Assembly (NCBI GenBank): GCA_044227665.1
Contig: JBGAWK010000004.1
Coordinates: forward strand, 10,901-74,900
Source of the DNA: Chitinophagales bacterium
Lineage (GTDB): Bacteria; Bacteroidota; Bacteroidia; Chitinophagales; JADIYW01
DNA: 64,000 bases
Direction of reading: 5' to 3'
Part shown: positions 1-64,000 of the stretch, piece after piece
How the letters are laid out: each line of letters begins with the position of its first letter
Position numbering within the stretch: position 1 is the first letter of the stretch
Translations under genes and position numbers: made by a program
The notes under the pieces: model-generated
Databases searched by the model: none
What the model saw: the letters and a program-made list of their open reading frames with translations, nothing else
What the model was told of the DNA's origin: nothing

Positions 1-1032
1 TTTGATATTCGCAAGCACAAACCGGCATTGGATATTAGAGAAAATATTTTTTACAGAGGCATAAGCGGTTATACGCTAAAAGTGGGGAGCAAGTCTGCCG
101 ACAATACCACCATATACGATATCATCTTATATGACCACAGCTCTGGCAGAGGCAATGACAACGTATTACTTGCCGACAAAGGAGAACTATACCTAAGCCA
201 AGACGAGAAATATTTAATCCTCAATGTATATAATGGCGTACAGTACCAAGATATGAGCCAGCGTAAAGAATTTGCCTTCTATCCCAAGGAGCAAACTTCT
301 ACCTACTTTGACAAGCTACACAAGGTTTTTGACCTCACAGAATTCAAGCTTACGCGCACCGATCAGGCATTATTCAAGGGTAATTATCAGATGATGAACA
401 CGCAGCAGATGCGTCATGAAATAGATTCTATCAGAGGAAGCTTTTCTTTGGAATATAAAGACATATATAACTTTAGTGGCAGCTATCTGGGTATAAAGAA
501 GAACCCTAATGCCTTTGTGGACAGCACTTTACTTTCAGGAACTTTAGATAAGATAGCCTACCAAAAGATATTGCAAAGTCATGAAATCAGTACTACTTTG
601 AAACAAAAAGTAAAAGATGATATTATGACTCTGCAGTCCAACATGGATGCTAATCTGGAGCAAAGAAAAAATAAGATTTCTGATATTGCGGAATATAAAA
701 CAGAATACTATAAAAAATTCAATCTCTCGCTTTCCTGTATGATACTCTTCCTTATAGGCAGCAGCATGGGTGCTATAGTTCGCAAGGGCGGCTTTGGAAT
801 GCCTATCCTTATTTCTGTGATCTACTACATGCTATTTCATGTCCTAAATATGGGTGGTGACAAACTTTCTACATACGAGATGTTGCCTCCAATATTAGGT
901 GCATGGCTATCCTCTATAGTACTTATGCCTATATCCATATTTATCTTGTGGAAAGCCAATACAGATACAAAGATTTTTAAGAATGAATTTAGACTAACTT
1001 TGCCTAGATGGTTGTTACAATCTTCCTCATAG
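1..1032 (+). CDS. LptF/LptG family LPS export permease (5' end lies before the window)
   Basis: Periplasmic beta-rich region then C-terminal TM helices with 'FLIGSSMGAIVRKGGFGMP', typical of LptF/G. Confidence 0.85.
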   Translation, partial: FDIRKHKPALDIRENIFYRGISGYTLKVGSKSADNTTIYDIILYDHSSGRGNDNVLLADKGELYLSQDEKYLILNVYNGVQYQDMSQRKEFAFYPKEQTSTYFDKLHKVFDLTEFKLTRTDQALFKGNYQMMNTQQMRHEIDSIRGSFSLEYKDIYNFSGSYLGIKKNPNAFVDSTLLSGTLDKIAYQKILQSHEISTTLKQKVKDDIMTLQSNMDANLEQRKNKISDIAEYKTEYYKKFNLSLSCMILFLIGSSMGAIVRKGGFGMPILISVIYYMLFHVLNMGGDKLSTYEMLPPILGAWLSSIVLMPISIFILWKANTDTKIFKNEFRLTLPRWLLQSSS

Positions 1033-2159
1033 CATCTCTGCTGTTGCCTGTAATATACAGTTATCTTATATATCCTGTAATTTTATATTTTCTTCCTACA
1101 AAGCCCTATAACTATACTCCATTTTTAATAGAAGAAAATCAAAAGGTAGCCCTTGTAATACCTGTACATAACGAAGAAAGAATATTGTCGGAAAAGTTGG
1201 ATAGTATATTCCAATCTACATTCCCAATCCAAAAATTAGAAATATTCTTATTATTGGATGATTGTACTGACGGCAGCTTGGCAATTGCTCAAAGCTACCA
1301 AAAAAAAGGTATAACCATACATATTTTATCTTTTGACAGCCGAATGGGAAAACCGAAGTTGCTCAATTCAATTATGCAAAAACTAGATAAGACTATCTAT
1401 CCTATAACCCTGCTTAGTGATGCTAACGTCGTCTTTTTGCCCAATACTATTGAAAATTTATTACGCCCTTTTTCTCAAAATATTATAGGATTAGTGGATA
1501 GCCGATTAGCTACCTGTGCAGATTTCAATATTCATGAAACCACATACTTGAAATATGAGTTGTATGTCAAAATGCTTGAATCGCAAAAATTAGGCGCTAT
1601 GCAGGGTCCTTTCGGTGGCTGCTATGCAATAAGAACAAATTTATATATCCCTATTCCTGAAAACTTTCTAGTAGATGACTTTTTTATAGGATCAAATGTG
1701 CTATTACAGGACTATCGCTCTGTACTTGCTGCCGATGCTTGCGTAGTAGAACATTATAAATCAGACTGGAGTAGTGAATTTCGGCGCAAGCGTAGAATCT
1801 CCGGTGGCAACTTCCAAAATCTCTTTTATCTTTTGCCTCTATTTATACAAAAAAGGAACTACTCTATATTCTTATGTTTTGTATCCCACAAGATGCTGCG
1901 ATGGCTATCTCCTTATTTGTTGATATGCACAGGACTTTCTACCCTATTTGCACTTTATCGTACCAACACCTTACTATATGCGGCAATCATAACCGGATTA
2001 CTATATATTCTTGATGTGTGTTTTTCACTGCTCTTCCGAACGCGTTCCACCGCTATGCGCATCCTATACTTTGTATGGATGAATATAGCCACAGCATTGG
2101 GAGGCTGGGACTATATCAGAGGTATCCGCAGTAATATCTGGCAGCGCACAGAGCGATAA
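1008..2159 (+). CDS. Glycosyltransferase family 2, membrane-anchored
   Basis: VIPVHNEE, LDDCTDGS, SDAN, VDDFF and RRKRRI motifs; N- and C-terminal TM segments. Confidence 0.88.
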   Translation: MVVTIFLIASLLLPVIYSYLIYPVILYFLPTKPYNYTPFLIEENQKVALVIPVHNEERILSEKLDSIFQSTFPIQKLEIFLLLDDCTDGSLAIAQSYQKKGITIHILSFDSRMGKPKLLNSIMQKLDKTIYPITLLSDANVVFLPNTIENLLRPFSQNIIGLVDSRLATCADFNIHETTYLKYELYVKMLESQKLGAMQGPFGGCYAIRTNLYIPIPENFLVDDFFIGSNVLLQDYRSVLAADACVVEHYKSDWSSEFRRKRRISGGNFQNLFYLLPLFIQKRNYSIFLCFVSHKMLRWLSPYLLICTGLSTLFALYRTNTLLYAAIITGLLYILDVCFSLLFRTRSTAMRILYFVWMNIATALGGWDYIRGIRSNIWQRTER

Positions 2160-2161
2160 AA

Positions 2162-3238
2162 TTAGCTATTCATCACCTTCGTCTGATGGCGAATACTTTC
2201 TTGATGTATGGCTTCAAAGAGTTCTTTGATAAACTCTTCTGTCAATTCTTTTTGCTGACCTTTTACGATTCTGTCATGTACAATCTCGTCCCATCTTCCG
2301 GTTTGCAATATTGTCATGGCATGATCTCTCTTAAACCCTCCTATCTGCCGTGCTATATCCATTCTTTCGGAAAGTATTTCCATAATATAATTATCTATCC
2401 TGTCGATATTTGCTCTAAGATTATCCAGTTTATTATCATGAATTTCTTCATGGCTCTCTCGGATGACGAGACCTTTCACTATCTCTCCGAGTCTTTGGGG
2501 TGTTACTTGTTGTGAAGCGTCACTCCATGCCTTATCTGGATTACAGTGACTTTCAAGCATAAGACCGTCATAGTCCAAGTCCATAGCCTTTTGGGCTACA
2601 GAGGCCAGAAGTTCTCTGCCGCCACATATATGACTGGGATCGCAGAATAATGGCATATCGGGATATAGTCTTTTGAGTTCTATAGGCAGCTCCCACATGG
2701 GCTTATTGCGGTATTTGGATTTCTCATAACTGGAAAATCCTCTATGTAATGCTCCTATTTTTGTGATTCCTGCTCTGTTGATACGTTCCATAGCCCCCAT
2801 CCACAATTGCAAGTCGGGGTTTACGGGGTTCTTCACCAACACCGGTATGGCTACACCTTCCAGTGCATCTGCTATCTCTTGCACGCTGAAAGGATTGGCA
2901 GTAGTACGTGCACCTATCCACAAGATATCTACTCCCGCTTTCAAGCAATCGAAGACATGCTCACGAGTGGCGACCTCTACTGCTACTGGTTTGCCTATAG
3001 CCTTACCTGCCTCCCGTAACCATCGGAGACCTTCCTTTCCAATGCCTTCGAACATACCCGGACGTGTTCGGGGCTTCCATATCCCTGCCCTAAGGATGTC
3101 TATACCCTGATCTTTCAATCCCAAGGCTGTTTCCATGACTTGATCTTCTGTCTCGGCACTGCAAGGGCCGGAGATAATTACTGGACGCTTGATGTTTAAG
3201 CCCCAATCTTCTAATTTTGTAATTTGTAACTGGCTCAT
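2162..3238 (-). CDS. Bifunctional DAHP synthase (type I-beta) / chorismate mutase
   Basis: GPCSAE, KPRTRP, IGAR and DPSH motifs; C-terminal chorismate mutase helices (LRANIDRID...RMDIARQIG). Confidence 0.92.
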   Translation of the reverse strand: MSQLQITKLEDWGLNIKRPVIISGPCSAETEDQVMETALGLKDQGIDILRAGIWKPRTRPGMFEGIGKEGLRWLREAGKAIGKPVAVEVATREHVFDCLKAGVDILWIGARTTANPFSVQEIADALEGVAIPVLVKNPVNPDLQLWMGAMERINRAGITKIGALHRGFSSYEKSKYRNKPMWELPIELKRLYPDMPLFCDPSHICGGRELLASVAQKAMDLDYDGLMLESHCNPDKAWSDASQQVTPQRLGEIVKGLVIRESHEEIHDNKLDNLRANIDRIDNYIMEILSERMDIARQIGGFKRDHAMTILQTGRWDEIVHDRIVKGQQKELTEEFIKELFEAIHQESIRHQTKVMNS

Positions 3239-3252
3239 TTTATTTATATTTA

Positions 3253-4095
3253 TTATTTTAAAATCTTTTTAATTTCATTGGCTTCCAACATAAACCGCCT
3301 AATCTCTTCAAAGTTTTTAGTTTTAATATTATCTCTAAAGAACTGCATTTTTTCTATATAGGTATCTAATACTTCTACCAAGTTATCTGCATTCTGCTGG
3401 AATATTTGTGTCCACATCTCAGGGGAGCTCTTGGCAAGTCGCACGGTAGAGGCAAAACCACCGCCGGCCATCGCCAACATGGCATTGTCACTCTTTTCCT
3501 TTTCCAATACAGTAGCCCCTAATACAAATGAGGTGATATGAGAGATATGGGACACATAAGCTGCATGGAGATCGTGGGATGAGGCATCCATATACAGTAG
3601 ATTCATCTTGAGATATTTGTACATGGTCTCTGCCAGTTTTAATGCATCTTCGTCACTATTTTCTTTGTCGCAAATAATAGCTACTTTATTATCAAATAAG
3701 TCTTCCAATGCTGCCGCTGGTCCTGAATACTCTGTTCCTGCCATGGGATGTGATGCCACAAACCTGCCCCTATTAGGATGATCTTTTACGGCTTCTATCA
3801 TTTTGTATTTTGTAGATCCCATATCCACGACTACGGACTTCTCAGGAATCCTGTCGAGAATATATATCAACTCATCTATCAAGATATTTACAGGAACACA
3901 CAGAAGAATCAACTTAGCTCTCTGTATAGCCTCATCTTTAGACACTACCTCGTCCACCAATCCCAAATCCAAAGCAATCTGAGAGTTATGCGGAGACCTG
4001 CCTACGCCTATAATCTCGGTGGCGAACTCACGCTTGCGCAAATCTAGCGCAGCAGAGCCACCTATCAATCCCATTCCTATTATCGCAATCTTCAT
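3253..4095 (-). CDS. tyrA: Prephenate dehydrogenase
   Basis: GMGLIGGS Rossmann fold, DMGSTK, HPMAGTE, HD..AYVSH. Confidence 0.93.
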   Translation of the reverse strand: MKIAIIGMGLIGGSAALDLRKREFATEIIGVGRSPHNSQIALDLGLVDEVVSKDEAIQRAKLILLCVPVNILIDELIYILDRIPEKSVVVDMGSTKYKMIEAVKDHPNRGRFVASHPMAGTEYSGPAAALEDLFDNKVAIICDKENSDEDALKLAETMYKYLKMNLLYMDASSHDLHAAYVSHISHITSFVLGATVLEKEKSDNAMLAMAGGGFASTVRLAKSSPEMWTQIFQQNADNLVEVLDTYIEKMQFFRDNIKTKNFEEIRRFMLEANEIKKILK

Positions 4096-4098
4096 GAC

Positions 4099-5268
4099 TT
4101 ACAGCATTAATTTTTGTATCCTCAAATATGCTAGTTCCAAGACATCTAAAGGGCTACACAATGATATTCTCAAATATCTTTCTCCTTTTTTTCCAAAAAT
4201 AAAGCCTGGAGTAATGAACACATCGGTTTCTTCCAATATTTTATCGGAAAGCAGCTCTGCACTCTGTAGGGAATCAGGGATTTTTGCCCACAAAAACATA
4301 CCCATCTGTAGGGAATCATATTTGCAGCCTAGGCTGTCCATAATTTTTTCTGCTACTATCCTTCTGCTGCGATATGCGGCATTGCGCTCTTCATGCCATT
4401 GTTCACCATTGGAAAGTGCTGCTATGGCTGCATCCTGAATCGGCAAGTACATTCCGGAATCCACATTGCTTTTTACTTTCAATATAGTATCTACATATAC
4501 TGATGCACCCAATACAGCACCTACTCTTGCTCCTGCCATATTGTGAGACTTGCTCAAAGAATTTAATTCCAAAGCTACCCCTCGTGCTTCTGGCACTTGA
4601 AATATAGAAAGTGGACTTTCATCATTGAGAATCAAGCTATACGGATTATCGTTTACGACCAAGAAGGAATATTGTTTTGCTTTTTTTACAATTTCTTCTA
4701 GAATACTTTTGCTTCCCTTGGCACCTGTGGGCATGTGTGGATAGCACACCCACATAATTTTAGCTTCATGTAGCAATTCCGGATCAATATTATTCCAGTC
4801 AGGAACCCATCCATTATTTTCGTCCAGAGGGTAATATATAGGCTCTGCTCCTGCTAAATAGGTTGCCGATGAATAGGTAGGATACCCGGGATCGGGAACT
4901 AGCACCTTGTCGCCAGGGTTCAGAAATGCATGAGAAATATGAGAGATGCCTTCTTTAGATCCTAAAAGTGGTAATATCTCAGTGTCGGGATTGAGAAACA
5001 CCTTGTAGGTGCGTTCATACCAAGATGACAAAGCCTTGCGCAGTTCTGGCGTACCAATATAACTCTGATAGCCGTGATTGGAAGGCATACTTGCCGAAAA
5101 TCGCAAAGCATCTATGGTCTTTGGGGATGGAGGCATATCTGGATTTCCTATGCCCAAGTTTATCACAGGTCTTCCTTGTATGACATACTCGCGTATCTGC
5201 TTGAGTTTGCGCGAGAAATAATATTCATTGATATTTTGTAATTTATCTGCTGCAGGTATTATCATCAT
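4099..5268 (-). CDS. PLP-dependent class I/II aminotransferase (probably aromatic/prephenate aminotransferase by context)
   Basis: NLGIGNPD, PDPGYPTY, DNPY, SLSKSHNMAGARVG (PLP lysine); lies within the Phe/Tyr operon. Confidence 0.85.
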   Translation of the reverse strand: MMIIPAADKLQNINEYYFSRKLKQIREYVIQGRPVINLGIGNPDMPPSPKTIDALRFSASMPSNHGYQSYIGTPELRKALSSWYERTYKVFLNPDTEILPLLGSKEGISHISHAFLNPGDKVLVPDPGYPTYSSATYLAGAEPIYYPLDENNGWVPDWNNIDPELLHEAKIMWVCYPHMPTGAKGSKSILEEIVKKAKQYSFLVVNDNPYSLILNDESPLSIFQVPEARGVALELNSLSKSHNMAGARVGAVLGASVYVDTILKVKSNVDSGMYLPIQDAAIAALSNGEQWHEERNAAYRSRRIVAEKIMDSLGCKYDSLQMGMFLWAKIPDSLQSAELLSDKILEETDVFITPGFIFGKKGERYLRISLCSPLDVLELAYLRIQKLML

Positions 5269-6107
5269 AAGTCTGTTTTATCGCCACAGGCATATTCCCC
5301 TAATATTATCATTTCATCCATCAGTAATGTGGCCTCTTCCATTGCTTTTTTGTAGGTATTGTAATCCAAAAATTCTAAGTCTGCATGGATATAATAAGAC
5401 CATTCCTCACCCAATACTGGCAATGATTGTATCTTGCTAAGGTTGATATTGTGGTTGCCAAAGATATTTAATGCTTGTGCTAAAGCTCCCGGCAGGTTTT
5501 TGACTCTGAATGAAATGGAGGATTTATTTACCACCTTGGGCGTAAGGCTGTCATCGTCATAGCGTTTGAGGGCAAGGAATCTTGTAAAATTCCTTTTATT
5601 AGTCTCTATGGATTTGGCTATCACCTCCAGTTCGAAAAGCTGTGCAGCATATATGCTGGTGAGTGCTCCTCTTCCCATAATCTTTTGTTCTGCTATCTCG
5701 TCCGCACTTAGAGCTGTATCCTTGGTCTCTACAATACGGATATGGGGGTGCTTGCGAAAGAATTCTGTGCATTGTAATATTGCCATGGGATGTGAATGTA
5801 CTTCTGCTATATCCGACAATTTCTGTCCTGGCATAGACACAAGGTTCATTTGTATGCGCAAGAATGCCTCTCCAAAGATTTTGAGATTTGCTTCTCTTAT
5901 CAGGGCATAATTGGGCAAGATTGTGCCGGCAACTGAATTCTCTATAGCCATTATGCCGTAGTCGGCTTTAGATGTCTTTAGTTTATCTACCAATTTTTGG
6001 AAGCTGTCACACTCAGAGAATACTATTCCTTCCTTTCCGAAAAATTTCTTCGCTGCCATCTCATGAAAAGAGGCTCGGAATCCTTGTATGGCTATTTTTT
6101 TCTTCAT
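5265..6107 (-). CDS. pheA: Prephenate dehydratase with ACT domain
   Basis: IENSVAG, SHPMA, NFTRF, NLSKIQSLP; ATG at 6107 preferred over TTG at 6116, which falls in the terminator U-tract. Confidence 0.92.
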   Translation of the reverse strand: MKKKIAIQGFRASFHEMAAKKFFGKEGIVFSECDSFQKLVDKLKTSKADYGIMAIENSVAGTILPNYALIREANLKIFGEAFLRIQMNLVSMPGQKLSDIAEVHSHPMAILQCTEFFRKHPHIRIVETKDTALSADEIAEQKIMGRGALTSIYAAQLFELEVIAKSIETNKRNFTRFLALKRYDDDSLTPKVVNKSSISFRVKNLPGALAQALNIFGNHNINLSKIQSLPVLGEEWSYYIHADLEFLDYNTYKKAMEEATLLMDEMIILGEYACGDKTDL

Positions 6108-6114
6108 TATGTTC

Positions 6115-6143
6115 AAAAAAAAAGTCCCGATTTTTCGGGACTT
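6115..6143 (-). terminator. Attenuator terminator hairpin upstream of pheA
   Basis: Minus strand AAGTCCCGA-AAAA-TCGGGACTT followed by a T run. Confidence 0.88.
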
Positions 6144-6178
6144 AGTATATGTTTTTTATAACTGTACCTGTCCCTTAA

Positions 6179-6220
6179 TTAAGAGAAAAAGTAAAAGCTA
6201 TAAAAAAATTGTCTGTACAT
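6179..6220 (-). CDS. Phe/Tyr-rich attenuator leader peptide MYRQFFYSFYFFS
   Basis: ATG TAC AGA CAA TTT TTT TAT AGC TTT TAC TTT TTC TCT TAA (5 Phe, 3 Tyr), located between the promoter and the terminator. Confidence 0.88.
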   Translation of the reverse strand: MYRQFFYSFYFFS

Positions 6221-6225
6221 GGCGG

Positions 6226-6233
6226 CAAATTTA
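6226..6233 (-). promoter_or_regulatory. Bacteroidota -7 promoter element (TAAATTTG) of the Phe/Tyr operon
   Basis: Matches TAnnTTTG, 5 nt before the leader ATG. Confidence 0.7.
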
Positions 6234-6309
6234 CAATGTTTTTGTATTTTAAGACTAAAATTTTTATTTATAACCATGATTTAACAAAAAGTATCTTATT
6301 GACAGAAGT

Positions 6310-8799
6310 CTATTTTTCCTTGGATTTTGCAGGTTTTTCTTTCCATGTCATATCCCAATCGAAACGCAGTGAATACTGGCGAGGTGCTTCCATCAATCCA
6401 GGACGTAAGGAATATTCATGATTTGTAACATTCTTGACTATAGCCGAAATTTTGAACATGTCGGCTTTGCCAAATTTATATCCTATACGCATATCTATAA
6501 TAAAATCACCTTTATATTGACGACCCAGCCTCTTGTCTTGGTAATTTTCGCGCTTATTACTTTCACGCCATTGGCGTAATGCTATTGCAGTACCATAGGT
6601 GGTAAGGGGACTTGTAAATACGCCGTCTAGGTTTTCCATAAAGCTGAAATATTGCCCTGTCACTCCTAGTTCTAGTCCATGAATACTTACATCCCAAGAG
6701 CCTGTGAATGTATGTCTGAAGCGATATTTTAGGATATTATAAGGAATACCTGTAGGATCTATAGCTATACCCGAGGCTGCTACCGAGTCATTGAAATCTA
6801 TATATTTTGGTACGATATACGTATATCCCAACATGGCTGTATATGGTATTTTCCCTAATTTGCCCTCGCCCATCAATCCTACTTCCATTCCATATATGCG
6901 TATGTCTCCGACATTGGTAGATCTAAAGCCTAATGAAGGTTGTGTAGTGATATTGAACTCCATCATATTTTTATACTGGGTATAAAATGCCGAAGCATCG
7001 GCATAGGCTTTGAAGCCTCCTATTTTCAATCCTTGTTTTATGCCTAGTTCATAGCTAAATCCTGTCTCGGACTCTAATAGTGGGTTGGGGAAGATTCCCA
7101 CATTGCCGCCTAGTGATGTTTGAATAAATTTCTCCGCTATGGTAGGGAATCTATAGCCCATACCGAAAGAGGTGCGCAAGAAAGTATATTCAGCAGCTTG
7201 ATAGTTGACACCAAATCTTCCCACGGGTTTCGTTTGCCGTTTGGTGTCTGTAATTTGATTGGTTTCCAGTCTAAAACCGGCAGAGATATTTAGTCTGTCA
7301 AAGAACTTCTTATCCAATTGCATATATAGCCCATAATTTGACCCTTTCAATACTTTGTCTCCATATAGTAGGGCAGATACGGTAATATATTGTGCAACTA
7401 CGCCACCGCTTATTACCATATTTATCTTGCTTATCTTCCTTTGGTATTGGTATTCTCCATACAGTAAATCTGAGAAATTGCTTTGATTATTGGTATTATT
7501 ATTGTCCACTTTATACCATCTACCTAGAATTTTGTGGCTATTGCCTTTTTCATCTAAATAACGGAAATAGGGATCGAGTGTTAGCTTTAGACCTTTGGTC
7601 TCTGTAGAGGCTCCTGTGAGTCCAAAATTGGATATATACCTATCTCCACCAGAAGGAATAGTATAATCAGAAGAACCATTATATAAGAAGAAACTTTGGC
7701 TCTTGGACTGCTGGTAGTTGAAATTTATTCCTACGCTAATATTTTGGGTTATCCGATACCTAGTCTGTAAGCTCAGTCTTCCATAATTGTTATTAGCTTG
7801 GTATTTGTAGTCATTGACGAACTTACCCATAGCACCTGCAACGACATCGAATTTTCCGAATTGCTGCCTGTGCCCCACCAGAAAACCTGTCTCATAAGGA
7901 CGGCTATAATCGGAAATATCTATAGTATCATAATCGGTACTATTTATATCTCCATTTTTATATATTATTTGATCTTTTTTCCACCAAGCTTTATCCACTT
8001 TTACTTTCTCTACTTTGTCAGTAAAAGGGTCATATTTATAATCTGTCTGATTTGGAGCATTCCAGATCCCTCCGAATAGGCTAATTTTTGTTTTGGGCTC
8101 ATTGGTAGGATACGCGGTACGCACATTAATGATACCATTCATAGCCGAGGATCCGTATAGTGCTGAACTAGCCCCTTTTATAATTTCTATTTGTCCTATA
8201 TTTTCTATAGGTAGGGAAGTCCAAGATGGAAATCCTGCGTCAGCTTGTAAAATTGGTAAGTCATCCAATAATAGGAGTACTCTACTACCTGCACCATAAG
8301 AATATCCCGAACCTCCTCGTATATTCGCTTGTCCATCAATAATTGTTACGCCAGGATTTTTTTGTACTGCTTGGGAGACATCTGTAAGATTTTGCCTTTC
8401 TAGAAACTGTGGTTTCATCACGTCCATGGATACCGTTTGTTCCCCTAACTTCTGTTCAAACTTAGAGCCTGTAACTACTACGGTCTCTAGCAAGGTAGGT
8501 TCTTCTCCCATAACTAAATCTATAATCTTCGTCTCACCACCTTGAACTTGCACTCTTATATTGCGAGTCAAATAGCCCGTATAACTAAATACAAGACTTA
8601 CTACACCTGAGGGAACTACTAAGGAATACGCCCCATCTATATCAGAGATGGCACCTAATGTAGTGCCTTCGACAACTATATTTACACCAATTAATGTTTC
8701 TCTAGAAATTGAATCAGTAATAATTCCCTTGATAGTGGTTTCTTGTGCATTAGTACTAAATACACATAATATAAACAATAGGCTAACGAATCTTCTCAT
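6310..8799 (-). CDS. TonB-dependent receptor with N-terminal carboxypeptidase-regulatory-like domain
   Basis: Signal peptide (MRRFVSLLF..), 'GVNIVVEGTTLG' domain, plug (IRGGSG..IEIIKGASSALYGS), barrel motifs (NPLLESE); TATTTTTG promoter at 8821-8828 favours ATG 8799. Confidence 0.92.
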   Translation of the reverse strand: MRRFVSLLFILCVFSTNAQETTIKGIITDSISRETLIGVNIVVEGTTLGAISDIDGAYSLVVPSGVVSLVFSYTGYLTRNIRVQVQGGETKIIDLVMGEEPTLLETVVVTGSKFEQKLGEQTVSMDVMKPQFLERQNLTDVSQAVQKNPGVTIIDGQANIRGGSGYSYGAGSRVLLLLDDLPILQADAGFPSWTSLPIENIGQIEIIKGASSALYGSSAMNGIINVRTAYPTNEPKTKISLFGGIWNAPNQTDYKYDPFTDKVEKVKVDKAWWKKDQIIYKNGDINSTDYDTIDISDYSRPYETGFLVGHRQQFGKFDVVAGAMGKFVNDYKYQANNNYGRLSLQTRYRITQNISVGINFNYQQSKSQSFFLYNGSSDYTIPSGGDRYISNFGLTGASTETKGLKLTLDPYFRYLDEKGNSHKILGRWYKVDNNNTNNQSNFSDLLYGEYQYQRKISKINMVISGGVVAQYITVSALLYGDKVLKGSNYGLYMQLDKKFFDRLNISAGFRLETNQITDTKRQTKPVGRFGVNYQAAEYTFLRTSFGMGYRFPTIAEKFIQTSLGGNVGIFPNPLLESETGFSYELGIKQGLKIGGFKAYADASAFYTQYKNMMEFNITTQPSLGFRSTNVGDIRIYGMEVGLMGEGKLGKIPYTAMLGYTYIVPKYIDFNDSVAASGIAIDPTGIPYNILKYRFRHTFTGSWDVSIHGLELGVTGQYFSFMENLDGVFTSPLTTYGTAIALRQWRESNKRENYQDKRLGRQYKGDFIIDMRIGYKFGKADMFKISAIVKNVTNHEYSLRPGLMEAPRQYSLRFDWDMTWKEKPAKSKEK

Positions 8800-8901
8800 T
8801 TTCTTTAAGTAATTATTTCCCAAAAATAAATAAATCGTATTAATAGGCAATAGATAAATATTTTTTTACTACAATTATATTAATTTTCCTTTGGGTATAA
8901 A

Positions 8902-8935
8902 AAAATAAAGGCTGCCCGAAGGCAGCCTTTATTTT
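8902..8935 (-). terminator. Intrinsic terminator after the lipoprotein gene (possibly bidirectional)
   Basis: AAAATAAAGGCTGCC-cgaa-GGCAGCCTTTATTTT perfect inverted repeat. Confidence 0.85.
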
Positions 8936-8954
8936 AATAAGTTAAGTGCATTTC

Positions 8955-9488
8955 TTATTGCTTAGCCATATTAGCATTTACTTTCACGATGCCGCCACCT
9001 ATATTTTTTCCATCAATGATAGATAAATCAGGATCTGTCGTATGTATTACCCCAGTTTGAACTGTAAGCTTAAACTTAAGTGCTGATCCAGCAGTTTTGC
9101 CATTTAAAGTTCCTGAACCAGTAAGTTTCAAATTTGTAACTTTAGTTTCGTTACCTGCTGTATCTAGGGGACTTACGATGAACTCTGAAGACTCAAAACT
9201 AGGTATAACCACAGAGCCGTTCTCACTTACAGTACCTTCAAAACTCGCATCCAATATCTTACTATAAACGTTTACTTTATTATCACCTACAGTAGTATTG
9301 GTTACAAATACAGTATCCGTAACGGGGTCTATAATTGCCCCTAATCCTTCAAATGAATATGTCCCACGATACTCGCCCAAGAAGTCTGCTTCCGTATAAG
9401 TTACTTTTTCATCATCTTTACATGAGGTAACAAAAGATAGTGCGGCAACAGCCAATACTGTAAAAAATAAAAATCTAGATTTTTTCAT
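8955..9488 (-). CDS. Lipoprotein, beta-rich (calycin-like?)
   Basis: Lipobox FVTSC followed by KDDE surface-export-type signal; beta-strand pattern. Confidence 0.7.
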   Translation of the reverse strand: MKKSRFLFFTVLAVAALSFVTSCKDDEKVTYTEADFLGEYRGTYSFEGLGAIIDPVTDTVFVTNTTVGDNKVNVYSKILDASFEGTVSENGSVVIPSFESSEFIVSPLDTAGNETKVTNLKLTGSGTLNGKTAGSALKFKLTVQTGVIHTTDPDLSIIDGKNIGGGIVKVNANMAKQ

Positions 9489-9608
9489 ATTTTATAAATT
9501 AGTTTTATAGTTAGACGACAAATATATTGATAAGATTGTATAGTAGGTTAGAATTTTACTATTATTAGGTATTTTTTTATTAACACAATTTTTACTATCC
9601 ATTAATAA

Positions 9609-10841
9609 TTAAGATAGTTCAATTAGGGTAATCTCTGGCGGCATACCCCATCTTCCCGGATAACCGATAAACCCCAATCCTCTATTTACATATAAATGCT
9701 GCCCATTGGACATGTAATGTCCTGCCCAATGTGGATATATCAGTTTTGATGGACTCCACTTTATCCATCCCGGCACTTCAACACCCATTTGGAATCCATG
9801 TGTATGTCCACTCAATGTCAAATCTATAAAGTGATACTTGTCTTCTTTGGAAACTTCGGCATCCCAATGTGAAGGGTCATGAGACAATAAAATTGTAGCA
9901 TCCGATTTTGGCATACCCTCAATTGCTTTTTGCAAGTCGCCAAATTTTCCAAAAGATAGAGATTTTCCCCAATATTGAATACCTATCATCGCCAAGCTGG
10001 CATTGCCACATTTCAATATCCTGTGTTCATCCAGCAGCAAGTCCCACCCCATTTTTTTATGGGTATCTATGAGATTTCTGAAATTGTCGGCTTTTTGCTG
10101 CAAGCTTTCCCACTCTAAGTAATCGCCATAGTCGTGATTTCCCAGGATAGAAAATTTTCCATATTTTGCTTGCAAGAGATAAAATATGTCTATAAATTCA
10201 CGTGCCTCTTTAGCCTGCTCATTCACCATATCTCCAGTAAATACTATTATATCGGCATTCAAGTCATTTATCATCTTTATGACTTTCTCCATAGGTCGAG
10301 TATTTACAAAACTTCCCAAATGCAAGTCGGATATTTGTACTATACGCAACCCTTTCAGATCGGGGTGCAAGTTGTTGATTTTTATTCCCACCCTTCGTAC
10401 CGTATAATTATAGGCACCGCGTACCATCCCATATATCATTCCCCCAAGCCAAAAACCTCCTATGACAAGTGCCGTTTTATGTAAAAACATCTTTCTTGAA
10501 ATATTATTAGTAGATTCAGAAGGCTTGGACAATAGTGAGAAAAACCACTGAAAAATTTTGAACACATCGCCTATCAGTAAAAATACCACTAAAGTAAATT
10601 TGAATGAAAGCCAGCTGATGCCTAATCCTTGTAAAGGAAGCCTAAGATATACCGGCACATTCTCTCTGCCCATAATAAGGTAAGCTAAAAAAGTAAGATA
10701 AGTAACTACATTAAAAGCCCAATATAGGTATCGCAAAAACAGCCATTTTGACGAAGTATCAAATACTATCTTTATAGTTTGATAGGCATATAAATCTATC
10801 AGCACAATTATGATCAGCGGAATAAATATCCAATAACTCAC
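9609..10841 (-). CDS. Membrane-anchored metallophosphoesterase
   Basis: DLH, GD, GNHD, SHDP and GHTHG calcineurin-like motifs; N-terminal TM helices. Confidence 0.9.
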   Translation of the reverse strand: MSYWIFIPLIIIVLIDLYAYQTIKIVFDTSSKWLFLRYLYWAFNVVTYLTFLAYLIMGRENVPVYLRLPLQGLGISWLSFKFTLVVFLLIGDVFKIFQWFFSLLSKPSESTNNISRKMFLHKTALVIGGFWLGGMIYGMVRGAYNYTVRRVGIKINNLHPDLKGLRIVQISDLHLGSFVNTRPMEKVIKMINDLNADIIVFTGDMVNEQAKEAREFIDIFYLLQAKYGKFSILGNHDYGDYLEWESLQQKADNFRNLIDTHKKMGWDLLLDEHRILKCGNASLAMIGIQYWGKSLSFGKFGDLQKAIEGMPKSDATILLSHDPSHWDAEVSKEDKYHFIDLTLSGHTHGFQMGVEVPGWIKWSPSKLIYPHWAGHYMSNGQHLYVNRGLGFIGYPGRWGMPPEITLIELS

Positions 10842-11845
10842 GATAGATTGATTAAGAAACTCATAATATCTACATCATCAGGATACTGCCATAATGATGG
10901 TGCCTGACTTTCTCCAAAGCCTATCGTATAAGGCGTGTATTTTTGTGCCGATACTATACACTGCAAATTATTCCTATTCATCTCCACTTTTGATATTACC
11001 TCTCTAACGTCCTTGTAATATGAAAAGTTCACATCAGAGATGGCACTCATCCAACTTTCATTTTCAGAAAGATTTATAAAATCTATAGCAATAAGTGGTA
11101 TTAGGTTCATGAGTTTTAATGTCCTGTAATAGTCCAAATTGCTTTTATAGCGATAATGGTCAATAAAATAACTATACTTCTCTAAAGCAACTATCAATGG
11201 ATAAAAATTATATCCTTCCGGAACATATAGATGTGTCACATTGCGACATCCCATGCCAAAATACATACATATATCATCCACTAAAGCATTCAGCATCTCT
11301 CCCGTCTCATTACCGCTAAGGACGGCTACAGAATTTCTGTTTTTCCTGATAATATTTGGATATTTTGCGAAGTAATACTCAAAATATCTCGAAGTATTAT
11401 TGCTACCAGTAGCGATAATGGCATCTACATCCTTGAGTTGCTCCGAAATTTCTATACGCTCACTCCAGCAATTATCCATCTTAATCAAGGAATCCAAGAC
11501 ATACCTTGTGAGTACACTGTCTTTTTCCGAAATTTTTATCTTCAGCTTATGACCACTTAGCAGCACACACATGATATCCTGAAAGCATACCAATGGGATA
11601 TTTCCAGCAGCTATTACGCCTATCTTTTTGCTTTCCTTGACCCTGCTAACAGGGTAATCACCTAGCCATAGTTCTAATTTTTTTTTATCTAGATAATGGA
11701 ACCCGATACTTTGGAGGGCATTATTAACAAAGGGGGGAATAAACCAAGGATTATATCTTTCTATCTTCGATAAAAATTCATTATCAAGGAATAAATAATT
11801 TCTTAATTCAACAAACGCATCAATTCTTTGTTGCAACAACATCAC
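10838..11845 (-). CDS. Acyl-CoA reductase (LuxC-like)
   Basis: AGNIPLV, IATGSNN, YFGMGCRNV; divergent from a ferredoxin as usual in Bacteroidota. Confidence 0.85.
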   Translation of the reverse strand: MMLLQQRIDAFVELRNYLFLDNEFLSKIERYNPWFIPPFVNNALQSIGFHYLDKKKLELWLGDYPVSRVKESKKIGVIAAGNIPLVCFQDIMCVLLSGHKLKIKISEKDSVLTRYVLDSLIKMDNCWSERIEISEQLKDVDAIIATGSNNTSRYFEYYFAKYPNIIRKNRNSVAVLSGNETGEMLNALVDDICMYFGMGCRNVTHLYVPEGYNFYPLIVALEKYSYFIDHYRYKSNLDYYRTLKLMNLIPLIAIDFINLSENESWMSAISDVNFSYYKDVREVISKVEMNRNNLQCIVSAQKYTPYTIGFGESQAPSLWQYPDDVDIMSFLINLS

Positions 11846-11884
11846 CTATATATATTTGTACTCGAAAGCACAAAAGTAATACGA

Positions 11885-12232
11885 ATGGCAATAAAAATTA
11901 CAGAAGAATGTATCAATTGTGGCGCATGTGAGCCAGAATGCCCCAATAATGCTATCTATGAAGGTGGAATAGAATGGTCTATGGCTGATGGTACTACCCT
12001 AAAGGGTGAATATATACTCATGGATGGCAGTTCTGTAGATGTCGCAAAGAAAATAAATCCCGTATCTGACGAATATTACTATATTGTATCTGACAAATGT
12101 ACTGAATGTACTGGCTTTCATGAAGAACCGCAATGTGCAGCAGTATGTCCTGTAGATTGCTGCGTTCCTGACCCTGATATAGTAGAAACGGAAGACGAGC
12201 TCCTTGCCAAAAAGGAAAAACTCCACTTATAA
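11885..12232 (+). CDS. 2[4Fe-4S] ferredoxin (YfhL-like)
   Basis: CINCGACEPECP and CTECTGFHEEPQCAAVCPVDCC; ATG 11885 follows TATATTTG. Confidence 0.92.
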   Translation: MAIKITEECINCGACEPECPNNAIYEGGIEWSMADGTTLKGEYILMDGSSVDVAKKINPVSDEYYYIVSDKCTECTGFHEEPQCAAVCPVDCCVPDPDIVETEDELLAKKEKLHL

Positions 12233-12946
12233 AAGTATATAAAGACCTATTGCTGCTCCTAATTGCGTAGTAAGATTATCCCAACCATGAGGGCTAATTA
12301 TTTCTATTGCAGCACAAAGTATTCCTACAAAAAGAAATATAGGCGTAAATGCCCATAGTCCTGAAATAAAATAATGCGCTAATACTAGAGCAAGTATGTT
12401 ACAAACAATCACACCTGCCGTACCCTGTACTGTTCTGTGCGTGTTTCCTATAGGAAGAGTTCCCCATTTTACACCTATAGGCTCTCCCACAGCATCCCCT
12501 ATACCCGTAAGGAAGTAACCGTAAATGGCAAACATTTTTCCCAAAACAAGATTATTGAATATCCCCCCAAATAGTGTCGCAAAATAGGGCGCAAGAATAT
12601 AATACGAAATATGAGGACTATCCTTTTCCCTACCCAAGGCGCGATAAAGGATAGATTTTTCACCTATTAGAACTGCCGTAAAAACAGTAATCGTTGCAGC
12701 CCACCCCATAATAAAAGTTCCTCCCAATCCATAATGTGCCTGTAAAAGTCCTGCTACTATAAATATGCCAAAATGGTAGATTTTCCTACTGTACCCCGTA
12801 TTCCACTGCCATCCTACTTTCATCTTTCCTGCAAAAAACAGCAGCATAAAAGAATATATCAAGGTCAGTGGAAACAACCAAAGTATCAACGCTAGTGGCG
12901 GAAAATTATCTACAAAAAAGTGATATAAGATTTTTATGTACAACAT
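12227..12946 (-). CDS. Phytol/dolichol kinase-like (CTP transferase family) membrane protein
   Basis: SRKIYH, GDAVGEPIG..WG, RTVQG and DNL motifs; multiple TM helices. Confidence 0.7.
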   Translation of the reverse strand: MLYIKILYHFFVDNFPPLALILWLFPLTLIYSFMLLFFAGKMKVGWQWNTGYSRKIYHFGIFIVAGLLQAHYGLGGTFIMGWAATITVFTAVLIGEKSILYRALGREKDSPHISYYILAPYFATLFGGIFNNLVLGKMFAIYGYFLTGIGDAVGEPIGVKWGTLPIGNTHRTVQGTAGVIVCNILALVLAHYFISGLWAFTPIFLFVGILCAAIEIISPHGWDNLTTQLGAAIGLYILL

Positions 12947-13168
12947 TGTACTACCTTCTACAAATATCCGTCAAAAAACAATATACTTACATACTTATTA
13001 GCTTAAATAAAATTATTTTTCATTAAAAAGTATAAATATTTGATTTAAATAATATTATACTAAATATCTATACTTATACTTTAATATTTTTATTTTCTAT
13101 AATTTTAATAAAAGATAAAAAAACTATCCTAGTGATATAAAAAGAAGATTGTAATTTCACCGAATAAT

Positions 13169-14461
13169 ATGTTTCATAATTACAGGTACACGGACGTAGA
13201 AAGTGCATTGTCCATGATTAAAAGTGGCAATAGAGTATTCGTGCAAGGTGGGGCACAGACACCCCTTTATTTGACAAGAAGTTTAGCAGCATTTGCACCC
13301 ATACTCAAAGATGTAGAAATCGTATTTATTTCCGTACACGGAGATATAGAAATAGATAAACCTCAGTATGAAGGTATTTTCAATATCAACTGCTTATTTA
13401 TCAGTGATAGTGTGCGTACAGCTGTGCGAGAAGGACGCGCAGACTTTGTTCCTGTATTTCTCAGCGACATACCAGATTTGTTCAAACGAGGATATATGCC
13501 ATTAGATGTAGCCTTGGTACAAGTATCTCCGCCCGACAAGCACGGATATTGCTCATTAGGATTAAGCGTAGATGTAGCAAGAAGTGCTGTAAATACTGCC
13601 AAAATTATTATAGCCCAAGTCAACCCCAATGTCCCCCGCACTCACGGAGATAGTCTTATCCATACCGAAAGGTTTACAGCTATGGTATATGCCGAAGAGC
13701 CACTTCCTGAAGTAAATTTCAGTGACCATGTAGGCCCGGAAGAACTCATAATTGGCAACTATATAGCAGAACTAGTTGACGATGGAAGCACCTTACAATT
13801 AGGAATCGGCACAATACCTGATGCAGTACTTCGCTCGCTCACCCATCACAAAAACCTAGGTGTACATACAGAAATGTTTAGTGACGGCATTATTGATTTA
13901 TTTGATAAAGATATCATCAATAATACAATGAAATCAGTACACCCCAATAAGACAGTAACAGGCTTTGCCTTGGGCACACGACGCCTGTATGATTATGTGA
14001 ATGATAATCCAGCATTTATATTTTTGGACATAGACTATGTAAATGACCCTGCCGTGATACGTCGCAATCCTAAAGTCGTAGCTATCAACAGTGCTATAGA
14101 AATAGACATCACAGGTCAGGTATGTGCAGATAGTATCGGAACATCCATGTATAGTGGCATAGGGGGTCAGATGGACTTCATACGAGGAGCGGCACTAAGT
14201 GATGGTGGTAAGCCTATTATTGCACTAACGTCCAGAACCAAAAAAGGTAAAAATAGAATTGTGCCCTATTTACAGCAAGGAGCAGGAGTAGTAACCACAC
14301 GTGGCCACGTTCACTATGTAGTCACAGAATATGGTATTGCACATCTATTTGGCAAAAATCTTCGGCAACGTGCCAAGGCTCTCATAGAAATCGCACACCC
14401 AGAGGACAGAGAGATGTTGGAACGAAGTTGTGTAGAACGCTACAAAAATTTTACTTGCTGA
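13169..14461 (+). CDS. Acetyl-CoA hydrolase / 4-hydroxybutyrate CoA-transferase family
   Basis: LQLGIGTIP, HTEMFSDG, SGIGGQMDFIRGA, VTEYG. Confidence 0.92.
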   Translation: MFHNYRYTDVESALSMIKSGNRVFVQGGAQTPLYLTRSLAAFAPILKDVEIVFISVHGDIEIDKPQYEGIFNINCLFISDSVRTAVREGRADFVPVFLSDIPDLFKRGYMPLDVALVQVSPPDKHGYCSLGLSVDVARSAVNTAKIIIAQVNPNVPRTHGDSLIHTERFTAMVYAEEPLPEVNFSDHVGPEELIIGNYIAELVDDGSTLQLGIGTIPDAVLRSLTHHKNLGVHTEMFSDGIIDLFDKDIINNTMKSVHPNKTVTGFALGTRRLYDYVNDNPAFIFLDIDYVNDPAVIRRNPKVVAINSAIEIDITGQVCADSIGTSMYSGIGGQMDFIRGAALSDGGKPIIALTSRTKKGKNRIVPYLQQGAGVVTTRGHVHYVVTEYGIAHLFGKNLRQRAKALIEIAHPEDREMLERSCVERYKNFTC

Positions 14462-14494
14462 ATACCCATATTTTAACATAATTTATTTTACTTA

Positions 14495-14510
14495 TGTAAC
14501 AAAAGTAACG
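14495..14510 (+). promoter_or_regulatory. Candidate activator site upstream of the rhodanese operon
   Basis: TGTAAC-aaaa-GTAACG imperfect palindrome about 30 nt upstream of a CATATTTG -7-like element (14532-14539). Confidence 0.35.
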
Positions 14511-14555
14511 CACTACGCCTTACCAAGGTCTCATATTTGCACTATCAAACGGCAG

Positions 14556-14771
14556 ATGGAGAAGACCAAGGCTTTTGCAACAAAATATGGACTGACAATC
14601 ATGGGCATCTTCCTCGGTGCGATAGCAGGATATGCCTACTTTTATTTTGTGGGCTGTAGCAGTGGTCACTGCCCTATTACTTCCCGACCTGTAAATAGCA
14701 CACTGTATGGTGCAGTAATGGGTGGTTTGCTATTTAACATTATTCAAGACTATATACATAAAAAATCATGA
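14556..14771 (+). CDS. DUF6132-like small membrane protein
   Basis: GAIAGYAYFYFVGCSSGHCPITS..NSTLYGAVMG pattern. Confidence 0.75.
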   Translation: MEKTKAFATKYGLTIMGIFLGAIAGYAYFYFVGCSSGHCPITSRPVNSTLYGAVMGGLLFNIIQDYIHKKS

Positions 14772-15010
14772 CAATCATTGACGTACGATCAGCAGGAGAA
14801 TTCATGGGCGGACACGTTTCTGGCAGTATCAATATCCCACTTCAGGAGATTCCTGCCCATCTCGAAAAGATTAGAACAATGCCGCCACCGCTTATATTAT
14901 GCTGCGCCAGTGGCAACAGAAGCGGGCAAGCTACCGAATTTTTGATGCAAAAAGGAATAAAGAGTACTAATGGTGGCAGTTGGCTACAAGTAAATGCAAT
15001 GTGTCGTTAA
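14768..15010 (+). CDS. Rhodanese-like sulfurtransferase
   Basis: IIDVR, GHVSGSINIP, active loop CASGNRS. Confidence 0.88.
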   Translation: MTIIDVRSAGEFMGGHVSGSINIPLQEIPAHLEKIRTMPPPLILCCASGNRSGQATEFLMQKGIKSTNGGSWLQVNAMCR

Positions 15011-15021
15011 AAAGTAATATT

Positions 15022-15336
15022 ATGCTAGAAAAAATAAAAAATATGTTAGGATTCAGCCCCAAGGAAGACCTTAAATCTTGGGTAGCTCAAGGAGCTATCA
15101 TCTTAGATGTACGCACAAAAGGTGAATTTCAGGGGGGGCATATCAAAAATGCCGTAAATATTCCATTGCAAGAACTTCCACAGCGACTTAGCAAGCTCAG
15201 CAAGGAAAAACCTATCATCACCTGCTGCGCTTCAGGTATGCGTAGTGCATCAGCGAAAAGTTTACTCCTTTCCAAAGGCTTCTCAAAAGTCTATAACGGT
15301 GGTGGCTGGGCATCTTTGCAAAGGGAATTGAATTAA
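15022..15336 (+). CDS. Rhodanese-like sulfurtransferase
   Basis: ILDVR, GHIKNAVNIP, CASGMRS. Confidence 0.9.
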   Translation: MLEKIKNMLGFSPKEDLKSWVAQGAIILDVRTKGEFQGGHIKNAVNIPLQELPQRLSKLSKEKPIITCCASGMRSASAKSLLLSKGFSKVYNGGGWASLQRELN

Positions 15337-15354
15337 TAATTATATTTGTATAAA

Positions 15355-15591
15355 ATGAAAGAAAGAATACTGAAAGGTTGGACACCCCTGCGTTGGCTAT
15401 ACCTTATTTTAGGCATTTTTATTGTCATTCAGTCAGCTTGGGCGCAAGAATGGGTGGGCGTACTATTTGGCAGTTATTTTGCCGCTATGGGACTTTTTGC
15501 CTTTGGCTGTGCTGCTGGACAGTGTAGTATTCCTATGGGAAATCATAAAATTAATAAAGAAAAAGATATTCAATACACAGAAATACAATAA
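15355..15591 (+). CDS. Small two-TM protein with GCAAGQC motif
   Basis: Two hydrophobic segments and a Cys pair; TATATTTG 6 nt upstream of ATG 15355. Confidence 0.7.
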   Translation: MKERILKGWTPLRWLYLILGIFIVIQSAWAQEWVGVLFGSYFAAMGLFAFGCAAGQCSIPMGNHKINKEKDIQYTEIQ

Positions 15592-15594
15592 CTT

Positions 15595-16311
15595 ATGAGA
15601 AATAATATTTTTATAGCATATACAGTCTTGGCAATTTTCCTTTTAGGCTGCAACAATGGAAACTCACAATCTGGTGGCAATATCAGTGTGGCAGATTTTA
15701 ATAAAAAATTGCAAGAACATCCCGAAATTACCCTTATTGATGTGCGCACTCCCGGAGAATATGAAAAGGGGCATCTTGCCAATGCCATAAACATAGACTG
15801 GAATGCTACTGATTTCTCCGAAAAAATAACTGCTTATGACAAAGAAAAGCCTATCATGCTCTATTGCTTGAGTGGCGGCAGAAGTGGAAGTGCCATGACA
15901 AAACTCAAAGAAATGGGCTACAAAGAAGTATATAATATGGATGGTGGCATCATGAAGTGGAGAGCTGCTAATATGCCGGAAGTAACGGCAAATACTGCGG
16001 CTGCTTCCCAAAGCATGACCTTACTGCAATTTCAAGATGCCTTGAAAACCGACAAAAAAGTATTGGTGGATTACTATGCAGACTGGTGTGCCCCCTGCAA
16101 GAAGATGAAGCCCTATTTGGAAGAGATTAGCAAAGAAATGGCAGACAAAATAGTGGTATTGCGTATCAACGCAGATGAAAACCCTGAGCTGTGTAAGGCT
16201 ATGAAGGTAGAAGCACTCCCTGTATTGCAAATCTATCAGAATGGCAACAAGACTTGGGAAAACCTAGGTTTTTTACCTAAAGAGAAAGTCATAGAGGCTT
16301 TGAGTAAATAA
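15595..16311 (+). CDS. Lipoprotein: rhodanese + thioredoxin fusion
   Basis: Lipobox LLGC; rhodanese CLSGGRS; thioredoxin WCAPC. Confidence 0.9.
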   Translation: MRNNIFIAYTVLAIFLLGCNNGNSQSGGNISVADFNKKLQEHPEITLIDVRTPGEYEKGHLANAINIDWNATDFSEKITAYDKEKPIMLYCLSGGRSGSAMTKLKEMGYKEVYNMDGGIMKWRAANMPEVTANTAAASQSMTLLQFQDALKTDKKVLVDYYADWCAPCKKMKPYLEEISKEMADKIVVLRINADENPELCKAMKVEALPVLQIYQNGNKTWENLGFLPKEKVIEALSK

Positions 16312-16431
16312 TTTGTTTGCTTAAAAATTCAATGTTTTATTTTCAGTTATTGAAACACAAATCAATTTCAACTATTTTCATTAATGAACTTCGTCTATGG
16401 TAATTTTGTTTTATTCATTACCTAGACAAAA

Positions 16432-18624
16432 ATGCTTACATCACCTATCACTACACAAATATTTTCGGTGAGACGCATGAGTTGCGCTTCCTGTGCGACA
16501 CGTGTAGAGCATGTCTTATCTCGACTAGACGGGGTGGAGGAAGCTGTAGTCAATTTTGCAGCGGCAACCGTCAAGGTACGCTATAATCCTAAGCTCGTAC
16601 AGCCTTCCGTATTGAAAGAAGCCTTAGACAAGCAATCCTATATCCTAGACATACAAGACGACAAAGACTTGCTGAAGGCAAAGACTTTGAAGCAACTTAG
16701 AAGATATTGTCTTTTGGCTATTCTTCTGTCCATTCCCATCATGGTATTGGGTATGGCTGCTATGCATGTACGTTACGTAGCTTTTCTCCTTGCCCTGCTC
16801 AGTACACCCATAGTGTTTTTTATAGGCAGAGACTTTCATCAGAGTGCTTGGAGGCAGTTGAAATCTCGGCATCTGGGTATGGATGCTCTTGTATCGCTAA
16901 GTACACTTATAGCCTATACTTATAGTCTTATCCATACTTTTTTTCCAAAATATTGGACTTCTAAAGGCATAGAAACTCATCTGTACTACGAAGCTGCTAC
17001 TATGATTATCACCTTCGTCATTATAGGCAGATATTTAGAAGAAAAAGCAAAAAAACGCACTACCGCAGCCCTACAAAATTTAATAGGACTTCAGGTATCT
17101 AATGCTACACTCGTGGACTACAATGGGGAACAGATAGAAGTTGCTATAGACAAAATCATGAAATACGATACCCTCTTGGTGAGGCCTGGAGAAAAAATAG
17201 CCGTTGACGGCAAAATCATTGAGGGTACTACCTATATAGATGAAAGTATGCTTAGTGGAGAATCTTTACCCTTGTATAAACAAGTGGGCGACAAAGTCTT
17301 CGCCGGCACCATCAACCAGAAGGGCAGCATAAAGTTTCAGGCTTTAGAAGTGGGCGACAATACGGTATTAGCACATATCATCAAGAAGGTAGAAGAGGCT
17401 CAGGGCAGCAAAGCCCCCATACAGCGACTTACTGACCGTATAGCCTCTGTTTTCATACCTATAATCATGGTGGTAGCCTTTACTACCTTTGCTCTTTGGA
17501 ATATTTTTGGCGGAGCAGATGGCTTCTACCTCGGACTATCCTGTAGTATTGCAGTGCTAGTGATAGCCTGTCCCTGTGCCTTGGGTTTGGCTACGCCCAC
17601 TGCAATTAGCGTAGGTATGGGCAGAGCCGCAGAAAAAGGCATCTTATTTAAGGATGCCGAAAGCATGGAACACCTGAGAAAAACTGACACTATAGTCCTA
17701 GACAAGACAGGGACACTTACCAAGGGAACACCACAAGTGAAAGAGTTCTTACAAATAGAGAAAAGCGATATTGCCATGGCAGTATTCAAGAGTTTGGAAC
17801 AGAAGTCTGAACATCCCTTAGCCCAAGCTGTTGTTATTTATCTCCAAGATATTCCTTCAGTAAAAATTAAAGATTACCATACCCATACCGGACAAGGCGT
17901 AACAGGAGTACACTTGCAGACACACTATGCTATCGGTACGATGGCATTTATTAAAGATAGAGGCATCCACATCCCTTCACACGTAGAAAAACAGCTATAC
18001 ACTTGGGAACAACAAGCTCTCACAGTTATCGCTTTTGCAGATGACAAACAATTACTAGCATTGGCAGCCTTACAGGACACCCTTAGGGAAGATGCCGTAG
18101 CTACACTCCAAACTTTGAAAATAAAAAACATTAGGGTCGCCCTTCTTTCAGGAGATAGTGAGGCTGCTGTAGCTGCTATGGCTAAACAGATAGGCATATT
18201 AGATTACCGTTCCCGAATGTTGCCACAAGACAAAGCCTCATACATTGCGGAATTACAACAAAAAGGATATAAAGTACTCATGGTAGGTGACGGTATCAAT
18301 GACAGCCCTGCCTTAGCTCAAGCAGATGTGAGCATGGCTATGGGCAGTGGCACAGACATAGCCATGGAAGTTGCCAATATTACTTTGCTTCATGGTGACT
18401 TACAGAAAATACCTATTGCAATACAGCTATCTCACGATATACAAAAGGTTATTTATCAAAATCTACTATGGGCATTCCTTTACAATGCAGTTAGCATACC
18501 CATAGCTGCCGGCATTCTGTATCCTAGCTTTGGAATTTCATTACATCCTATGTTGGCAGCCGCCGCTATGTCCCTGAGTAGTGTATCCGTAATAACCAAT
18601 AGTCTGAGACTACGTAAGAGGTGA
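16432..18624 (+). CDS. copA: Cu(I)-translocating P1B-type ATPase
   Basis: HMA MSCASC, CPC, DKTGTLT, SEHPLA, GDGIND, YN and MSLSS motifs. Confidence 0.93.
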   Translation: MLTSPITTQIFSVRRMSCASCATRVEHVLSRLDGVEEAVVNFAAATVKVRYNPKLVQPSVLKEALDKQSYILDIQDDKDLLKAKTLKQLRRYCLLAILLSIPIMVLGMAAMHVRYVAFLLALLSTPIVFFIGRDFHQSAWRQLKSRHLGMDALVSLSTLIAYTYSLIHTFFPKYWTSKGIETHLYYEAATMIITFVIIGRYLEEKAKKRTTAALQNLIGLQVSNATLVDYNGEQIEVAIDKIMKYDTLLVRPGEKIAVDGKIIEGTTYIDESMLSGESLPLYKQVGDKVFAGTINQKGSIKFQALEVGDNTVLAHIIKKVEEAQGSKAPIQRLTDRIASVFIPIIMVVAFTTFALWNIFGGADGFYLGLSCSIAVLVIACPCALGLATPTAISVGMGRAAEKGILFKDAESMEHLRKTDTIVLDKTGTLTKGTPQVKEFLQIEKSDIAMAVFKSLEQKSEHPLAQAVVIYLQDIPSVKIKDYHTHTGQGVTGVHLQTHYAIGTMAFIKDRGIHIPSHVEKQLYTWEQQALTVIAFADDKQLLALAALQDTLREDAVATLQTLKIKNIRVALLSGDSEAAVAAMAKQIGILDYRSRMLPQDKASYIAELQQKGYKVLMVGDGINDSPALAQADVSMAMGSGTDIAMEVANITLLHGDLQKIPIAIQLSHDIQKVIYQNLLWAFLYNAVSIPIAAGILYPSFGISLHPMLAAAAMSLSSVSVITNSLRLRKR

Positions 18625-18633
18625 TAGCCTTTC

Positions 18634-19140
18634 CTATCCTTGGATAAGGCTTTGATACCATATCTTCTCCTTATGCGCTGACTGCCAAAGCATAATTTGT
18701 GCAGGTGTAAGTATTGTTTTTACTTGTGCTTCTACGTCATTTTGAATATTTATTACAGCAAAATAATATCCCTGCAACTGCTCTTTATAATTTTCACGAA
18801 TAGCTTTTAGTTGCAACTGTTGCTGCGTTTGAGGCAAGTGCATATCTTTAATACTGTCTATTTGTGTGTGTTGCTGTATAAGCACAGAAGTATATGGGAC
18901 TTCTTCCATTCTGACTTTCTCTATCATCTGACTAAAAATGGGTAAGAGCTGAGATTGCTGCTGTGGGCTAAGTGTCAAAGGCTTTCCTTGTACCTCCACG
19001 ATGACATGAGCCAAAGTTTCAGGCGACAGCAATTGTATCAAATGCTCACCATAAGGCTTGGCATAGCTATTCATAATTAACAACATGCCCAAAAGAATTA
19101 GATTCATTTTTTTCATAAAATTTAGATTCATTTTTTTCAT
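18634..19140 (-). CDS. Secreted helical hypothetical protein (Spy/CpxP-like pattern possible)
   Basis: Signal peptide; Gln-rich helices; LSPQQQ and ILTPAQ motifs. Confidence 0.55.
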   Translation of the reverse strand: MKKMNLNFMKKMNLILLGMLLIMNSYAKPYGEHLIQLLSPETLAHVIVEVQGKPLTLSPQQQSQLLPIFSQMIEKVRMEEVPYTSVLIQQHTQIDSIKDMHLPQTQQQLQLKAIRENYKEQLQGYYFAVINIQNDVEAQVKTILTPAQIMLWQSAHKEKIWYQSLIQG

Positions 19141-19145
19141 AAAAT
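19098..19145. repeat. Exact 24-bp tandem duplication over a start-codon region
   Basis: TTAGATTCATTTTTTTCATAAAAT at 19098-19121 and 19122-19145. Confidence 0.9.
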
Positions 19146-19362
19146 ATTTTTACTCCTTAGACTTAAATAAACGAAAAGGTTTAATGTATATTATTTTCCT
19201 ACTTTAAAGATTAGAGGACCTAGAACCAATACTTCCTACGCATAGAACATCGGGAAGTTTCACATAGAGAATCTTGCAGTTTTCGCTTCTTCTCATTGGC
19301 ACATAATTTCAATGCTACATTCGCACATTGTCTCAAGTAAAAATTATTCTTACCTTTGAAAC

Positions 19363-20574
19363 ATGCAGGAATCGCTTACCAAGCTCAAAAAAGAGTATGC
19401 TTTGATGCCTAAGGAAGCAGTAGCAGAAATTCAGGATGCACGCAAATCTCTATTTATAGGTATCCCTAAAAATATTAATCCCGACGAACGTAGGATTTCG
19501 CTCACCCCTAATTCCGTGGCCACATTGGTAAGTCAGGGTCACAGAGTACTTATAGAACAAGATGCCGGTGCTGATGCCAATTTTGATAATGAATCTTATC
19601 TGAACGCAGGCGCAGAATTGTGTAGCGACAAGGCCTCGGTATATAGGGCCAATATCATCCTGAAAAGTGCCCCACTGATGGGCGAAGAATATGCGCAAAT
19701 ACATCCCCATCAGGTACTTATAGTGCCCCTACACCTGCCTACGCTATCAAAATCCGGGCTAAAAATCCTCATGGAGAAAAAAGTTACGGCACTAGCTTGG
19801 GAGTATATCAAAAACGAGTACCACTACTACCCTATCATGCATAGCATGAGCGAGATTGCTGGTGCTTATACCATCGTATTGTCTGCCAAGTATATGAGCA
19901 ATGAATATGGCAAGGGCATACTCATGGGCGGTATTTCGGGGCAGCCGCCCAGTAAGATACTAATTATAGGTGCTGGAACCGTAGGCGAAAATGCTGCCCG
20001 TGCCGCTATGGGTCTTGGTGCTCAAGTGCAAGTGTTTGACGATAACATTTACAGGCTGAGCAGGATACAAAGCCGCTTAGGCACCAGAATATATACTTCT
20101 GTATTAGACGCTCTGAACTTAAAGAAAAATATAGTGCGCGCTGATGTCGTAATCGGAGCTTTAGCACCACAGAATGGCACATGCCCCAAGGTAGTATCCG
20201 AAGACATGGTAAGAGGCATGAAAAAGGGTGCTATACTCATAGATGTGTCTATAGACCACGGCGGCTGCATAGAAACTTCTCATCCTACCACTCACGAGCA
20301 TCCCATATTTGTAAAACATGGTATCATCCATTACGCCGTACCCAATATTTCTTCTGCCGTTTCGCGTACTGCCTCTTATGCCATCAGCAATATCCTTACA
20401 CCCATACTCAAGAATACTTCAAAAATGGGCGGCATAGAGCAAAGTATAAAACTCAACGAAGGATTATGTCACGGTACATACCTATACAAAGGCCACCTCA
20501 CCAAAGACTTTATAGCAGAAAAGTTTAATCTGAGGCATACAGACTTAAATTTGGTACTAGCCGCAGATTTCTAA
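19363..20574 (+). CDS. Alanine dehydrogenase-like protein (AlaDh/PNT family)
   Basis: IGIPK..ERRISLTP, MSEIAG, GAGTVG, DVSIDHGGC, YAVPN. Confidence 0.8.
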   Translation: MQESLTKLKKEYALMPKEAVAEIQDARKSLFIGIPKNINPDERRISLTPNSVATLVSQGHRVLIEQDAGADANFDNESYLNAGAELCSDKASVYRANIILKSAPLMGEEYAQIHPHQVLIVPLHLPTLSKSGLKILMEKKVTALAWEYIKNEYHYYPIMHSMSEIAGAYTIVLSAKYMSNEYGKGILMGGISGQPPSKILIIGAGTVGENAARAAMGLGAQVQVFDDNIYRLSRIQSRLGTRIYTSVLDALNLKKNIVRADVVIGALAPQNGTCPKVVSEDMVRGMKKGAILIDVSIDHGGCIETSHPTTHEHPIFVKHGIIHYAVPNISSAVSRTASYAISNILTPILKNTSKMGGIEQSIKLNEGLCHGTYLYKGHLTKDFIAEKFNLRHTDLNLVLAADF

Positions 20575-20976
20575 ATGCATTTCGACAAGATTTTTGACCC
20601 TGTAAGAAAAAAATGGTTGGTGGCTACGCCAGAAGAACTTATCCGTCAGCATTGGATACAACATTTACATCTTGAAGGTGGCTATCCTTATTCTTTTTTA
20701 TCCATAGAAAAAAAAATCAATGTCAATAAACTGGAAAAACGCTACGATATTGTCGCCTACAATCACTTATCACAGCCCTATTTACTGATAGAATGTAAAT
20801 CCCAAAGTTCCAAAATTCATCAAAAATATTTTGAACAAGCAGCCATTTATAACATAGCAATAAAAGCCCCCTATTTAATGGTTACAAATGGCGTACAAAC
20901 CTTTATTGCACACATAGATTTTTCCTTAGGAAGTTATACCTTTATCCAAAATATTCCAAAATTTAAAGACGCATGA
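20575..20976 (+). CDS. Stand-alone HsdR N-terminal-like (PD-(D/E)xK) protein
   Basis: FDPVRKK..TPEE.IRQ, RYDI, IECK, QAAIYN, TNG. Confidence 0.85.
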   Translation: MHFDKIFDPVRKKWLVATPEELIRQHWIQHLHLEGGYPYSFLSIEKKINVNKLEKRYDIVAYNHLSQPYLLIECKSQSSKIHQKYFEQAAIYNIAIKAPYLMVTNGVQTFIAHIDFSLGSYTFIQNIPKFKDA

Positions 20977-21944
20977 GAACCATCCTACCCAAAGAATCGT
21001 ATCTACTCAAACACGGCAAAGTTCTACCCTTCGGTGTTTATGATGACATCATTGCGCACCCACAGACCTCCTTTTGGGACAAGTCAGCATTATTTTCATT
21101 AAAGCGTTTCTCCGAACGCAAGGCGTGGATATTTTTTGGCGTATATAGCCAAGACCTTTTTGCAGGCATAGCTATCGTAGATGCTGGTTTCGTATCCACA
21201 GCATTTACCTACTTTTATGTTCCTTCGCGTTCCCTATTTATTGAAGATAAGACTACCCTTCCAGCAGGATTTAATATTGCTTTCGACCCTAATATGAATA
21301 GCCATTGGAAGCTGGGATCTTATGACATTTCTACGCTTAATAATGTCATGCATTTTGCTTATAAAGGTAAGTTCAACCTTGCCCTACATGCACAGCTCAC
21401 CGATAATGGTCTTAGCACAATAGCACCGTCACAAGGACGACCTTTCAATTTCACCTACAAAAACTTGCCGCTGCCCGTAACGCTCGACATTGACTATAAA
21501 GGAGAAAGATTCCACATTCAAGGTGACTATGGAGCCATAGACTTTACAAAAGGCTACCCTCCGAAGTCCACAAAGTGGAATTGGGCATCAGCCATAGGCA
21601 CTACTGCCTCTGGAAAATCTATGGCCTTCAACCTCGTGAAGCACTTCAACGGCGAACTGGAGAACGCTCTATGGTGGGGCGACCAGAGAATATTGCTAGG
21701 AAATACTGAGTTCCTAGTCCCCAAAAAATTAGATGAAGACCCTTGGCAAGTAAGTACTACTGACAGCATCATCCAATCCACCTTTACACCCAATGGCGCA
21801 AGGAGTGAAAATCTTAATATCATAGCCATGAAAAGTATCTTCACACAACCCTTCGGCACCTTCAAAGGAATTGTAAACATGAACGGCATCACTGAGGAAT
21901 TCTCTGCGTATGGCGTATGTGAAGACCATATTGCAGTATGGTAA
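20973..21944 (+). CDS. DUF2804-like protein
   Basis: DFTKGY...KWNWA, ENALW, FTQPFGTF.G, GVCEDH..W motifs. Confidence 0.7.
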   Translation: MRTILPKESYLLKHGKVLPFGVYDDIIAHPQTSFWDKSALFSLKRFSERKAWIFFGVYSQDLFAGIAIVDAGFVSTAFTYFYVPSRSLFIEDKTTLPAGFNIAFDPNMNSHWKLGSYDISTLNNVMHFAYKGKFNLALHAQLTDNGLSTIAPSQGRPFNFTYKNLPLPVTLDIDYKGERFHIQGDYGAIDFTKGYPPKSTKWNWASAIGTTASGKSMAFNLVKHFNGELENALWWGDQRILLGNTEFLVPKKLDEDPWQVSTTDSIIQSTFTPNGARSENLNIIAMKSIFTQPFGTFKGIVNMNGITEEFSAYGVCEDHIAVW

Positions 21945-21951
21945 CAGCTAC

Positions 21952-22944
21952 ATGAAATTTCAGGAAATCATACATACCCTAAAGCATAATAGCTATGCAC
22001 CCATATATTTTCTATGTGGAGAAGAAACCTATTTTATAGATATTATTGAAAGACATATAGAAGACCACGCCTTAGACCCTAGCACTCGCGACTTCAATTT
22101 ATCTATATTTTATGGCAAAGATGCAGAGCCTTCCGAAATTATAAATACCTGTATGCGTCTGCCAAACTTCGCCGAAAGGCAACTTGTAATCGTCCGAGAA
22201 GCACAGCAGTTGAAGTCTTTTGAGTTATTAGAAAAATATATTGACAGGCCTGTAAGCTCTACAATTTTGGTATTGAGCCACAAGTATAAAACACCTGATA
22301 AGAGAACAGCCTTCGGAAAAAATATACAGAAGAAATCCGTTTACTTTGAAGCAGAAAAGTTCAAAGATAGTGAGCTACCCTCTTGGATAATGGACACATG
22401 TAGGCAACTAAATATGAAAATTATTCCGGCACACGCCCTACTCATCAGCGAATACTTAGGCAATGACCTTTCGCGTATCTACAATGAGCTGCAAAAATTG
22501 CGACTGGTAGCCGAAAATGCCACTATTACAGAGCAGCAGATAGAGCAGCAGATAGGCATCTCCCGAGAATATAACTCTTTTGAGCTTACTAAAGCTTTTG
22601 AGACGGGCAACAGGGCAAAGGCTTTGTTGATAATAAATTATTTCAGTAAAAATCCTAAAGCCGGCCCCATACAGATGGTGCTGGCAACGTTGTATAACTA
22701 TTTCAGCAGGCTTTTTTGTGTAGAAAAGATGGCAGGAATGAATGATGGAGAAATAGCCTCTGCCGCAGGAATACCCCCTTTTGCGGTAAAAAATTATCGC
22801 AGCGCATTGAACATGTATGATGCAGCAAGGATACGCAATGCCCTACATCTAATAGCCCTATATGATAGAAAATCAAAAGGCATAGAGAGTGCCGCCGATG
22901 ATGCAGCACTGATGCAGGAGTTGGTATTTAAAATTATGCAATAA
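21952..22944 (+). CDS. holA: DNA polymerase III delta subunit
   Basis: PIYFLCGEE.YFID, FN....YGKD, LGNDL...NELQKL, GISREYNSFEL. Confidence 0.92.
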   Translation: MKFQEIIHTLKHNSYAPIYFLCGEETYFIDIIERHIEDHALDPSTRDFNLSIFYGKDAEPSEIINTCMRLPNFAERQLVIVREAQQLKSFELLEKYIDRPVSSTILVLSHKYKTPDKRTAFGKNIQKKSVYFEAEKFKDSELPSWIMDTCRQLNMKIIPAHALLISEYLGNDLSRIYNELQKLRLVAENATITEQQIEQQIGISREYNSFELTKAFETGNRAKALLIINYFSKNPKAGPIQMVLATLYNYFSRLFCVEKMAGMNDGEIASAAGIPPFAVKNYRSALNMYDAARIRNALHLIALYDRKSKGIESAADDAALMQELVFKIMQ

Positions 22945-22981
22945 TTTTAAACTAAGCTATTCCAAAGTCACAGATTTTTCC

Positions 22982-22989
22982 TACCTTTG
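22982..22989 (+). promoter_or_regulatory. -7 promoter element (TACCTTTG) of tRNA-His
   Basis: TAnnTTTG 12 nt upstream of the tRNA. Confidence 0.65.
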
Positions 22990-23001
22990 CCTTCTCAAAA
23001 C

Positions 23002-23076
23002 GGAGTTGGTAGCTCAGTAGGTCAGAGCATCGGATTGTGGTTCCGAGGGTCGTGGGTTCGAGCCCCATCCTTCTCC
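23002..23076 (+). tRNA. tRNA-His(GTG)
   Basis: Anticodon arm TCGGA-TTGTGGT-TCCGA; T-arm GTGGG-TTCGAGC-CCCAT; G-1:C73 identity pair; CCA not encoded. Confidence 0.93.
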
Positions 23077-23112
23077 CTAGAATTGGCACAATACAATGCC
23101 AAAATATATTTC

Positions 23113-23150
23113 AAAAGTCATCTCTTTACCTTCGAGATGACTTTTTTATT
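23113..23150 (+). terminator. Intrinsic terminator after tRNA-His (possibly bidirectional with kup)
   Basis: AAAAGTCATCTC-N9-GAGATGACTTTT followed by TTATTT. Confidence 0.8.
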
Positions 23151-23249
23151 TTTAATAAATACTATTCTCAAAAATGGTTGATGAAATTTACTATCGCAGA
23201 AACTATATCCTATAATATAGAATATATATATATATATTGGTATGATACG

Positions 23250-25199
23250 TTATCGCTTTGTAGCCACCCTTTCTAGGTTAATATTTGTCTTCTGTTTCAC
23301 GTAGATAGGAACTGTCTCTATTTCCACGTTGGCGCGCTCCAAGCCGAAGTCTTCTACCGTAGAAAGACTCAACTTCTTGATGACACTATAGCTCTTGGTC
23401 AAGAATTGCTCTATACCGGTAAGATTATTATCTATAGACACATGCGAGTTCATGATAATAAACTTGAAGTCGGCAGGCATATCATGTTTGCGTAGTGACG
23501 GATATTGACTTAGTGGGTCTATTTCACCTTGCTCCACCATTTCCTCTACAATTTTACTGAACATTGTATTGACCTTATGTTCTACTTTAAAGCCAAACTT
23601 AAGTTTGATAAAAAATACATGCTTAGGTATGATGGTATTAACCATGTATGTAGCACCATAAGGATCATTCGTAATATCTACGTGGATAAACCAATATACA
23701 TCTGCTCGTTTTGGTCGCTTGCGAAGGATGGAATAAATGATATTGGAATCTATGTGGTGCTGATCATTAGCCATACACAGATATACAAGATTTGTAGATT
23801 CCTTGGGGATGGTTGTATCCTGCTGTAAGTCGCGAATTACAGCTATATAATCTTTAATCTCGGCAAATTCCACATGCTTATTTCTCAATTTACGAGCATA
23901 ATAGAAGATAATCATGAATACAAAAATGAATATGGATATCATAACTGTAAACCAGCCTCCATGCATTAATTTATCAAGGTTTGAAAGGAAAAATGCTCCT
24001 TCTACCATCACAAAGAATATAGTAAACATTGTAATAATTAATATTGATTTTCTCCTTGTAATAAATAAATAAGTGAGTAATGATGTAGTCATAAGCATAT
24101 TTAGCGTAATTGCCAGACCATAAGCTGCTTCCATTTTTCCGGATTCTTTGAAAATGATTTGCACTAATAAACACCCCCCTAATAACAACCAATTTATGGC
24201 AGGAATATATATCTGCCCTTGGCTTTCTGAAGGATAAAGCACCTTGAAATTAGGCAAAAGTTTAAGTTTTACAGCTTCATTTACCAAGGTAAATACACCA
24301 CTTATCAAGGCTTGACTGGCAATAATTGTAGCTGCTGTGGCTACAAAAATTCCGTACGGCAAGAACCATTCCGGCATCAAGGCATAAAATACTTTATTTT
24401 CGCCCCACTTTTGTCCTTCAAATTGTATTAGGTATGCTGCCTGTCCAAAATAACAGAGCAACAACATTACTTTCACAAACCCCCAACTCACTCTAATATT
24501 CTGTTTGCCACAGTGTCCCAAATCTGAATACAGAGCCTCTCCTCCCGTAGTGCATAAGAATACGGCTCCTAAGAATAGGAATCCCCCTTTTGTACCAAAT
24601 ATGAGATTAATCATATATTTGGGATGGAGTGCATTGATTACCTCAGGATGCTCAATAATTTGTATAGTACCCAGAATACCTATCATGCAAAACCATATAA
24701 ACATGATAGGGCCGAAAGCAGAACCCACTACTTTTGTCCCAAATTGCTGGAATAGAAATATTATGATGATTATGGGTATTACGATATTCATAGTTTCAAT
24801 ATTGGGATTGAGTAATTGCAGTCCTTCTATAGCAGAGGAAATAGATATAGGAGGCGTGATAAAACCGTCAGCAATCAGGGTTGCGCAGCCTATGAGGGCA
24901 GGAAAAAGTACCCATTTTGCTTTATATCGGCGTACAAGAGCATAGAGTGCAAAAATTCCACCTTCACCCCTGTTATCATTATTCAGGGCGAGATACACAT
25001 ATTTTATGGTAGTAATAAAAAGCAAAGTCCAGAATACCGAAGAAACACCTCCATAGATCAATTCCTTAGTAATCACATGATTGTGTATAATAGCAGTCAT
25101 CACATATATAGGAGATGTACCTATATCACCGAAGATGATGCCCATAGTAATAAAAACACCTGCTAAAGTAAGTTTGTGTGTAGAAGAATGTCTGGACAT
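23250..25199 (-). CDS. kup: KUP/HAK/KT potassium transporter
   Basis: FGDIGTSPIY, GEGGIFALY, GEALYSDLGH, QIYIP, AAYG. Confidence 0.95.
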   Translation of the reverse strand: MSRHSSTHKLTLAGVFITMGIIFGDIGTSPIYVMTAIIHNHVITKELIYGGVSSVFWTLLFITTIKYVYLALNNDNRGEGGIFALYALVRRYKAKWVLFPALIGCATLIADGFITPPISISSAIEGLQLLNPNIETMNIVIPIIIIIFLFQQFGTKVVGSAFGPIMFIWFCMIGILGTIQIIEHPEVINALHPKYMINLIFGTKGGFLFLGAVFLCTTGGEALYSDLGHCGKQNIRVSWGFVKVMLLLCYFGQAAYLIQFEGQKWGENKVFYALMPEWFLPYGIFVATAATIIASQALISGVFTLVNEAVKLKLLPNFKVLYPSESQGQIYIPAINWLLLGGCLLVQIIFKESGKMEAAYGLAITLNMLMTTSLLTYLFITRRKSILIITMFTIFFVMVEGAFFLSNLDKLMHGGWFTVMISIFIFVFMIIFYYARKLRNKHVEFAEIKDYIAVIRDLQQDTTIPKESTNLVYLCMANDQHHIDSNIIYSILRKRPKRADVYWFIHVDITNDPYGATYMVNTIIPKHVFFIKLKFGFKVEHKVNTMFSKIVEEMVEQGEIDPLSQYPSLRKHDMPADFKFIIMNSHVSIDNNLTGIEQFLTKSYSVIKKLSLSTVEDFGLERANVEIETVPIYVKQKTNINLERVATKR

Positions 25200-25261
25200 A
25201 TAATATTTGTCAAATTATAGGATTGGTATGATATTTATGCAATATTAAAGCAAATATACAC

Positions 25262-25834
25262 GTGATTAAAATAATGAAGACTATTTTTGAAATATTTGTC
25301 CTGGAGTTAAAATATATTATTTTTTATATATTATTTCTATATTTTCCCTTGTCAGTTGTGGCACAAAAAGGAATAGTTTGGAATGAAAACGCTCCTTTGG
25401 AATGGGAAGATTATAAAGGAAAAGTCCCTATATCTAATATGGCAGCGACTACTGCATGTCAAATAAAATTAGATATAAGCTGTGATGATGATATATTCAC
25501 CTATACAATTACCGCCGTGATGATGCCTGAAAAGTCTTGGGTTAAGAAAAATTTGGCAGATGATAACTTACTGGAACATGAACGTTTACATTTCGATATT
25601 TCTGAACTTTATGCCCGCAAAATCAGAGCAGCATTTGCCAATATACATACAGATTGCCATCATTTTGATATTTACGACAAAATCATACATAAAATGGTAA
25701 AAGAAATGGAGGCAGTACAGCAACGGTATGACAAAGATACGAATCATGGCACTATCTATAGCCCACATGAGGTGTGGCGCAACAAGATAGCCCTAGAATT
25801 AGATGCACTGAAGGATTATGCCAGCACGCACTAG
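25262..25834 (+). CDS. DUF922-like putative secreted Zn-dependent protease
   Basis: LEWEDYKG, SW, LLEHERLHFDISE (HExxH), YD.DTNHG; start uncertain. Confidence 0.75.
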   Translation: MIKIMKTIFEIFVLELKYIIFYILFLYFPLSVVAQKGIVWNENAPLEWEDYKGKVPISNMAATTACQIKLDISCDDDIFTYTITAVMMPEKSWVKKNLADDNLLEHERLHFDISELYARKIRAAFANIHTDCHHFDIYDKIIHKMVKEMEAVQQRYDKDTNHGTIYSPHEVWRNKIALELDALKDYASTH

Positions 25835-26289
25835 ACTACTTCCAGCTGATATTCAAGGTAAGAATCCACTATGGACTGCGCGTAATCTTTGTCAAAATAT
25901 ATTTTATAACCAAATTTGGCAAAAACAGGATACCTGCCGTCAAGATTGTCCTTGTCCAAAAAGTTGTAACCACTAAGGTACAACTCTGTATCTTTGACTT
26001 TAATCTTATATACGAGGCGGTGTTCCCCTCTCTCCAATAGAGCCATTATCTCTTCTTTGGTACAGGCTATATCTTTAGTAAGCTTAATTTGCCCTATATT
26101 TTCTCCATTAAAAGGCTTGTCCGTAAATACTAGATAGAAATTTTTTACATAACAACAAAGGCAATATAAATCTTTGTATATAATTGCTGGAGTATTGATA
26201 TCACCTATCAGCCGAACCGGCATATCAAAATGTTTAAATAACTCTACTACTCTCTGATTTCTCCTGATGATGTCTTGTTCTGTTACCAT
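25831..26289 (-). CDS. Hypothetical protein
   Basis: 152-aa ORF co-oriented with dnaE and the TPR gene; no motif recognised. Confidence 0.65.
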   Translation of the reverse strand: MVTEQDIIRRNQRVVELFKHFDMPVRLIGDINTPAIIYKDLYCLCCYVKNFYLVFTDKPFNGENIGQIKLTKDIACTKEEIMALLERGEHRLVYKIKVKDTELYLSGYNFLDKDNLDGRYPVFAKFGYKIYFDKDYAQSIVDSYLEYQLEVV

Positions 26290-26323
26290 TCTTTACTAAA
26301 TAATCTATATATATAATAATTGT

Positions 26324-27139
26324 TCAATATCTAAAACAAAAATTTTTCATTTCTTGTTTAGCTTCTTCCAAACCTATTGATGAAGCTTTCTGCAAATCCA
26401 TACATGCGGAGGACATCTGATTGAGGTTTTTTTTACATAGAGCCCTAAAGTAATAGGCCAAGGCATTTTCCTGTTCTTTCACGATAACACTATTAAAATC
26501 ATTAAGAGCCGCCTCATAGTTTCCTAGATGGTAATTGGAGACAGCCCGACCATAATAGGCTTTGATATATGCTGGCTTCATCATAATGGCCAAATCATAA
26601 TCTTCTTTCGCACTCTGATACTCTTTGAGTTGCATCTTAGCAGCAGCTCTACCTTCGTACGCCTGAAATATTGTATTATTCATGGCTATTACATTGGAGT
26701 AATCTACGGTAGCACCGAGGAAGTCTCCTTTGGCAAACTTACAGAAGGCTATGCAGTAGCTGGTACGCCAGTCAGATGGAGAAATATTGTGTGCCTTATT
26801 GGCATTAGCAAGAGCCTCATCATAATGCATTTCTTCCAGTAATATCCATGCTTTGAGCATATATCCATCCACATTTGAGGCATCTTCCTTGAGGCATTTA
26901 TCCACCAATTTTAAAGCTGCTTTCAGATTGCCATCTTGGTATGCACGGTTGGCATCTACAAAATATTTGATGGTATTATTATCCTCCAAAAGTTTTATGG
27001 GGGCGAGGAATTCAAAACCTTCGCCATAAGAGAAGGTATCCGTGCGGCTTATCAATACATCCGGCTGTGCGCATAGATTCCCTATAGAAATAAAAAATAA
27101 AAACGAAACTATGAAATGCACATACATGCCTATTGCCAA
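26324..27139 (-). CDS. Secreted tetratricopeptide repeat protein
   Basis: Signal peptide; repeated AY..R/A..DY/ACMDLQKA TPR pattern. Confidence 0.85.
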   Translation of the reverse strand: MAIGMYVHFIVSFLFFISIGNLCAQPDVLISRTDTFSYGEGFEFLAPIKLLEDNNTIKYFVDANRAYQDGNLKAALKLVDKCLKEDASNVDGYMLKAWILLEEMHYDEALANANKAHNISPSDWRTSYCIAFCKFAKGDFLGATVDYSNVIAMNNTIFQAYEGRAAAKMQLKEYQSAKEDYDLAIMMKPAYIKAYYGRAVSNYHLGNYEAALNDFNSVIVKEQENALAYYFRALCKKNLNQMSSACMDLQKASSIGLEEAKQEMKNFCFRY

Positions 27140-27158
27140 ACTAAATTCGGATTCAAAG

Positions 27159-30100
27159 TTAGATTATTTTTACTTTACAAGGTAAAAATTTAGATAAATT
27201 AAGGATAAAGGTCTCCGAAATTTCTACCATATATGACTTTGAATGAAATTGTAGCTTTTCATTATTCTCATCTATAAGGTATAGATAAAATATTTTTTTA
27301 CCCTTATTTTTTTTCAAAAGCTTAAATAAAATATCTATAAACTCATCATTCACATCCGTATATAATGCCGCCACTACCATGCCCTTAGCTTTCAATTCCA
27401 AGACATCTTGTAAGTATTGTATATTGGAAATCTTGAACTCATACCTTTCATTATCATTATAGTATGGTCTCAAGAATCCTTGAAATAGGAGTCTGTTTCC
27501 TATTTCAAAATAGGACATAAACTTATTGTAATCCTCGCTAAAGAACCTTAATTCCATATCTCCTTCCAAATCTTCTATTTTCACTATGGCAAAATACCTT
27601 CCTTTGCTATCCATCTTTTTCTGCACATCAGTGATGAGTGCCGCTACCGCAATGCTATTGCGGTTTTTGAAATCCATAATATTACTCAATGTAGCCTGCG
27701 CATACATGCTAATAGTGATATCAAACTCATCCAAAGGGTGTCCTGTAAGATAGATACCCATCACTTCCTTCTCCTTCTGAAGACGTGTGAAGTCATCATA
27801 TTTATTAGCATGGGGAACATCCGGCGGAATAATCATATCATCTGAATTACCCCCAAACAATGAAATAGTACTTGACTCTTTCTGTTGCTTATATTGATTG
27901 CCGAAACGTATGAGTCTATCTACATAGCTACCACCATCCTTATTTTCTACAAAATATTGTGCTCTATGGATATTGGCAAAACTGTCGAAAGCCCCGGCTT
28001 GCGCAAGCATCTCTATATTTTTTTTATTTACGGCTCGAAGATTTACCCTTTTGACGAAGTCGAATACGTCTTCAAAGCTTCCATTTGCCTCTCGTTCTGA
28101 TATTATTCCAGAGACTGCTGCCTCTCCTACCCCTTTTATTGCTGACAGGGCATAGCGAATTTCGCCTTTCTTGTTGACAGCAAATTTTATATCACTCTCA
28201 TTGATATCGGGTCCCAAGATAGCTATATTCATGCGGCGACATTCATTCATAAAGAAGTATATATCCTTTACGTTGTTCATATTATGCGACAATACTGCCG
28301 CCATGAACTCTGCCGGATAGTGCGCCTTGAGATATGCAGTATGGAAAGCAATATAGGCATAGCATGTAGAGTGCGACTTATTGAAAGCATAAGATGCAAA
28401 TGCTTCCCAGTCTGTCCATACTTTTTCTAGTACTTGTACATCCAATCCTCTCTGTTGTGCTCCTTCCATAAATTGTGGCTTCAGCGAGTCCAGTTTCACT
28501 TTGTCTTTCTTGCCCATAGCCTTGCGGAGGTCATCGGCACGGGCCTTAGAAAATCCTCCCAATTTTTGGGACAGCAACATCACTTGCTCCTGATATACTG
28601 TAATCCCATAGGTATCCTTCAGATACTCTTCCATCTCTGGAAGGTCATAGTGTACAGTCTCCTTACCATGCTTGCGCTTTATATAGTTTGGAATATATTC
28701 CATAGGTCCTGGCCTGAAAAGGGCATTCATGGCGATGAGGTCTTCAAAGCAGTCCGGCTTCAAATCTTTGAGATGCTTTTGCATACCTTCGCTTTCAAAC
28801 TGGAAAGTGCCTATAGTTTCTCCTCTCTGGTATAATTCGTAGGTTTTGCTGTCATCCAGAGGAATCTCGTCTAGGTCTAATTTTGTGCCATAATTTTTCT
28901 CTATCAATTGTACAGCAAAGTTTAAGATAGTAAGTGTTTTCAGCCCTAGAAAGTCCATCTTCAACATTCCAGCACTTTCTATATACTTACCATCAAACTG
29001 TGTGACAAGTAAGTCCGAGTCTTTGGCTTTGCATACTGGAACAAAATTCTTTATGTCTCCAGGTGCTATAATTACGCCGGCGGCATGTATGCCTCTATTG
29101 CGTATAGAGCCTTCAAGCTCTTCTGCGAGCTGTAGGGTCTGCCCTCGCAATGTGGTATCATTCTCTCTAATATCTTTGAGTTCCGGTACATCACTATAAG
29201 CAGTCTTTAGGGTAATCTTGGGCACTTCCGGCACTAATTTCGCCAACTTGTCAGACTCTGAAAGTGGCAATTTAAGCACTCTGGCTACATCTCTTATAGC
29301 ACTCTTTGCTGCCATGGTGCCATAAGTGATAATTTGTGCTACCTGACTTTGTCCATACTTATGGATGACATAGTCTATAACCTTCTGCCTGCCTACATCA
29401 TCAAAGTCTATATCCATATCAGGCATAGATACTCTTTCGGGATTAAGAAAGCGCTCAAAGAGGAGATTATACTTTATAGGATCTACATTGGTAATTCCTA
29501 TGGCATAGGCTACCGCAGAGCCTGAGGCAGATCCTCTCCCAGGACCTACAGCTACCCCTAATCGCTTGGCTTCACCTATAAAGTCCTGAACTATAAGGAA
29601 ATACCCCGGAAACTTCATGTCTCGTATTACTGAAAGTTCAAAATCCAACCGCTCCTTTATAGAAATAGGTATGAGGTCTCCCCACCTTCTCTTTGCGCCA
29701 TCATAAGTGAGAAACTCCAGATAATCATCTTGTGTGGCGAAAGATTCCGGTATAGTATATGCGGGCAGCAATACATCTCGTTCCAAGGAAAGATGCTGTA
29801 CCTTCTCCGCTATTTCTAATGTATTTTCTATAGCCTCTGGTATATCTTTGAAGAGTTCCTTCATCTCTTCCTGAGTTTTGAAGAAGAACTGGTCGTTGGC
29901 AAATTTAAATCTGTCGGGGTCGCTGATGTCTTTGCCAGTTTGCAGACACAACAATATATCATGGGCTTTGGCATCAGCCAAATTCACATAATGTGAGTCA
30001 TTGGTAGCAATGATTTTTATATCATTCTTACGCGCCAGCTTTACCAATACTTGATTTACAGCTTCTTGACTCCATCCTGTACCATCTATATCTTCGATAT

Positions 30101-30638
30101 GATGACGCTGTAATTCTATATAGTAGTCATCCCCAAATATTTCCCGCCACTCCATCAGTATCTTCTCGGCTTCCTCCTCACCTTTGTGGATGATGGCTTG
30201 AGGCACTTCGGCACCTATACAGCAGGAGGTAGCGATAATCCCTTCCGCATACTGCTTTATCAGTGATTTATCTACTCTGGGGAAATCATTGTACAATCCA
30301 TCTATAAACCCCAATGATACTATTTGCATTAAATTACTGTACCCTTTGGCGTTCTTTGCCATTAGCAATTGATGGTATCTTTTATCTCGGACATCTCTAG
30401 TAAATTTTTTCTGGAATCTATCTTCAACCACATACACTTCACAGCCTAATATTGGTTTTATCTTATATTTTTTTGCTGTAGAAAAAAATTTAAAAACTCC
30501 AAACATATTGCCATGATCCGTAATGGCTGCCGCAGGCATACCATTGGCAGCAGCCTTCTTCAGCATCACATCTATATCAGAGGCACCGTCCAATAAGGAA
30601 TATTGGGTATGGCAATGCAAATGGGCAAAATCACACAT
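27159..30638 (-). CDS. dnaE: DNA polymerase III alpha subunit
   Basis: PHP HLHCHTQYSLLDG, GRGSA, PDMDIDF, KMDFLGL, YAFNKSH; no intein seen. Confidence 0.98.
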   Translation of the reverse strand: MCDFAHLHCHTQYSLLDGASDIDVMLKKAAANGMPAAAITDHGNMFGVFKFFSTAKKYKIKPILGCEVYVVEDRFQKKFTRDVRDKRYHQLLMAKNAKGYSNLMQIVSLGFIDGLYNDFPRVDKSLIKQYAEGIIATSCCIGAEVPQAIIHKGEEEAEKILMEWREIFGDDYYIELQRHHIEDIDGTGWSQEAVNQVLVKLARKNDIKIIATNDSHYVNLADAKAHDILLCLQTGKDISDPDRFKFANDQFFFKTQEEMKELFKDIPEAIENTLEIAEKVQHLSLERDVLLPAYTIPESFATQDDYLEFLTYDGAKRRWGDLIPISIKERLDFELSVIRDMKFPGYFLIVQDFIGEAKRLGVAVGPGRGSASGSAVAYAIGITNVDPIKYNLLFERFLNPERVSMPDMDIDFDDVGRQKVIDYVIHKYGQSQVAQIITYGTMAAKSAIRDVARVLKLPLSESDKLAKLVPEVPKITLKTAYSDVPELKDIRENDTTLRGQTLQLAEELEGSIRNRGIHAAGVIIAPGDIKNFVPVCKAKDSDLLVTQFDGKYIESAGMLKMDFLGLKTLTILNFAVQLIEKNYGTKLDLDEIPLDDSKTYELYQRGETIGTFQFESEGMQKHLKDLKPDCFEDLIAMNALFRPGPMEYIPNYIKRKHGKETVHYDLPEMEEYLKDTYGITVYQEQVMLLSQKLGGFSKARADDLRKAMGKKDKVKLDSLKPQFMEGAQQRGLDVQVLEKVWTDWEAFASYAFNKSHSTCYAYIAFHTAYLKAHYPAEFMAAVLSHNMNNVKDIYFFMNECRRMNIAILGPDINESDIKFAVNKKGEIRYALSAIKGVGEAAVSGIISEREANGSFEDVFDFVKRVNLRAVNKKNIEMLAQAGAFDSFANIHRAQYFVENKDGGSYVDRLIRFGNQYKQQKESSTISLFGGNSDDMIIPPDVPHANKYDDFTRLQKEKEVMGIYLTGHPLDEFDITISMYAQATLSNIMDFKNRNSIAVAALITDVQKKMDSKGRYFAIVKIEDLEGDMELRFFSEDYNKFMSYFEIGNRLLFQGFLRPYYNDNERYEFKISNIQYLQDVLELKAKGMVVAALYTDVNDEFIDILFKLLKKNKGKKIFYLYLIDENNEKLQFHSKSYMVEISETFILNLSKFLPCKVKII

Positions 30639-30697
30639 AATAACTATCTCTCCAAATATCCCTACTTATGAGGAGTACAGCAAGAGGATTGCAATAT

Positions 30698-31594
30698 TTA
30701 TTTTTGCACAGTCTTTTCGGTGATAAGATTTTGGGATAAATCCATGTCTTCATGATTATTTGCAGAAATTACGCCCTGATCTTCCAATTTCTTTACCAAA
30801 TAATATATTTGCTCCTTCACTTTGAAAGTAGTTGCAGTAGAATGGCCTACCGCAATATTAAAGCGAAGAATAAGTGTTACACTACCATTATCAAATTCCT
30901 TGAGATATACTGACGGTTGCGGTGCATTTAGGATTTCCGGCATAGCCTTCAGAAGTATCCAAATTTCTTCACGGAGTGCTGAAATATCTATATTAGGTTT
31001 TACCTGAAATTCTATATCCGATTGCACACTACCGAGTTTAGTATAATTTGTTAGAATTTCGCCTGTAAGCTTTCCATTTGGAATAATCACAGTCTTATTA
31101 TCGTTCGTAATCATGATGGAATTAAATAATTGGATTTCTCTGACTCTACCCACTTTATTATGTGCTTCAATCACGTCGCCAATTTTGAAAGGTTTGAACA
31201 TGATTATAAGTACACCTCCGGCAAAATTTGCCAAACTACCCTGTAATGCAAGACCTATGGCAAAGGATGCAGCACCTAATACAGCAACAATTGATGTAGT
31301 TTGTATGCCTACAATATTCAATACTACCAAAATCAGAGCTCCCCTCAATCCAAAATGAATCAGATTCTTCATAAAAGACTTTAGTGAAGCATCCATTTTC
31401 TTGTAATGTTCTAGCCTTTCATCAAATTTTTCTAAAATTTTGTTGATTATCCACCACCCTAATGCCAAGATTACAACTGCTGCTGCAATTTGGACGATAT
31501 AATGCAATGAATTTGAAAACAATGTGTTTATTTGTTCATCGGCACCTTTACCTAAGATTTTAGACAACAAACCTTCTCTATTACTATATTTCAT
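30698..31594 (-). CDS. mscS: Small-conductance mechanosensitive channel
   Basis: GAASFAIGLALQGSLANFAGG..KPFKIGD, IPNG. Confidence 0.92.
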   Translation of the reverse strand: MKYSNREGLLSKILGKGADEQINTLFSNSLHYIVQIAAAVVILALGWWIINKILEKFDERLEHYKKMDASLKSFMKNLIHFGLRGALILVVLNIVGIQTTSIVAVLGAASFAIGLALQGSLANFAGGVLIIMFKPFKIGDVIEAHNKVGRVREIQLFNSIMITNDNKTVIIPNGKLTGEILTNYTKLGSVQSDIEFQVKPNIDISALREEIWILLKAMPEILNAPQPSVYLKEFDNGSVTLILRFNIAVGHSTATTFKVKEQIYYLVKKLEDQGVISANNHEDMDLSQNLITEKTVQK

Positions 31595-31805
31595 CGGAAA
31601 ATAAAAAATTTATACAGTGTTATTTCAATTTAACGAAAGTAAAAAATAAAAGTAAACATTTTGTCATGATATAATTAACATTCACGATTTTAATTAGTTT
31701 GCAATTATTTCATTAAATTTGATACCTATATTTGCCCTATAATTTTAAAATGCTTGTTTTTTTGAAATTATTTTATTTTTATTTATATTACAAAATAAAT
31801 TACAA

Positions 31806-32285
31806 ATGGCAAAGTTTAATTTAGATCAGACAGACGTAAAAATTTTAAGTTACTTGATGGAAGATGCCAAAATGCCTTATACAGACATTGCAAAGGCATT
31901 ATTTATCTCCAGTGGCACAGTACATGTACGTATCAAAAAATTGGAAGAGATGGGCGTCATCAAAAGTTCTAATCTCCATATCAACCAAAGTACTATGGGC
32001 TTTGACATCACAGCCTTTCTAGGCATATATCTGAGTAAAAGTTCAAAATATAGTGTGGTAGCCAAAGAACTGGAAAAAATATCAGAAGTCATTGAACTAA
32101 ACTATACTACAGGCATGTACTCTATGTTTGTAAAAGTAGTATGCAAAGATACGAAACATCTACGTGACCTTCTTCACGACAAGATACAGCAGATAGAAGA
32201 TATCACTCGCACAGAGACTTTTATTATATTGGAAGAGAGCATAATCAGACCTATCCAATTGGATGCCGATGAATATCCAGAATAG
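31806..32285 (+). CDS. asnC: Lrp/AsnC family transcriptional regulator
   Basis: LDQTD..IL..L.EDA, GTVHVR HTH, YTTG.YSMF, TETFI. Confidence 0.85.
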   Translation: MAKFNLDQTDVKILSYLMEDAKMPYTDIAKALFISSGTVHVRIKKLEEMGVIKSSNLHINQSTMGFDITAFLGIYLSKSSKYSVVAKELEKISEVIELNYTTGMYSMFVKVVCKDTKHLRDLLHDKIQQIEDITRTETFIILEESIIRPIQLDADEYPE

Positions 32286-32346
32286 TTTTCTACTTATGTA
32301 GATTCTTTTTCTTAGAATATGTAAATGCTAATAATATTTTTGCGCT

Positions 32347-33720
32347 ATGCAAGTTTATGAGAATATTTTAGGGACAATAGGTAATACGCCTATCGTAAAA
32401 ATCAATAGGATAACGGCAGATATCCCTGCACAAATATATGTAAAGATAGAGACTACCAATCCCGGCAACTCTATCAAAGATCGCATGGCACTAAAGATGG
32501 TAGAAGATGCTGAAGCCTCTGGCAAATTAAAGCCAGGAGGCACTATCATAGAATGTACTTCTGGCAACACAGGTATGGGACTGGCTATAGCCGCTTGTGT
32601 AAAGGGCTATAAATGCATATTTACCACTACCGACAAGCAATCAAAGGAAAAAGTTGATATCCTCAGAGCCTTCGGTGCTGAAGTTATTGTATGCCCCACA
32701 AATGTTACCGCCGAAGACCCTCGCTCCTACTATGCCGTTGCACAGCGCCTCTCTAAGGAGATACCTAACAGTGTATGGATGAACCAGTATGACAACCTCT
32801 CCAATCGCCAAGCACATTATGAACAGACCGGCCCCGAGCTATGGAGACAGACTGACGGCAAAATAACGCATCTTGTAGTAGGTGTAGGCACAGGTGGGAC
32901 TATCTCCGGTGCAGGCAAATACCTGAAAGAACAAAATCCCCATATCAAAATGTGGGGTATAGACACGTATGGTTCTGTATTTAAGAAATATCATGAAACG
33001 GGTATCTTTGATACAAATGAAATATACCCCTACAGCACAGAAGGTATTGGAGAAGACATATTACCCGAAAATGTGGACTTCAGCGTTATAGACTACTTCG
33101 AGAAAGTTACAGATAAGGATGCCGCCATCATGACAAGAAGGCTGGCAAGAGAGGAAGGTATATTTGTAGGCAACTCCGCTGGTTCGGCAGTCGCAGGTTT
33201 ACTTCAGCTCAAAGACAAATTGGCAAAAGATGACTTTGTAGTCATCATTCTGCACGATCACGGCTCTAGATATATGGCCAAAATATTTAATGACGACTGG
33301 ATGCGAGAAAGAGGATTTCTGCCTCCTCTACAACTTCAAAAGACACCTTCGGTAAAAGATATTTTAGCAAAGAAACACAATAAAAACTTCCACAGCCTAC
33401 AAGCTACTGCCACGCTGGAAGATGCGCTAAAGCTCTTCAAAGATCAAGACATCTCTCAGATTCCCGTAGCAGATGGAGACAAATTCATCGGCAGCATTAG
33501 TGAAAAAAATATTCTCAAGTTGCTCATAGAATCCCCGGAAAGTAGAAATGCGCCATTGGATTCGCACCTGTCACCTCCTTTTCCTACTGTACAATTACAC
33601 GACGATTTGGCAAAGGTTTCCAATATGATTACCAAAGAAAATTCGGCAGTACTGGTATATGACAATGATGCCAGACCACACCTTATCACGCAATACGACC
33701 TTATCCAAAATATTGCATAA
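32347..33720 (+). CDS. Cystathionine beta-synthase with CBS domains
   Basis: NPGNSIKDR, TSGNTG, GTGGT, EGIG; C-terminal CBS pair. Confidence 0.9.
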   Translation: MQVYENILGTIGNTPIVKINRITADIPAQIYVKIETTNPGNSIKDRMALKMVEDAEASGKLKPGGTIIECTSGNTGMGLAIAACVKGYKCIFTTTDKQSKEKVDILRAFGAEVIVCPTNVTAEDPRSYYAVAQRLSKEIPNSVWMNQYDNLSNRQAHYEQTGPELWRQTDGKITHLVVGVGTGGTISGAGKYLKEQNPHIKMWGIDTYGSVFKKYHETGIFDTNEIYPYSTEGIGEDILPENVDFSVIDYFEKVTDKDAAIMTRRLAREEGIFVGNSAGSAVAGLLQLKDKLAKDDFVVIILHDHGSRYMAKIFNDDWMRERGFLPPLQLQKTPSVKDILAKKHNKNFHSLQATATLEDALKLFKDQDISQIPVADGDKFIGSISEKNILKLLIESPESRNAPLDSHLSPPFPTVQLHDDLAKVSNMITKENSAVLVYDNDARPHLITQYDLIQNIA

Positions 33721-34511
33721 TGTATAGCAATTTGGATAGGATAAAACACTATTTGTCCTACAAGAAAAAGGCGAAGTCGGCATTTCGGCTTCATTCCCCT
33801 TTTGTATTTGATTTTTATAGGCACGTGCTACATGACAAGAAACCTTATGAGGCTTACACTCTTGTTGAAAATTTTCGCAAGCTATCAAAAAAAGATAGTA
33901 CGCAAATAGAAATTACCGACTTCGGTGCTGGCTCTCGCATATTCGATGGCAATATCAGAAAAGTAAAAGATATAGCCAACACAAGTTTGAAGCCCAAAAA
34001 GTATGCCCAACTCTTGTTTCGCATAGCCCAATATTATAAGCCTGAATACATCCTGGAGCTAGGTACTTCACTTGGCATTACCACGGCATATTTGGCAAAA
34101 GGAAACCCCAAAGCCAAAATCCTCACTATGGAAGGATGCCCTGAAATTGCAGGAGTAGCCCAAAAGAATTTTGAACTATTAGAACTCTCAAATATAGAGA
34201 TATTGATAGGTAATTTTGATGATACCTTGCCAAAACTCTTAGCATCCAATCCAAAGTTTTCCTTGGTTTTCATAGATGGCAACCACAGATATGAGCCTAC
34301 CCTACGCTATCTTTCACTACTTTTACCTTATCTAGATAACGATGCCTTTCTAATATTCGATGACATCCACTGGTCGGAAGAGATGGAGAAGGCTTGGCAT
34401 GACATTCAGCAACATACGGAAATCACCATGACTGTTGACCTCTATGAAATAGGCTTGGCATTTATCCGCAAAGAGAAAAAAGAGAAAGAAAATTTTGTGC
34501 TAAAATTTTGA
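33720..34511 (+). CDS. Class I SAM-dependent methyltransferase
   Basis: HSPFVF, LELGTSLG, FIDGNH, DDIHWS. Confidence 0.88.
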   Translation: MYSNLDRIKHYLSYKKKAKSAFRLHSPFVFDFYRHVLHDKKPYEAYTLVENFRKLSKKDSTQIEITDFGAGSRIFDGNIRKVKDIANTSLKPKKYAQLLFRIAQYYKPEYILELGTSLGITTAYLAKGNPKAKILTMEGCPEIAGVAQKNFELLELSNIEILIGNFDDTLPKLLASNPKFSLVFIDGNHRYEPTLRYLSLLLPYLDNDAFLIFDDIHWSEEMEKAWHDIQQHTEITMTVDLYEIGLAFIRKEKKEKENFVLKF

Positions 34512-34632
34512 TAGCCATCATAAAACGGTACAAATAATATCCGCAATTGTGGAGTAATCTCTTGAATTTTATCTTACACCAAAATATCCAAACGCAAACC
34601 CCTGCTCTTCAACATAAGATAGAAAAAGAATA

Positions 34633-35115
34633 TCAAAGACCTTTTGCCAATTCCTGCAAATTATCTTTTTCTATCTTTACGGTAATCCAAGAGGAATCTA
34701 AGCTAGCATTTAGTGTCTTATAGAACTCTATAGCTGGCGTATTCCAATCCAATACATGCCAACGGAGTTGGTTAACCCCATTTTTACTACCTTCTCTTAT
34801 CAATTCATTGACGAGTAATCTACCTATGCCCATACGTCTATGACTATCTCTTACGATAAGATCATCCAAATATATCATCTTACCCTTCCATGTAGAATAT
34901 CCATAATAATACACTGCGGCACCCACTACCACTTCTCCATCTTTGGCTACATAAGCTTTGTAATAAGGCTGTTCACATGTTCCCTCATAAAAAAAATTGG
35001 CAAAAGTATTGGAGGGTTCCTCCGGCTCTTTCTCATAAATAGCAAGTTCTTTTATCAAAGTGTAAATTCCTTGTAAATCATCTGGTGTAGCTCTAGAAAT
35101 TTCAATATTTTTCAT
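34633..35115 (-). CDS. GNAT N-acetyltransferase (spermidine/diamine acetyltransferase-like)
   Basis: ELAIYEK, YSTWKG..YLDDL.V..RRMGIG, VLDWNTPAIEFY. Confidence 0.88.
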   Translation of the reverse strand: MKNIEISRATPDDLQGIYTLIKELAIYEKEPEEPSNTFANFFYEGTCEQPYYKAYVAKDGEVVVGAAVYYYGYSTWKGKMIYLDDLIVRDSHRRMGIGRLLVNELIREGSKNGVNQLRWHVLDWNTPAIEFYKTLNASLDSSWITVKIEKDNLQELAKGL

Positions 35116-35153
35116 CCTGCAATACTTTATATTTGCAAAGGCAAAAATACACA

Positions 35154-36143
35154 ATGATGCAAAGACTTATTACCATAGATGAATTTATTAGCTCAGAACA
35201 ACAAAAATTTTCTAAGGCCACGGGCGAACTTTCCAGACTATTGAGAGATATAAGCGTAGCTGCTAAGATAGTAAACAGAGACCTACGCCATGCCGGATTA
35301 GTAGATAATATTCTCGGTAATACTGGCAATGTAAATATACAAGGTGAAGAGGTAAAGAAATTGGACGAATTTGCCAACACTATACTTATTAAGTGCCTGA
35401 AAACCAGTGGTGAATGTTGCGGCATAGCTTCAGAGGAAGAAGATACTTTTGTAAGTTTTCATAAAGATGAAGAAAGTAGTACTGCCAAGTATGTAGTACT
35501 TTTCGACCCTTTGGACGGTTCTTCCAACATAGATGTTCTAGCACCTGTAGGTACTATCTTTTCTATATATAGGAGAATTTCTCCATTAGGCAGCCCCTGC
35601 ACTACAGCAGATTTCCTCCAGCCGGGAAAAAAGCAAATAGCGGCAGGATATATTTTATATGGCTCCAGTACTATGATGGTATATACCACAGGAAATGGTG
35701 TAAATGGGTTCACCTTAGATAATTCTATTGGAGAGTTTTGTCTTTCCCACCCCCATATTCACACGCCTGAGGAGGCAACTACCTACTCCATAAATCAGGG
35801 TAATTACAACTCTTTTCCCGATGATGTAAAAGAATTTGTCAACGACTGTATGGATGACACTAAGCACAAGCCCTTTTCTCTAAGATATATAGGTTCTATG
35901 GTAGGTGACTTTCACCGAAATCTTATCAAAGGAGGTATTTTCATGTATCCAAAGGATAAAAAATCAGGTAAGGGAAAGCTTCGTCTGATGTATGAATGTA
36001 ATCCTATGGCATTTCTACAGGAGCAGGCTATGGGTATCGCCACAGATGGTACACAGCCTATTATGGACATCATCCCTCATGAACTACACCAAAGAGTTCC
36101 TATATTTATAGGCTCCAAGAATCTTGTGCAGCGGTTCTTATGA
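35154..36143 (+). CDS. fbp: Class 1 fructose-1,6-bisphosphatase
   Basis: GEEVKKLD, SEE, DPLDGSSNID, RYIGSMV.DFHR, KLRLMYE. Confidence 0.96.
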   Translation: MMQRLITIDEFISSEQQKFSKATGELSRLLRDISVAAKIVNRDLRHAGLVDNILGNTGNVNIQGEEVKKLDEFANTILIKCLKTSGECCGIASEEEDTFVSFHKDEESSTAKYVVLFDPLDGSSNIDVLAPVGTIFSIYRRISPLGSPCTTADFLQPGKKQIAAGYILYGSSTMMVYTTGNGVNGFTLDNSIGEFCLSHPHIHTPEEATTYSINQGNYNSFPDDVKEFVNDCMDDTKHKPFSLRYIGSMVGDFHRNLIKGGIFMYPKDKKSGKGKLRLMYECNPMAFLQEQAMGIATDGTQPIMDIIPHELHQRVPIFIGSKNLVQRFL

Positions 36144-36862
36144 GAATGGGAAATTATTTTCTCATCACGCTACTATGTAACATTACTATTATTTATGGAA
36201 AATTCAGCACAAGTATATATAGGCTACATTCTGGCATAGGCATCCCAATATTTTCCATAGCCACAGGAGTGGGTATCAGTAGTATTTTTTTAGAAAAAAA
36301 TATCTGCAATAAGTTTGGAAGAGGTGCAAAATTTAGATAAGAATACCCTAAATAGTTTTGACCATTATGCCGTAAGCCAACATTCCATTGCAGCAGAAAA
36401 ATGTAGTGATGCTTACCAATATTACTCCCGGTCTATGATTTGCAGGCAAAAATGCTAGCAACCATTGGAAATATATTATTCCAATGTGGATAGAAACGTT
36501 CACTTTCAATACAGCCTTTAATTTAAGCATTAAAGCTCTTGCAGGACGGATAAGACCCTATGCTTATCGCTTGAGCGACAGAAGTTATGGTAAATCAGCG
36601 CGAAGTTCTTTCTATTCAGGACACACATCATCTTCAGCGTCATCCACATTTTTTACAGCTACGGTCTATTCGCGATTATATCCTAATAGTAGAGGGGGAA
36701 GCCAGTAGTATGGGCAGGTGCGGCACTACGCCCAGCAATTGCAGGCATTTGTAGAGTAGCAGCAGGACAGCATCATTGGACAGATGTCATCACGAGATAT
36801 GCCATAGGAGCATGTATAGGCACACTTGTTTCCTTTTGCATCAAAAAAAATTTGAAAATAAA
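36140..36862 (+). pseudogene. Fragmented PAP2 family phosphatase
   Basis: Motifs KALAGRIRP and SFYSGH in one frame, RVAAGQHHWTD in another; several stops/frameshifts; boundaries approximate. Confidence 0.78.
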
Positions 36863-36924
36863 ATCCCCACAAAAAAGGCTGTCACATTGTAAATATATCA
36901 TATTAAATCATAATTTTACGGTTT

Positions 36925-38595
36925 ATGGCTGAATATACGCCTTTATATCCCAATGCCTCAGACATGCCTATAGCACGTATAGCGCGCCGTCGTGAAGAGA
37001 TATTGGAGAAAGTCATAGAAAACAGTTTGGAATATATAGAAGACCATTACCCCAAGAACTTTGCCATCAGAAAAGAAATAGCTAAGACCTTGTATTTGGA
37101 GCGTATCCGCATTCGCAACGAATCTTGGGAAGTAGATCCCGAAGATGAGCCTCAGTTCTGGTCCGACATCAAAAGATCTTTATCTAATAGCGATCCAAAT
37201 CTTACTGAAAAAGACGAAGCACAGCGTGTAGAAAAAGAGATGGCAAAGAAGATAATATCTAGATATGCACAAGAGATTATCAGCAATTTCGACACAAAAG
37301 TATATAAGTTTGCAGAGCAATTTTTGCCTCGATTCTTTGGCAGATTATTGAATGGCACCACCTTGGGGTGGCGCGGTTTTTTTAGCCCCAAAGTATTGCT
37401 GGAGAACCGATTGTTTGTCACTGGTCCCATAGAAAAGATACGCAGACTAGCTACAAAGGGCACCATAATATTAGTACCTACACATTTCAGCAATCTGGAT
37501 TCTATCATTATTGGATTTGGGATGCATACTATTGGGTTGCCTGCCTTTCAGTATGGAGCAGGTCTAAATCTTTTTAACAGCAAACTTGTAGCCTTCTTTA
37601 TGGGCAACTTAGGTGCTTACAAGTTGGATAGACGTAAGAAAAATCCATTGTATCTAGAAACGTTAAAAGCATTCTCACGAATAAATATCTTAGAAGGTGC
37701 CAATACTATTTTCTTTCCTGGGGGTACCCGCTCACGTTCTGGAGCAATAGAAAAAGACTTGAAACTTGGACTCTTGGGAACGGTATTAGACGCACAAAGG
37801 GCTCACTACGAAAATATATCCACCGACAAGCCTACAAAAATTTTTATCCTTCCTCTCACTACAAGTTATCACTTTGTATTGGAAGCCTCGTCCTTGATAG
37901 AAGAAGAGCTGAAACGTAGTGGCAAGGAACAATTTATTCTCCCTGATGACCAATTTAGCAACTGGAAAGCGTGGATAAAATTCTTTAAAGAACTATTTCT
38001 CAATTCCTCAGAAATTACGCTTTCCCTCAGCGACCCCATGGATGTATTTGGTAACAAACTAGATGACGACGGTAACAGTATAGACACCTATGGCAATAAT
38101 ATTCCTATCCAAAATTATTTTTCTACTAAAGGGAAAATGAAAGCTGATGAACAACGCGAACAAGAATACACTAGGTTGTTAGGAGATATTTTAGTAGAAA
38201 AATTTCATACAGGCAATACCGTTTACTCTTCTCATTTAGTATGTTTTACTGCCTTTGAAATAATCAAGCAGCGCAATAAAGACTTAGACTTGTACTCATT
38301 GCTGAGATTGCCTGAGGAAGATAGAGAAATAGACTGGGATGATTACATCTTTACTTGCAGCAGAGTCCGTGATGAAATTTATCATCTCAACAACAATAAC
38401 AAAATTAAGATTGCGCCACATATTACTGGAGAAATAGAGGAAGTGATAGAGCATGGCATCCGTAATGTAGGCATGTATCATGCCCAAGTACCTATACTCA
38501 GGCTAGAAAATGGCAATATGAGTTCTGAAGACTTGAAATTATTATTTTACTACCATAATAGACTAGAGGGGTATGAACTTCATAAGTACATCTGA
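36925..38595 (+). CDS. PlsB-like glycerol-3-phosphate acyltransferase
   Basis: THFSNLD (HxxxxD), GAYKLDR, FPGGTRSRSG; upstream of gpsA. Confidence 0.82.
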   Translation: MAEYTPLYPNASDMPIARIARRREEILEKVIENSLEYIEDHYPKNFAIRKEIAKTLYLERIRIRNESWEVDPEDEPQFWSDIKRSLSNSDPNLTEKDEAQRVEKEMAKKIISRYAQEIISNFDTKVYKFAEQFLPRFFGRLLNGTTLGWRGFFSPKVLLENRLFVTGPIEKIRRLATKGTIILVPTHFSNLDSIIIGFGMHTIGLPAFQYGAGLNLFNSKLVAFFMGNLGAYKLDRRKKNPLYLETLKAFSRINILEGANTIFFPGGTRSRSGAIEKDLKLGLLGTVLDAQRAHYENISTDKPTKIFILPLTTSYHFVLEASSLIEEELKRSGKEQFILPDDQFSNWKAWIKFFKELFLNSSEITLSLSDPMDVFGNKLDDDGNSIDTYGNNIPIQNYFSTKGKMKADEQREQEYTRLLGDILVEKFHTGNTVYSSHLVCFTAFEIIKQRNKDLDLYSLLRLPEEDREIDWDDYIFTCSRVRDEIYHLNNNNKIKIAPHITGEIEEVIEHGIRNVGMYHAQVPILRLENGNMSSEDLKLLFYYHNRLEGYELHKYI

Positions 38596-39634
38596 CAAAC
38601 CTCCTATCGGCGTGATAGGTTCCGGTAGTTTTGGTACTGCCATAGCCAATCTTTTAGCTGAGAATAACGATGTCATCCTTTATGCCCGTAGAGATGAAGT
38701 AATCCATGCTATCAACATGGACAAATCCCATATTGGACAAATAATACATACTAGGGTTTTTGCTACTAAAGACATAGAATTTTTGTGCAAGAATTGCTAT
38801 CTCATCTTTCCCAGTGTGCCCTCAGACAGTTTCAGGACTGTAATGAAGCAGTTTGCTCCATATCTTCGTCCCGATCATATTTTGATACATACTACCAAGG
38901 GATTAGACATCAAACTTCCTGAAGAGAAAACCCTGCTGGATAATGACATTTCACTTTCCACCAAAGATATAATCACCATGAGTAAGGTTATCATGCAAGA
39001 AACCTTGGTGAAGCGTATAGGATGTCTTTCGGGTCCCAATCTTTCCAAAGAGCTGGCAGATAAGCAGCCAGCAGCTACTGTTATAGCCTCTAAGTTTGAT
39101 GAAGTAATCAGAGAAGGTGAATTTGCGATAAGAAGTATTAGATTCCAGACCTATGGCAACTCCGACATCTTAGGTGTAGAGCTCGCAGGCGTATTGAAAA
39201 ATACTATGGCCATAGCCGCCGGAGTAGTTGGCGGTCTTGGATATGGACACAATGCTTCCGCCTTCCTTATTGCCAGAGGACTGGGAGAGATAATACGCAT
39301 AGGTGCGGCACTAGGAGCTATGCCTTCGGCATTTCTAGGCATTGCAGGCATAGGTGATTTGGTAGCCACATGCACCAGTCCCCTAAGTAGAAATTATACT
39401 GTAGGCTATAGACTAGCTAAAGGCGAGAAGCTTTCTGAAATCATTGCCACATCTTCAGAAGTAGCAGAAGGCATCAAAACGGTAAATATTTGCAAAAAAC
39501 TATCCGAAAAAATGGATATACGAATCCCAATAATAGAGACTACATACAAAGTATTATATGAAAATCTTGCAGTAAGCGAAGCCGTCAAATATCTTATGAA
39601 TTACAGATGGATAGCTGATGTAGATTTTATATAA
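38573..39634 (+). CDS. gpsA: NAD(P)H-dependent glycerol-3-phosphate dehydrogenase
   Basis: GSGSFGTA, SGPNL, LKN..AIAAG, GDLVATC...SRN, VAEG. Confidence 0.95.
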   Translation: MNFISTSDKPPIGVIGSGSFGTAIANLLAENNDVILYARRDEVIHAINMDKSHIGQIIHTRVFATKDIEFLCKNCYLIFPSVPSDSFRTVMKQFAPYLRPDHILIHTTKGLDIKLPEEKTLLDNDISLSTKDIITMSKVIMQETLVKRIGCLSGPNLSKELADKQPAATVIASKFDEVIREGEFAIRSIRFQTYGNSDILGVELAGVLKNTMAIAAGVVGGLGYGHNASAFLIARGLGEIIRIGAALGAMPSAFLGIAGIGDLVATCTSPLSRNYTVGYRLAKGEKLSEIIATSSEVAEGIKTVNICKKLSEKMDIRIPIIETTYKVLYENLAVSEAVKYLMNYRWIADVDFI

Positions 39635-39796
39635 CAAAATCATTATAGACTTTTACCTAAAGTGTGGATATTACATATTATTTATTCTCAAAATAAATAT
39701 TCATTTTTAACATCATAAATCACAATCTATCTAATACAATTCTGTTATTTTGACATGAATTACATTTTGGTAGGTTTTTTGAACTGATAGTATTTT

Positions 39797-42358
39797 ATGG
39801 AAGCAAAATTTTCACCAGAAGTCAAGGAAGTAATATCTTTCAGTAGAGAGGAAGCATTAAGGCTGAACCATGACTTTATAGGTATAGAACATCTTCTACT
39901 GGGACTCATCCGAGAAGGAGAAAGTATGGCAATAAAAGTTCTAAAGTCTTTAGATGTAGATCTTAGACTACTAAGACATAAAATCGAAGAAAGTATCAAA
40001 GACAAAATTAGTGCATTCCCTGTCAATGCAGCAAGTTTACCACTCACAAAGCAAGCAGAGAAAGTATTGAAGGTAACGGTATTGGAAGCAAAATTCATGA
40101 AAAGCGATGCCATCAGTGCTGAACATCTTTTACTATCTATACTAAAAACCAAAGACAATGTGGCAACACAACTCTTGAATAAAATGGACCTAAACTATGA
40201 AGTCTTCAAAGCCGAACTAGACTATATGACAGGCAATGGCAATACAGCGTCTCCCGAGATGTCCTCAGACTATGCTGATGAAAACTGGGAAGAAGAGGAG
40301 CAAAAGGCAAAAAGCTTCTCTAGTGGTAATACCAAGAAATCCAATATCAAATCCAATACGCCTGTATTAGATAATTTCGGCAGAGACATCACCCGACTTG
40401 CGGAAGAAGACAAGCTAGATCCTATTGTAGGCAGGGAGCAAGAGATAGAACGTGTATCTCAGATACTCAGCCGAAGAAAGAAAAACAATCCTATTCTCAT
40501 CGGCGAACCTGGCGTAGGAAAGTCGGCAATAGTAGAAGGATTGGCTCTGCGAATTATCCAAAAGAAGGTATCTAGAGTATTATTTAATAAGCGTATCGTC
40601 ATGCTCGATTTGGCAGCACTAGTTGCTGGAACAAAATACAGAGGACAATTTGAAGAACGCATCAAAGCAATAATGACAGAACTCGAAAAGAATAGAGATG
40701 TTATTTTGTTTATTGATGAGATACATACTATAGTAGGCGCTGGCGGAGCTACAGGATCGCTGGATGCTTCCAATATTTTCAAGCCTGCATTAGCACGGGG
40801 TGAACTACAATGCATAGGGGCTTCTACCCTGGATGAATACCGACAGTATATTGAAAAAGATGGCGCATTGGATCGTAGATTCCAAAAAGTAACTATAGAT
40901 CCGCCAAGTCCCGAAGAGACCCTGATAATCATCCACAATCTAAAACCCAAATACGAAGAGTTTCATAATGTCACCTATTCTGATGAGGCATTGAAAGCCA
41001 GTGTAATGCTATCTTCCCGATATATCTCAGACAGATTTTTGCCAGACAAAGCTATAGATGTAATAGATGAAGTAGGGGCTAGAGTACATCTCAAAAACAT
41101 ACATGTACCTGAAAATATCACTCAGCTAGAAACAGATATTGAAGCTATAAAGGAAAAGAAAAACCTAGTAGTACGAAGTCAGAAATATGAAGAAGCCGCA
41201 AGTCTCAGAGATAAGGAAAAACAGCTCTTGGATGACTTGGAATCCGCAAAGAAGCAGTGGGAAGAAGACAGCAAGATTAGGAAATATCCTGTTACAGAAG
41301 AGGACATCGCAGAAGTAGTAGCCATGATGACGGGTATACCCGTAAAGCGTGTAGCGCAGTCTGAGAGCAAGAAACTTGCCCACATGGCTGATGACCTCAA
41401 GAAAATGGTCATAGGTCAGGATGAAGCTGTGGCGAAGATTACCAAAGCCATCCAAAGAAACAGAGTGGGTCTCAAAGATCCCAAAAAACCTATAGGAAGC
41501 TTCATATTCCTAGGCCCTACAGGCGTAGGTAAGACAGAACTCGCTAAATCTTTGGCTCGCTATATGTTCGACACAGAAGATGCCCTCATCCGTATAGACA
41601 TGTCCGAATACATGGAAAAGTTCAGCATCTCTCGCCTCATAGGCGCACCTCCGGGATATGTAGGCTATGAAGAAGGTGGGCAGCTTACCGAAAAAGTACG
41701 CCGCAAGCCCTACTCTGTCATCTTATTGGACGAGATAGAAAAAGCACATCCCGATGTATATAATGTATTGTTACAAGTATTGGATGATGGGCAGCTTACA
41801 GACGGCATGGGCAGAAAGGTGGATTTCAAAAACACTGTAATCATCATGACTTCCAATATAGGCGTACGTCAGTTAAAAGATTTCGGCACAGGTGTAGGCT
41901 TTGCTACCTCTGCCAAAGTAGATGCCATAGACAGCCATACTAAAGGTGTGATACAGAAGGCTCTCTCAAAGACTTTCTCTCCCGAATTCCTCAACCGTAT
42001 TGATGATGTCATCATCTTCAACAGCTTAGAAAAACCTCAGATACACGCTATCATAGATATTGCATTGCACCATGTATTCCGCCGTATAGAAGCCTTGGGC
42101 TATCTTATTTCCTTATCCGATGCCGCCAAAGATTTCTTATCAGAAAAGGGCTATGATCCACAGTTTGGTGCCAGACCTCTGCATAGGGCTATCCAAAAAT
42201 ATATGGAAGACCCCTTAGCAGAAGAAATATTAAAATCTGAAATGAGCGAAGGTGATACTGTATTTGTGGATATAAATCCCGACGATACGGCAGTGCTGAA
42301 ATTTACAGTAAAAAAGGGAAAGAAAAAATCTGCCAAACCTGCCAATAACGAGCAATAA
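39797..42358 (+). CDS. clpC: ATP-dependent Clp protease ATPase
   Basis: Clp_N repeats, GEPGVGKS, UVR coiled coil, GPTGVGKT, RIDMSEY, GARPL. Confidence 0.95.
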   Translation: MEAKFSPEVKEVISFSREEALRLNHDFIGIEHLLLGLIREGESMAIKVLKSLDVDLRLLRHKIEESIKDKISAFPVNAASLPLTKQAEKVLKVTVLEAKFMKSDAISAEHLLLSILKTKDNVATQLLNKMDLNYEVFKAELDYMTGNGNTASPEMSSDYADENWEEEEQKAKSFSSGNTKKSNIKSNTPVLDNFGRDITRLAEEDKLDPIVGREQEIERVSQILSRRKKNNPILIGEPGVGKSAIVEGLALRIIQKKVSRVLFNKRIVMLDLAALVAGTKYRGQFEERIKAIMTELEKNRDVILFIDEIHTIVGAGGATGSLDASNIFKPALARGELQCIGASTLDEYRQYIEKDGALDRRFQKVTIDPPSPEETLIIIHNLKPKYEEFHNVTYSDEALKASVMLSSRYISDRFLPDKAIDVIDEVGARVHLKNIHVPENITQLETDIEAIKEKKNLVVRSQKYEEAASLRDKEKQLLDDLESAKKQWEEDSKIRKYPVTEEDIAEVVAMMTGIPVKRVAQSESKKLAHMADDLKKMVIGQDEAVAKITKAIQRNRVGLKDPKKPIGSFIFLGPTGVGKTELAKSLARYMFDTEDALIRIDMSEYMEKFSISRLIGAPPGYVGYEEGGQLTEKVRRKPYSVILLDEIEKAHPDVYNVLLQVLDDGQLTDGMGRKVDFKNTVIIMTSNIGVRQLKDFGTGVGFATSAKVDAIDSHTKGVIQKALSKTFSPEFLNRIDDVIIFNSLEKPQIHAIIDIALHHVFRRIEALGYLISLSDAAKDFLSEKGYDPQFGARPLHRAIQKYMEDPLAEEILKSEMSEGDTVFVDINPDDTAVLKFTVKKGKKKSAKPANNEQ

Positions 42359-43162
42359 TCAACTCATAATATTAATAAGAAAGTTTAAGTCCTCAGCATG
42401 GGGATTTGCAATCTTATTGGCAATATAGGCGCCGCCTATATGTTCGGGGAGTATTACTTCATTGGCACCCGCCATCTTCAGTTTATTCACGTTTTCGGGA
42501 TCGGAAGCTCTGCTGTATATCGTGATATTTTTATTCTTCTCTCGTGCAGACAATACTACAAATACATTTTCAGCATCAGAAGGTAGTGTAGCCACAAAGG
42601 CTCTAGCTCTCTCTATGCCTAGCGCATCCAGCACCTTGTCATTGGTAGCATTGCCTTCGATATAGATAATATTCTTTCTATCCAAAATATCTATCTTCTG
42701 AGGATCTTTTTCTACTATCACATATTGTACATTATTGCTGTGCAATGTTTCCAAAATAGCATGACCCAAGCGGCCATAGCCACATATTATCACATGATTG
42801 TTTAGCGATGCTAATTTTTTTTCCATCCTTTTGTATTTAATATATAAAGTAAAATCCCCTTCTAATATAATAGTCGTAATCCTTGTCACTGTAAATGACA
42901 GCAAGCCTATACTTGTAAAGATAATAAACATAGTAAAAAGCTTCCCTAAAACCGATAAAGGGAAAATCTCATGAAATCCTACAGTAGAACCCGTGATTAC
43001 TGTCATATATAGTGCATCAAACCAATTTGCATCTTCTATATACATATACCCCAATGTCCCAGTAATCAATAGGACAACGAAGATGGTAGTACACAAAATA
43101 AGTGTATTAATTATCCGAGATGTATAGTCGGTATTAACGGAATACATGGTTAAAGAACGCAA
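42359..43162 (-). CDS. Two-TM potassium channel with TrkA-N (RCK) domain
   Basis: Filter STVGF, GYGRLG Rossmann fold; start may be ATG 43147. Confidence 0.88.
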   Translation of the reverse strand: MRSLTMYSVNTDYTSRIINTLILCTTIFVVLLITGTLGYMYIEDANWFDALYMTVITGSTVGFHEIFPLSVLGKLFTMFIIFTSIGLLSFTVTRITTIILEGDFTLYIKYKRMEKKLASLNNHVIICGYGRLGHAILETLHSNNVQYVIVEKDPQKIDILDRKNIIYIEGNATNDKVLDALGIERARAFVATLPSDAENVFVVLSAREKNKNITIYSRASDPENVNKLKMAGANEVILPEHIGGAYIANKIANPHAEDLNFLINIMS

Positions 43163-43245
43163 AATACTACGTATTTGAAAATTATTAAGAATATAGGATA
43201 ATTATTTTATTCCTTACACCAAAAAAATAAACCATCTATCTTTGT

Positions 43246-44574
43246 ATGATAACTAGAATTTTGAGAACACGGACTTTTAAAGAAAATAAGATTAATATTA
43301 TCACCTTAGGATGCAGTAAAAATCAAGTAGATAGTGAAGACATAGCTTCCAGACTCAAAAATAATACCTATGAAGTAGTACATAATAGTGATAAAAGAGA
43401 TGCCAATATCGTGATTATCAATACCTGTGGTTTCATTGAAGCTGCCAAGGAAGAATCTATAAATACGATATTGCAATATACCCAACTTAAAGCTAAGGGC
43501 AAGGTAAATAAAGTATATGCCATGGGCTGCTTAGTTCAGCGGTATAAAGAAGAACTCTCCAACGAAATAGAAGGCATTGATGGCTGGTACGGTACTGCTG
43601 AGATGCCTGCCTTACTCAAAAGCTTAAAAACAGACTACAAGAAAACATTAGTAGGAGAACGTCTCTTAACCACGCCTTCACATTATGCCTACCTCAAAAT
43701 TTCCGAAGGTTGCAATCGCACTTGCTCGTTTTGTGCCATACCACTTATGAGAGGCGTACACCGCTCCAAGACCATAGAAGACATCATTGCTGAGGCTGAA
43801 AGTTTAGTGACTCAAGGTGTAAAAGAAATTATACTTATTGCACAAGAACTTACCTATTATGGATTGGATATATATAAGAAGAGAGCTTTAGCAGAATTGT
43901 TATACCGTCTTAATGATGTTTCCGGTGTACATTGGATTCGCCTACATTATGCATATCCTTCCAAGTTTCCCCTAGAAGTACTGGATGCCATAGCACAATG
44001 TGACAAAGTATGCAAATATCTCGATATTCCACTGCAACATGCTTCTGACCATGTACTTTTATCTATGAAACGTCAGATTACAGTAGCTGAGACACGTACA
44101 TTGATAAGTACCATTCGTGAAAAAATTCCCAATATAGCTTTACGCACTTCTATGCTCGTTGGATTTCCTGGAGAAACAGATGATGACTTCAAGCAACTAT
44201 GCGACTTTATAGAAGAAATGCGCTTCGACAGATTGGGCGTATTCACCTATTCCCATGAAGAGAATACAACGGCATATTTGCTTGAAGATGACGTCCCTCA
44301 AGAAGTAAAAATTCAGAGAGCCAATATCCTCATGGACATTCAAGAGCGCATATCTGAAGAGCTAAATGCCAAAAAAATGGAAACTACACAAAGTGTAATT
44401 ATTGATAGAAAAGATGGCAACTTCTTCTATGGACGCACACAATATGACTCTCCCGAAGTAGATAATGAAGTAATCATAGAAAAAAATGGTGAAAAAGGCA
44501 TAAAAATTGGACAAAGCTATGATGTCTTTATTGACGACTTCGATGCGTTTGATTTGTATGGAAAAATCTACTAA
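43246..44574 (+). CDS. rimO: Ribosomal protein S12 methylthiotransferase
   Basis: TLGCSKN, NTCGFI, CNRTCSFC radical SAM motif, DSPEVDN TRAM domain; true start may be TTG 43261. Confidence 0.95.
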   Translation: MITRILRTRTFKENKINIITLGCSKNQVDSEDIASRLKNNTYEVVHNSDKRDANIVIINTCGFIEAAKEESINTILQYTQLKAKGKVNKVYAMGCLVQRYKEELSNEIEGIDGWYGTAEMPALLKSLKTDYKKTLVGERLLTTPSHYAYLKISEGCNRTCSFCAIPLMRGVHRSKTIEDIIAEAESLVTQGVKEIILIAQELTYYGLDIYKKRALAELLYRLNDVSGVHWIRLHYAYPSKFPLEVLDAIAQCDKVCKYLDIPLQHASDHVLLSMKRQITVAETRTLISTIREKIPNIALRTSMLVGFPGETDDDFKQLCDFIEEMRFDRLGVFTYSHEENTTAYLLEDDVPQEVKIQRANILMDIQERISEELNAKKMETTQSVIIDRKDGNFFYGRTQYDSPEVDNEVIIEKNGEKGIKIGQSYDVFIDDFDAFDLYGKIY

Positions 44575-46475
44575 GGTTTTCTATCCTTATAAGCACGAAT
44601 TTCTTGCAATAGTATTTCATCTTCAAGTCCATTGGCAAATGCTTGCTCTAAATAAGAATACGCTTGAGCTGTATCTTTCCTATACAAGTATATATAGCCT
44701 TTATTCTCTAAGTAAATATATTTTGGAGATACCCTCTTGCCAATAATTTCATTGATACTATCCGCTTTCTGAAAATCATATATCCTACAGTAAGCATCTA
44801 CAACTTTGTATGCTATCTGGTTATCCGACGAATTGGCACTAAACACTTTGTCGTAGTGATACGCAGCAGTCGCAATATCATTTCTTTCCATACAAATATC
44901 AGCCAGTGACATCCTTGCATTGTGGTCATCCTCATCCATTTCCAATGCATCCACGAAATATTGCTGTGCCGGTCTCAAGTCCCCTTTCATATAATAAGCA
45001 GTGCCTAACAAGTGTGTCAAAAAGTTGTCTCCTTTATATACTATCATCCCCTGCTGGGCATACTTCATAGCCTTACTTAAATACCTATCTCTATCATTTT
45101 CAGATTGCGATACAGCTGCCATGTCCAAGTACGTAGATGCTGCAATCCGATTAGGCTCATACGTATTTTTCAAATAGGGCATATCTCTCTCAAATAATGT
45201 ATCATAGTCTTTCCATTTCCTAGACTCACTACAACTAAAAAATGCGTAACATAGGGCTATTGCTGACAAAATATACGTTTTGTAGGTATCTCTAATAGCC
45301 AAAAATCTAACTACGACCATCACTACTAATAGGCAAAATCCCAAGGATGCAATAAAAGCATATCTATCGGCAAATAGTCCCGCTACTGGCACTAAGAGAT
45401 TTAAACAATATAGTAGCGAAGATAAAAACAAGAGCAGTACTAGCCCCTGACTCCGCCTACGTATAGCATAAACTATTGCCGAAGCAATAGTGAGCATTAG
45501 CAATATCCACCCCACAATATTTTGGGCACTGAATATACTATCCAAATTTACATATCCAGTACCGTAATAGAATCTGTATCCCCAAGGCATAAACAAAAAT
45601 TTGAGGTATTGCCAATAGGTAATCCCAACTAATTTGACCCTATTCAAAAAATTGAAATCATTAATATATGGATTTTCAGTTATACTATTGAGCGTATAAA
45701 TATTATTCTCTACCGGCACATAATGATCTATCAAGAAGAATAAGGCAAAATAATATAATGTCAAAAAGGCAAAAACAATCCCAGAAGCAAATAAAATTTT
45801 AGATAATGGCATTGCGTGCTTTTCATAATAATACAATACAGGCAAAAAAATAACCATAAATACTGCATCCTGCTTACACCAAATCGCACATGTAAACAGC
45901 AGCAAAAACATAGGCAAATTTTTAAATTTATTATTGCGTATAATATATATAAATAAAAGAATAGAGTATGTCGAAAAGAGCATACTAAGTATATTATCTC
46001 TATTCTTAATATTAGATACTACGGAAGCATGAATAGGGTGACATAAGAACAAGAGAGCCGCAAAAAATATCTCTTTATTATCAAGTAAAATATATAATTT
46101 ACGCAATAAAAGAATCCCACTCACACACAACAAAATATACAAAAACACATTAACCCCATGACTAACTCCAACTATAAATTTACCAAACAAGAGATATTCG
46201 AAATAGAATGTAGAAATACTTACAGGTCTGTAATCTACAAAAGCAAAGCGACTAGTAAAAATTTCTTTTATCCCCTGCCATACATCTCTCGTAGTAGGCA
46301 TATTCTGAAAGACCAATTGATCATCAAGATTGTAATCAAATGAAATTGACTTTGCATATAAGAATAAAATTAAAAACAGAAATAATATTCCATATTTTTT
46401 ACTTTGTAAAAACAGAAAAATATGCTCTTGTTGTTTATACATTTGTATAAAAAATTTATGTATCAAAAATGTCAA
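44571..46475 (-). CDS. TMTC-like GT-C membrane glycosyltransferase with C-terminal TPRs
   Basis: YNLDD, YRP, H..NV, HPIH..VV..I..R, KQD, ADRY, W.D...LF motifs; about 11 TM helices plus TPRs. Confidence 0.75.
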   Translation of the reverse strand: MTFLIHKFFIQMYKQQEHIFLFLQSKKYGILFLFLILFLYAKSISFDYNLDDQLVFQNMPTTRDVWQGIKEIFTSRFAFVDYRPVSISTFYFEYLLFGKFIVGVSHGVNVFLYILLCVSGILLLRKLYILLDNKEIFFAALLFLCHPIHASVVSNIKNRDNILSMLFSTYSILLFIYIIRNNKFKNLPMFLLLFTCAIWCKQDAVFMVIFLPVLYYYEKHAMPLSKILFASGIVFAFLTLYYFALFFLIDHYVPVENNIYTLNSITENPYINDFNFLNRVKLVGITYWQYLKFLFMPWGYRFYYGTGYVNLDSIFSAQNIVGWILLMLTIASAIVYAIRRRSQGLVLLLFLSSLLYCLNLLVPVAGLFADRYAFIASLGFCLLVVMVVVRFLAIRDTYKTYILSAIALCYAFFSCSESRKWKDYDTLFERDMPYLKNTYEPNRIAASTYLDMAAVSQSENDRDRYLSKAMKYAQQGMIVYKGDNFLTHLLGTAYYMKGDLRPAQQYFVDALEMDEDDHNARMSLADICMERNDIATAAYHYDKVFSANSSDNQIAYKVVDAYCRIYDFQKADSINEIIGKRVSPKYIYLENKGYIYLYRKDTAQAYSYLEQAFANGLEDEILLQEIRAYKDRKP

Positions 46476-46683
46476 AAATACATTTTTATCATAATATTAG
46501 TTCCACAATTGAAAGTTGCTAAGCCTAACTATAATTTCAAAAAAATTATTGACAAGTATTGTGTCTATTGTCACAATACAAATGGAAATGCTCCCTTTTC
46601 ATTGGCTAAATATGAAGATGTCAAAAAACGTATGATTATGATGAATATAGTAATCAACAAAAATATAATGCCGCCATGGAAAT
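46422..46683 (+). pseudogene. 5' fragment of a c-type cytochrome-domain protein
   Basis: IIDKYCVYCH...APFSL..YEDVK...MPPWK; the ORF then runs into IS sequence; start uncertain. Confidence 0.6.
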
Positions 46684-47020
46684 CCAAAAGCTATTCGAAA
46701 GGACAATGGTACGGAATTCATTACAATAGCATTTAAGGGCATTTGTCTGAATTCCTCATAGCGCATATTCGGTTACAGAAAGGAAAGCCTATGCAGAATG
46801 GATATTGTGTACAATTTAATAGGACATTTAGAAAGGATGTCTTGGACGCTTATTTGTTTGAAAATATCTACCACCTTCGTTCCATCATAGTAAACCGGAG
46901 GAATAACTATAACTATAATCATCCAAATAGTAGTATATACAACTGCTCTCCCATCGAATTTAATAAAAATTTACAAATAAAAAATTACATTTACATACTG
47001 TAAAATAATTGGGGGACTTA
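46684..47020 (+). mobile_element. IS3-family transposase remnant (C-terminal integrase core and right end)
   Basis: PKAIRKDNGTEF, then shifted GKPMQNGY...FNRTFR.DVLDAYLF...YN..HP.SS; ends in GGGGGACTTA resembling an IS3 IRR. Confidence 0.82.
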
Positions 47021-47168
47021 ACCCAAAACGTTTTAATAAAATCTCTGATTTCGCTGATGAAGTTGCAATTTCAAGATTTTATGGAGGTGTACATTATCAA
47101 TTTTCTTGCTCTTTATGACTGCAAATTGGTGAGAAAATTGGTAAAACTGTATATTTAACATATTAATT
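47021..47168 (+). pseudogene. 3' fragment of a vanadium-dependent haloperoxidase / PAP2-like gene
   Basis: PKRFNKISDFADEVAISRFYGGVHYQFSCSL*LQIGEKIG matches the SRxxxGxH motif; contains an internal TGA. Confidence 0.7.
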
Positions 47169-47227
47169 GTTTTATTAATATGTTAAATATTATTTTAAAT
47201 CATAATTATTATATACATTTGTGCAAT

Positions 47228-47791
47228 ATGCATTCAAAATTTGCCATATTTTTTTCAATTGGTCTAATAATGATTACACTAAATACATTAAGTCAAGTTT
47301 ATAGCACCCCTGAACTAAAAGCAAAAGAAGAACAAGATTTAAAAGAGAAATTAATTACAAATCCTCAAATTAATAGTATAGACTCAACCTCAATTAATAA
47401 TCTTTCAGCAGGTTCTAGTAATACAAAATTTATTCTCAAGAACTATCCAGGATATTACAAGCTTAAATCTGTAAAATTAGATAGTATTAACAAAAAAAAT
47501 CATATCAACATATATCACGATTTAAAAAAAGAAGCACTGTCAATTACGAAGGTTGAGACGGCTTGGCTTAGTTTCGAAAATAAAGAGATGATATTTGTCA
47601 AGTTAAAAACAGGTATAGAGGGTCATCTCTCCTTCGAAATTGTTGATAACAAGATTATTTTTACTTGTAGAAAATGTGAAGTAAACAATTTTAATATTTT
47701 AATGAGAAGCGATAAGAAAGCTATTTTACTTACAAAAGAACCCGATGGCAATCCTTGCTACCACAAATATAAATTCAAAAAAACTAAATAA
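47228..47791 (+). CDS. Secreted hypothetical protein
   Basis: Signal peptide after ATG 47228 (TACATTTG 6 nt upstream); 7 nt before the T9SS gene. Confidence 0.65.
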   Translation: MHSKFAIFFSIGLIMITLNTLSQVYSTPELKAKEEQDLKEKLITNPQINSIDSTSINNLSAGSSNTKFILKNYPGYYKLKSVKLDSINKKNHINIYHDLKKEALSITKVETAWLSFENKEMIFVKLKTGIEGHLSFEIVDNKIIFTCRKCEVNNFNILMRSDKKAILLTKEPDGNPCYHKYKFKKTK

Positions 47792-47798
47792 ATAAAAT

Positions 47799-50700
47799 AT
47801 GAAAAAAAATCTACTTATTCTATCTCTAACTTTATTGTACTTAGCAAAGAGTTATGGACAATTGGCAGATATTACCTATTCTATCCGGACAGGCAATATT
47901 ACGAGTTATGAGAATGCTACAGGGGGTGATTGTTGGGAAACAGGTACTGAGGAATACACAGGATATCTCGACTCTTGGGACAACGTAAATAGCACATGGG
48001 TGGGTACAGGCTGTCAAACCTGTGACAACAACGGAAATTGTACATACGCTAGTGATATAGCTTTACAAACCCGCTCTAACAATGCTTATACTGTAACATT
48101 TAGAATTGATGCGTGGGAGGACGATAAGAGTGGAAGGTGTTCCTATGACGGACCATCAGATGATTGCCGTAGAAATGAAACAAATACTACAGATATTAGA
48201 GAACTAGCCTACCCTTCTAATGGCACTTACACGAATACTAGCACTTGGGGGAGCACAGGTAATCATACGTACTATTTTAAATGTACTTGGAAATATTCGG
48301 GTACTGCAAACCTTATTACTCCTTCTGCATCCTGCCAGTCAGCTAATGTAGCTACAGGTGCTATTCGATCGTGGTCAGTAAATATGACTGCAGGCACTAC
48401 TTATGCATTCAGCAATTATGGTTCAGGTGCAGATACTAAAATTAGGATTTATAATACTGATGGCTATACAATTATGGCATCAAACGATGATAACGGACCT
48501 CATGTTGCTGGTTCAGCAGCTTCGATAGAATATACAGCTCCATCTACCGGTACATATTATGTAGAGTTATCAAATTTTGACAGATCAGAACTTACCACTA
48601 ATTCAACACTATCCTATTGGATAAAACCTACTTCTATTGCTGGATTTGGTAGCAATACATGGAATATATTAGGTTACAATAAGTCAGATTTAGCATTATC
48701 AAGCAATACTTATGTAGGCTATTATAATGTTAATTCACTATCTTACAATACGAGCTCTGGCCCTGGAATTTATACGAACACACCTACAGATGCTACAGGA
48801 TGGACGGGAGGGTGTGTTCACCCTGATTACCATACAGTAGTAGCTAAAAGACAAGGATTCCCTTGCAAGATTTATCAACTAGATATACCTAATCACGATG
48901 ATGATATAAGAGTATTTGTAAATGGAAATCAGGTATATGAACATTTAGGCTGTTGCGATAATCATAGTAATATCTGGACAGGCTACTTAACCTCTACTTC
49001 TACTATTGAAGTTCGTCACATTGATGGCGTAGGTGGTTCGAACCAAGGTCTTACACTTACAGATGTAACCACAGCTTTAAACGGAGGTAGTATCGCTGGT
49101 ATTACCAATGGAACTACAATATGTACAGGCGGAGACCCTGGTGCGTTCACGAGTACTGCGAGTGGAAGTGGTGGAACTATAGGCATTACTAATGGTTCTC
49201 CGTCAGCAGAAACATACCAATGGGAGTCTTCAACAACAAGTAGTACTACAGGATATTCAAATATTGGAGGTGCTACCTCTACAACTTACGACCCAGGAGC
49301 ACTTACTGCAACAACATGGTTCAGACGCAGAGTAACAGATGCTTGTGGTACAGTTAGCTATTCTAACGTAATACAGGTAGTAGTTGTAGCAGATCCTACT
49401 GCACCTACTGCAACTAAATCACCAGCTGTGGCGACAGTATGTGCTGGTGCTACACTTACGCTTACTGGACCTACTGCTGGCGCAGGCGGAACAGGAACTT
49501 GTAACTTTGAATATCGCTATAGCTTTGATGGTGTAGGCTATACTTCTTGGAATACATCAGTGCCTTCTATCACGGCTGTAACGGGTACAAATTATATAGA
49601 AATCAGAACAAATTGTAGTGGAATTGGATGTGATATTAGCCCTACAACTTCCTACTCATGGACTGTAGCTGCTGACCCTACTGCCCCTACCAATACACCT
49701 ACACCTTCGGCTTCTACCGTGTGTGTGGGCGCAACATTAAGTGTATCTGCTGGAGGTAGTTCCGGAGGCACAGGTACTTGTGCTTATGAATACGCTATAG
49801 ATCCGGGTACTGGAACATTTGGTACTTGGGGCGCTACAAATTCAGTTACCGCTTCATCTATTGGAAATGGTACTTATAGAATAAAATCTAGAAGGAACTG
49901 TAATGGCAATGGCTGCGATATTTCTCCGGAAAGTGCAATTACTTCATGGACTGTAGTGGCAGATCCATCAGCACCTACTGCTACCAAGTCTCCAACAGAT
50001 GCCACCGTATGTGCTGGACAAACACTTACGCTTACTAGTCCTACGCTAGGAACTGGCGGTACAGGTACTTGCAACTTTGAATATAGATTCAATACTGGTG
50101 GTGGCTTCTCTGCATGGGGTAGTTCCGTACCTAGCTTTACTGCTGTTACAGGTGCAAATACTATAGAAATCAGAACAAATTGTAATGGTAATTCATGTGA
50201 CGCATCCCCTGCATCTTCATATTCGTGGACTGTAGCTGCAGATCCGTCTGCACCTACAGGTATGACCAAGTCTCCTAATGATGCTAGTGTATGTGTAGGA
50301 GCAACACTCACTGTTACAGGTGCTGCCGCAGGAACTGGCGGTACTGGTACTTGTAATGTAGAATACAGATACAGTACTGATAATGGAGGAAACTATTCAG
50401 GGTGGTCTACATCGGTACCTTCTATCTCTACTGTGGTAGGTACTACAATTATTCAAGCAAGCACTCTTTGTACGGGCTTAGGTTGCGATAGAAGTGCCAC
50501 AAGTCAAGTATCATGGGTGGTAGAGCCTGATCCTTCCGCTCCTACTGCCACAAAGTCTCCAAATCTTACGTATGTATGTGATGGAGAAGTCGTTACATTG
50601 ACTAATATTACAGATAACGGTGGTGGAACAGGAACTTGCGATATTGAATATGCCTTGGATAATGGCTCAGGCAGCTACGGTTCGTGGACTACTACAATAC

Positions 50701-52283
50701 CTTCCTATACTGTATCTGCTCCATCTGGAGATATACGTATAAAAATGCGAAAAAATTGTAATGGTGCTGGATGTAATATTAGTAATGAAACATTATACTC
50801 TTGGGATGTATTTACTAAGTCAACAGATCCTATATCTTTAACACCTACAGCAACTTATGTATGTGATGGAAGTACTGTTTACTTATTAGTAAATGGTGGA
50901 TCTCTAGGAAATGATGGCTCTCAATGGTATCTTTATGATGCAGATCCCAATGCAGGAGGTAATTTATTAGCATCCAATGCTTCGGGATTCTTTACAATAT
51001 CTAACATATCTGGCACCTATGACTATTATGTAAGAGCTGAGGGAGATTGTGGTGTAACTAATACTGTAAATGCACTTGTAGTAACTTCTGCAGGTACAGA
51101 TGCCTCTACTTATGATGATTGTCTTGTTTCATCAACTACATCAAATACTTGTAATGTTAGTGGCTCTCAAACACATTACTTTGTTAACTCATCAAATTGT
51201 GAAATATTCCAAATAAATTCTAATGGTGCTAATCTAGGAAGTACCACATTAACTAGTACCGTTGCAGGAAATGGTCCTGTTGGAGATGGTGGTGATTTTG
51301 CAAGTTGTGATGTAGCTAGCGGTGGTCCTGGTGGAGAATACCATGTGGAAAGGGTCTTTAACTTCTCTTCTGCAAATAGTCCAAGTGGTGCTAATATTAC
51401 GCTTACACAATGTATTACAGATGCTGAATACAATAATTATGAGGGCTTAGCTGCATTCACAGATCCAGACTATCAGAGATGTTATGGGACTACAACAACT
51501 GCTGCAGACCTATCAATAACATGCTTTAATAGTGCAGGTAACGTAGCCTATGTAGGCTCTCCTACCTATTCATCCAAAACGCTTGGAGGAAATACTGTAC
51601 ACTGTTATACATTTACTATTGCAAGTAGTAACCTTAGAACTAGAGGAATAAGTGAATCCAATATTACTGCCTATGGTGATTGTGAGTGCTATCTTCACTC
51701 CTCTGGTGGAGAAGGTGGTCCTCTTCCTATAGAACTTACGAACTTTACGGGTACTTATACCAATAATGCCGTAAGATTAGATTGGGCTACTGCATCAGAA
51801 AAAAATAATGACTACTTTGAACTATTACGTTCTACTGATGGTACAAATTTTGAAGTCGTTGCAACCCTAGATTCAAAAGCTCCTTTTGGCACATCTAATT
51901 ATGTAATTAACTATGAATACACAGACAACAATGTTGTAGGTGGGGTTGTATATTATCAATTGAAACAAACGGACTTTGATGGTACAACATCACTATCTAA
52001 GGTAGTATCCGTAGAAATTCCACAACAATTACTAATTAGTGATTTCCGTCCTAATCCTGCTAAAAATGATGTATCAGTAAAAATTAGTACTACAAGATCT
52101 ACTGACGTTCAGTTTGCATTAGTAAGTATTGATGGTAGAAGGGTAATAGAAAACAACTATAGCTTCAGTAAAGGTGTAAGCCAAATAAATGTAAACCTTT
52201 CAGGATTAGCTTCAGGTACTTATATCGGAGAGTTCATTATAGATGGTATTAAGTATAACAAAAAACTTGTTATCACTCAGTAG
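47799..52283 (+). CDS. Large Cys/Thr/Gly-rich T9SS cargo protein with internal repeats
   Basis: Signal peptide; PPC-like (DT.IRIY..DG..MASNDD) and PA14-like (DDDIRVFVNG) segments; PLPIELTNFTG module; CTD 'FRPNPA...GTY...KKLVI'. Confidence 0.88.
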   Translation: MKKNLLILSLTLLYLAKSYGQLADITYSIRTGNITSYENATGGDCWETGTEEYTGYLDSWDNVNSTWVGTGCQTCDNNGNCTYASDIALQTRSNNAYTVTFRIDAWEDDKSGRCSYDGPSDDCRRNETNTTDIRELAYPSNGTYTNTSTWGSTGNHTYYFKCTWKYSGTANLITPSASCQSANVATGAIRSWSVNMTAGTTYAFSNYGSGADTKIRIYNTDGYTIMASNDDNGPHVAGSAASIEYTAPSTGTYYVELSNFDRSELTTNSTLSYWIKPTSIAGFGSNTWNILGYNKSDLALSSNTYVGYYNVNSLSYNTSSGPGIYTNTPTDATGWTGGCVHPDYHTVVAKRQGFPCKIYQLDIPNHDDDIRVFVNGNQVYEHLGCCDNHSNIWTGYLTSTSTIEVRHIDGVGGSNQGLTLTDVTTALNGGSIAGITNGTTICTGGDPGAFTSTASGSGGTIGITNGSPSAETYQWESSTTSSTTGYSNIGGATSTTYDPGALTATTWFRRRVTDACGTVSYSNVIQVVVVADPTAPTATKSPAVATVCAGATLTLTGPTAGAGGTGTCNFEYRYSFDGVGYTSWNTSVPSITAVTGTNYIEIRTNCSGIGCDISPTTSYSWTVAADPTAPTNTPTPSASTVCVGATLSVSAGGSSGGTGTCAYEYAIDPGTGTFGTWGATNSVTASSIGNGTYRIKSRRNCNGNGCDISPESAITSWTVVADPSAPTATKSPTDATVCAGQTLTLTSPTLGTGGTGTCNFEYRFNTGGGFSAWGSSVPSFTAVTGANTIEIRTNCNGNSCDASPASSYSWTVAADPSAPTGMTKSPNDASVCVGATLTVTGAAAGTGGTGTCNVEYRYSTDNGGNYSGWSTSVPSISTVVGTTIIQASTLCTGLGCDRSATSQVSWVVEPDPSAPTATKSPNLTYVCDGEVVTLTNITDNGGGTGTCDIEYALDNGSGSYGSWTTTIPSYTVSAPSGDIRIKMRKNCNGAGCNISNETLYSWDVFTKSTDPISLTPTATYVCDGSTVYLLVNGGSLGNDGSQWYLYDADPNAGGNLLASNASGFFTISNISGTYDYYVRAEGDCGVTNTVNALVVTSAGTDASTYDDCLVSSTTSNTCNVSGSQTHYFVNSSNCEIFQINSNGANLGSTTLTSTVAGNGPVGDGGDFASCDVASGGPGGEYHVERVFNFSSANSPSGANITLTQCITDAEYNNYEGLAAFTDPDYQRCYGTTTTAADLSITCFNSAGNVAYVGSPTYSSKTLGGNTVHCYTFTIASSNLRTRGISESNITAYGDCECYLHSSGGEGGPLPIELTNFTGTYTNNAVRLDWATASEKNNDYFELLRSTDGTNFEVVATLDSKAPFGTSNYVINYEYTDNNVVGGVVYYQLKQTDFDGTTSLSKVVSVEIPQQLLISDFRPNPAKNDVSVKISTTRSTDVQFALVSIDGRRVIENNYSFSKGVSQINVNLSGLASGTYIGEFIIDGIKYNKKLVITQ
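49380..50810 (+). repeat. Five tandem ~95-aa (about 280-290 bp) repeats in the T9SS protein
   Basis: Units 'V.ADP.APT.TKSP...VC.G.TL...GGTGTC..EY...W....PS.....C.G.GC.......SW' begin near 49380, 49662, 49950, 50229 and 50517. Confidence 0.88.
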
Positions 52284-52295
52284 TAATCCTCTTTA

Positions 52296-52340
52296 TTTTA
52301 AATAAAAAAGGGAAGCATTGCTTCCCTTTTTTATTTAAAA
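52296..52340 (+). terminator. Intrinsic terminator after the T9SS gene
   Basis: 21-bp perfect inverted repeat TTTTAAATAAAAAAGGGAAGC-att-GCTTCCCTTTTTTATTTAAAA. Confidence 0.88.
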
Positions 52341-52369
52341 TTATTTACATTTATAATATAAAGAAAACT

Positions 52370-53926
52370 ATGTACGATTACGTAATCATTGGAAGTGGAT
52401 TTGGAGGTTCTGTCTCCGCATTAAGATTATCAGAAAAAGGGTATAAAGTTTTAGTGATAGAAAAAGGTAAATGGTTAGGAGCTAATGACTTCCCAAAGAC
52501 CAACTGGCAATTAAAAAAATGGCTCTGGATGCCAAGTATAGGATTACAGGGATTATTTAAGTTAACCTATTTTAGACATGTAGCCGTATTAAGTGGTGTA
52601 GGTGTAGGTGGAGGCTCATTAGTATATGCTAATACGCTACCCATACCTAAAGAAGAATTCTACACAACAGGGAGTTGGGCAAAATTAGATAATTGGCAAA
52701 AATCTCTTGAAGCGTATTATGCTTTGGCAAAAAAAATGCTAGGTGCTGAAAAACATCCCTATATAAGAAGACAGGACGAAGTGATGCGTACGCTCGCAGA
52801 GCGTATAGGAAAGCCAGAAGCATTTGACGCTACAGAAGTTGCTGTATATTTTGGAGAAGACGGCATTACTGTTCCTGACCCCTATTTTAATGGAAAAGGC
52901 CCTGATAGGACTGGTTGTAATCAATGTGGAGGATGTATGCTGGGTTGCAGATATAATGCAAAAAATACCTTAGATAAAAATTACCTTCATCTGGCACAGC
53001 AATTAGGCGCACAAATTATAGCTGAGAAAATAGTATATGACGTTAAGCCACTAAGTGAGGATGGTGGACAAGGCTATGAAATATTTTTCAAAGATGCCTT
53101 GAAAAGTATTATGCCTGAAAAAGATAGTATAAAAGCAAAAGGTATCATCTTTGCAGGAGGCGTACTGGGTACGGTAGCATTACTTCTAAAATTAAAAAAA
53201 TCTAGCCTTCCTAATTTATCCCATAAAGTTGGGGCAGATATACGCACAAATTCTGAAAGTTTAATTGGTGTCACAACCTTTGATAAAGACAAAAAATTTA
53301 GTGAGGGCATAGCTATTGGTTCTATTGTAAATATTGATAAACACACACATATAGAGCCCGTAAAATATGCCGATGGCAATGGTTTCTGGCGGTTATTTAT
53401 GGCTCCCATGGTACAAGGCAGTACGATTATAAGTCGCTTCTTTAGGATGATAAAAGATATTGTACTTCACCCTATTCAGAATCTTAAAATTTTTCTAGTA
53501 GATGATTGGTCCAAAAGAACCCAAATTCTTCTATACATGGAAAGTATAGACTCTACATTGCAATTCAAAAGAAATATATTTGGTGGTATGTCAACCTCTA
53601 TAGAACAGGGGAAAGCCCCTACGGCTTTCAATCCGCAAGCCCAAGTAATGGCAAACCACGTAGCTGATATTATTCATGGAAAACCTATGGTCATGAGTTC
53701 AGAAACCTTACTTGGTATCCCAACTACAGCACACATATTAGGTGGCGCAGTGATGGGTAGCGATGCATCTGAAGGCGTAATTGATAAAGATAATTATGTA
53801 TTTGGCTATAAAAATATGATGGTATGTGATGGCTCAATGATTTCTGCCAATCCAGGTGTAAATCCTTCCTTATCTATCACGGCAATATCAGAATATGCTA
53901 TGAGCAAGATACCAAATAAATCTTGA
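52370..53926 (+). CDS. GMC oxidoreductase, cholesterol oxidase (ChoD)-like
   Basis: IGSGFGGSV, GVGGGSLVYANT, CNQCGGCMLGC, TAHILGG, GVNPSLSI. Confidence 0.85.
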   Translation: MYDYVIIGSGFGGSVSALRLSEKGYKVLVIEKGKWLGANDFPKTNWQLKKWLWMPSIGLQGLFKLTYFRHVAVLSGVGVGGGSLVYANTLPIPKEEFYTTGSWAKLDNWQKSLEAYYALAKKMLGAEKHPYIRRQDEVMRTLAERIGKPEAFDATEVAVYFGEDGITVPDPYFNGKGPDRTGCNQCGGCMLGCRYNAKNTLDKNYLHLAQQLGAQIIAEKIVYDVKPLSEDGGQGYEIFFKDALKSIMPEKDSIKAKGIIFAGGVLGTVALLLKLKKSSLPNLSHKVGADIRTNSESLIGVTTFDKDKKFSEGIAIGSIVNIDKHTHIEPVKYADGNGFWRLFMAPMVQGSTIISRFFRMIKDIVLHPIQNLKIFLVDDWSKRTQILLYMESIDSTLQFKRNIFGGMSTSIEQGKAPTAFNPQAQVMANHVADIIHGKPMVMSSETLLGIPTTAHILGGAVMGSDASEGVIDKDNYVFGYKNMMVCDGSMISANPGVNPSLSITAISEYAMSKIPNKS

Positions 53927-55111
53927 TTATACCTTCAAGTTGGAGATAGCTATCCAGCACATAAGCCCTGCTCCTATTTCCAAGCAATCTTCATCTACAT
54001 CAAAAGTAGGGGTATGTATGCCAGATGTAATTCCTTTAGTTTTGTTGCCTGTGCCCAATCTATAAAAGCACGCAGGAACTACTTGTGAGTAATAGGAAAA
54101 ATCTTCTGCTGTCATGCGTATATCCAAAGGCATTACATTCTCTCTTCCTAGAAAAGCAATGGCAGCATTTTCTGCTATTTCTGTTAGATGTTCATCATTA
54201 TTCAGATACGGATAACCATGCTCAATTCTACATTCTGCCGAAGCCCCCATACTCTCTGCTACGGTATTCACGAGTGAGACAATTTTTTCCTTTGCTACAC
54301 CTCTCCATTGCTCATCAAAAGTCCTCAGTGTACCTTCCATAAATACCTTCTCAGGGATGACATTAGTAGCACCATCTGCTATAAATTTTCCTATTGTGAG
54401 CACTGTAGGCATAGTAGGATTGGCATTCCTGCTTACAATTTGTTGAAGGGCAACGACAATATGAGAAGCAACCAATACGGTATCTATAGCCAAATGTGGA
54501 ACAGCCCCATGTCCCCCTTTTCCTGTTACTGTGATAAAAATCTCATCACAAGATGCCATACTTAATCCTTTACGAAAAGCTACCTTGCCCACTTCAAGCT
54601 GAGGAAGTACATGCTGACCACAAATTCCGGAAACACTAGGATTTTCCAACACTCCTTCTTTTATCATTATTGATGCCCCACCGGGAAGTCGCTCCTCCGC
54701 AGGCTGAAATATAACCTTCACAGTACCCTCCCACTCATCTCTAAAATTTTGTAATAGTATGGCCGCTCCCAGCACACATGTAGTATGTACATCATGACCG
54801 CAAGCATGCATCACTCCATTATTACAAGATTTGTATATCACATCATTCTGTTCTTCTATGGGAAGAGCGTCCATATCTCCTCTTATTGCAAAAACCTTAC
54901 TATGTGGATTCTTACCCTCTATGATGGCTACTATACCATGTCCTCCAATATTTCTAGTGTATTTTATGGCAGCCTTTTCTAATTGTGCACATATATAAGA
55001 GGCGGTTTTCTCCTCGTGGAAGGACAATTCTGGATGCTGATGCAAATATCTACGCACCTCTACGAGATAGCCTTTGAGTGTACTCACTTTTGATTTTATA
55101 TTCTCAATCAT
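53927..55111 (-). CDS. M20D family amidohydrolase
   Basis: HQHPELS, RGDMDALP, MHACGHD, FQPAEE, GGHG, AEDF. Confidence 0.92.
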   Translation of the reverse strand: MIENIKSKVSTLKGYLVEVRRYLHQHPELSFHEEKTASYICAQLEKAAIKYTRNIGGHGIVAIIEGKNPHSKVFAIRGDMDALPIEEQNDVIYKSCNNGVMHACGHDVHTTCVLGAAILLQNFRDEWEGTVKVIFQPAEERLPGGASIMIKEGVLENPSVSGICGQHVLPQLEVGKVAFRKGLSMASCDEIFITVTGKGGHGAVPHLAIDTVLVASHIVVALQQIVSRNANPTMPTVLTIGKFIADGATNVIPEKVFMEGTLRTFDEQWRGVAKEKIVSLVNTVAESMGASAECRIEHGYPYLNNDEHLTEIAENAAIAFLGRENVMPLDIRMTAEDFSYYSQVVPACFYRLGTGNKTKGITSGIHTPTFDVDEDCLEIGAGLMCWIAISNLKV

Positions 55112-55207
55112 TCTTCCTAATTAGTAAATACAAAAATGATGATTTATAGTATATAATTTATGGTTTTGATAATAAATAAAAATCATAAAACATATAACTT
55201 TGTAATA

Positions 55208-55594
55208 GTGAGAAGGGTCTTGCCTATATTTTTTTTACTCTTATTTCTAAGTCAATATATAATAAAACTTGGCATTGTCATAAATTTCAATCTATTTCAG
55301 GAAGAAATTATCGCCAACTGCTGTATAAATAAAAACCGTCCAGAATTAGAATGTTATGGTAAATGCTATTTACAAAAACAAATACGCAGCGTGGACAATA
55401 ACAATCTCCCTGTTCAAAATAATGGAATAAAAAAGTTTCAAGAAACAGATTTATTTATCATAGAAGATATGGATTTTATTCCTAAGCTTTATACCAAGAC
55501 TTTAGAAAAAAGAATTTTTTCATTTTATGCCTCTTTTTTAATTGACCAAAATGCTCTTTTTGGCCTTTTGAAACCTCCACAAATGCTAGGGTGA
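55208..55594 (+). CDS. Cys-motif upstream ORF with C-terminal Pro-Pro (CruR/CutF-like candidate)
   Basis: GTG 55208, 5 nt after TAACTTTG; N-terminal hydrophobic segment; CINKNRPELECYGKCYL; ends LLKPPQMLG. Confidence 0.7.
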   Translation: MRRVLPIFFLLLFLSQYIIKLGIVINFNLFQEEIIANCCINKNRPELECYGKCYLQKQIRSVDNNNLPVQNNGIKKFQETDLFIIEDMDFIPKLYTKTLEKRIFSFYASFLIDQNALFGLLKPPQMLG

Positions 55595-55635
55595 ATTTCC
55601 ACTATTCTAAGCACATAATTTTTCACTCTATCATT
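55582..55635 (+). promoter_or_regulatory. Predicted stem-loop from the uORF stop region to just before the next start codon
   Basis: AATG-C-TAGGGTGAA (55582-55595) pairs with TTCACTCTA-T-CATT (55622-55635); ATG at 55640. Confidence 0.5.
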
Positions 55636-55639
55636 AATC

Positions 55640-56572
55640 ATGAAAAAAGCAATATTTATTTGTTGCTATATGGCTATTGTATCTTTCAATATGGCATGTG
55701 ATATCTGCGGATGTTCGGCACGAGAAAATACACTAGGTATCTTGCCACAAATACAAAAAAATTTCATAGGCACAAGCTATCAATATAGAAGCTTTAGTTC
55801 TTCACATATACCTGACGATACATCAGATGATAATATAACTGGATTCAGTAAGGAAAAATATCATACACTTTCTCTAACAGGAATGTATTCACCCATATCC
55901 CGTTTGAAAATCACTGCTCAGTTGCCTTTCAATTTTTATAATAAAAACGAATATGGCACTAGTGTATATTCTAGAGGTATAGGTGATATTGCATTCATGG
56001 TCCTTGGAGAAGTTTATAGCACAAAACAGTGTAAACCAAACGGCATTAAACATTTACTAATGGCAGGTATAGGCACAAAGTTCCCTACAGGTAGCATCAA
56101 TAAAAAATATGGCATTGCAATTTTAGAGCAAAACATGCAAACTGGGACTGGATCTTTTGATTTTCCGTTTCTTGCATACTATGCACTTAAAACAAAAAAA
56201 TCAGGCATCAGGTCAGAATTACAATATATACTTAGCACCGAAAATAAAAAAGACTTTAAATTTGGCAATCGCTTTAGTGGTAATCTTCAGACTTGGTACT
56301 GGTATGAAAAGAAGCAATGGAATGTCATCCCCTTTGTAGGTGCGCAATTGGATTGGTCTGGAAAAGACAAAAATCTAGGTATAATTAATGATTATTCCGG
56401 TGGCTGTATGCTGAACGGGATGATAGGCACTGATGTATTTATCAAAAATTTCGGGTGGGGAGTTTCCGTTAAAACCCCTTTATATCAAAATATTGGAATG
56501 GGACACATTGACAACAAAATCAAGTGTAATATTCAATTTATTTATTTAATACAAAAAAACAAAAAATCATGA
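55640..56572 (+). CDS. Outer-membrane beta-barrel 'transporter' with N-terminal CDICGC motif
   Basis: Signal peptide then CDICGC; GIGDI, KFPTG and QTGTGS.D motifs of the MetA-pathway/transporter barrel type. Confidence 0.72.
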   Translation: MKKAIFICCYMAIVSFNMACDICGCSARENTLGILPQIQKNFIGTSYQYRSFSSSHIPDDTSDDNITGFSKEKYHTLSLTGMYSPISRLKITAQLPFNFYNKNEYGTSVYSRGIGDIAFMVLGEVYSTKQCKPNGIKHLLMAGIGTKFPTGSINKKYGIAILEQNMQTGTGSFDFPFLAYYALKTKKSGIRSELQYILSTENKKDFKFGNRFSGNLQTWYWYEKKQWNVIPFVGAQLDWSGKDKNLGIINDYSGGCMLNGMIGTDVFIKNFGWGVSVKTPLYQNIGMGHIDNKIKCNIQFIYLIQKNKKS

Positions 56573-56970
56573 AAAAACAATTTTTATTAGCACTAATAGC
56601 AATTACTTTATCGTCAATAATATCTTGCAAAAAAGATGAAGTAGATACTTCTATTGACCACGTACTTATCACTTCACCAACTACCGGACAGACCTTTGAT
56701 GCATTGGACACAGTACCCATAAGAGCCTTGTTACAAAACAATACAGAAATGCATGGACTTGTAGTATCTCTTGTAAACCTAAGTGATACTACTGTTGTCT
56801 TTCAAATGGATGAACATGTTCATGGCGTTTCGATAAACCTAGATACATTTTGGATAAATAATGTGATGATGCATTCAGATATGCGCTTATATATTACTGC
56901 AGAGATTGACCACGAAGGCACAACGGTAACAGATTCTGTAAATTTCCATTGCCATCCATCTATGCTATAA
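56569..56970 (+). CDS. His/Met-rich lipoprotein (putative metal-binding, Ig-like)
   Basis: Lipobox ISC-KKDE; EMHG, MDEHVHG, MMHSDM, DHEG, FHCHP. Confidence 0.7.
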   Translation: MKKQFLLALIAITLSSIISCKKDEVDTSIDHVLITSPTTGQTFDALDTVPIRALLQNNTEMHGLVVSLVNLSDTTVVFQMDEHVHGVSINLDTFWINNVMMHSDMRLYITAEIDHEGTTVTDSVNFHCHPSML

Positions 56971-56988
56971 TAAAACAAAAGAAAATTT

Positions 56989-57726
56989 ATGAAAAACTTT
57001 AAAATAGGATTTACTATCCTTATATCCATCTTTTTGCTTCTTTCATGTAAAAAAGAAGAAACTATTACCACTCCACAAACACTAAAGTTCCATTGGCATT
57101 CTATGGTAGGTGATGATGACGCAAAATTTGCTACGAATTACACTACCAATGGAATAAATTTTAATCTTAGTGACTGGAGATATTACGTATCTAATTTTGT
57201 GCTCATTAAATCTGATGGTACAGAATATCCTGTAGATGGAAGTGTATTTTTAATAAAAATCTCACAAGATGAATATGAATTAGAAAATATACCCACAGGT
57301 TCCTATAAAGGATTCCGTTTTTCGCTAGGTCTTGATTCCGCAACTAATCATAAAGACCCAACTACTTATGATGCCTCAAATCCTCTCGCAGTACAAAGCC
57401 CAGCAATATATTGGACCTGGAGTTCAGGCTACATCTTCATGAAAGTAGAGGGAAAATATGACTCTTCGATTGCTCAAACCGGCCCCATAAACCAACCTTT
57501 CTTTTATCATGTAGGAACTGACATGATGAAGCAAAGCATAGACTTTAGTACTCATGCATTTACGATCACTGAAGGTGGTAGCAATACTATACATATAAGT
57601 ATGGATATTTTAAAAATGCTTGACAAATTAGACCTTAGAACAGAGAATGCAACGCATACAATGGATAATATGCCATTGGCAACAAAAGTTAGAAATACTT
57701 GGACTAGTGTTTTTGAAGTAGAATAA
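56989..57726 (+). CDS. mbnP: MbnP family copper-binding lipoprotein
   Basis: Lipobox LSC; RYYVSN, G.Y.G.RF.LGLD..TNH, WxW motif YWTWSSGYIFMKVEG, YHVG. Confidence 0.82.
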   Translation: MKNFKIGFTILISIFLLLSCKKEETITTPQTLKFHWHSMVGDDDAKFATNYTTNGINFNLSDWRYYVSNFVLIKSDGTEYPVDGSVFLIKISQDEYELENIPTGSYKGFRFSLGLDSATNHKDPTTYDASNPLAVQSPAIYWTWSSGYIFMKVEGKYDSSIAQTGPINQPFFYHVGTDMMKQSIDFSTHAFTITEGGSNTIHISMDILKMLDKLDLRTENATHTMDNMPLATKVRNTWTSVFEVE

Positions 57727-57736
57727 TTTTTTCAAG

Positions 57737-57765
57737 TTAGGGAGCAAGCCTTGCTTGCTCCCTAA
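57737..57765 (+). other. Strong intergenic hairpin between mbnP and mbnH
   Basis: TTAGGGAGCAAGC-ctt-GCTTGCTCCCTAA; no U-tract follows. Confidence 0.8.
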
Positions 57766-57776
57766 TATATTATATT

Positions 57777-58757
57777 ATGATTCAGAAAATATCTATATTC
57801 ATCTTACTACTTCTGCTATTAGGTTGTAAAAAAGAGGAATATCATGCAGAAGAATATAAACTAAATATACCTATAGGTTTTCCCAAACCATCGATTCCTG
57901 CTGATAATATACCTACGTCAAAAAAAGTAGCATTAGGAAAAATGCTATTCTTTGATCCAATACTATCCCGTGACAGCACAATATCATGTGCTTCTTGTCA
58001 TTTTGAAGACAAAAAATTTACAGATGGGAATATAGTAAGTATTGGTATTGAAGGGAGAAAAGGGTTGAGAAATGCACCTTCATTAGTAAACGTAGCCTAC
58101 CTTCCAAATATGTTCTGGGATGGTGGAGTTCCAAATCTTGAACAGCAAATATTAGCTCCGATTGAAAACGTGAACGAAATGGACTTCAACGTACCTGAAG
58201 TCATTGAGCGTTTACTCAAAAATGATACATACAAACAATTATTTATAGAAGCATTTGACAGACTTCCTGATATATATACATTTACTAGAGCTATAGCCAG
58301 TTTTGAAAGAACGCTATATTCTGGGCTTTCACCGTATGATGATTATACCTATAACCACAATCACAATGCACTCAATGCCTCTGAGATTAGAGGTATGGAG
58401 ATTTTCATGGGCGAAAAGGGTGAGTGTTTCCATTGTCATGGATCCTATTTGTTTACTGATCATAGTTTTGCTAATAACGGTCTTTATGAATTTTATGCAG
58501 ATTCTGGCAGAGCAAGAATAACACTTCTACAGAAAGATGTAGGAATGTTCAAGGTCCCTTCTTTACGCAATATAGCTCATACTGCTCCCTATATGCATGA
58601 TGGTTCTCTAGCAACACTAGAGGATGTCATAGAGCATTACAATTCTGGTGGAAAAAATCATATCAATAAAAGTCCTATTATTAAACCTTTACACCTTACT
58701 GCTGAAGAAATAGAAGATCTTTTAGCATTTCTTCATGCATTATCTGACGATAAATAA
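57777..58757 (+). CDS. mbnH: MbnH-like di-heme cytochrome c peroxidase/MauG family lipoprotein
   Basis: Two CxxCH motifs (CASCH, CFHCH), RNAPSL, FWDG, FKVPSLRN..TAPYMHDG; directly after mbnP. Confidence 0.82.
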   Translation: MIQKISIFILLLLLLGCKKEEYHAEEYKLNIPIGFPKPSIPADNIPTSKKVALGKMLFFDPILSRDSTISCASCHFEDKKFTDGNIVSIGIEGRKGLRNAPSLVNVAYLPNMFWDGGVPNLEQQILAPIENVNEMDFNVPEVIERLLKNDTYKQLFIEAFDRLPDIYTFTRAIASFERTLYSGLSPYDDYTYNHNHNALNASEIRGMEIFMGEKGECFHCHGSYLFTDHSFANNGLYEFYADSGRARITLLQKDVGMFKVPSLRNIAHTAPYMHDGSLATLEDVIEHYNSGGKNHINKSPIIKPLHLTAEEIEDLLAFLHALSDDK

Positions 58758-58802
58758 TTATACAATATAGAGTAAACATAAAATACGTATTACCTTTGCC
58801 TG

Positions 58803-60162
58803 ATGTCTGTAGTCTTGTCCAATACGGAGCAACATATTTTCAGAAAGATTAGTGAATCTGCTAAATCTATAGGTGTAGATGCATACGCAGTAGGAGGTTT
58901 TGTTCGCGACAAAATTTTAGGACGAGGCTGCAAGGATATAGATATAGTATGCAATGGGAATGGCATAGATTTGGCAAAAAAATCAGCAAAAAGTTTAGGA
59001 GATTCCTTTCAAGTCAATTATTTCAAAAATTTCGGCACTGCACAATTTACATATAGAGGTATAGATATAGAATTTGTAGGAGCCCGAAAAGAGTCCTACA
59101 ACCGAGATAGCAGAAAACCCATAGTAGAGGAAGGTACCCTATATGACGATCAACTACGTAGAGATTTTACTATCAACACCCTATCTATATCACTCCATGA
59201 GAAAGATTTTGGTGCTATCATAGATCCCTTTAATGGCATAGAAGACATTCAAAATAAAATTATCCGCACACCTCAAGATCCTCTAGTAACCTTTGACGAT
59301 GATCCACTGCGTATGCTGAGAGCTATACGTTTTGCCTCGCAACTGGGCTTCAAAATAGAACAAAATACCTATAAGGCTATAGCTCCACTTGCCGAAAGAT
59401 TGAGAATAATATCACAAGAGCGCATCACCGCTGAATTACAGAAGATAGTTGCTTCTCCGACACCCTCGATTGGCTTCAAGCATCTGTTTAACACCCAACT
59501 CCTGCATCAATTCTTTCCCGAAATGGTGGCACTGCAAGGCGTAGAGGTCATAGATAAATATGCTCATAAAGATAATTTTTACCACACACTGAAGGTTTTA
59601 GACAACGTAGCCAAATATTCTGACAATATTTGGCTACGATGGGCTGCCATATTACATGATATTGCCAAGCCACTCACGCAGAAATTTGAGGAAGGTCACG
59701 GCTGGACATTTCATGGACATGAAGCATTAGGGGCAAAGATTACGCCTAAGATTTTTAATAGATTAAAACTCCCAACCGATGAGCGTATGCGCTATGTACA
59801 AAAGTTAGTAGCCCTACACTTGTCTCGATGATCTTCTACTGCTATGTGAGGCAGATATTACTTCTAAAAATGAAGAGAAAGTAAAACGCTATATCCATAA
59901 TCTACAATTAGTAAAACAAAAAATTGAAGAAGTAGAAGCAAGAGATCATATAAAAAATTGGCAACCACCCATCAGTGGTGAACTCATAATGGAAACTTTT
60001 GGCATAAAACCCTCTAAAGAAGTTGGAGTCATAAAAAACAGCATCAAAGATGCTATACTTGATGGAATTATTCCTAATGAATATTCAGCAGCATACCATC
60101 TTATGATTACCAAAGGCAATGAGCTAAATCTAAAATTACTGAACAAAATGGCCTCAAAATAA
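58803..60162 (+). CDS. cca: CCA tRNA nucleotidyltransferase with HD domain; internal deletion/frameshift at about 59820 (artefact or pseudogene)
   Basis: VGGFVRD, DID, RRDFTIN, DDPLRMLR, LHDIAKP; C-terminus (LDDLLLLCEADITSKN...WQPPISG..IPNE) continues in the +1 frame to TAA 60162. Confidence 0.85.
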
Positions 60163-60262
60163 ATTCCCTAGTTATCACATATTAGTAGAATTTTGAAAAC
60201 ATAATAAAGAAAAATAACATCTGTTAATTCCTATAAAAATTTACTTTTATAAAAATTTCTTC

Positions 60263-60790
60263 ATGAAAAATTGGATAATAACATTTTTAACGATAACGAT
60301 TTTTACTTTCTGTAAAAATGAAAAACTGCCGCAATGTGATAGCATATCAAATGTCTCATTGGGAAATATCACCAAAAAACATGCTAAACTTCAAGCCCAA
60401 GTTCATATATCAAACCCCGACAAAGAAAAGTCTTTTACATTAAAAAATATTACATTAGATATACATATTAATGGCATAGAATCCGGCACTTTGGTTGCCG
60501 TTACGCCAAAAGATGTTTCTGCCGGAGCAAAGCTTACTATGCCTGTTAGCTATGTATTGAACACAGAGGATTTCGTAAATCAAGATGATATAAATGGACA
60601 GTACAATATAGATTTCAAAGGCTCGATGACCCTAAAAGATATATCTTCAGGAGATTTGATAGAAGTACCTATTCACAAAGCAGAAACTATTACGGTAAAT
60701 ATCAAGAAGATAGAAAAACAAGAAGAAAAATCATCAAAAAAAGCGAGCAGGCAAGAACGAAAGGCTTTAAAAAAGGAAAATCGTCAGTAG
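60263..60790 (+). CDS. LEA_2/WHy-like lipoprotein
   Basis: Lipobox-like FTFC; 'ISNP....TL..ITLDIHING..SG' pattern. Confidence 0.65.
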   Translation: MKNWIITFLTITIFTFCKNEKLPQCDSISNVSLGNITKKHAKLQAQVHISNPDKEKSFTLKNITLDIHINGIESGTLVAVTPKDVSAGAKLTMPVSYVLNTEDFVNQDDINGQYNIDFKGSMTLKDISSGDLIEVPIHKAETITVNIKKIEKQEEKSSKKASRQERKALKKENRQ

Positions 60791-60816
60791 GCACAAAAAT
60801 TGTATTACCATAGCTT

Positions 60817-61293
60817 ATGAAGAACTTAAAAGGATTGACATTAATCATTCTGCTTTCATCTATTACTCCTGCTGCAATGGGAGTAGAAGAGTCTCCATAC
60901 TTTGTAAAAATGAAAGATGTAAAACTCAAATCATTATCTTTCAGCGAGTTAAATATCAACTCACAGGCAGTATTTTTTAACACTTATAATGCCAAGGCAA
61001 AGCTAACAGAAGTTTCTATAGATATATATGTAGAAAATAAATTTATAGGCACTGTAACTCAGACTGAGGATGTAGATATTCCTAAAAAAAGTGCTTTTGA
61101 CATCCCTATAAATATTGCCGCCAAGACTTCTTCCTCTATAGGCAGTGTCTTTTGGCAAGGCGGAAGGATGGTATTTGGCAAGACGGTAGAGATAAAATTT
61201 GAAGGCTACATCAAAATAAAAGCACTAAATTTCGTACCGTTGAAGATACCTATATCCTCTACAGAATATTATAGTCTTAAAGATATATTATGA
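60817..61293 (+). CDS. LEA_2/WHy-like secreted protein
   Basis: Signal peptide; 'FFN..N.KAKL....IDIYVEN..IG......IP.KSAF.IPI'. Confidence 0.65.
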   Translation: MKNLKGLTLIILLSSITPAAMGVEESPYFVKMKDVKLKSLSFSELNINSQAVFFNTYNAKAKLTEVSIDIYVENKFIGTVTQTEDVDIPKKSAFDIPINIAAKTSSSIGSVFWQGGRMVFGKTVEIKFEGYIKIKALNFVPLKIPISSTEYYSLKDIL

Positions 61294-62223
61294 CAATTTA
61301 TTTGTCATAATATATCGTACTTGGGCAACATCTTCATGTATAGCTGAAATCATCAATTCTAGACTGCCAAACTTTTTATCTTCCCTAATCTGATCATATA
61401 GTATTAGATTAACTTCTTCTCCATAGATATCACCTTCAAAATCTAATATATATACCTCTATACGCAAATCTCGTGATTCGGTAACAGTAGGGCGATAGCT
61501 GATACTCAATGCTCCCATATACATTCCGCCAGCTACTTCAACTATGCACGCATATACACCTAGTGCCGGGATAAGCTTATGCTTAGAAACAGCAATATTG
61601 GCGGTAGGAAATCCTATAGTGCGACCTAATTTATCACCATGAACTACATTTCCCTTAATCGTATAAGGATGTGCCAATAAGGTATTGGCTTCATTAATAT
61701 TTCCTTGCATCACCGCCTGCCGTACTTTGGTAGAACTTACAGAAATATCATCAATAGTCTGCGCCGGAATTTCTTCTACCTTATAGTGATAATGCTCTGC
61801 GTACTGCTGTAATAACTGCATATCTCCTCTCCTATCCCTCCCATATCTATGGTCATATCCCACTACAATATATGAAGGGTGAAAATTCTCCACTAGAATC
61901 TTAGAAATATATTCTTCAGCATCTATAGAGGCAAACTGTTTTGTAAAAGGCATAATAACAACATGGTCTATACCTATTTTAGCTAGCAACTCCAACTTTT
62001 CTTCTAGCGTAGATATAAGAAATAAAGGGTTGTGAGGATAAAGTACCAATCTAGGATGAGGTAAAAAAGTGAGCAATATGCTCTCACCTCCTATTTCTTC
62101 TGCAAGATGTTGGATTCTGTTGAGGATAAACTTATGTCCCAAATGCACTCCGTCATAAGTGCCTATAGTAAGCACGGCATTTTTGAATTCAGGCAATTCT
62201 TCTACACCCCTATGTATCTTCAT
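61288..62223 (-). CDS. ribF: Bifunctional riboflavin kinase/FAD synthetase
   Basis: GTYDGVHLGH, VSSTKVR, GRTIGFPTAN, GVY, E.Y. Confidence 0.96.
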   Translation of the reverse strand: MKIHRGVEELPEFKNAVLTIGTYDGVHLGHKFILNRIQHLAEEIGGESILLTFLPHPRLVLYPHNPLFLISTLEEKLELLAKIGIDHVVIMPFTKQFASIDAEEYISKILVENFHPSYIVVGYDHRYGRDRRGDMQLLQQYAEHYHYKVEEIPAQTIDDISVSSTKVRQAVMQGNINEANTLLAHPYTIKGNVVHGDKLGRTIGFPTANIAVSKHKLIPALGVYACIVEVAGGMYMGALSISYRPTVTESRDLRIEVYILDFEGDIYGEEVNLILYDQIREDKKFGSLELMISAIHEDVAQVRYIMTNKLS

Positions 62224-62897
62224 TGCTTCTGTATAAAACTACATAATTCCTCTATGCTATGCGCATTTTCCACTTTATAATCACCTATAGCGGTACGTTG
62301 TAGTGCACGGAGGTAAGCTCCAGCATCTAATTTCTTCCCAAAGTCATGAGCTAGACTACGTATATAAGTTCCCTTACTACATAGTACAGAGAAATGTACT
62401 TCAGGAAGCTCCACTTTTTCTATATGAAACTCATAAATATGTATAATTTTAGGGCTGAGGATTACAGGCTTGCCTTTGCGTGCATATTCATAGGCATTCT
62501 TTCCCCCTACTTTTACCGCAGAATGGATAGGCGGTGTCTGCTGTTGTTCACCTATGAAAGTTTGTACCGTTTGGAGTATCAGTTGCTCATTTATGTGCGT
62601 AATATCGTAAGTGGCATCTATAGGCTGCTCTGTATCATAGCAGGGCGTAGTAGCACCCAAATGAAATATTCCCTTGTACCGCTTAGGCATATTTTGTATT
62701 TCTTCTATACGCTTGGTATTAGTACCCGTACATAAAATCAGTAATCCAGTAGCCTTGGGGTCTAATGTTCCAGCATGACCTATTTTTACCTTCATACCTT
62801 TGTTTTTGAGGGCATATTTTATCTTGTTGACTACGTCAAAAGAAGTCCAATCCAAAGGCTTATCTACACACCATATATTGTCATAAGTTATGGCCAT
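62220..62897 (-). CDS. truB: tRNA pseudouridine(55) synthase
   Basis: DKP..WTS, GHAGTLDP.ATG, CSKGTYIRSL. Confidence 0.96.
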   Translation of the reverse strand: MAITYDNIWCVDKPLDWTSFDVVNKIKYALKNKGMKVKIGHAGTLDPKATGLLILCTGTNTKRIEEIQNMPKRYKGIFHLGATTPCYDTEQPIDATYDITHINEQLILQTVQTFIGEQQQTPPIHSAVKVGGKNAYEYARKGKPVILSPKIIHIYEFHIEKVELPEVHFSVLCSKGTYIRSLAHDFGKKLDAGAYLRALQRTAIGDYKVENAHSIEELCSFIQKQ

Positions 62898-63685
62898 TAT
62901 AATATGGCCATTTTTACGTGCAACAAATGTAAAATGATAATGATACCACCCAATACTATCCTATAATATCCCCACGGCTTAAAGCCATAACGTGTAAGTA
63001 ATCCAATAAATGATTTTATAGCCAAAATTCCTACGACAAAGGCTACAAAATTCCCTAATGCCAGTATAGGTAGTTGCTCTAAGGTTATAGCCTCTCTATA
63101 GGAATACAATGACTTTGCCGTAGCTGCAAACATCGTAGGCACTGCCAAAAAGAAGGAAAACTCCGCAGCATTCTTTCTATTCAATCCCTGAAACTGTCCT
63201 CCTATTATCGTTGCTGCCGACCTTGACACGCCCGGAACCATTGCAACAACCTGAAATAACCCTATTTTTATAGCTTCCATATAAGTAGGTTTATCCTCTT
63301 GCTGCAACTGCTCATTTTTAATAAAGTAAGCATCTATAAACAGAAAAACTATACCCCCTACTAAAAGTGCGATGCCTACAGCCAAAACATTTTCCAACAA
63401 TTTGTCTATGATATCGCTAAATAATACTCCAAAAAACACGGCAGGTAGAAATGCGACAAATAACTTAATATAAAAAGTGATATTCTGAAAAAATCTTTTG
63501 AAATATAATACCACAACAGAAAGTATGCAGCCCAACTGTATCGCTACTGTAAAGAGCTTAACAAAATCAGTAGGCTTTATACCCATTACGGCACTACCTA
63601 TCATCATGTGCCCTGTAGAAGAAACGGGCAAAAACTCGGTAAGACCTTCAATAACGCCTAAAACAATAGCCTCTAAGGTGGTCAT
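62897..63685 (-). CDS. uppP: Undecaprenyl-diphosphate phosphatase
   Basis: [26 protein letters not shown]. Confidence 0.96.
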
Positions 63686-63693
63686 CTATGCAA

Positions 63694-63984
63694 TCAGTTA
63701 CGAGGCTTGATAAGTATGCCTGCGGCAATCACTAAAAACCCTGCTGTTATCGTAATAGGTGCTAGCGTTATTCTTCTAAAAGAATATACAGCCTCAGCAT
63801 CAAACACTTTTGGGTCTGTACTTGCCCCTCCTGACATAAAAATAAATCCTAATAGAATCAATACTGCACCAATTCCCATAAGCAGATAATTATTTTTTGC
63901 AAAGAGTATCTCTTCATCTCTAGCAAAGTCAAAAATTCCAGATTTCCCCTCATTCTTCTTAGATACAGGGGCTACTTTTGCCAC
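63694..63984 (-). CDS. DUF3098 membrane protein
   Basis: F.K.NY.LM.IG...GF..MSGG.S.DP..F....SFRRITLAP; upstream of uppP. Confidence 0.85.
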   Translation of the reverse strand: MAKVAPVSKKNEGKSGIFDFARDEEILFAKNNYLLMGIGAVLILLGFIFMSGGASTDPKVFDAEAVYSFRRITLAPITITAGFLVIAAGILIKPRN

Positions 63985-64000
63985 TTTCTGTGGCTGTGAG

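Follow-up and report, generated by a model that had tools for sequence, protein, structure and literature searches.

The copper operon in the window (the whole 64,000-nt stretch of Chitinophagales DNA that was analysed) is headed by a leader gene running from GTG 55208 to the TGA at 55592-55594, 128 codons long, or 144 if counted from the in-frame ATG 55160. This leader is most likely, with a probability slightly better than even, a cis-acting copper-sensing element of the barrel-lipoprotein-MbnP-MbnH operon behind it, working in the manner of CutF and CruR as a member of a separate, Bacteroidota-wide family. Sequence comparison supports its CutF/CruR-like anatomy: members of the family have in common an export segment and a Cys motif, a Pro-Pro (PP) close to the C terminus, a helix that reaches from just after PP to the next start and a copper context. 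The preliminary description of this DNA had proposed such a switch, and the reading holds in so far as the anatomy is shared across the family in comparative analysis, but the stem in the window is itself marginal and is lost in silico with the natural allele G55593A. The same description took the ORF for a uORF; at 128 codons and with the conservation of a protein, it is not a short one.

The features of the locus, in window coordinates, are as follows.

55195..55202, + strand: -7 promoter box TAACTTTG, a match to the Bacteroidota TAnnTTTG; the box ends 5 nt before the GTG
55208..55594, + strand: leader gene, from GTG to TGA; belongs to an unnamed Bacteroidota family without Pfam or NCBIfam match
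55217..55294, + strand: predicted transmembrane helix (signal anchor), residues 4-29 (AlphaFold2, pLDDT >90), with two Arg before and acidic residues after
55319..55372, + strand: Cys module CCINKNRPELECYGKCYL, residues 38-55, in which C49-x3-C53 is a CxxxC; seven invariant residues in 106 aligned members
55373..55567, + strand: spacer, residues 56-120, sequence unconserved, length conserved; residues 66-113 predicted coil
55568..55579, + strand: L-K-P-P, residues 121-124, family motif [FL][HKRQ]PP; P123 and P124 invariant, Pro codons at 55574-55579
55582..55595, + strand: 5' arm of the helix (RNAfold), spanning codons M126-L127-G128, the TGA stop and 1 nt more
55622..55635, + strand: 3' arm of the helix (RNAfold), at -18 to -5 of the barrel gene ATG 55640
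55640..56572, + strand: gene for a 310-aa outer-membrane beta-barrel protein with a CDICGC cluster after the signal peptide; FapF/COG4313-like fold
56569..56970, + strand: 133-aa lipoprotein-like ORF, with a 4-nt overlap with the barrel gene stop
56989..57726, + strand: MbnP-family copper-binding protein (PF20243, E 1.3e-40)
57777..58757, + strand: MbnH-like di-haem cytochrome c peroxidase (PF03150, E 1.1e-52; TIGR04039, E 2.7e-86, below the curated cut-off)

Calling the leader a leaderless-type GTG ORF, as was suggested at the outset, is reasonable: TAACTTTG fits TAnnTTTG, and 5 nt separate it from the GTG. The Bacteroidota -7 box is described in Baez 2019 (PMC6847099) as TAnnTTTG placed from T-12 to G-5, with 4-5 nt between the box and the transcription start site (TSS); the distance of 5 nt therefore implies a 5' leader of about 0-1 nt, the TSS itself being inferred. 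Of 82 non-redundant family loci, 50 have an exact -7 box whose end lies 4-10 nt ahead of the conserved start codon; the start codons of the family are mostly non-AUG (GUG/UUG). A sigma-70 promoter scan returned no excess (18 found vs 20.8 expected); the sigma-70 model is not applicable to Bacteroidota.

The export or transmembrane segment noted earlier is recovered as an N-terminal hydrophobic stretch predicted to be helical over residues 4-29 (pLDDT >90), with no obvious signal-peptide cleavage site seen in the leader N terminus; by the positive-inside rule, we infer an N-in/C-out orientation of this anchor. In the AlphaFold2 model, block-mean pLDDT is 91-98 over residues 1-60, where two helices flank a constellation of invariant Cys, Asn, Pro and Gly, and 56-64 over residues 71-110, residues 66-113 being coil. 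The reported C-x-NK-x-RP-x3-C-x-GKC motif is indeed present, as residues 38-53 (C-C-I-N-K-N-R-P-E-L-E-C-Y-G-K-C), and nine residues of the leader are invariant in the 106 aligned members (C39, N41, P45, C49, G51, C53, L55, P123 and P124). No position between residues 56 and 120 is conserved in this alignment; the last Cys and PP are a median of 68 residues apart (IQR 67-70, range 64-81, 235 of 241 proteins), and C53 to P123 in the window leader spans 70 residues.

The Pro codons of the KPP first described as terminal do lie at 55574-55579, but Q-M-L-G and then the stop come after them. That a near-terminal xxPP is conserved among homologs is confirmed by alignment, both prolines being invariant in 106 members. 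Among 235 family proteins, the residue two before PP is F in 135 and L in 37, and the residue directly before PP is H in 106, K in 33, R in 32, P in 31 and Q in 18. PP lies inside the last 11 residues of 151 of 153 family proteins and 1-6 residues from the stop in all 89 family genes found at loci; across the family, the tail beyond it measures 1-9 residues and is unconserved. PP with Q, K, A or S right after it, as seen at family loci, is not known to be among the strongest stalling contexts, and ordinary PP pauses should be relieved by EF-P.

Part of this anatomy would also suit an ordinary, stable, small inner-membrane copper-binding protein (a chaperone, a sensor or a partner of MbnP, MbnH or the barrel) acting in trans, in which [FL][HKRQ]PP would be a protein contact motif and the hairpin would serve only translational coupling or mRNA stability. 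Such a protein, which we judge rather unlikely while giving it real weight, would account for the well-modelled first 60 residues (block-mean pLDDT >90) with their two helices around the invariant Cys/Asn/Pro/Gly, and a length of about 125 aa combined with wide conservation is typical of real proteins. It accounts less well for the spacer of about 60 residues, an unconserved coil that nevertheless holds its length within a few residues, a combination for which a folded or binding domain offers no easy explanation, and for the variable, unconserved tail behind PP. The near-leaderless promoter and the mostly non-AUG start suggest a low output, unlike that of a stoichiometric partner. The equally sized and similarly built CutF and CruR are moreover described as regulatory and as barely detectable at the protein level (PMC9973294, PMC9426467).

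The family comprises 2191 representative clusters at E<=1e-3; among the genomes sampled, 201 of 301 from the order and 46 of 151 from the phylum carry a member. The leader finds no Pfam family at E<=0.1 and no named NCBIfam family, and its nearest named cluster in the ESM Atlas is DUF6660 at 0.88, a lead only. PF11162 (DUF2946), the family of CruR, gave no match to the 106 family members at E<=1 (model cut-off 23.7 bits), and a six-frame PF11162 search of the window's genome gave none on the leader ORF. When the 106-sequence family profile was set against four Bacteroidota DUF2946-like ORFs ending in RAPP, hhalign returned a probability of 2.1% over 21 TM columns, a weak negative because the latter profile is thin, with one of its four members above the PF11162 cut-off. 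These DUF2946-like ORFs occur in 4 of 151 phylum genomes vs 46 of 151 for the leader family. The leader does fall under the working rules for 'CutF-like' proteins (<150 aa, PP in the last 15 residues, a same-strand gene within 1000 nt), with 128 aa, PP at -6 and a gap of 45 nt between its stop and the barrel gene. Proteins defined as 'CutF-like' by rule number 5,334, of which 19% are from Bacteroidota (Ozturk et al. 2023, PMC9973294). The idea that the mechanism is new to the phylum is accordingly to be narrowed: 'CutF-like' proteins of Bacteroidota, which may include this family, were already counted in 2023. A search of the literature on CutF, CruR, DUF2946, MbnP/MbnH, arrest peptides and Bacteroidota copper, which did not extend to the lists of Ozturk 2023, found no paper describing the leader family or its motif.

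The barrel protein behind the leader is predicted to have 12 strands (pLDDT 84.3, pTM 0.81); Foldseek matches its model to 5o65, 5o67 and 4rl8 (E 6e-12 to 1.6e-10, TMq 0.59-0.65), and the gene product has no Pfam match. The 133-aa ORF sits where three family loci (L022, L036 and L040) hold DUF4625/CopC-like ORFs, a likeness of position only. Family genes at loci were found with an HMM built from the family protein matches, the motif pattern having missed genes in 3 of 20 regions; the loci come from related genomes, their gene calls from a simple ORF finder, and all structures were computed in silico. A same-strand ORF follows the leader in 89 of these 89 genes. It encodes a Cys-cluster barrel (285-330 aa) in 42 of them, MbnP in 12, a YtkA-like protein in 7 and a TonB-dependent receptor in 6, and in the sample the leader always stands upstream, on the same strand, of genes for one of these kinds of protein or for MbnH.

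RNAfold predicts 13 pairs (4+9) in the window, formed by 55582-55585 and 55587-55595 on one side and by 55622-55630 and 55632-55635 on the other. The interrupted stem of roughly 13 bp proposed earlier is thereby recovered in its geometry, with the 5' arm starting at the third nucleotide after PP and the 3' arm ending 4 nt before ATG 55640, but alone it is not significant: at an MFE of -11.7 kcal/mol its z is -1.71, and 8 of 200 dinucleotide shuffles fold equally well. A repeat search of the window (seed 6) does not list it, and Rfam 15 covariance models give 0 matches at E<=1 over 55000-55800. The window stem by itself is thus marginal, no more than chance would often give, and its significance comes only from the family-wide pattern. 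The natural allele G55593A, which turns the TGA into TAA, is found in contigs of three of the four sequencing runs compared, with the partner 55624 unchanged; in silico, it lowers the expected arm-to-arm pairs from 12.2 to 0.5 and moves the MFE from -11.7 to -7.7, although the variant still folds into a hairpin, the 5' arm of which begins 5 nt past PP. The z value and shuffles, the effect of G55593A and the lack of an Rfam match would all suit a stem that is chance pairing in AT-rich sequence, in an operon controlled at the promoter only and with leader-like features devoid of regulatory meaning here. We regard such a coincidence as very improbable, since the duplex between the post-PP and pre-ATG segments of the window, at -14.2 kcal/mol, ranks sixth in strength among the 68 loci and is past the 1st-percentile mark for mismatched pairs (-12.9), since the family-wide positional signals favour the helix and since the G55593A variant keeps a hairpin.

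These family-wide signals come from 68 loci, in which the 27 nt after PP were paired with the 30 nt before the next ATG, either of the same locus or of other loci. Pairing is stronger within a locus (mean -7.56 vs -4.64 kcal/mol, a mean reached by 0 of 10000 permutations), 20 of the 68 loci falling below the 5th percentile of mismatched pairs and 10 below the 1st. Within the PP codons, the probability of belonging to a 5' arm is 0.18-0.19; it rises to 0.40-0.60 in the 12 nt that follow and is then 0.42 and further on 0.27. The corresponding position of 57 other same-strand junctions has 0.27-0.31. The contrast in duplex energy between family and control junctions is moderate (-7.09 vs -5.79, Mann-Whitney p 0.02). 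With changing tail length, the start of the 5' arm does not shift relative to PP (r -0.07) and does shift relative to the stop (r -0.49). A helix starting between PP-6 and stop+6 and ending at most 25 nt from the next ATG is found in 41 of 68 loci.

The covarying stem that the preliminary description called for was not found: in three small sub-family alignments, 0 pairs have changed on both sides. One of these, A4, has no consensus structure because its 3' arms are misaligned. The three close homologues P0002-P0004 are known as proteins only, and a search for the DNA of close relatives gave 134 pattern matches in genome contigs and 591 in metagenome contigs, 0 of them confirmed in either set. 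Since the 5' arm would be opened by a terminating ribosome as well, the helix alone does not call for a pause at PP. This point, together with the 27 of 68 loci where the helix is absent or distal and does not reach the start region, its loss in silico in G55593A and the hairpins that control junctions also often hold, would sit well with the stable membrane protein considered above; the 5' arm that starts at PP and not at the stop speaks against it.

A stalling leader of the same kind might act on transcription or mRNA survival in the way of CruR: a ribosome held at the end of the ORF would block Rho or an endonuclease, its release would let transcription terminate early or the mRNA decay ahead of the barrel gene, and the helix would be secondary. 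With a leaderless start, as the promoter box suggests, the first ribosome would be in tight coupling with RNA polymerase. Several intergenic regions hold extra inner hairpins, and in 15 of 68 loci the hairpin lies well upstream of the next start; CruR, the precedent in an uptake operon, works via Rho (PMC9426467). For most loci, intrinsic termination was discarded as the principal output, a U-rich tail being present in 1 of 56 classified helices. Control of transcription or decay is nonetheless improbable in view of this scarcity of U-rich tails, of family gaps that are short (15-130 nt in 68 of 83 non-redundant loci, vs 162 nt in CruR, a region described as unstructured in PMC9426467) and of a 3' arm preferentially placed at -21 to -12 of the next ATG, which points to control of initiation.

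Under the preferred reading, a cis-acting copper sensor, the mRNA would begin at the GTG or 1 nt before it, as its promoter box suggests. The N-terminal helix would insert N-in via SecYEG and place the three-Cys module on the periplasmic side. With the ribosome at L-K-P-P, about 70 residues past the last Cys, the spacer would just fill the exit tunnel and translocon, and the Cys module would therefore have only just emerged. In a pause on Pro-Pro with Pro124 in the P site, the ribosome would sit on some 8-11 of the 14 nt that make up the 5' arm and so keep open a helix that otherwise pairs -18 to -5 of the barrel start region; initiation in Bacteroidota depends on an unstructured upstream region. 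Copper occupancy of the Cys module would alter the duration of the pause. The preferred polarity is CruR-like because the operon encodes uptake functions: copper would shorten the pause, the ribosome would finish and leave, the helix would re-form and the uptake genes would be off. The opposite, CutF-like polarity is possible.

A broader proposal can be put forward only tentatively, as somewhat less probable than not: Bacteroidota would have independently evolved phylum-wide nascent-chain copper sensors that combine a near-leaderless, mostly GUG/UUG mRNA, arrest at [FL][HKRQ]PP, a disordered spacer of about 68 residues serving as a ruler over tunnel and SecYEG, a three-Cys readout on periplasmic emergence and a PP-anchored helix that gates the SD-independent initiation of copper-uptake genes, convergent with CruR and CutF and not homologous to them. 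If true, copper sensing by a nascent exported chain is no peculiarity of proteobacterial DUF2946 and was reached at least twice, the second time in a phylum that initiates translation without Shine-Dalgarno pairing. The natural variation of the family offers material for asking what makes X-X-P-P an EF-P-resistant arrest signal, its fixed 68-residue spacer is a ready-made ruler for the reach of periplasmic force or folding to the peptidyl-transferase centre, and the family is suited to asking how mRNA structure alone gates initiation in Bacteroidota. The analysis also delimits an unannotated gene that heads copper-uptake operons with MbnP/MbnH, barrel or TonB-receptor genes in two thirds of the Flavobacteriales-type genomes sampled; gene callers may miss or mis-start it because its GTG/TTG start lies right at the 5' end of the transcript.

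Among known systems, SecM/secA and MifM/yidC2 also rely on a nascent exported chain, with an arrest tuned by pulling force at the membrane and a stem-loop that frees the downstream start. Unlike the leader, they monitor the export machinery and not a metal, and their arrest sequences are longer and specific. With the RAPP/RGPP arrest peptides (ApdA, ApdP and relatives), the leader shares a small membrane or exported protein upstream of a regulated gene and a C-terminal X-X-P-P, at which arrest is known for the ApdA/ApdP type (PMC12992588); in the leader family, by contrast, F or L and then H, K, R or Q precede PP, and not R-A or R-G.

CruR (Bp2923 of Bordetella pertussis, Pfam DUF2946/PF11162) resembles the leader in heading copper-uptake operons, CruR itself with a TonB-dependent transporter and its relatives with MbnPH-like genes, and in combining an invariant Cys motif, an invariant near-C-terminal xxPP at fixed spacing and a predicted export signal, the rest of the protein having little structure (Roy et al. 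2022, PMC9426467). According to that source, the spacing is fixed in the CruR family and matters for regulation, and copper is sensed independently of the signal peptide; in vitro, CruR arrests at RAPP while its two Pro codons occupy the P and A sites (PMC12992588). The window leader differs in lacking a PF11162 match and thus membership of DUF2946, in having C-x9-C-x3-C (C39-x9-C49-x3-C53) and L-K-P-P of the FHPP type where CruR has CXXC and RAPP, and in the distance between Cys and PP (68 residues in the leader family vs 45). By the same accounts, the CruR intergenic region is long and unstructured with a Rho-dependent output, whereas that of the window is short and holds a helix.

CutF of Rhodobacter capsulatus (cutFOG) carries a signal peptide, a CxxxC and a PPP at its C terminus, and a stem-loop covers the ribosome-binding site of the next gene (PMC9973294; bioRxiv 10.1101/2025.02.05.636593). 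No sequence kinship between CutF and the window leader was detected. The leader family has [FL][HKRQ]PP instead of PPP, a module of three invariant Cys with N, P and G, about 68 residues from Cys to Pro vs about 40, what looks like an uncleaved anchor (predicted) vs a cleavable Sec signal, and a near-leaderless, mostly non-AUG mRNA. There is no Shine-Dalgarno sequence to shield, and the helix covers -18 to -5 of a start devoid of one. The genes behind the leader serve uptake, whereas a detoxifying oxidase stands behind CutF, so the polarity may be reversed. What the window leader shares with CutF is its small size, its predicted export and its leading position in a copper operon, together with a CxxxC (C49-x3-C53), a proline motif just short of the C-terminal end and a short intergenic region. 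There a stem-loop, predicted in silico for window and family and lost in G55593A, would mask the next initiation region; it begins within reach of a ribosome held at the prolines, which would open it.

The putative leader ORF heads its operon in the following arrangement (positions in the window):

Upstream, opposite strand: M20 peptidase gene
55208-55594, + strand: leader ORF
55640-56572, + strand: barrel protein, 310 aa, no Pfam match, beta-barrel model
56569-56970, + strand: lipoprotein-like ORF, 133 aa
56989-57726, + strand: MbnP (PF20243, 1.3e-40)
57777-58757, + strand: MbnH-like di-haem peroxidase (PF03150, 1.1e-52)

The copper context proposed for this locus is real. The barrel model (pLDDT 84.3, pTM 0.81, from an alignment of 36 counterparts) has FapF and a COG4313 channel as its best structural matches (E 6e-12 to 1.6e-10, TMq 0.59-0.65), and the protein carries a CDICGC cluster after its signal peptide. 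Downstream barrels generally, in the window (55640-55720) and as counterparts in 41 loci, display a Cys cluster of the CDICGC, SCCCT or CSCG type directly behind the signal peptide; this cluster suggests a metal site at an N-terminal plug or tether. Between the end of MbnP (57726) and the start of MbnH (57777), a + strand hairpin at 57736-57766, with 14 pairs (7 G-C) and a loop of 3 followed by ATATTATATT, may serve in attenuation or processing within the operon. Upstream of the locus, 47799-52283 (+) encodes a 1494-aa repetitive secreted protein rich in Thr, Ser and Gly.

The leader frame runs on the + strand from ATG 55160 or GTG 55208 to the TGA at 55592-55594; because three close homologues (59-83% identity) start at the position equivalent to GTG 55208, the ORF is assigned 128 codons, and residues are numbered from that GTG. 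The Cys motif mentioned in the preliminary description is found at residues 38-53, CCINKNRPELECYGKC. The two Pro codons (P123-P124, hereafter PP) do lie at 55574-55579 but are not terminal, since Q-M-L-G and the stop come after them; the original observation holds in essence, subject to three corrections. Neither Pfam nor NCBIfam holds a named family for this ORF, which does not match the Pfam DUF2946 model, and the protein's 30 nearest ESM-Atlas clusters consist of Bacteroidota proteins that have no Pfam family. Sequencing runs X7 and X10 contain contigs from a relative at greater distance, which match the window at the Cys module and at the start of the barrel gene but have some 260 unalignable letters in place of 55387-55638. 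Judged from this comparison, the Cys module and the barrel start change far more slowly than the spacer and tail of the leader ORF and the intergenic region.

The leader ORF belongs to a large protein family: a HMMER search of all 1.84 billion representatives returned 2191 members at E<=1e-3, mostly of 120-140 aa, and the family was matched in 201 of 301 sampled genomes of the window's order (six-frame search) and in 46 of 151 sampled from the phylum (profile search). None of 106 aligned members has a convincing Pfam match, nor DUF2946 at E<=1. An HMM made from library matches and run on 100 genomic stretches gave 99 ORF matches representing 88 distinct genes, which with the window make a set of 89 locus genes. 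The proximity of PP to the stop, conservation of which had been proposed as a check, is universal in this set, at 1-6 residues (89/89), and PP lies within the last 11 residues of 151 of 153 library proteins, the two exceptions looking truncated or divergent. Invariant in the 106-member alignment are C39, N41, P45, C49, G51, C53, L55, P123 and P124; residues 56-120 contain zero conserved columns. In 235 of 241 proteins (152 library and 89 locus proteins, not de-duplicated between sets; six missed one motif by regular expressions), the last Cys and the first Pro are a median of 68 residues apart (IQR 67-70, range 64-81). Among these 235, F (135) or L (37) stands two places ahead of PP, and the residue directly ahead of it is H (106), K (33), R (32), P (31) or Q (18). 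AlphaFold2, with the family alignment as input, predicts helices at 4-29, 31-38 and 52-65 (block-mean pLDDT 91-98 over residues 1-60), coil at 66-113 (56-64 over 71-110) and a short helix at 114-120 just ahead of PP. A conserved head, an unconserved spacer of preserved length and an invariant near-stop Pro-Pro thus give the family the build of a sensor-like head, a spacer and Pro-Pro.

Behind each of the 89 family genes lies an ORF on the same strand, 90 codons or longer and most often of barrel size with a Cys cluster.

Next ORF behind family genes (called by a crude home-made finder, start taken as the first ATG)
Barrel-size class (285-330 aa), Cys cluster after signal peptide: 42, window included
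MbnP: 12
YtkA-like: 7
TonB-dependent receptor: 6
DUF4625 (E 1.2e-4): 1, plus 1 near-identical copy assigned by likeness
114-148 aa, no match: 9 (8 scanned)
348-365 aa, no match: 6 (4 scanned)
Others: 5

MbnP, MbnH and DUF4625/CopC-like genes recur farther downstream. One locus (L022, G283:C11, about 6930-9872) holds two family genes within a single cluster, the first followed by a 547-aa ORF without a Pfam match and the second by a barrel, MbnP, MbnH and a DUF4625-like gene.

An exact TAnnTTTG box ends 4-10 nt ahead of the start codon, scored as the in-frame codon 38 residues ahead of the invariant Cys, in 50 of 82 non-redundant loci (5 nt in the window). According to the available text of PMC6847099, the Flavobacterium johnsoniae box lies at -12 to -5 with the transcription start 4-5 nt on, and predicted leaders are longer than 10 nt in 87% of cases; leaderless mRNAs make up only 5.5% in F. 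psychrophilum (PMC9723704, in part). Combined with the F. johnsoniae spacing, the box position leads to expected mRNA leaders of about 0-6 nt in the family. The codon at the conserved start is GTG in 28, TTG in 20, ATG in 17 and another in 11 of 76 genes; such predicted near-leaderless, mostly non-AUG initiation is unusual.

At the window's junction, RNAfold recovers the 13-pair interrupted stem previously noticed (55582-55585 and 55587-55595 pairing with 55622-55630 and 55632-55635), which ends 4 nt short of ATG 55640 as described. At -11.7 kcal/mol (z -1.71) it is matched by 8 of 200 dinucleotide shuffles and is therefore unremarkable by itself; it is absent from the repeat-finder output, and an Rfam search of 55000-55800 matched no family. 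Among four DNA runs compared, X6 matches the window and X2, X7 and X10 have contigs carrying G55593A. This base keeps the stop (TGA becomes TAA) but puts an A·C mismatch where the stem had a G-C pair, the partner base 55624 being unaltered. The predicted minimum free energy, -11.7 in the window, becomes -7.7, and 0.5 arm-to-arm pairs are expected where there were 12.2, leaving a local hairpin that begins 5 nt after PP. The stem modelled for this particular window is thus weak and allele-sensitive, and the nearest-strain allele, through its predicted effect, counts against a role for it.

Across loci, pairing between the 27 nt after PP and the 30 nt before the locus's own next ATG averages -7.56 kcal/mol in 68 loci (near-duplicates collapsed, leaving 83 of 89, and a gap of 15-130 nt required, dropping 15), compared with -4.64 with other loci's start regions and -4.76 for the 27 nt before PP; 0 of 10000 permutations reached the observed mean. 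Twenty of the 68 fall under the 5th percentile of mismatched pairing and ten under the 1st, the window's own -14.2 being sixth strongest. When the fold takes in 60 nt of upstream sequence, the 5'-arm probability is 0.18-0.19 on the PP codons, rises through 0.40, 0.54, 0.60 and 0.60 over the next 12 nt, then declines to 0.42 and 0.27. As controls, 57 other same-strand junctions were taken from the same stretches. Simpler summaries offer moderate contrast (duplex energy -7.09 vs -5.79, p 0.02; 5'-arm probability 0.60 vs 0.43, p 3e-5). The family's 5' arm is most probable at -9 to -1 relative to the stop (0.52-0.58 vs 0.27-0.31), whereas control hairpins start after it, and its 3' arm at -21 to -13 relative to the next ATG (0.50-0.57 vs 0.39-0.43). 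In the 61 of 68 loci with a confident 5' arm, arm start is uncorrelated with the number of residues after PP when measured from PP (r -0.07) and shifts when measured from the stop (r -0.49), so it is PP to which the helix is anchored. It begins between PP-6 and stop+6 and ends <=25 nt from the next ATG in 41 of 68 loci, ends farther upstream in 15 and is absent in 12; a U-rich tail follows it in one locus only.

Computation thus provides the family, its invariant residues, fixed spacer, PP position, operon context, PP-anchored helix and promoter box, on which a mechanism can be proposed. The leader protein would insert N-in, with the Cys module exposed on the periplasmic side and able to bind copper, and the ribosome would pause at PP, a pause linked to the helix. 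On the 3' side of the first P-site base, a ribosome protects about 12-15 nt of mRNA; its tunnel accommodates 30-40 residues, and translocon and gap another 25-35. A ribosome with Pro124 in its P site would therefore sit on 8-11 nt of the 5' arm, and the 68-70-residue spacer would bring the Cys module just beyond SecYEG. We lean towards a cis-acting stalling leader; for an uptake operon, the more likely polarity is that copper shortens the pause. The main rival reading, in which the product is a stable membrane protein whose gene ends in an ordinary coupling hairpin, is unlikely in our estimate. The comparative anatomy gives good support to the stalling-switch interpretation first advanced, short of demonstration.

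DUF2946-like ORFs occur in 4 of the 151 sampled phylum genomes, one above the Pfam cut-off, at loci apart from the family, and aligning the two sets profile to profile yields a probability of 2.1% over 21 transmembrane columns; within reach of these tests, the family is an apparent analogue of DUF2946 and not a member. The four ORFs (L102-L105; genomes G344, G311, G426 and G336) are His- and Cys-rich and end in S/P-R-A-P-P. By contrast, PMC12992588 (in part), where CruR is shown to arrest in vitro, states that groups such as Bacteroidota lack copper-related RAPP/RGPP uORFs.

No published description of the family or its motif was found in the literature on CutF/CruR, MbnP/MbnH and arrest peptides. 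CutF, in the accessible portions of PMC9973294 and bioRxiv 10.1101/2025.02.05.636593, combines a signal peptide, CxxxC, a C-terminal PPP and a stem-loop covering the cutO ribosome-binding site, and copper lengthens its stall, overriding EF-P. Already in 2023, 5,334 rule-defined CutF-like proteins were listed, 76% from Pseudomonadota and 19% from Bacteroidota (PMC9973294, in part); this listing and the weak, allele-sensitive stem in this window both lessen the importance of the finding. In the available text of PMC9426467, CruR homologues are placed in Proteobacteria and a few other phyla, Bacteroidota not being named there; CXXC and RAPP are separated by 45 residues, give or take one or two, regulation suffers when the spacing is made five longer, and copper relieves the RAPP arrest, after which Rho terminates ahead of the uptake genes. 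The CruR family is described there in the same terms as the leader family, a Cys motif, a near-fixed spacing and xxPP. The leader would be a variant within a known kind of switch.

Follow-up and report, generated by a model that had tools for sequence, protein, structure and literature searches.

A candidate copper-acquisition operon with a putative leader peptide in a Chitinophagales bacterium, one example of a modular Bacteroidota gene set

The window, a 64,000-nucleotide stretch of contig JBGAWK010000004.1 from a Chitinophagales bacterium, contains five co-oriented + strand genes which form one operon. They encode a small protein called P1, an outer-membrane beta-barrel, a lipoprotein called P3, an MbnP-family protein and an MbnH-like di-haem enzyme (Table 1). 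The layout agrees with the ORF list and with the first-pass annotation of this DNA. The start of P3 overlaps the stop of the barrel by 4 nt. The predicted hairpin between mbnP and mbnH (-24 kcal/mol, z = -5.66; 0 of 200 shuffles were equally stable) is possibly an attenuator or an mRNA-stabilising element. The operon is flanked by genes for a GMC oxidoreductase, an M20 peptidase and a CCA/poly(A) polymerase-type enzyme.

Table 1. Features of the operon, with positions in the window.
Feature	Position	Strand	Remarks
P1, small putative leader ORF	55208..55594	+	128 aa from GTG 55208; no Pfam/NCBIfam family match
P1 Cys-motif codons (C39...C49-x3-C53)	55322..55366	+	motif in 71/72 and 40/42 family members
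P1 invariant Pro-Pro codons CCT CCA	55574..55579	+	four codons before stop; candidate ribosome-arrest site
P1-barrel intergenic region, 45 nt	55595..55639	+	11 C, 1 G; no significant RNA structure (z = -0.20)
Outer-membrane beta-barrel, 310 aa	55640..56572	+	~12 strands, FapF/COG4313-like; signal peptide; conserved N-terminal segment before strand 1
CDICGC codons (barrel residues 20-25)	55697..55714	+	immediately after predicted signal-peptide cleavage site
P3, His-rich Ig-fold lipoprotein, 133 aa	56569..56970	+	divergent DUF4625/Big_7 type
MbnP-family lipoprotein, 245 aa	56989..57726	+	Bacteroidota subtype, single Cys
MbnP W142-T-W144 codons (WxW motif)	57412..57420	+	motif role from PMC11951088
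Hairpin between mbnP and mbnH	57736..57766	+	perfect 14 bp, then A/T-rich tail
MbnH-like di-haem MauG/cytochrome c peroxidase-family lipoprotein, 326 aa	57777..58757	+	CASCH, CFHCH, PYMHDG

A domain search found no TonB-receptor or Plug domain inside or adjoining the operon, as had been claimed. The genome, which is 98% complete, has no MbnB match, so the proposals that methanobactin genes are missing from the neighbourhood and that the system is methanobactin-independent both hold. The CopA-like gene that had been placed 37 kb away is an HMA-domain P-type ATPase at 16432-18624, ~37-39 kb upstream; its proposed link to the operon is conjectural. Rho, four COX1-family oxidase genes and SCO1 are also encoded in the host genome.

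The barrel's N-terminus reads MKK...FNMA and then CDICGC, and the AlphaFold2 model (pLDDT 85.5, pTM 0.81) is a beta-barrel, so the description of an outer-membrane barrel with an N-terminal CxxCxC stands. CDICGC is unchanged in 23 of 23 aligned relatives; in a wider alignment of 54 sequences C20, C23 and G24 are invariant, with D21 and C25 at 90% or more. Three barrels adjoining SCO1 and PCuAC have a His/Met motif, RPDGHAPI.VMGDH.H, where CDICGC stands in the others. FapF (5o67/5o65, E about 1e-10, TM 0.58-0.68) and the COG4313 channel 4rl8 (E = 1.8e-10, TM 0.60/0.68) are its top Foldseek matches. Pfam PF13557 is not matched by the window barrel and is matched by only 3 of 54 family members.

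In size and fold the barrel thus resembles FapF (5O65/5O67) and Pput2725 (COG4313, PDB 4RL8, Pfam PF13557). COG4313 proteins are reported to be 12-stranded barrels whose lumen is occluded by the N-terminal ~14 residues, and the known channels are thought there to carry hydrophobic molecules, not metal ions (PMC4493636). The conserved segment that precedes strand 1 of the window barrel recalls the occluding N-terminus of Pput2725; its pLDDT is below 50, which makes its placement in the lumen an analogy only. Unlike COG4313 and FapF, the segment carries an invariant three-Cys motif (His/Met in a sister group), and the genomic partners of the barrel are copper proteins, not aromatic-degradation or amyloid genes.

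P3 had been described as a His/Met-rich lipoprotein, and its mature part of 113 aa, behind the lipobox IISC, indeed has 8 His and 6 Met. The model is a seven-strand Ig-like sandwich. P3 of the window itself matches no Pfam model, while at E <= 0.01 DUF4625 is matched by 11 of 24 family members and Big_7 by 9 of 24; neighbours in the ESM Atlas carry these families too. The Ig fold and family matches liken P3 to the DUF4625/Big_7 Ig-like lipoproteins of Bacteroidota, from which it differs in being fixed beside the barrel and in having a conserved His set (H62, H85 and H115 at 90% or more; H83, E112 and D114 in close relatives).

The last gene encodes the expected di-haem enzyme, with CASCH at residue 71, CFHCH at 217 and PYMHDG at 271. 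Its best NCBIfam match is TIGR04039 (289.7 bits, below the cut-off of 362.85), and its best PDB match is 6e1c_A (E = 3.7e-58); we take 6E1C to be MbnH. The MbnP assignment, on which the first-pass annotation had made its reading depend in part, passes the HMM test: the protein scores 139.8 bits with PF20243, for which the cut-off is 27. Against the NCBIfam equivalog TIGR04052 it scores 61.3 bits, below the cut-off of 140. The WxW motif seen earlier is W142-T-W144. A profile built from 44 sequences shows conservation of 90% or more for WxW and His174, and its WxW lines up with WNW of PDB 7l6g (E = 0.0016); the 7l6g Met ligand position, as read off the alignment, is not conserved.

The two proteins are like MbnP (PDB 7L6G) and MbnH of Methylosinus trichosporium OB3b in the adjacency and P-then-H order of their genes, the WxW and conserved His, and a di-haem MauG-like partner with two CxxCH. 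Unlike that system, the window operon has neither methanobactin genes nor a TonB receptor, and both proteins have lipoboxes (LLSC in MbnP, LLGC in MbnH), which fits the earlier prediction that both are lipoproteins. The window MbnP also differs from the proteobacterial type, with one Cys and no four-Cys motif. In characterised MbnP a WxW Trp is converted to kynurenine (PMC11951088). The physiological role of MbnPH is debated, and a 2026 study suggests methanobactin uptake or copper release from methanobactin (PMC13729199).

P3, MbnP and MbnH, whose lipoprotein status is read from their lipoboxes, all begin C-K-K-(D/E)2. This matches the Bacteroidota surface-export signal C-X-K-(D/E)2-X (PMC5080379), so the three may be located on the cell surface.

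P1 had been recorded as a co-oriented uORF and left unexplained; the small ORF is real and belongs to a large family. From an in-frame ATG at 55160 it would be 144 aa, and its close homologues are 125-130 aa, which favours the earlier choice of the GTG start. It has an N-terminal hydrophobic helix, a C-x9-C-x3-C motif and the C-terminus K-P-P-QMLG-stop, with no Pfam hit at E <= 0.1. All 51 sequences compared have Cys39, Cys49, Cys53, Pro123 and Pro124. At E <= 0.001 the family has 8,335 cluster representatives; of the Bacteroidota sampled, 109 of 301 genomes and 58 of 144 genera have a member. Members are 99-184 aa long, mostly about 125 aa (all 150 among the matches listed). In all 71 members scored, and in 42 of 42 of a second sample, PP stands 1-9 residues ahead of the stop, within a consensus tail [IV]-F-[HRKQ]-P-P. 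From the last Cys to PP the distance is 64-74 residues, or 65-74 in the first sample, and this stretch is poorly conserved and gap-rich. C-over-G skew after P1 averages 0.171 (n = 110) versus 0.072 in other same-strand intergenic regions (n = 375), and the Mann-Whitney p = 1.7e-4 overstates the support because the loci are mutually related and the difference is modest.

This architecture invites comparison with two copper-responsive leader peptides of the DUF2946 family (PF11162), CruR (Bp2923) of Bordetella pertussis and CutF of Rhodobacter capsulatus, both demonstrated experimentally according to PMC9426467 and PMC9973294. As reported there and in bioRxiv 10.1101/2025.02.05.636593, their response depends on a Cys motif and a C-terminal Pro motif. 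P1 shares with them a length under 150 aa, an N-terminal helix, a Cys motif, the first position in the operon and a Pro-Pro a few residues from the stop, and it contains a C-x3-C like the CxxxC of CutF. The genes reported downstream of CruR/DUF2946 (TBDT, PepSY_TM, Sco, PCuAC, YcnI, CopC, MbnPH-like and AhpC_TSA; PMC9426467) are largely shared as well: TBDT, PepSY_TM, Sco, PCuAC, MbnPH and AhpC-TSA also follow P1. The differences are clear too. The full Cys motif of P1 is C-x9-C-x3-C; F and then H/R/Q/K precede its PP, where CruR and CutF have R-A-P-P or PPP; and its Cys-to-PP spacing exceeds the 45 +/- 2 described as the one that matters in those leaders (PMC9426467, PMC9973294). Homology between P1 and DUF2946 was not detectable (hhalign probability 5.8%, membrane helix only), and only 7 of the 301 Bacteroidota genomes sampled have a genuine DUF2946 match. 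CruR and CutF are known from experiment, whereas P1, from another phylum, is likened to them by motif layout and gene context.

The named cluster nearest to P1 in the ESM Atlas (score 0.88) is DUF6660 (PF20365) of Bacteroidota. These proteins of about 105 aa likewise have an N-terminal helix, a Cys-rich motif, a first position before metal-transport genes and a PP tail, I-W-Q-P-P-K, 2-3 residues before the stop. Unlike P1, DUF6660 has the Cys motif CSPFCxCxCCG and mostly stands ahead of RND efflux pumps, in 7 of the 10 loci inspected; the hhalign alignment to P1 covers only the C-terminal 25 columns, with a probability of 12%.

The barrel was found at no fewer than 542 loci. A search of RNA runs turned up none with the cassette. 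In the best 80 loci, P1 is present in 71, MbnP in 55, MbnH in 51 and P3 in 25, all on the same strand, and only 7 are without MbnP, MbnH and P3. Nine of the best 80 are without P1, and five of these nine end within 250 nt upstream. A further 40 P1-centred loci were hand-picked from the hit list and are a non-random sample. There P1 is followed directly by a TonB-dependent receptor in 14 cases and by MbnP in 9; a YtkA-like gene and then a receptor come next in 6, the barrel in 7, and a small ORF ahead of DUF2911 and COX1 in 2. PepSY_TM (3), SCO1 (4), PCuAC (3) and AhpC-TSA with NosL (1) are encoded farther downstream. In these 40 P1-led operons a receptor thus comes first, or after the YtkA-like gene, in 20, and 14 contain the barrel. 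The two therefore appear to stand in for each other, which strengthens the idea of a barrel instead of a TonB receptor.

Altogether we lean, somewhat more than evenly, towards a cassette for copper acquisition, with the barrel in place of the TonB receptor and a CruR-like leader in control. Copper would be acquired across the outer membrane without a TonB-dependent receptor. P1 would act in cis as a leader peptide like CruR and CutF: its N-terminal helix would serve in membrane insertion or export, and its Cys cluster would sense copper on the nascent chain. The ribosome would pause at the [IV]-F-[HRKQ]-P-P tail, a few codons short of the stop, and whether the pause is held or released would decide the expression of the downstream genes. 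By CruR logic, a ribosome stalled when copper is scarce would block Rho, and copper would relieve the stall and let transcription terminate; the C-rich, G-poor, unstructured intergenic region and the uptake-type genes downstream favour this logic. The barrel would be a channel of the COG4313/FapF fold whose segment CDICGC...LGILPQ, by position the putative counterpart of the occluding N-terminus, may act as a thiolate plug or acceptor and pass Cu(I) to the periplasm. P3 and MbnP would capture the metal and hand it on, and the di-haem MbnH would oxidise a WxW Trp of MbnP to kynurenine.

It is also conceivable, though we think rather unlikely, that P1 is a stable, non-regulatory inner-membrane protein. 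Anchored by its helix, it would take up Cu(I) at a periplasmic Cys site and dock through its F-x-P-P tail on the following importer, be it barrel or TonB receptor. P1 is paired with an outer-membrane transporter in most loci, and its positive N-terminus and only helix point to a C-terminal part in the periplasm. Its length is well conserved, the Lys/Glu-rich middle could be a spacer, its Cys-to-PP spacing departs from CruR/CutF, and a motif at the extreme C-terminus would equally fit docking. However, some P1-headed loci have no outer-membrane transporter in the stretch examined (MbnP-MbnH only, or DUF2911-COX1), and the stretch that links the Cys motif to PP shows little conservation and many gaps. 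The arrangement of a Cys motif, xPP, 1-9 residues and a stop in the first position is common to DUF2946, DUF6660 and P1, which are unrelated or barely related, and the Pro motif of DUF2946 is reported to act in stalling (PMC9426467; bioRxiv 10.1101/2025.02.05.636593).

The same parts could also run in the opposite direction, which we consider unlikely. The cassette would then serve in copper stress or detoxification: by the logic of CutF, copper would lengthen the stall on P1 and switch the genes on, the barrel, like PcoB/CopB-type outer-membrane proteins, would vent or export Cu(I), and the lipoproteins would keep Cu(I) sequestered. CutF is reported to induce a detoxifying oxidase when copper rises (PMC9973294; bioRxiv 10.1101/2025.02.05.636593), Cys-rich motifs suit the handling of Cu(I) under stress, the similarly built DUF6660 precedes efflux genes, and one P1 locus has an HlyD-type gene after the receptor. 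But the TonB-dependent receptors that P1 heads in half of the 40 loci are importers; its association with the assembly chaperones SCO1, PCuAC, YtkA and NosL and with a COX1 gene fits enzyme supply over disposal; multicopper oxidases, CusF and RND pumps are absent from beside the barrel in the best 80 loci; and the barrel start in the window is not covered by a stem-loop such as CutF requires. A substrate other than copper seems improbable. The cassette would then serve another metal (Zn, Ni, Co or Fe) or a hydrophobic or redox-active small molecule passing the COG4313-like channel, and MbnH would oxidise a partner residue for a purpose other than a copper site. The reported link of COG4313 to hydrophobic substrates, the several metals that His-rich Ig lipoproteins can bind, the His-only CutF-like clusters reported beside Ni/Co genes (PMC9973294), the common use of TBDT with PepSY_TM for iron-siderophores and the missing 7l6g Met ligand all speak for it. 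Against it, the recurring neighbours (SCO1, PCuAC, NosL, YtkA-like, COX1) are copper-specific, MbnP with WxW and a conserved His is a copper-site family (PMC11951088), and the Cys3 and His/Met motifs of the barrels are typical Cu(I) ligand sets.

For the favoured copper-acquisition reading, the final recipients of the metal would likely be the cell's haem-copper oxidases. The suggestion that the system may be uncharacterised stands insofar as a literature search found no paper describing the cassette, but the cassette is common in Bacteroidota and not peculiar to this genome. The operon is one example of a widespread but undescribed modular Bacteroidota gene set, and P1 is probably its most interesting part.

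The five co-oriented ORFs described in the first-pass annotation are all found on the + strand in an ORF listing of the window: a small first ORF (P1), a predicted outer-membrane protein (the barrel), a His-rich Ig-fold lipoprotein (P3), and MbnP and MbnH. The neighbouring genes encode a GMC oxidoreductase, a divergent M20 peptidase and a CCA/poly(A) polymerase-type enzyme, and because these flanking genes are unrelated the operon is taken as a compact unit. No TonB receptor is present, as had been stated, since Plug and TonB_dep_Rec domains were found in none of the five proteins nor in the flanking genes. The claimed absence of methanobactin genes also holds, with no match to MbnB (TIGR04159) in the 98% complete genome. 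The CopA-like gene reported 37 kb away encodes a P-type ATPase of 730 aa whose N-terminus carries an HMA domain, and nothing was found that ties it to the operon beyond the common contig. A secreted protein of 1,494 aa that contains many similar Thr/Gly/Cys-rich repeats is encoded about 3 kb upstream of the operon.

Features of the operon and its surroundings, in window coordinates
Feature	Position	Strand	Description
P-type ATPase	16432-18624		CopA-like, N-terminal HMA domain
Repeat protein	47799-52283		secreted, Thr/Gly/Cys-rich repeats
P1	55160/55208-55594	+	small candidate leader ORF, 128 aa from 55208
Barrel	55640-56572	+	310 aa; start 45 nt downstream of P1
P3	56569-56970	+	133 aa; 4-nt overlap with barrel stop
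MbnP	56989-57726	+	245 aa
Hairpin	57736-57766		in the mbnP-mbnH gap
MbnH	57777-58757	+	326 aa; directly downstream of mbnP

In the gap between mbnP and mbnH lies a GC-rich hairpin with a perfect 14-bp stem and a loop of 3 nt, and an A/T-rich tail comes after it. The hairpin has a predicted stability of -24 kcal/mol (z = -5.66), which none of 200 shuffles equalled, and it could reduce the expression of mbnH relative to mbnP or stabilise the upstream mRNA. A scan of the sequence for sigma-70 promoters, with a model that is ill-suited to Bacteroidota, gave hits no commoner than in shuffles. The 23 runs listed as containing cassette sequence are metagenome DNA from sludge, bioreactors and soil, with no RNA run among them.

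The fourth protein is recognised as MbnP at 139.8 bits against a PF20243 cut-off of 27, over profile positions 2-186 of 189. It scores below the equivalog cut-off of NCBIfam TIGR04052 (61.3 bits against 140), and judged by its sequence it is a divergent Bacteroidota subtype. It carries a lipobox and W142-T-W144, and its sole Cys is the lipobox Cys20, so that the four-Cys motif of the proteobacterial 'metallo-mystery pair' protein is absent from it. The WxW motif pointed out earlier is a family trait, with W142, W144 and also His174 at least 90% conserved in an alignment of 44 cassette MbnPs. A 44-sequence MbnP profile reaches PDB 7l6g (E = 0.0016) with the WxW aligned on WNW; a single-sequence search against the PDB gave no match, and the structure is reached by the profile only. 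MbnH is described as converting Trp174 of the MbnP WxW to kynurenine, with a Cu site made of His, Met, kynurenine and water (PMC11951088).

MbnH has TIGR04039 as its best NCBIfam model (289.7 bits, below the cut-off of 362.85), matches PF03150 at 179 bits, and has 6e1c_A as its closest solved relative (E = 3.7e-58). Two c-type haem motifs, CASCH and CFHCH, and PYMHDG were read in its sequence, which agrees with the di-heme enzyme proposed. A further MbnP-MbnH pair is encoded elsewhere in the same genome (contig C34; locus L139, 4111-5909, minus strand), with PF20243 at 71 bits and PF03150 at 177 bits. This pair stands alone: P1, barrel and P3 are absent from its surroundings, and it converges with the gene of a T9SS-tailed FG-GAP protein.

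The barrel matches no Pfam or NCBIfam model. The N-terminal CDICGC motif pointed out earlier lies right after the signal peptide and is invariant in 23 of 23 sequences; a wider set (n = 54) keeps C20, C23 and G24 throughout, with conservation of at least 90% for D21 and C25. AlphaFold2 predicts a confident beta-barrel (pLDDT 85.5, pTM 0.81) with about 12 strands as read from the DSSP string, while residues 13-34 have pLDDT below 50, which leaves the N-terminus unplaced in the model. Foldseek ranked FapF and the COG4313 channel 4rl8 at the top (E about 1e-10, TM 0.58-0.68). In 4RL8, a barrel of 12 strands, about 14 N-terminal residues are reported to fold inwards into the lumen (PMC4493636), and the conserved CDICGC...LGILPQ of the window barrel occupies the equivalent sequence position. 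COG4313 / Phenol_MetA_deg (PF13557) gave no match to the window barrel; it matches 3 of the 54 family members (best E = 2.1e-9), and among the 22 relatives from a word-index search PF13557 is present in one.

A search at E <= 1e-10 detected the barrel family in 73 of the 301 genomes sampled from the phylum, spread over 41 of 144 genera. Among 14 barrels in a sample centred on P1, ten have CxxCxC and one has CDIC only. Three barrels sampled before SCO1-PCuAC lack CDICGC and carry RPDGHAPI.VMGDH.H at the same N-terminal place, and this substitution in sister barrels supports a role as metal ligand for the segment. These His/Met-type barrels (L124, L125 and L127) are followed by SCO1, PCuAC and a fatty-acid-hydroxylase-family gene. 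A complex prediction of the barrel (20-310) with P3 (21-133) scored 0.01 and is uninformative either way.

The P3 of the window has no Pfam or NCBIfam family match, DUF4625 (PF15418) included. Its predicted structure is a confident Ig-like sandwich (pLDDT 86.5) for which a fold search returned generic Ig-like folds only. Kinship to CopC is too weak to claim, as 5icu ranks 12th with TM 0.44/0.55. Among 24 aligned relatives, DUF4625 was detected in 11 (E <= 0.01) and Big_7 in nine, and the Atlas neighbours of P3 point to the same families. Conservation reaches at least 90% for H62, H85 and H115 in the family, and the eight closest relatives additionally conserve H83, E112 and D114.

All three lipoproteins have a similar sequence after the lipobox Cys: C-K-K-D-E in P3 and C-K-K-E-E in both MbnP and MbnH. 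This matches C-X-K-(D/E)2-X, which is described as the lipoprotein surface-export signal in Capnocytophaga (PMC5080379), and so the three proteins may be exposed on the cell surface, a lead rather than a finding. Under a loose pattern of at least two acidic residues after the Cys, 26 of 51 MbnP, 17 of 47 MbnH and 13 of 21 P3 relatives score. Proteobacterial MbnP and MbnH are periplasmic, whereas those of the window are possibly on the cell surface.

A scan with the barrel alignment, one genome per species, gave at least 599 pattern matches and at least 542 confirmed loci, of which the best 80 were kept with their flanks. By record titles, the cassette relatives found are almost all from Bacteroidota, and the carriers include Chitinophaga, Pedobacter and Flavobacterium-type species. 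Cassette ORFs were called by script and scored with profile HMMs from our own alignments; since these include same-locus sequences, the counts represent family detection and not an independent test. Among the best 80 of at least 542 barrel loci, P1 was found on the strand of the barrel in 71, MbnP in 55, MbnH in 51 and P3 in 25. By combination, 42 of these 80 have P1, MbnP and MbnH, 15 have P1 and P3, six have all four, four have P1 and MbnP, three have P1 only, two have P3 only, two have MbnP and MbnH without P1, one has P1, MbnP and P3, one has MbnH and P3, and four have none. In five of the nine loci without P1, the sequence ends within 250 nt upstream.

The commonest order among the best 80 loci, P1-MbnP-MbnH-barrel (27 loci by single-sequence phmmer), is more frequent than the P1-barrel-P3-MbnP-MbnH order of the window. 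Recurring extra neighbours in these loci include an AraC-type regulator (16 loci), SCO1/SenC, DUF2911, AhpC-TSA and YceI, and TonB receptors occur in seven, mostly outside the unit. The suggestion that the system may be uncharacterised agrees with a literature search, which found no description of P1, the barrel or the cassette. The cassette is a common, undescribed module of Bacteroidota, and the leader ORF is its strongest new aspect.

An alignment of 72 P1 members shows basic residues, a hydrophobic N-terminal helix, three invariant Cys, a Lys/Glu-rich, gap-filled and poorly conserved middle, and then an invariant PP. The Cys motif C-x9/10-C-x3-C is present in 71 of the 72. Among the 71 members scored, PP lies 1-9 (mostly 2-5) residues before the stop, preceded by H (36), R (16), Q (8) or K (7), with F (50) or L (14) one position further back. 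In these 71, the last Cys and PP are 65-74 residues apart. The median distance between P1 and the gene that follows is about 116 nt, and the extremes are -53 and 458 nt. Against 1.84 billion representatives, the P1 profile finds 8,335 proteins at E <= 0.001 and 6,719 at E <= 1e-10; the 150 matches listed are all 99-184 aa long, mostly about 125, and align over almost their full length. Of the 301 genomes sampled from the phylum, 109 carry P1, in 58 of 144 genera and with up to three copies per genome. In some genomes (L051, L107, L114) two P1-led operons stand in tandem, such as P1-(YtkA)-receptor with P1-MbnP-MbnH(-barrel) behind it.

To see what P1 heads, 40 P1 loci were picked by hand from the genome listing, a non-random sample that favours high scores and different genomes, with about 6 kb downstream of each. 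The next gene is a TonB-dependent receptor in 14 loci, MbnP in nine, the barrel in seven, a YtkA-like gene and then a receptor in six (one receptor being a weak Plug match only), a small unknown ORF followed by DUF2911 and COX1 in two, P3 in one and an opposite-strand ORF in one. Further downstream are PepSY_TM (3), BNR-like (3), SCO1 (4), PCuAC (3), AhpC-TSA with NosL (1) and cytochrome c (1). In this sample PP stands 1-7 residues from the stop in 42 of 42 P1 copies, and 40 of the 42 carry the Cys motif.

This architecture resembles that of known copper-sensing leader peptides. CruR (Bp2923) of Bordetella pertussis is reported as a cis-acting 145-aa DUF2946 protein that carries an export signal and CXXC and whose RAPP is three residues from its stop (Roy et al. 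2022, PMC9426467). In that account, ribosomes stall at RAPP when copper is scarce and shield the transcript from Rho, while copper acting through CXXC relieves the stall and leads to termination before a TonB receptor gene; CruR homologues head operons with TBDT, PepSY_TM, Sco, PCuAC, YcnI, CopC, MbnPH-like and AhpC_TSA genes (PMC9426467). CutF of Rhodobacter capsulatus, also DUF2946, is described as activating CutO in response to rising copper through its Sec signal, its CxxxC and its C-terminal Pro motif (Ozturk et al. 2023, PMC9973294; 2025 preprint). The rule set used for CutF-like proteins admits those shorter than 150 aa that have an export signal and a Cys motif, carry PP no more than 15 residues from the end and are followed by a gene on the same strand (PMC9973294). 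The window P1 fits this rule set, with 128 aa, a hydrophobic N-terminal helix that follows RR as read from the sequence, C-x9-C-x3-C, PP four residues before the stop and the barrel 45 nt downstream. Ozturk et al. report 5,334 CutF-like proteins, 19% from Bacteroidota (PMC9973294), and P1 members may already be among them.

P1 is not recognisable as DUF2946 (PF11162): it has no Pfam match at E <= 0.1, hhalign gives 5.8% on the membrane helix alone, and the P1 HMM misses six DUF2946-like ORFs of the same phylum (CxxC...R[AG]PP). The spacing from the last Cys to PP also differs, at 64-74 residues (mode 67-68) in P1 and about 45 in CruR and CutF. DUF2946 itself matches in 7 of 301 genomes of the phylum, four of them above the cut-off. 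In the DUF2946-like ORFs of the phylum (L083-L088), CxxC is accompanied by His-rich stretches and R[AG]PP lies 2-4 residues short of the stop; one of these ORFs precedes a 400-aa ORF.

The nearest named Atlas cluster to P1 is DUF6660 (0.88), which is present in 11 of 61 genomes of the class. Identity with P1 was rejected on sequence, as hhalign covers the last 25 columns only with a probability of 12%. DUF6660 proteins are about 105 aa long; they carry a helix and CSPFCxCxCCG, and their IWQPPK lies 2-3 residues from the stop. In ten loci (L129-L138) the genes that follow are RND (ACR_tran) pumps in seven and TonB receptors in two. DUF6660 proteins are probably efflux-side counterparts of P1. 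Because all three families combine a helix, a Cys motif and xPP near the stop in a first gene ahead of metal-transport genes, the simplest reading, by analogy, is that P1, DUF2946 and DUF6660 share a regulatory role.

With the observations of the first-pass annotation confirmed and its interpretation supported, we lean slightly towards the full model, in which the cassette takes up copper, the barrel replaces a TonB receptor and P1 is a CruR-like leader. The narrower claim of an envelope copper-handling cassette is quite likely. The 45-nt spacer between P1 and the barrel contains 11 C and 1 G and shows no structure beyond chance, including no CutF-type stem-loop over the barrel start (z = -0.20). 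The C-over-G skew averages 0.171 in spacers after P1 (n = 110) versus 0.072 in other same-strand spacers (n = 375; p = 1.7e-4), which is weak support since the loci are related and the ORF calls rough. The genome encodes Rho, and it has a copper demand, as it encodes four COX1-family genes and SCO1; clade II NosZ was not found in it. Given the C-rich unstructured spacer, Rho and the copper demand, the Rho logic of CruR seems to fit better than the stem-loop logic of CutF. That P1 is instead a stable docking or acceptor protein, a rival which concerns P1 only, seems rather unlikely. For the cassette as a whole, detoxification instead of uptake is improbable, and a substrate other than copper is very improbable.

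Returning to the uptake model, a bolder form of it is tentative and would make P1 a third, Bacteroidota-wide family of metal-sensing arrest leaders governing copper import, with the CDICGC barrel as a passive Cu(I) channel gated by a thiolate plug. The P1 family would have arisen independently of DUF2946 or diverged from it beyond recognition. The barrel would be P1's most frequent non-TonB partner and a new kind of outer-membrane Cu(I) channel, fed by MbnP, MbnH and P3. Since these three carry the surface-export signal, copper capture may take place outside the cell.

To our knowledge, outer-membrane copper entry is poorly understood beyond a few proteobacterial TonB-dependent systems, and is unknown for Bacteroidota. 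The cassette is a defined, widespread and testable candidate for this step, and the system proposed would bring together a small channel that works independently of TonB and has a metal-ligand plug, a methanobactin-free MbnP/MbnH kynurenine-copper pair and a leader peptide. If P1 does stall ribosomes in response to copper, CruR/CutF-type regulation would reach a further phylum by way of a sequence family missing from current domain databases, and more than 8,000 'hypothetical' protein clusters would gain a functional handle.
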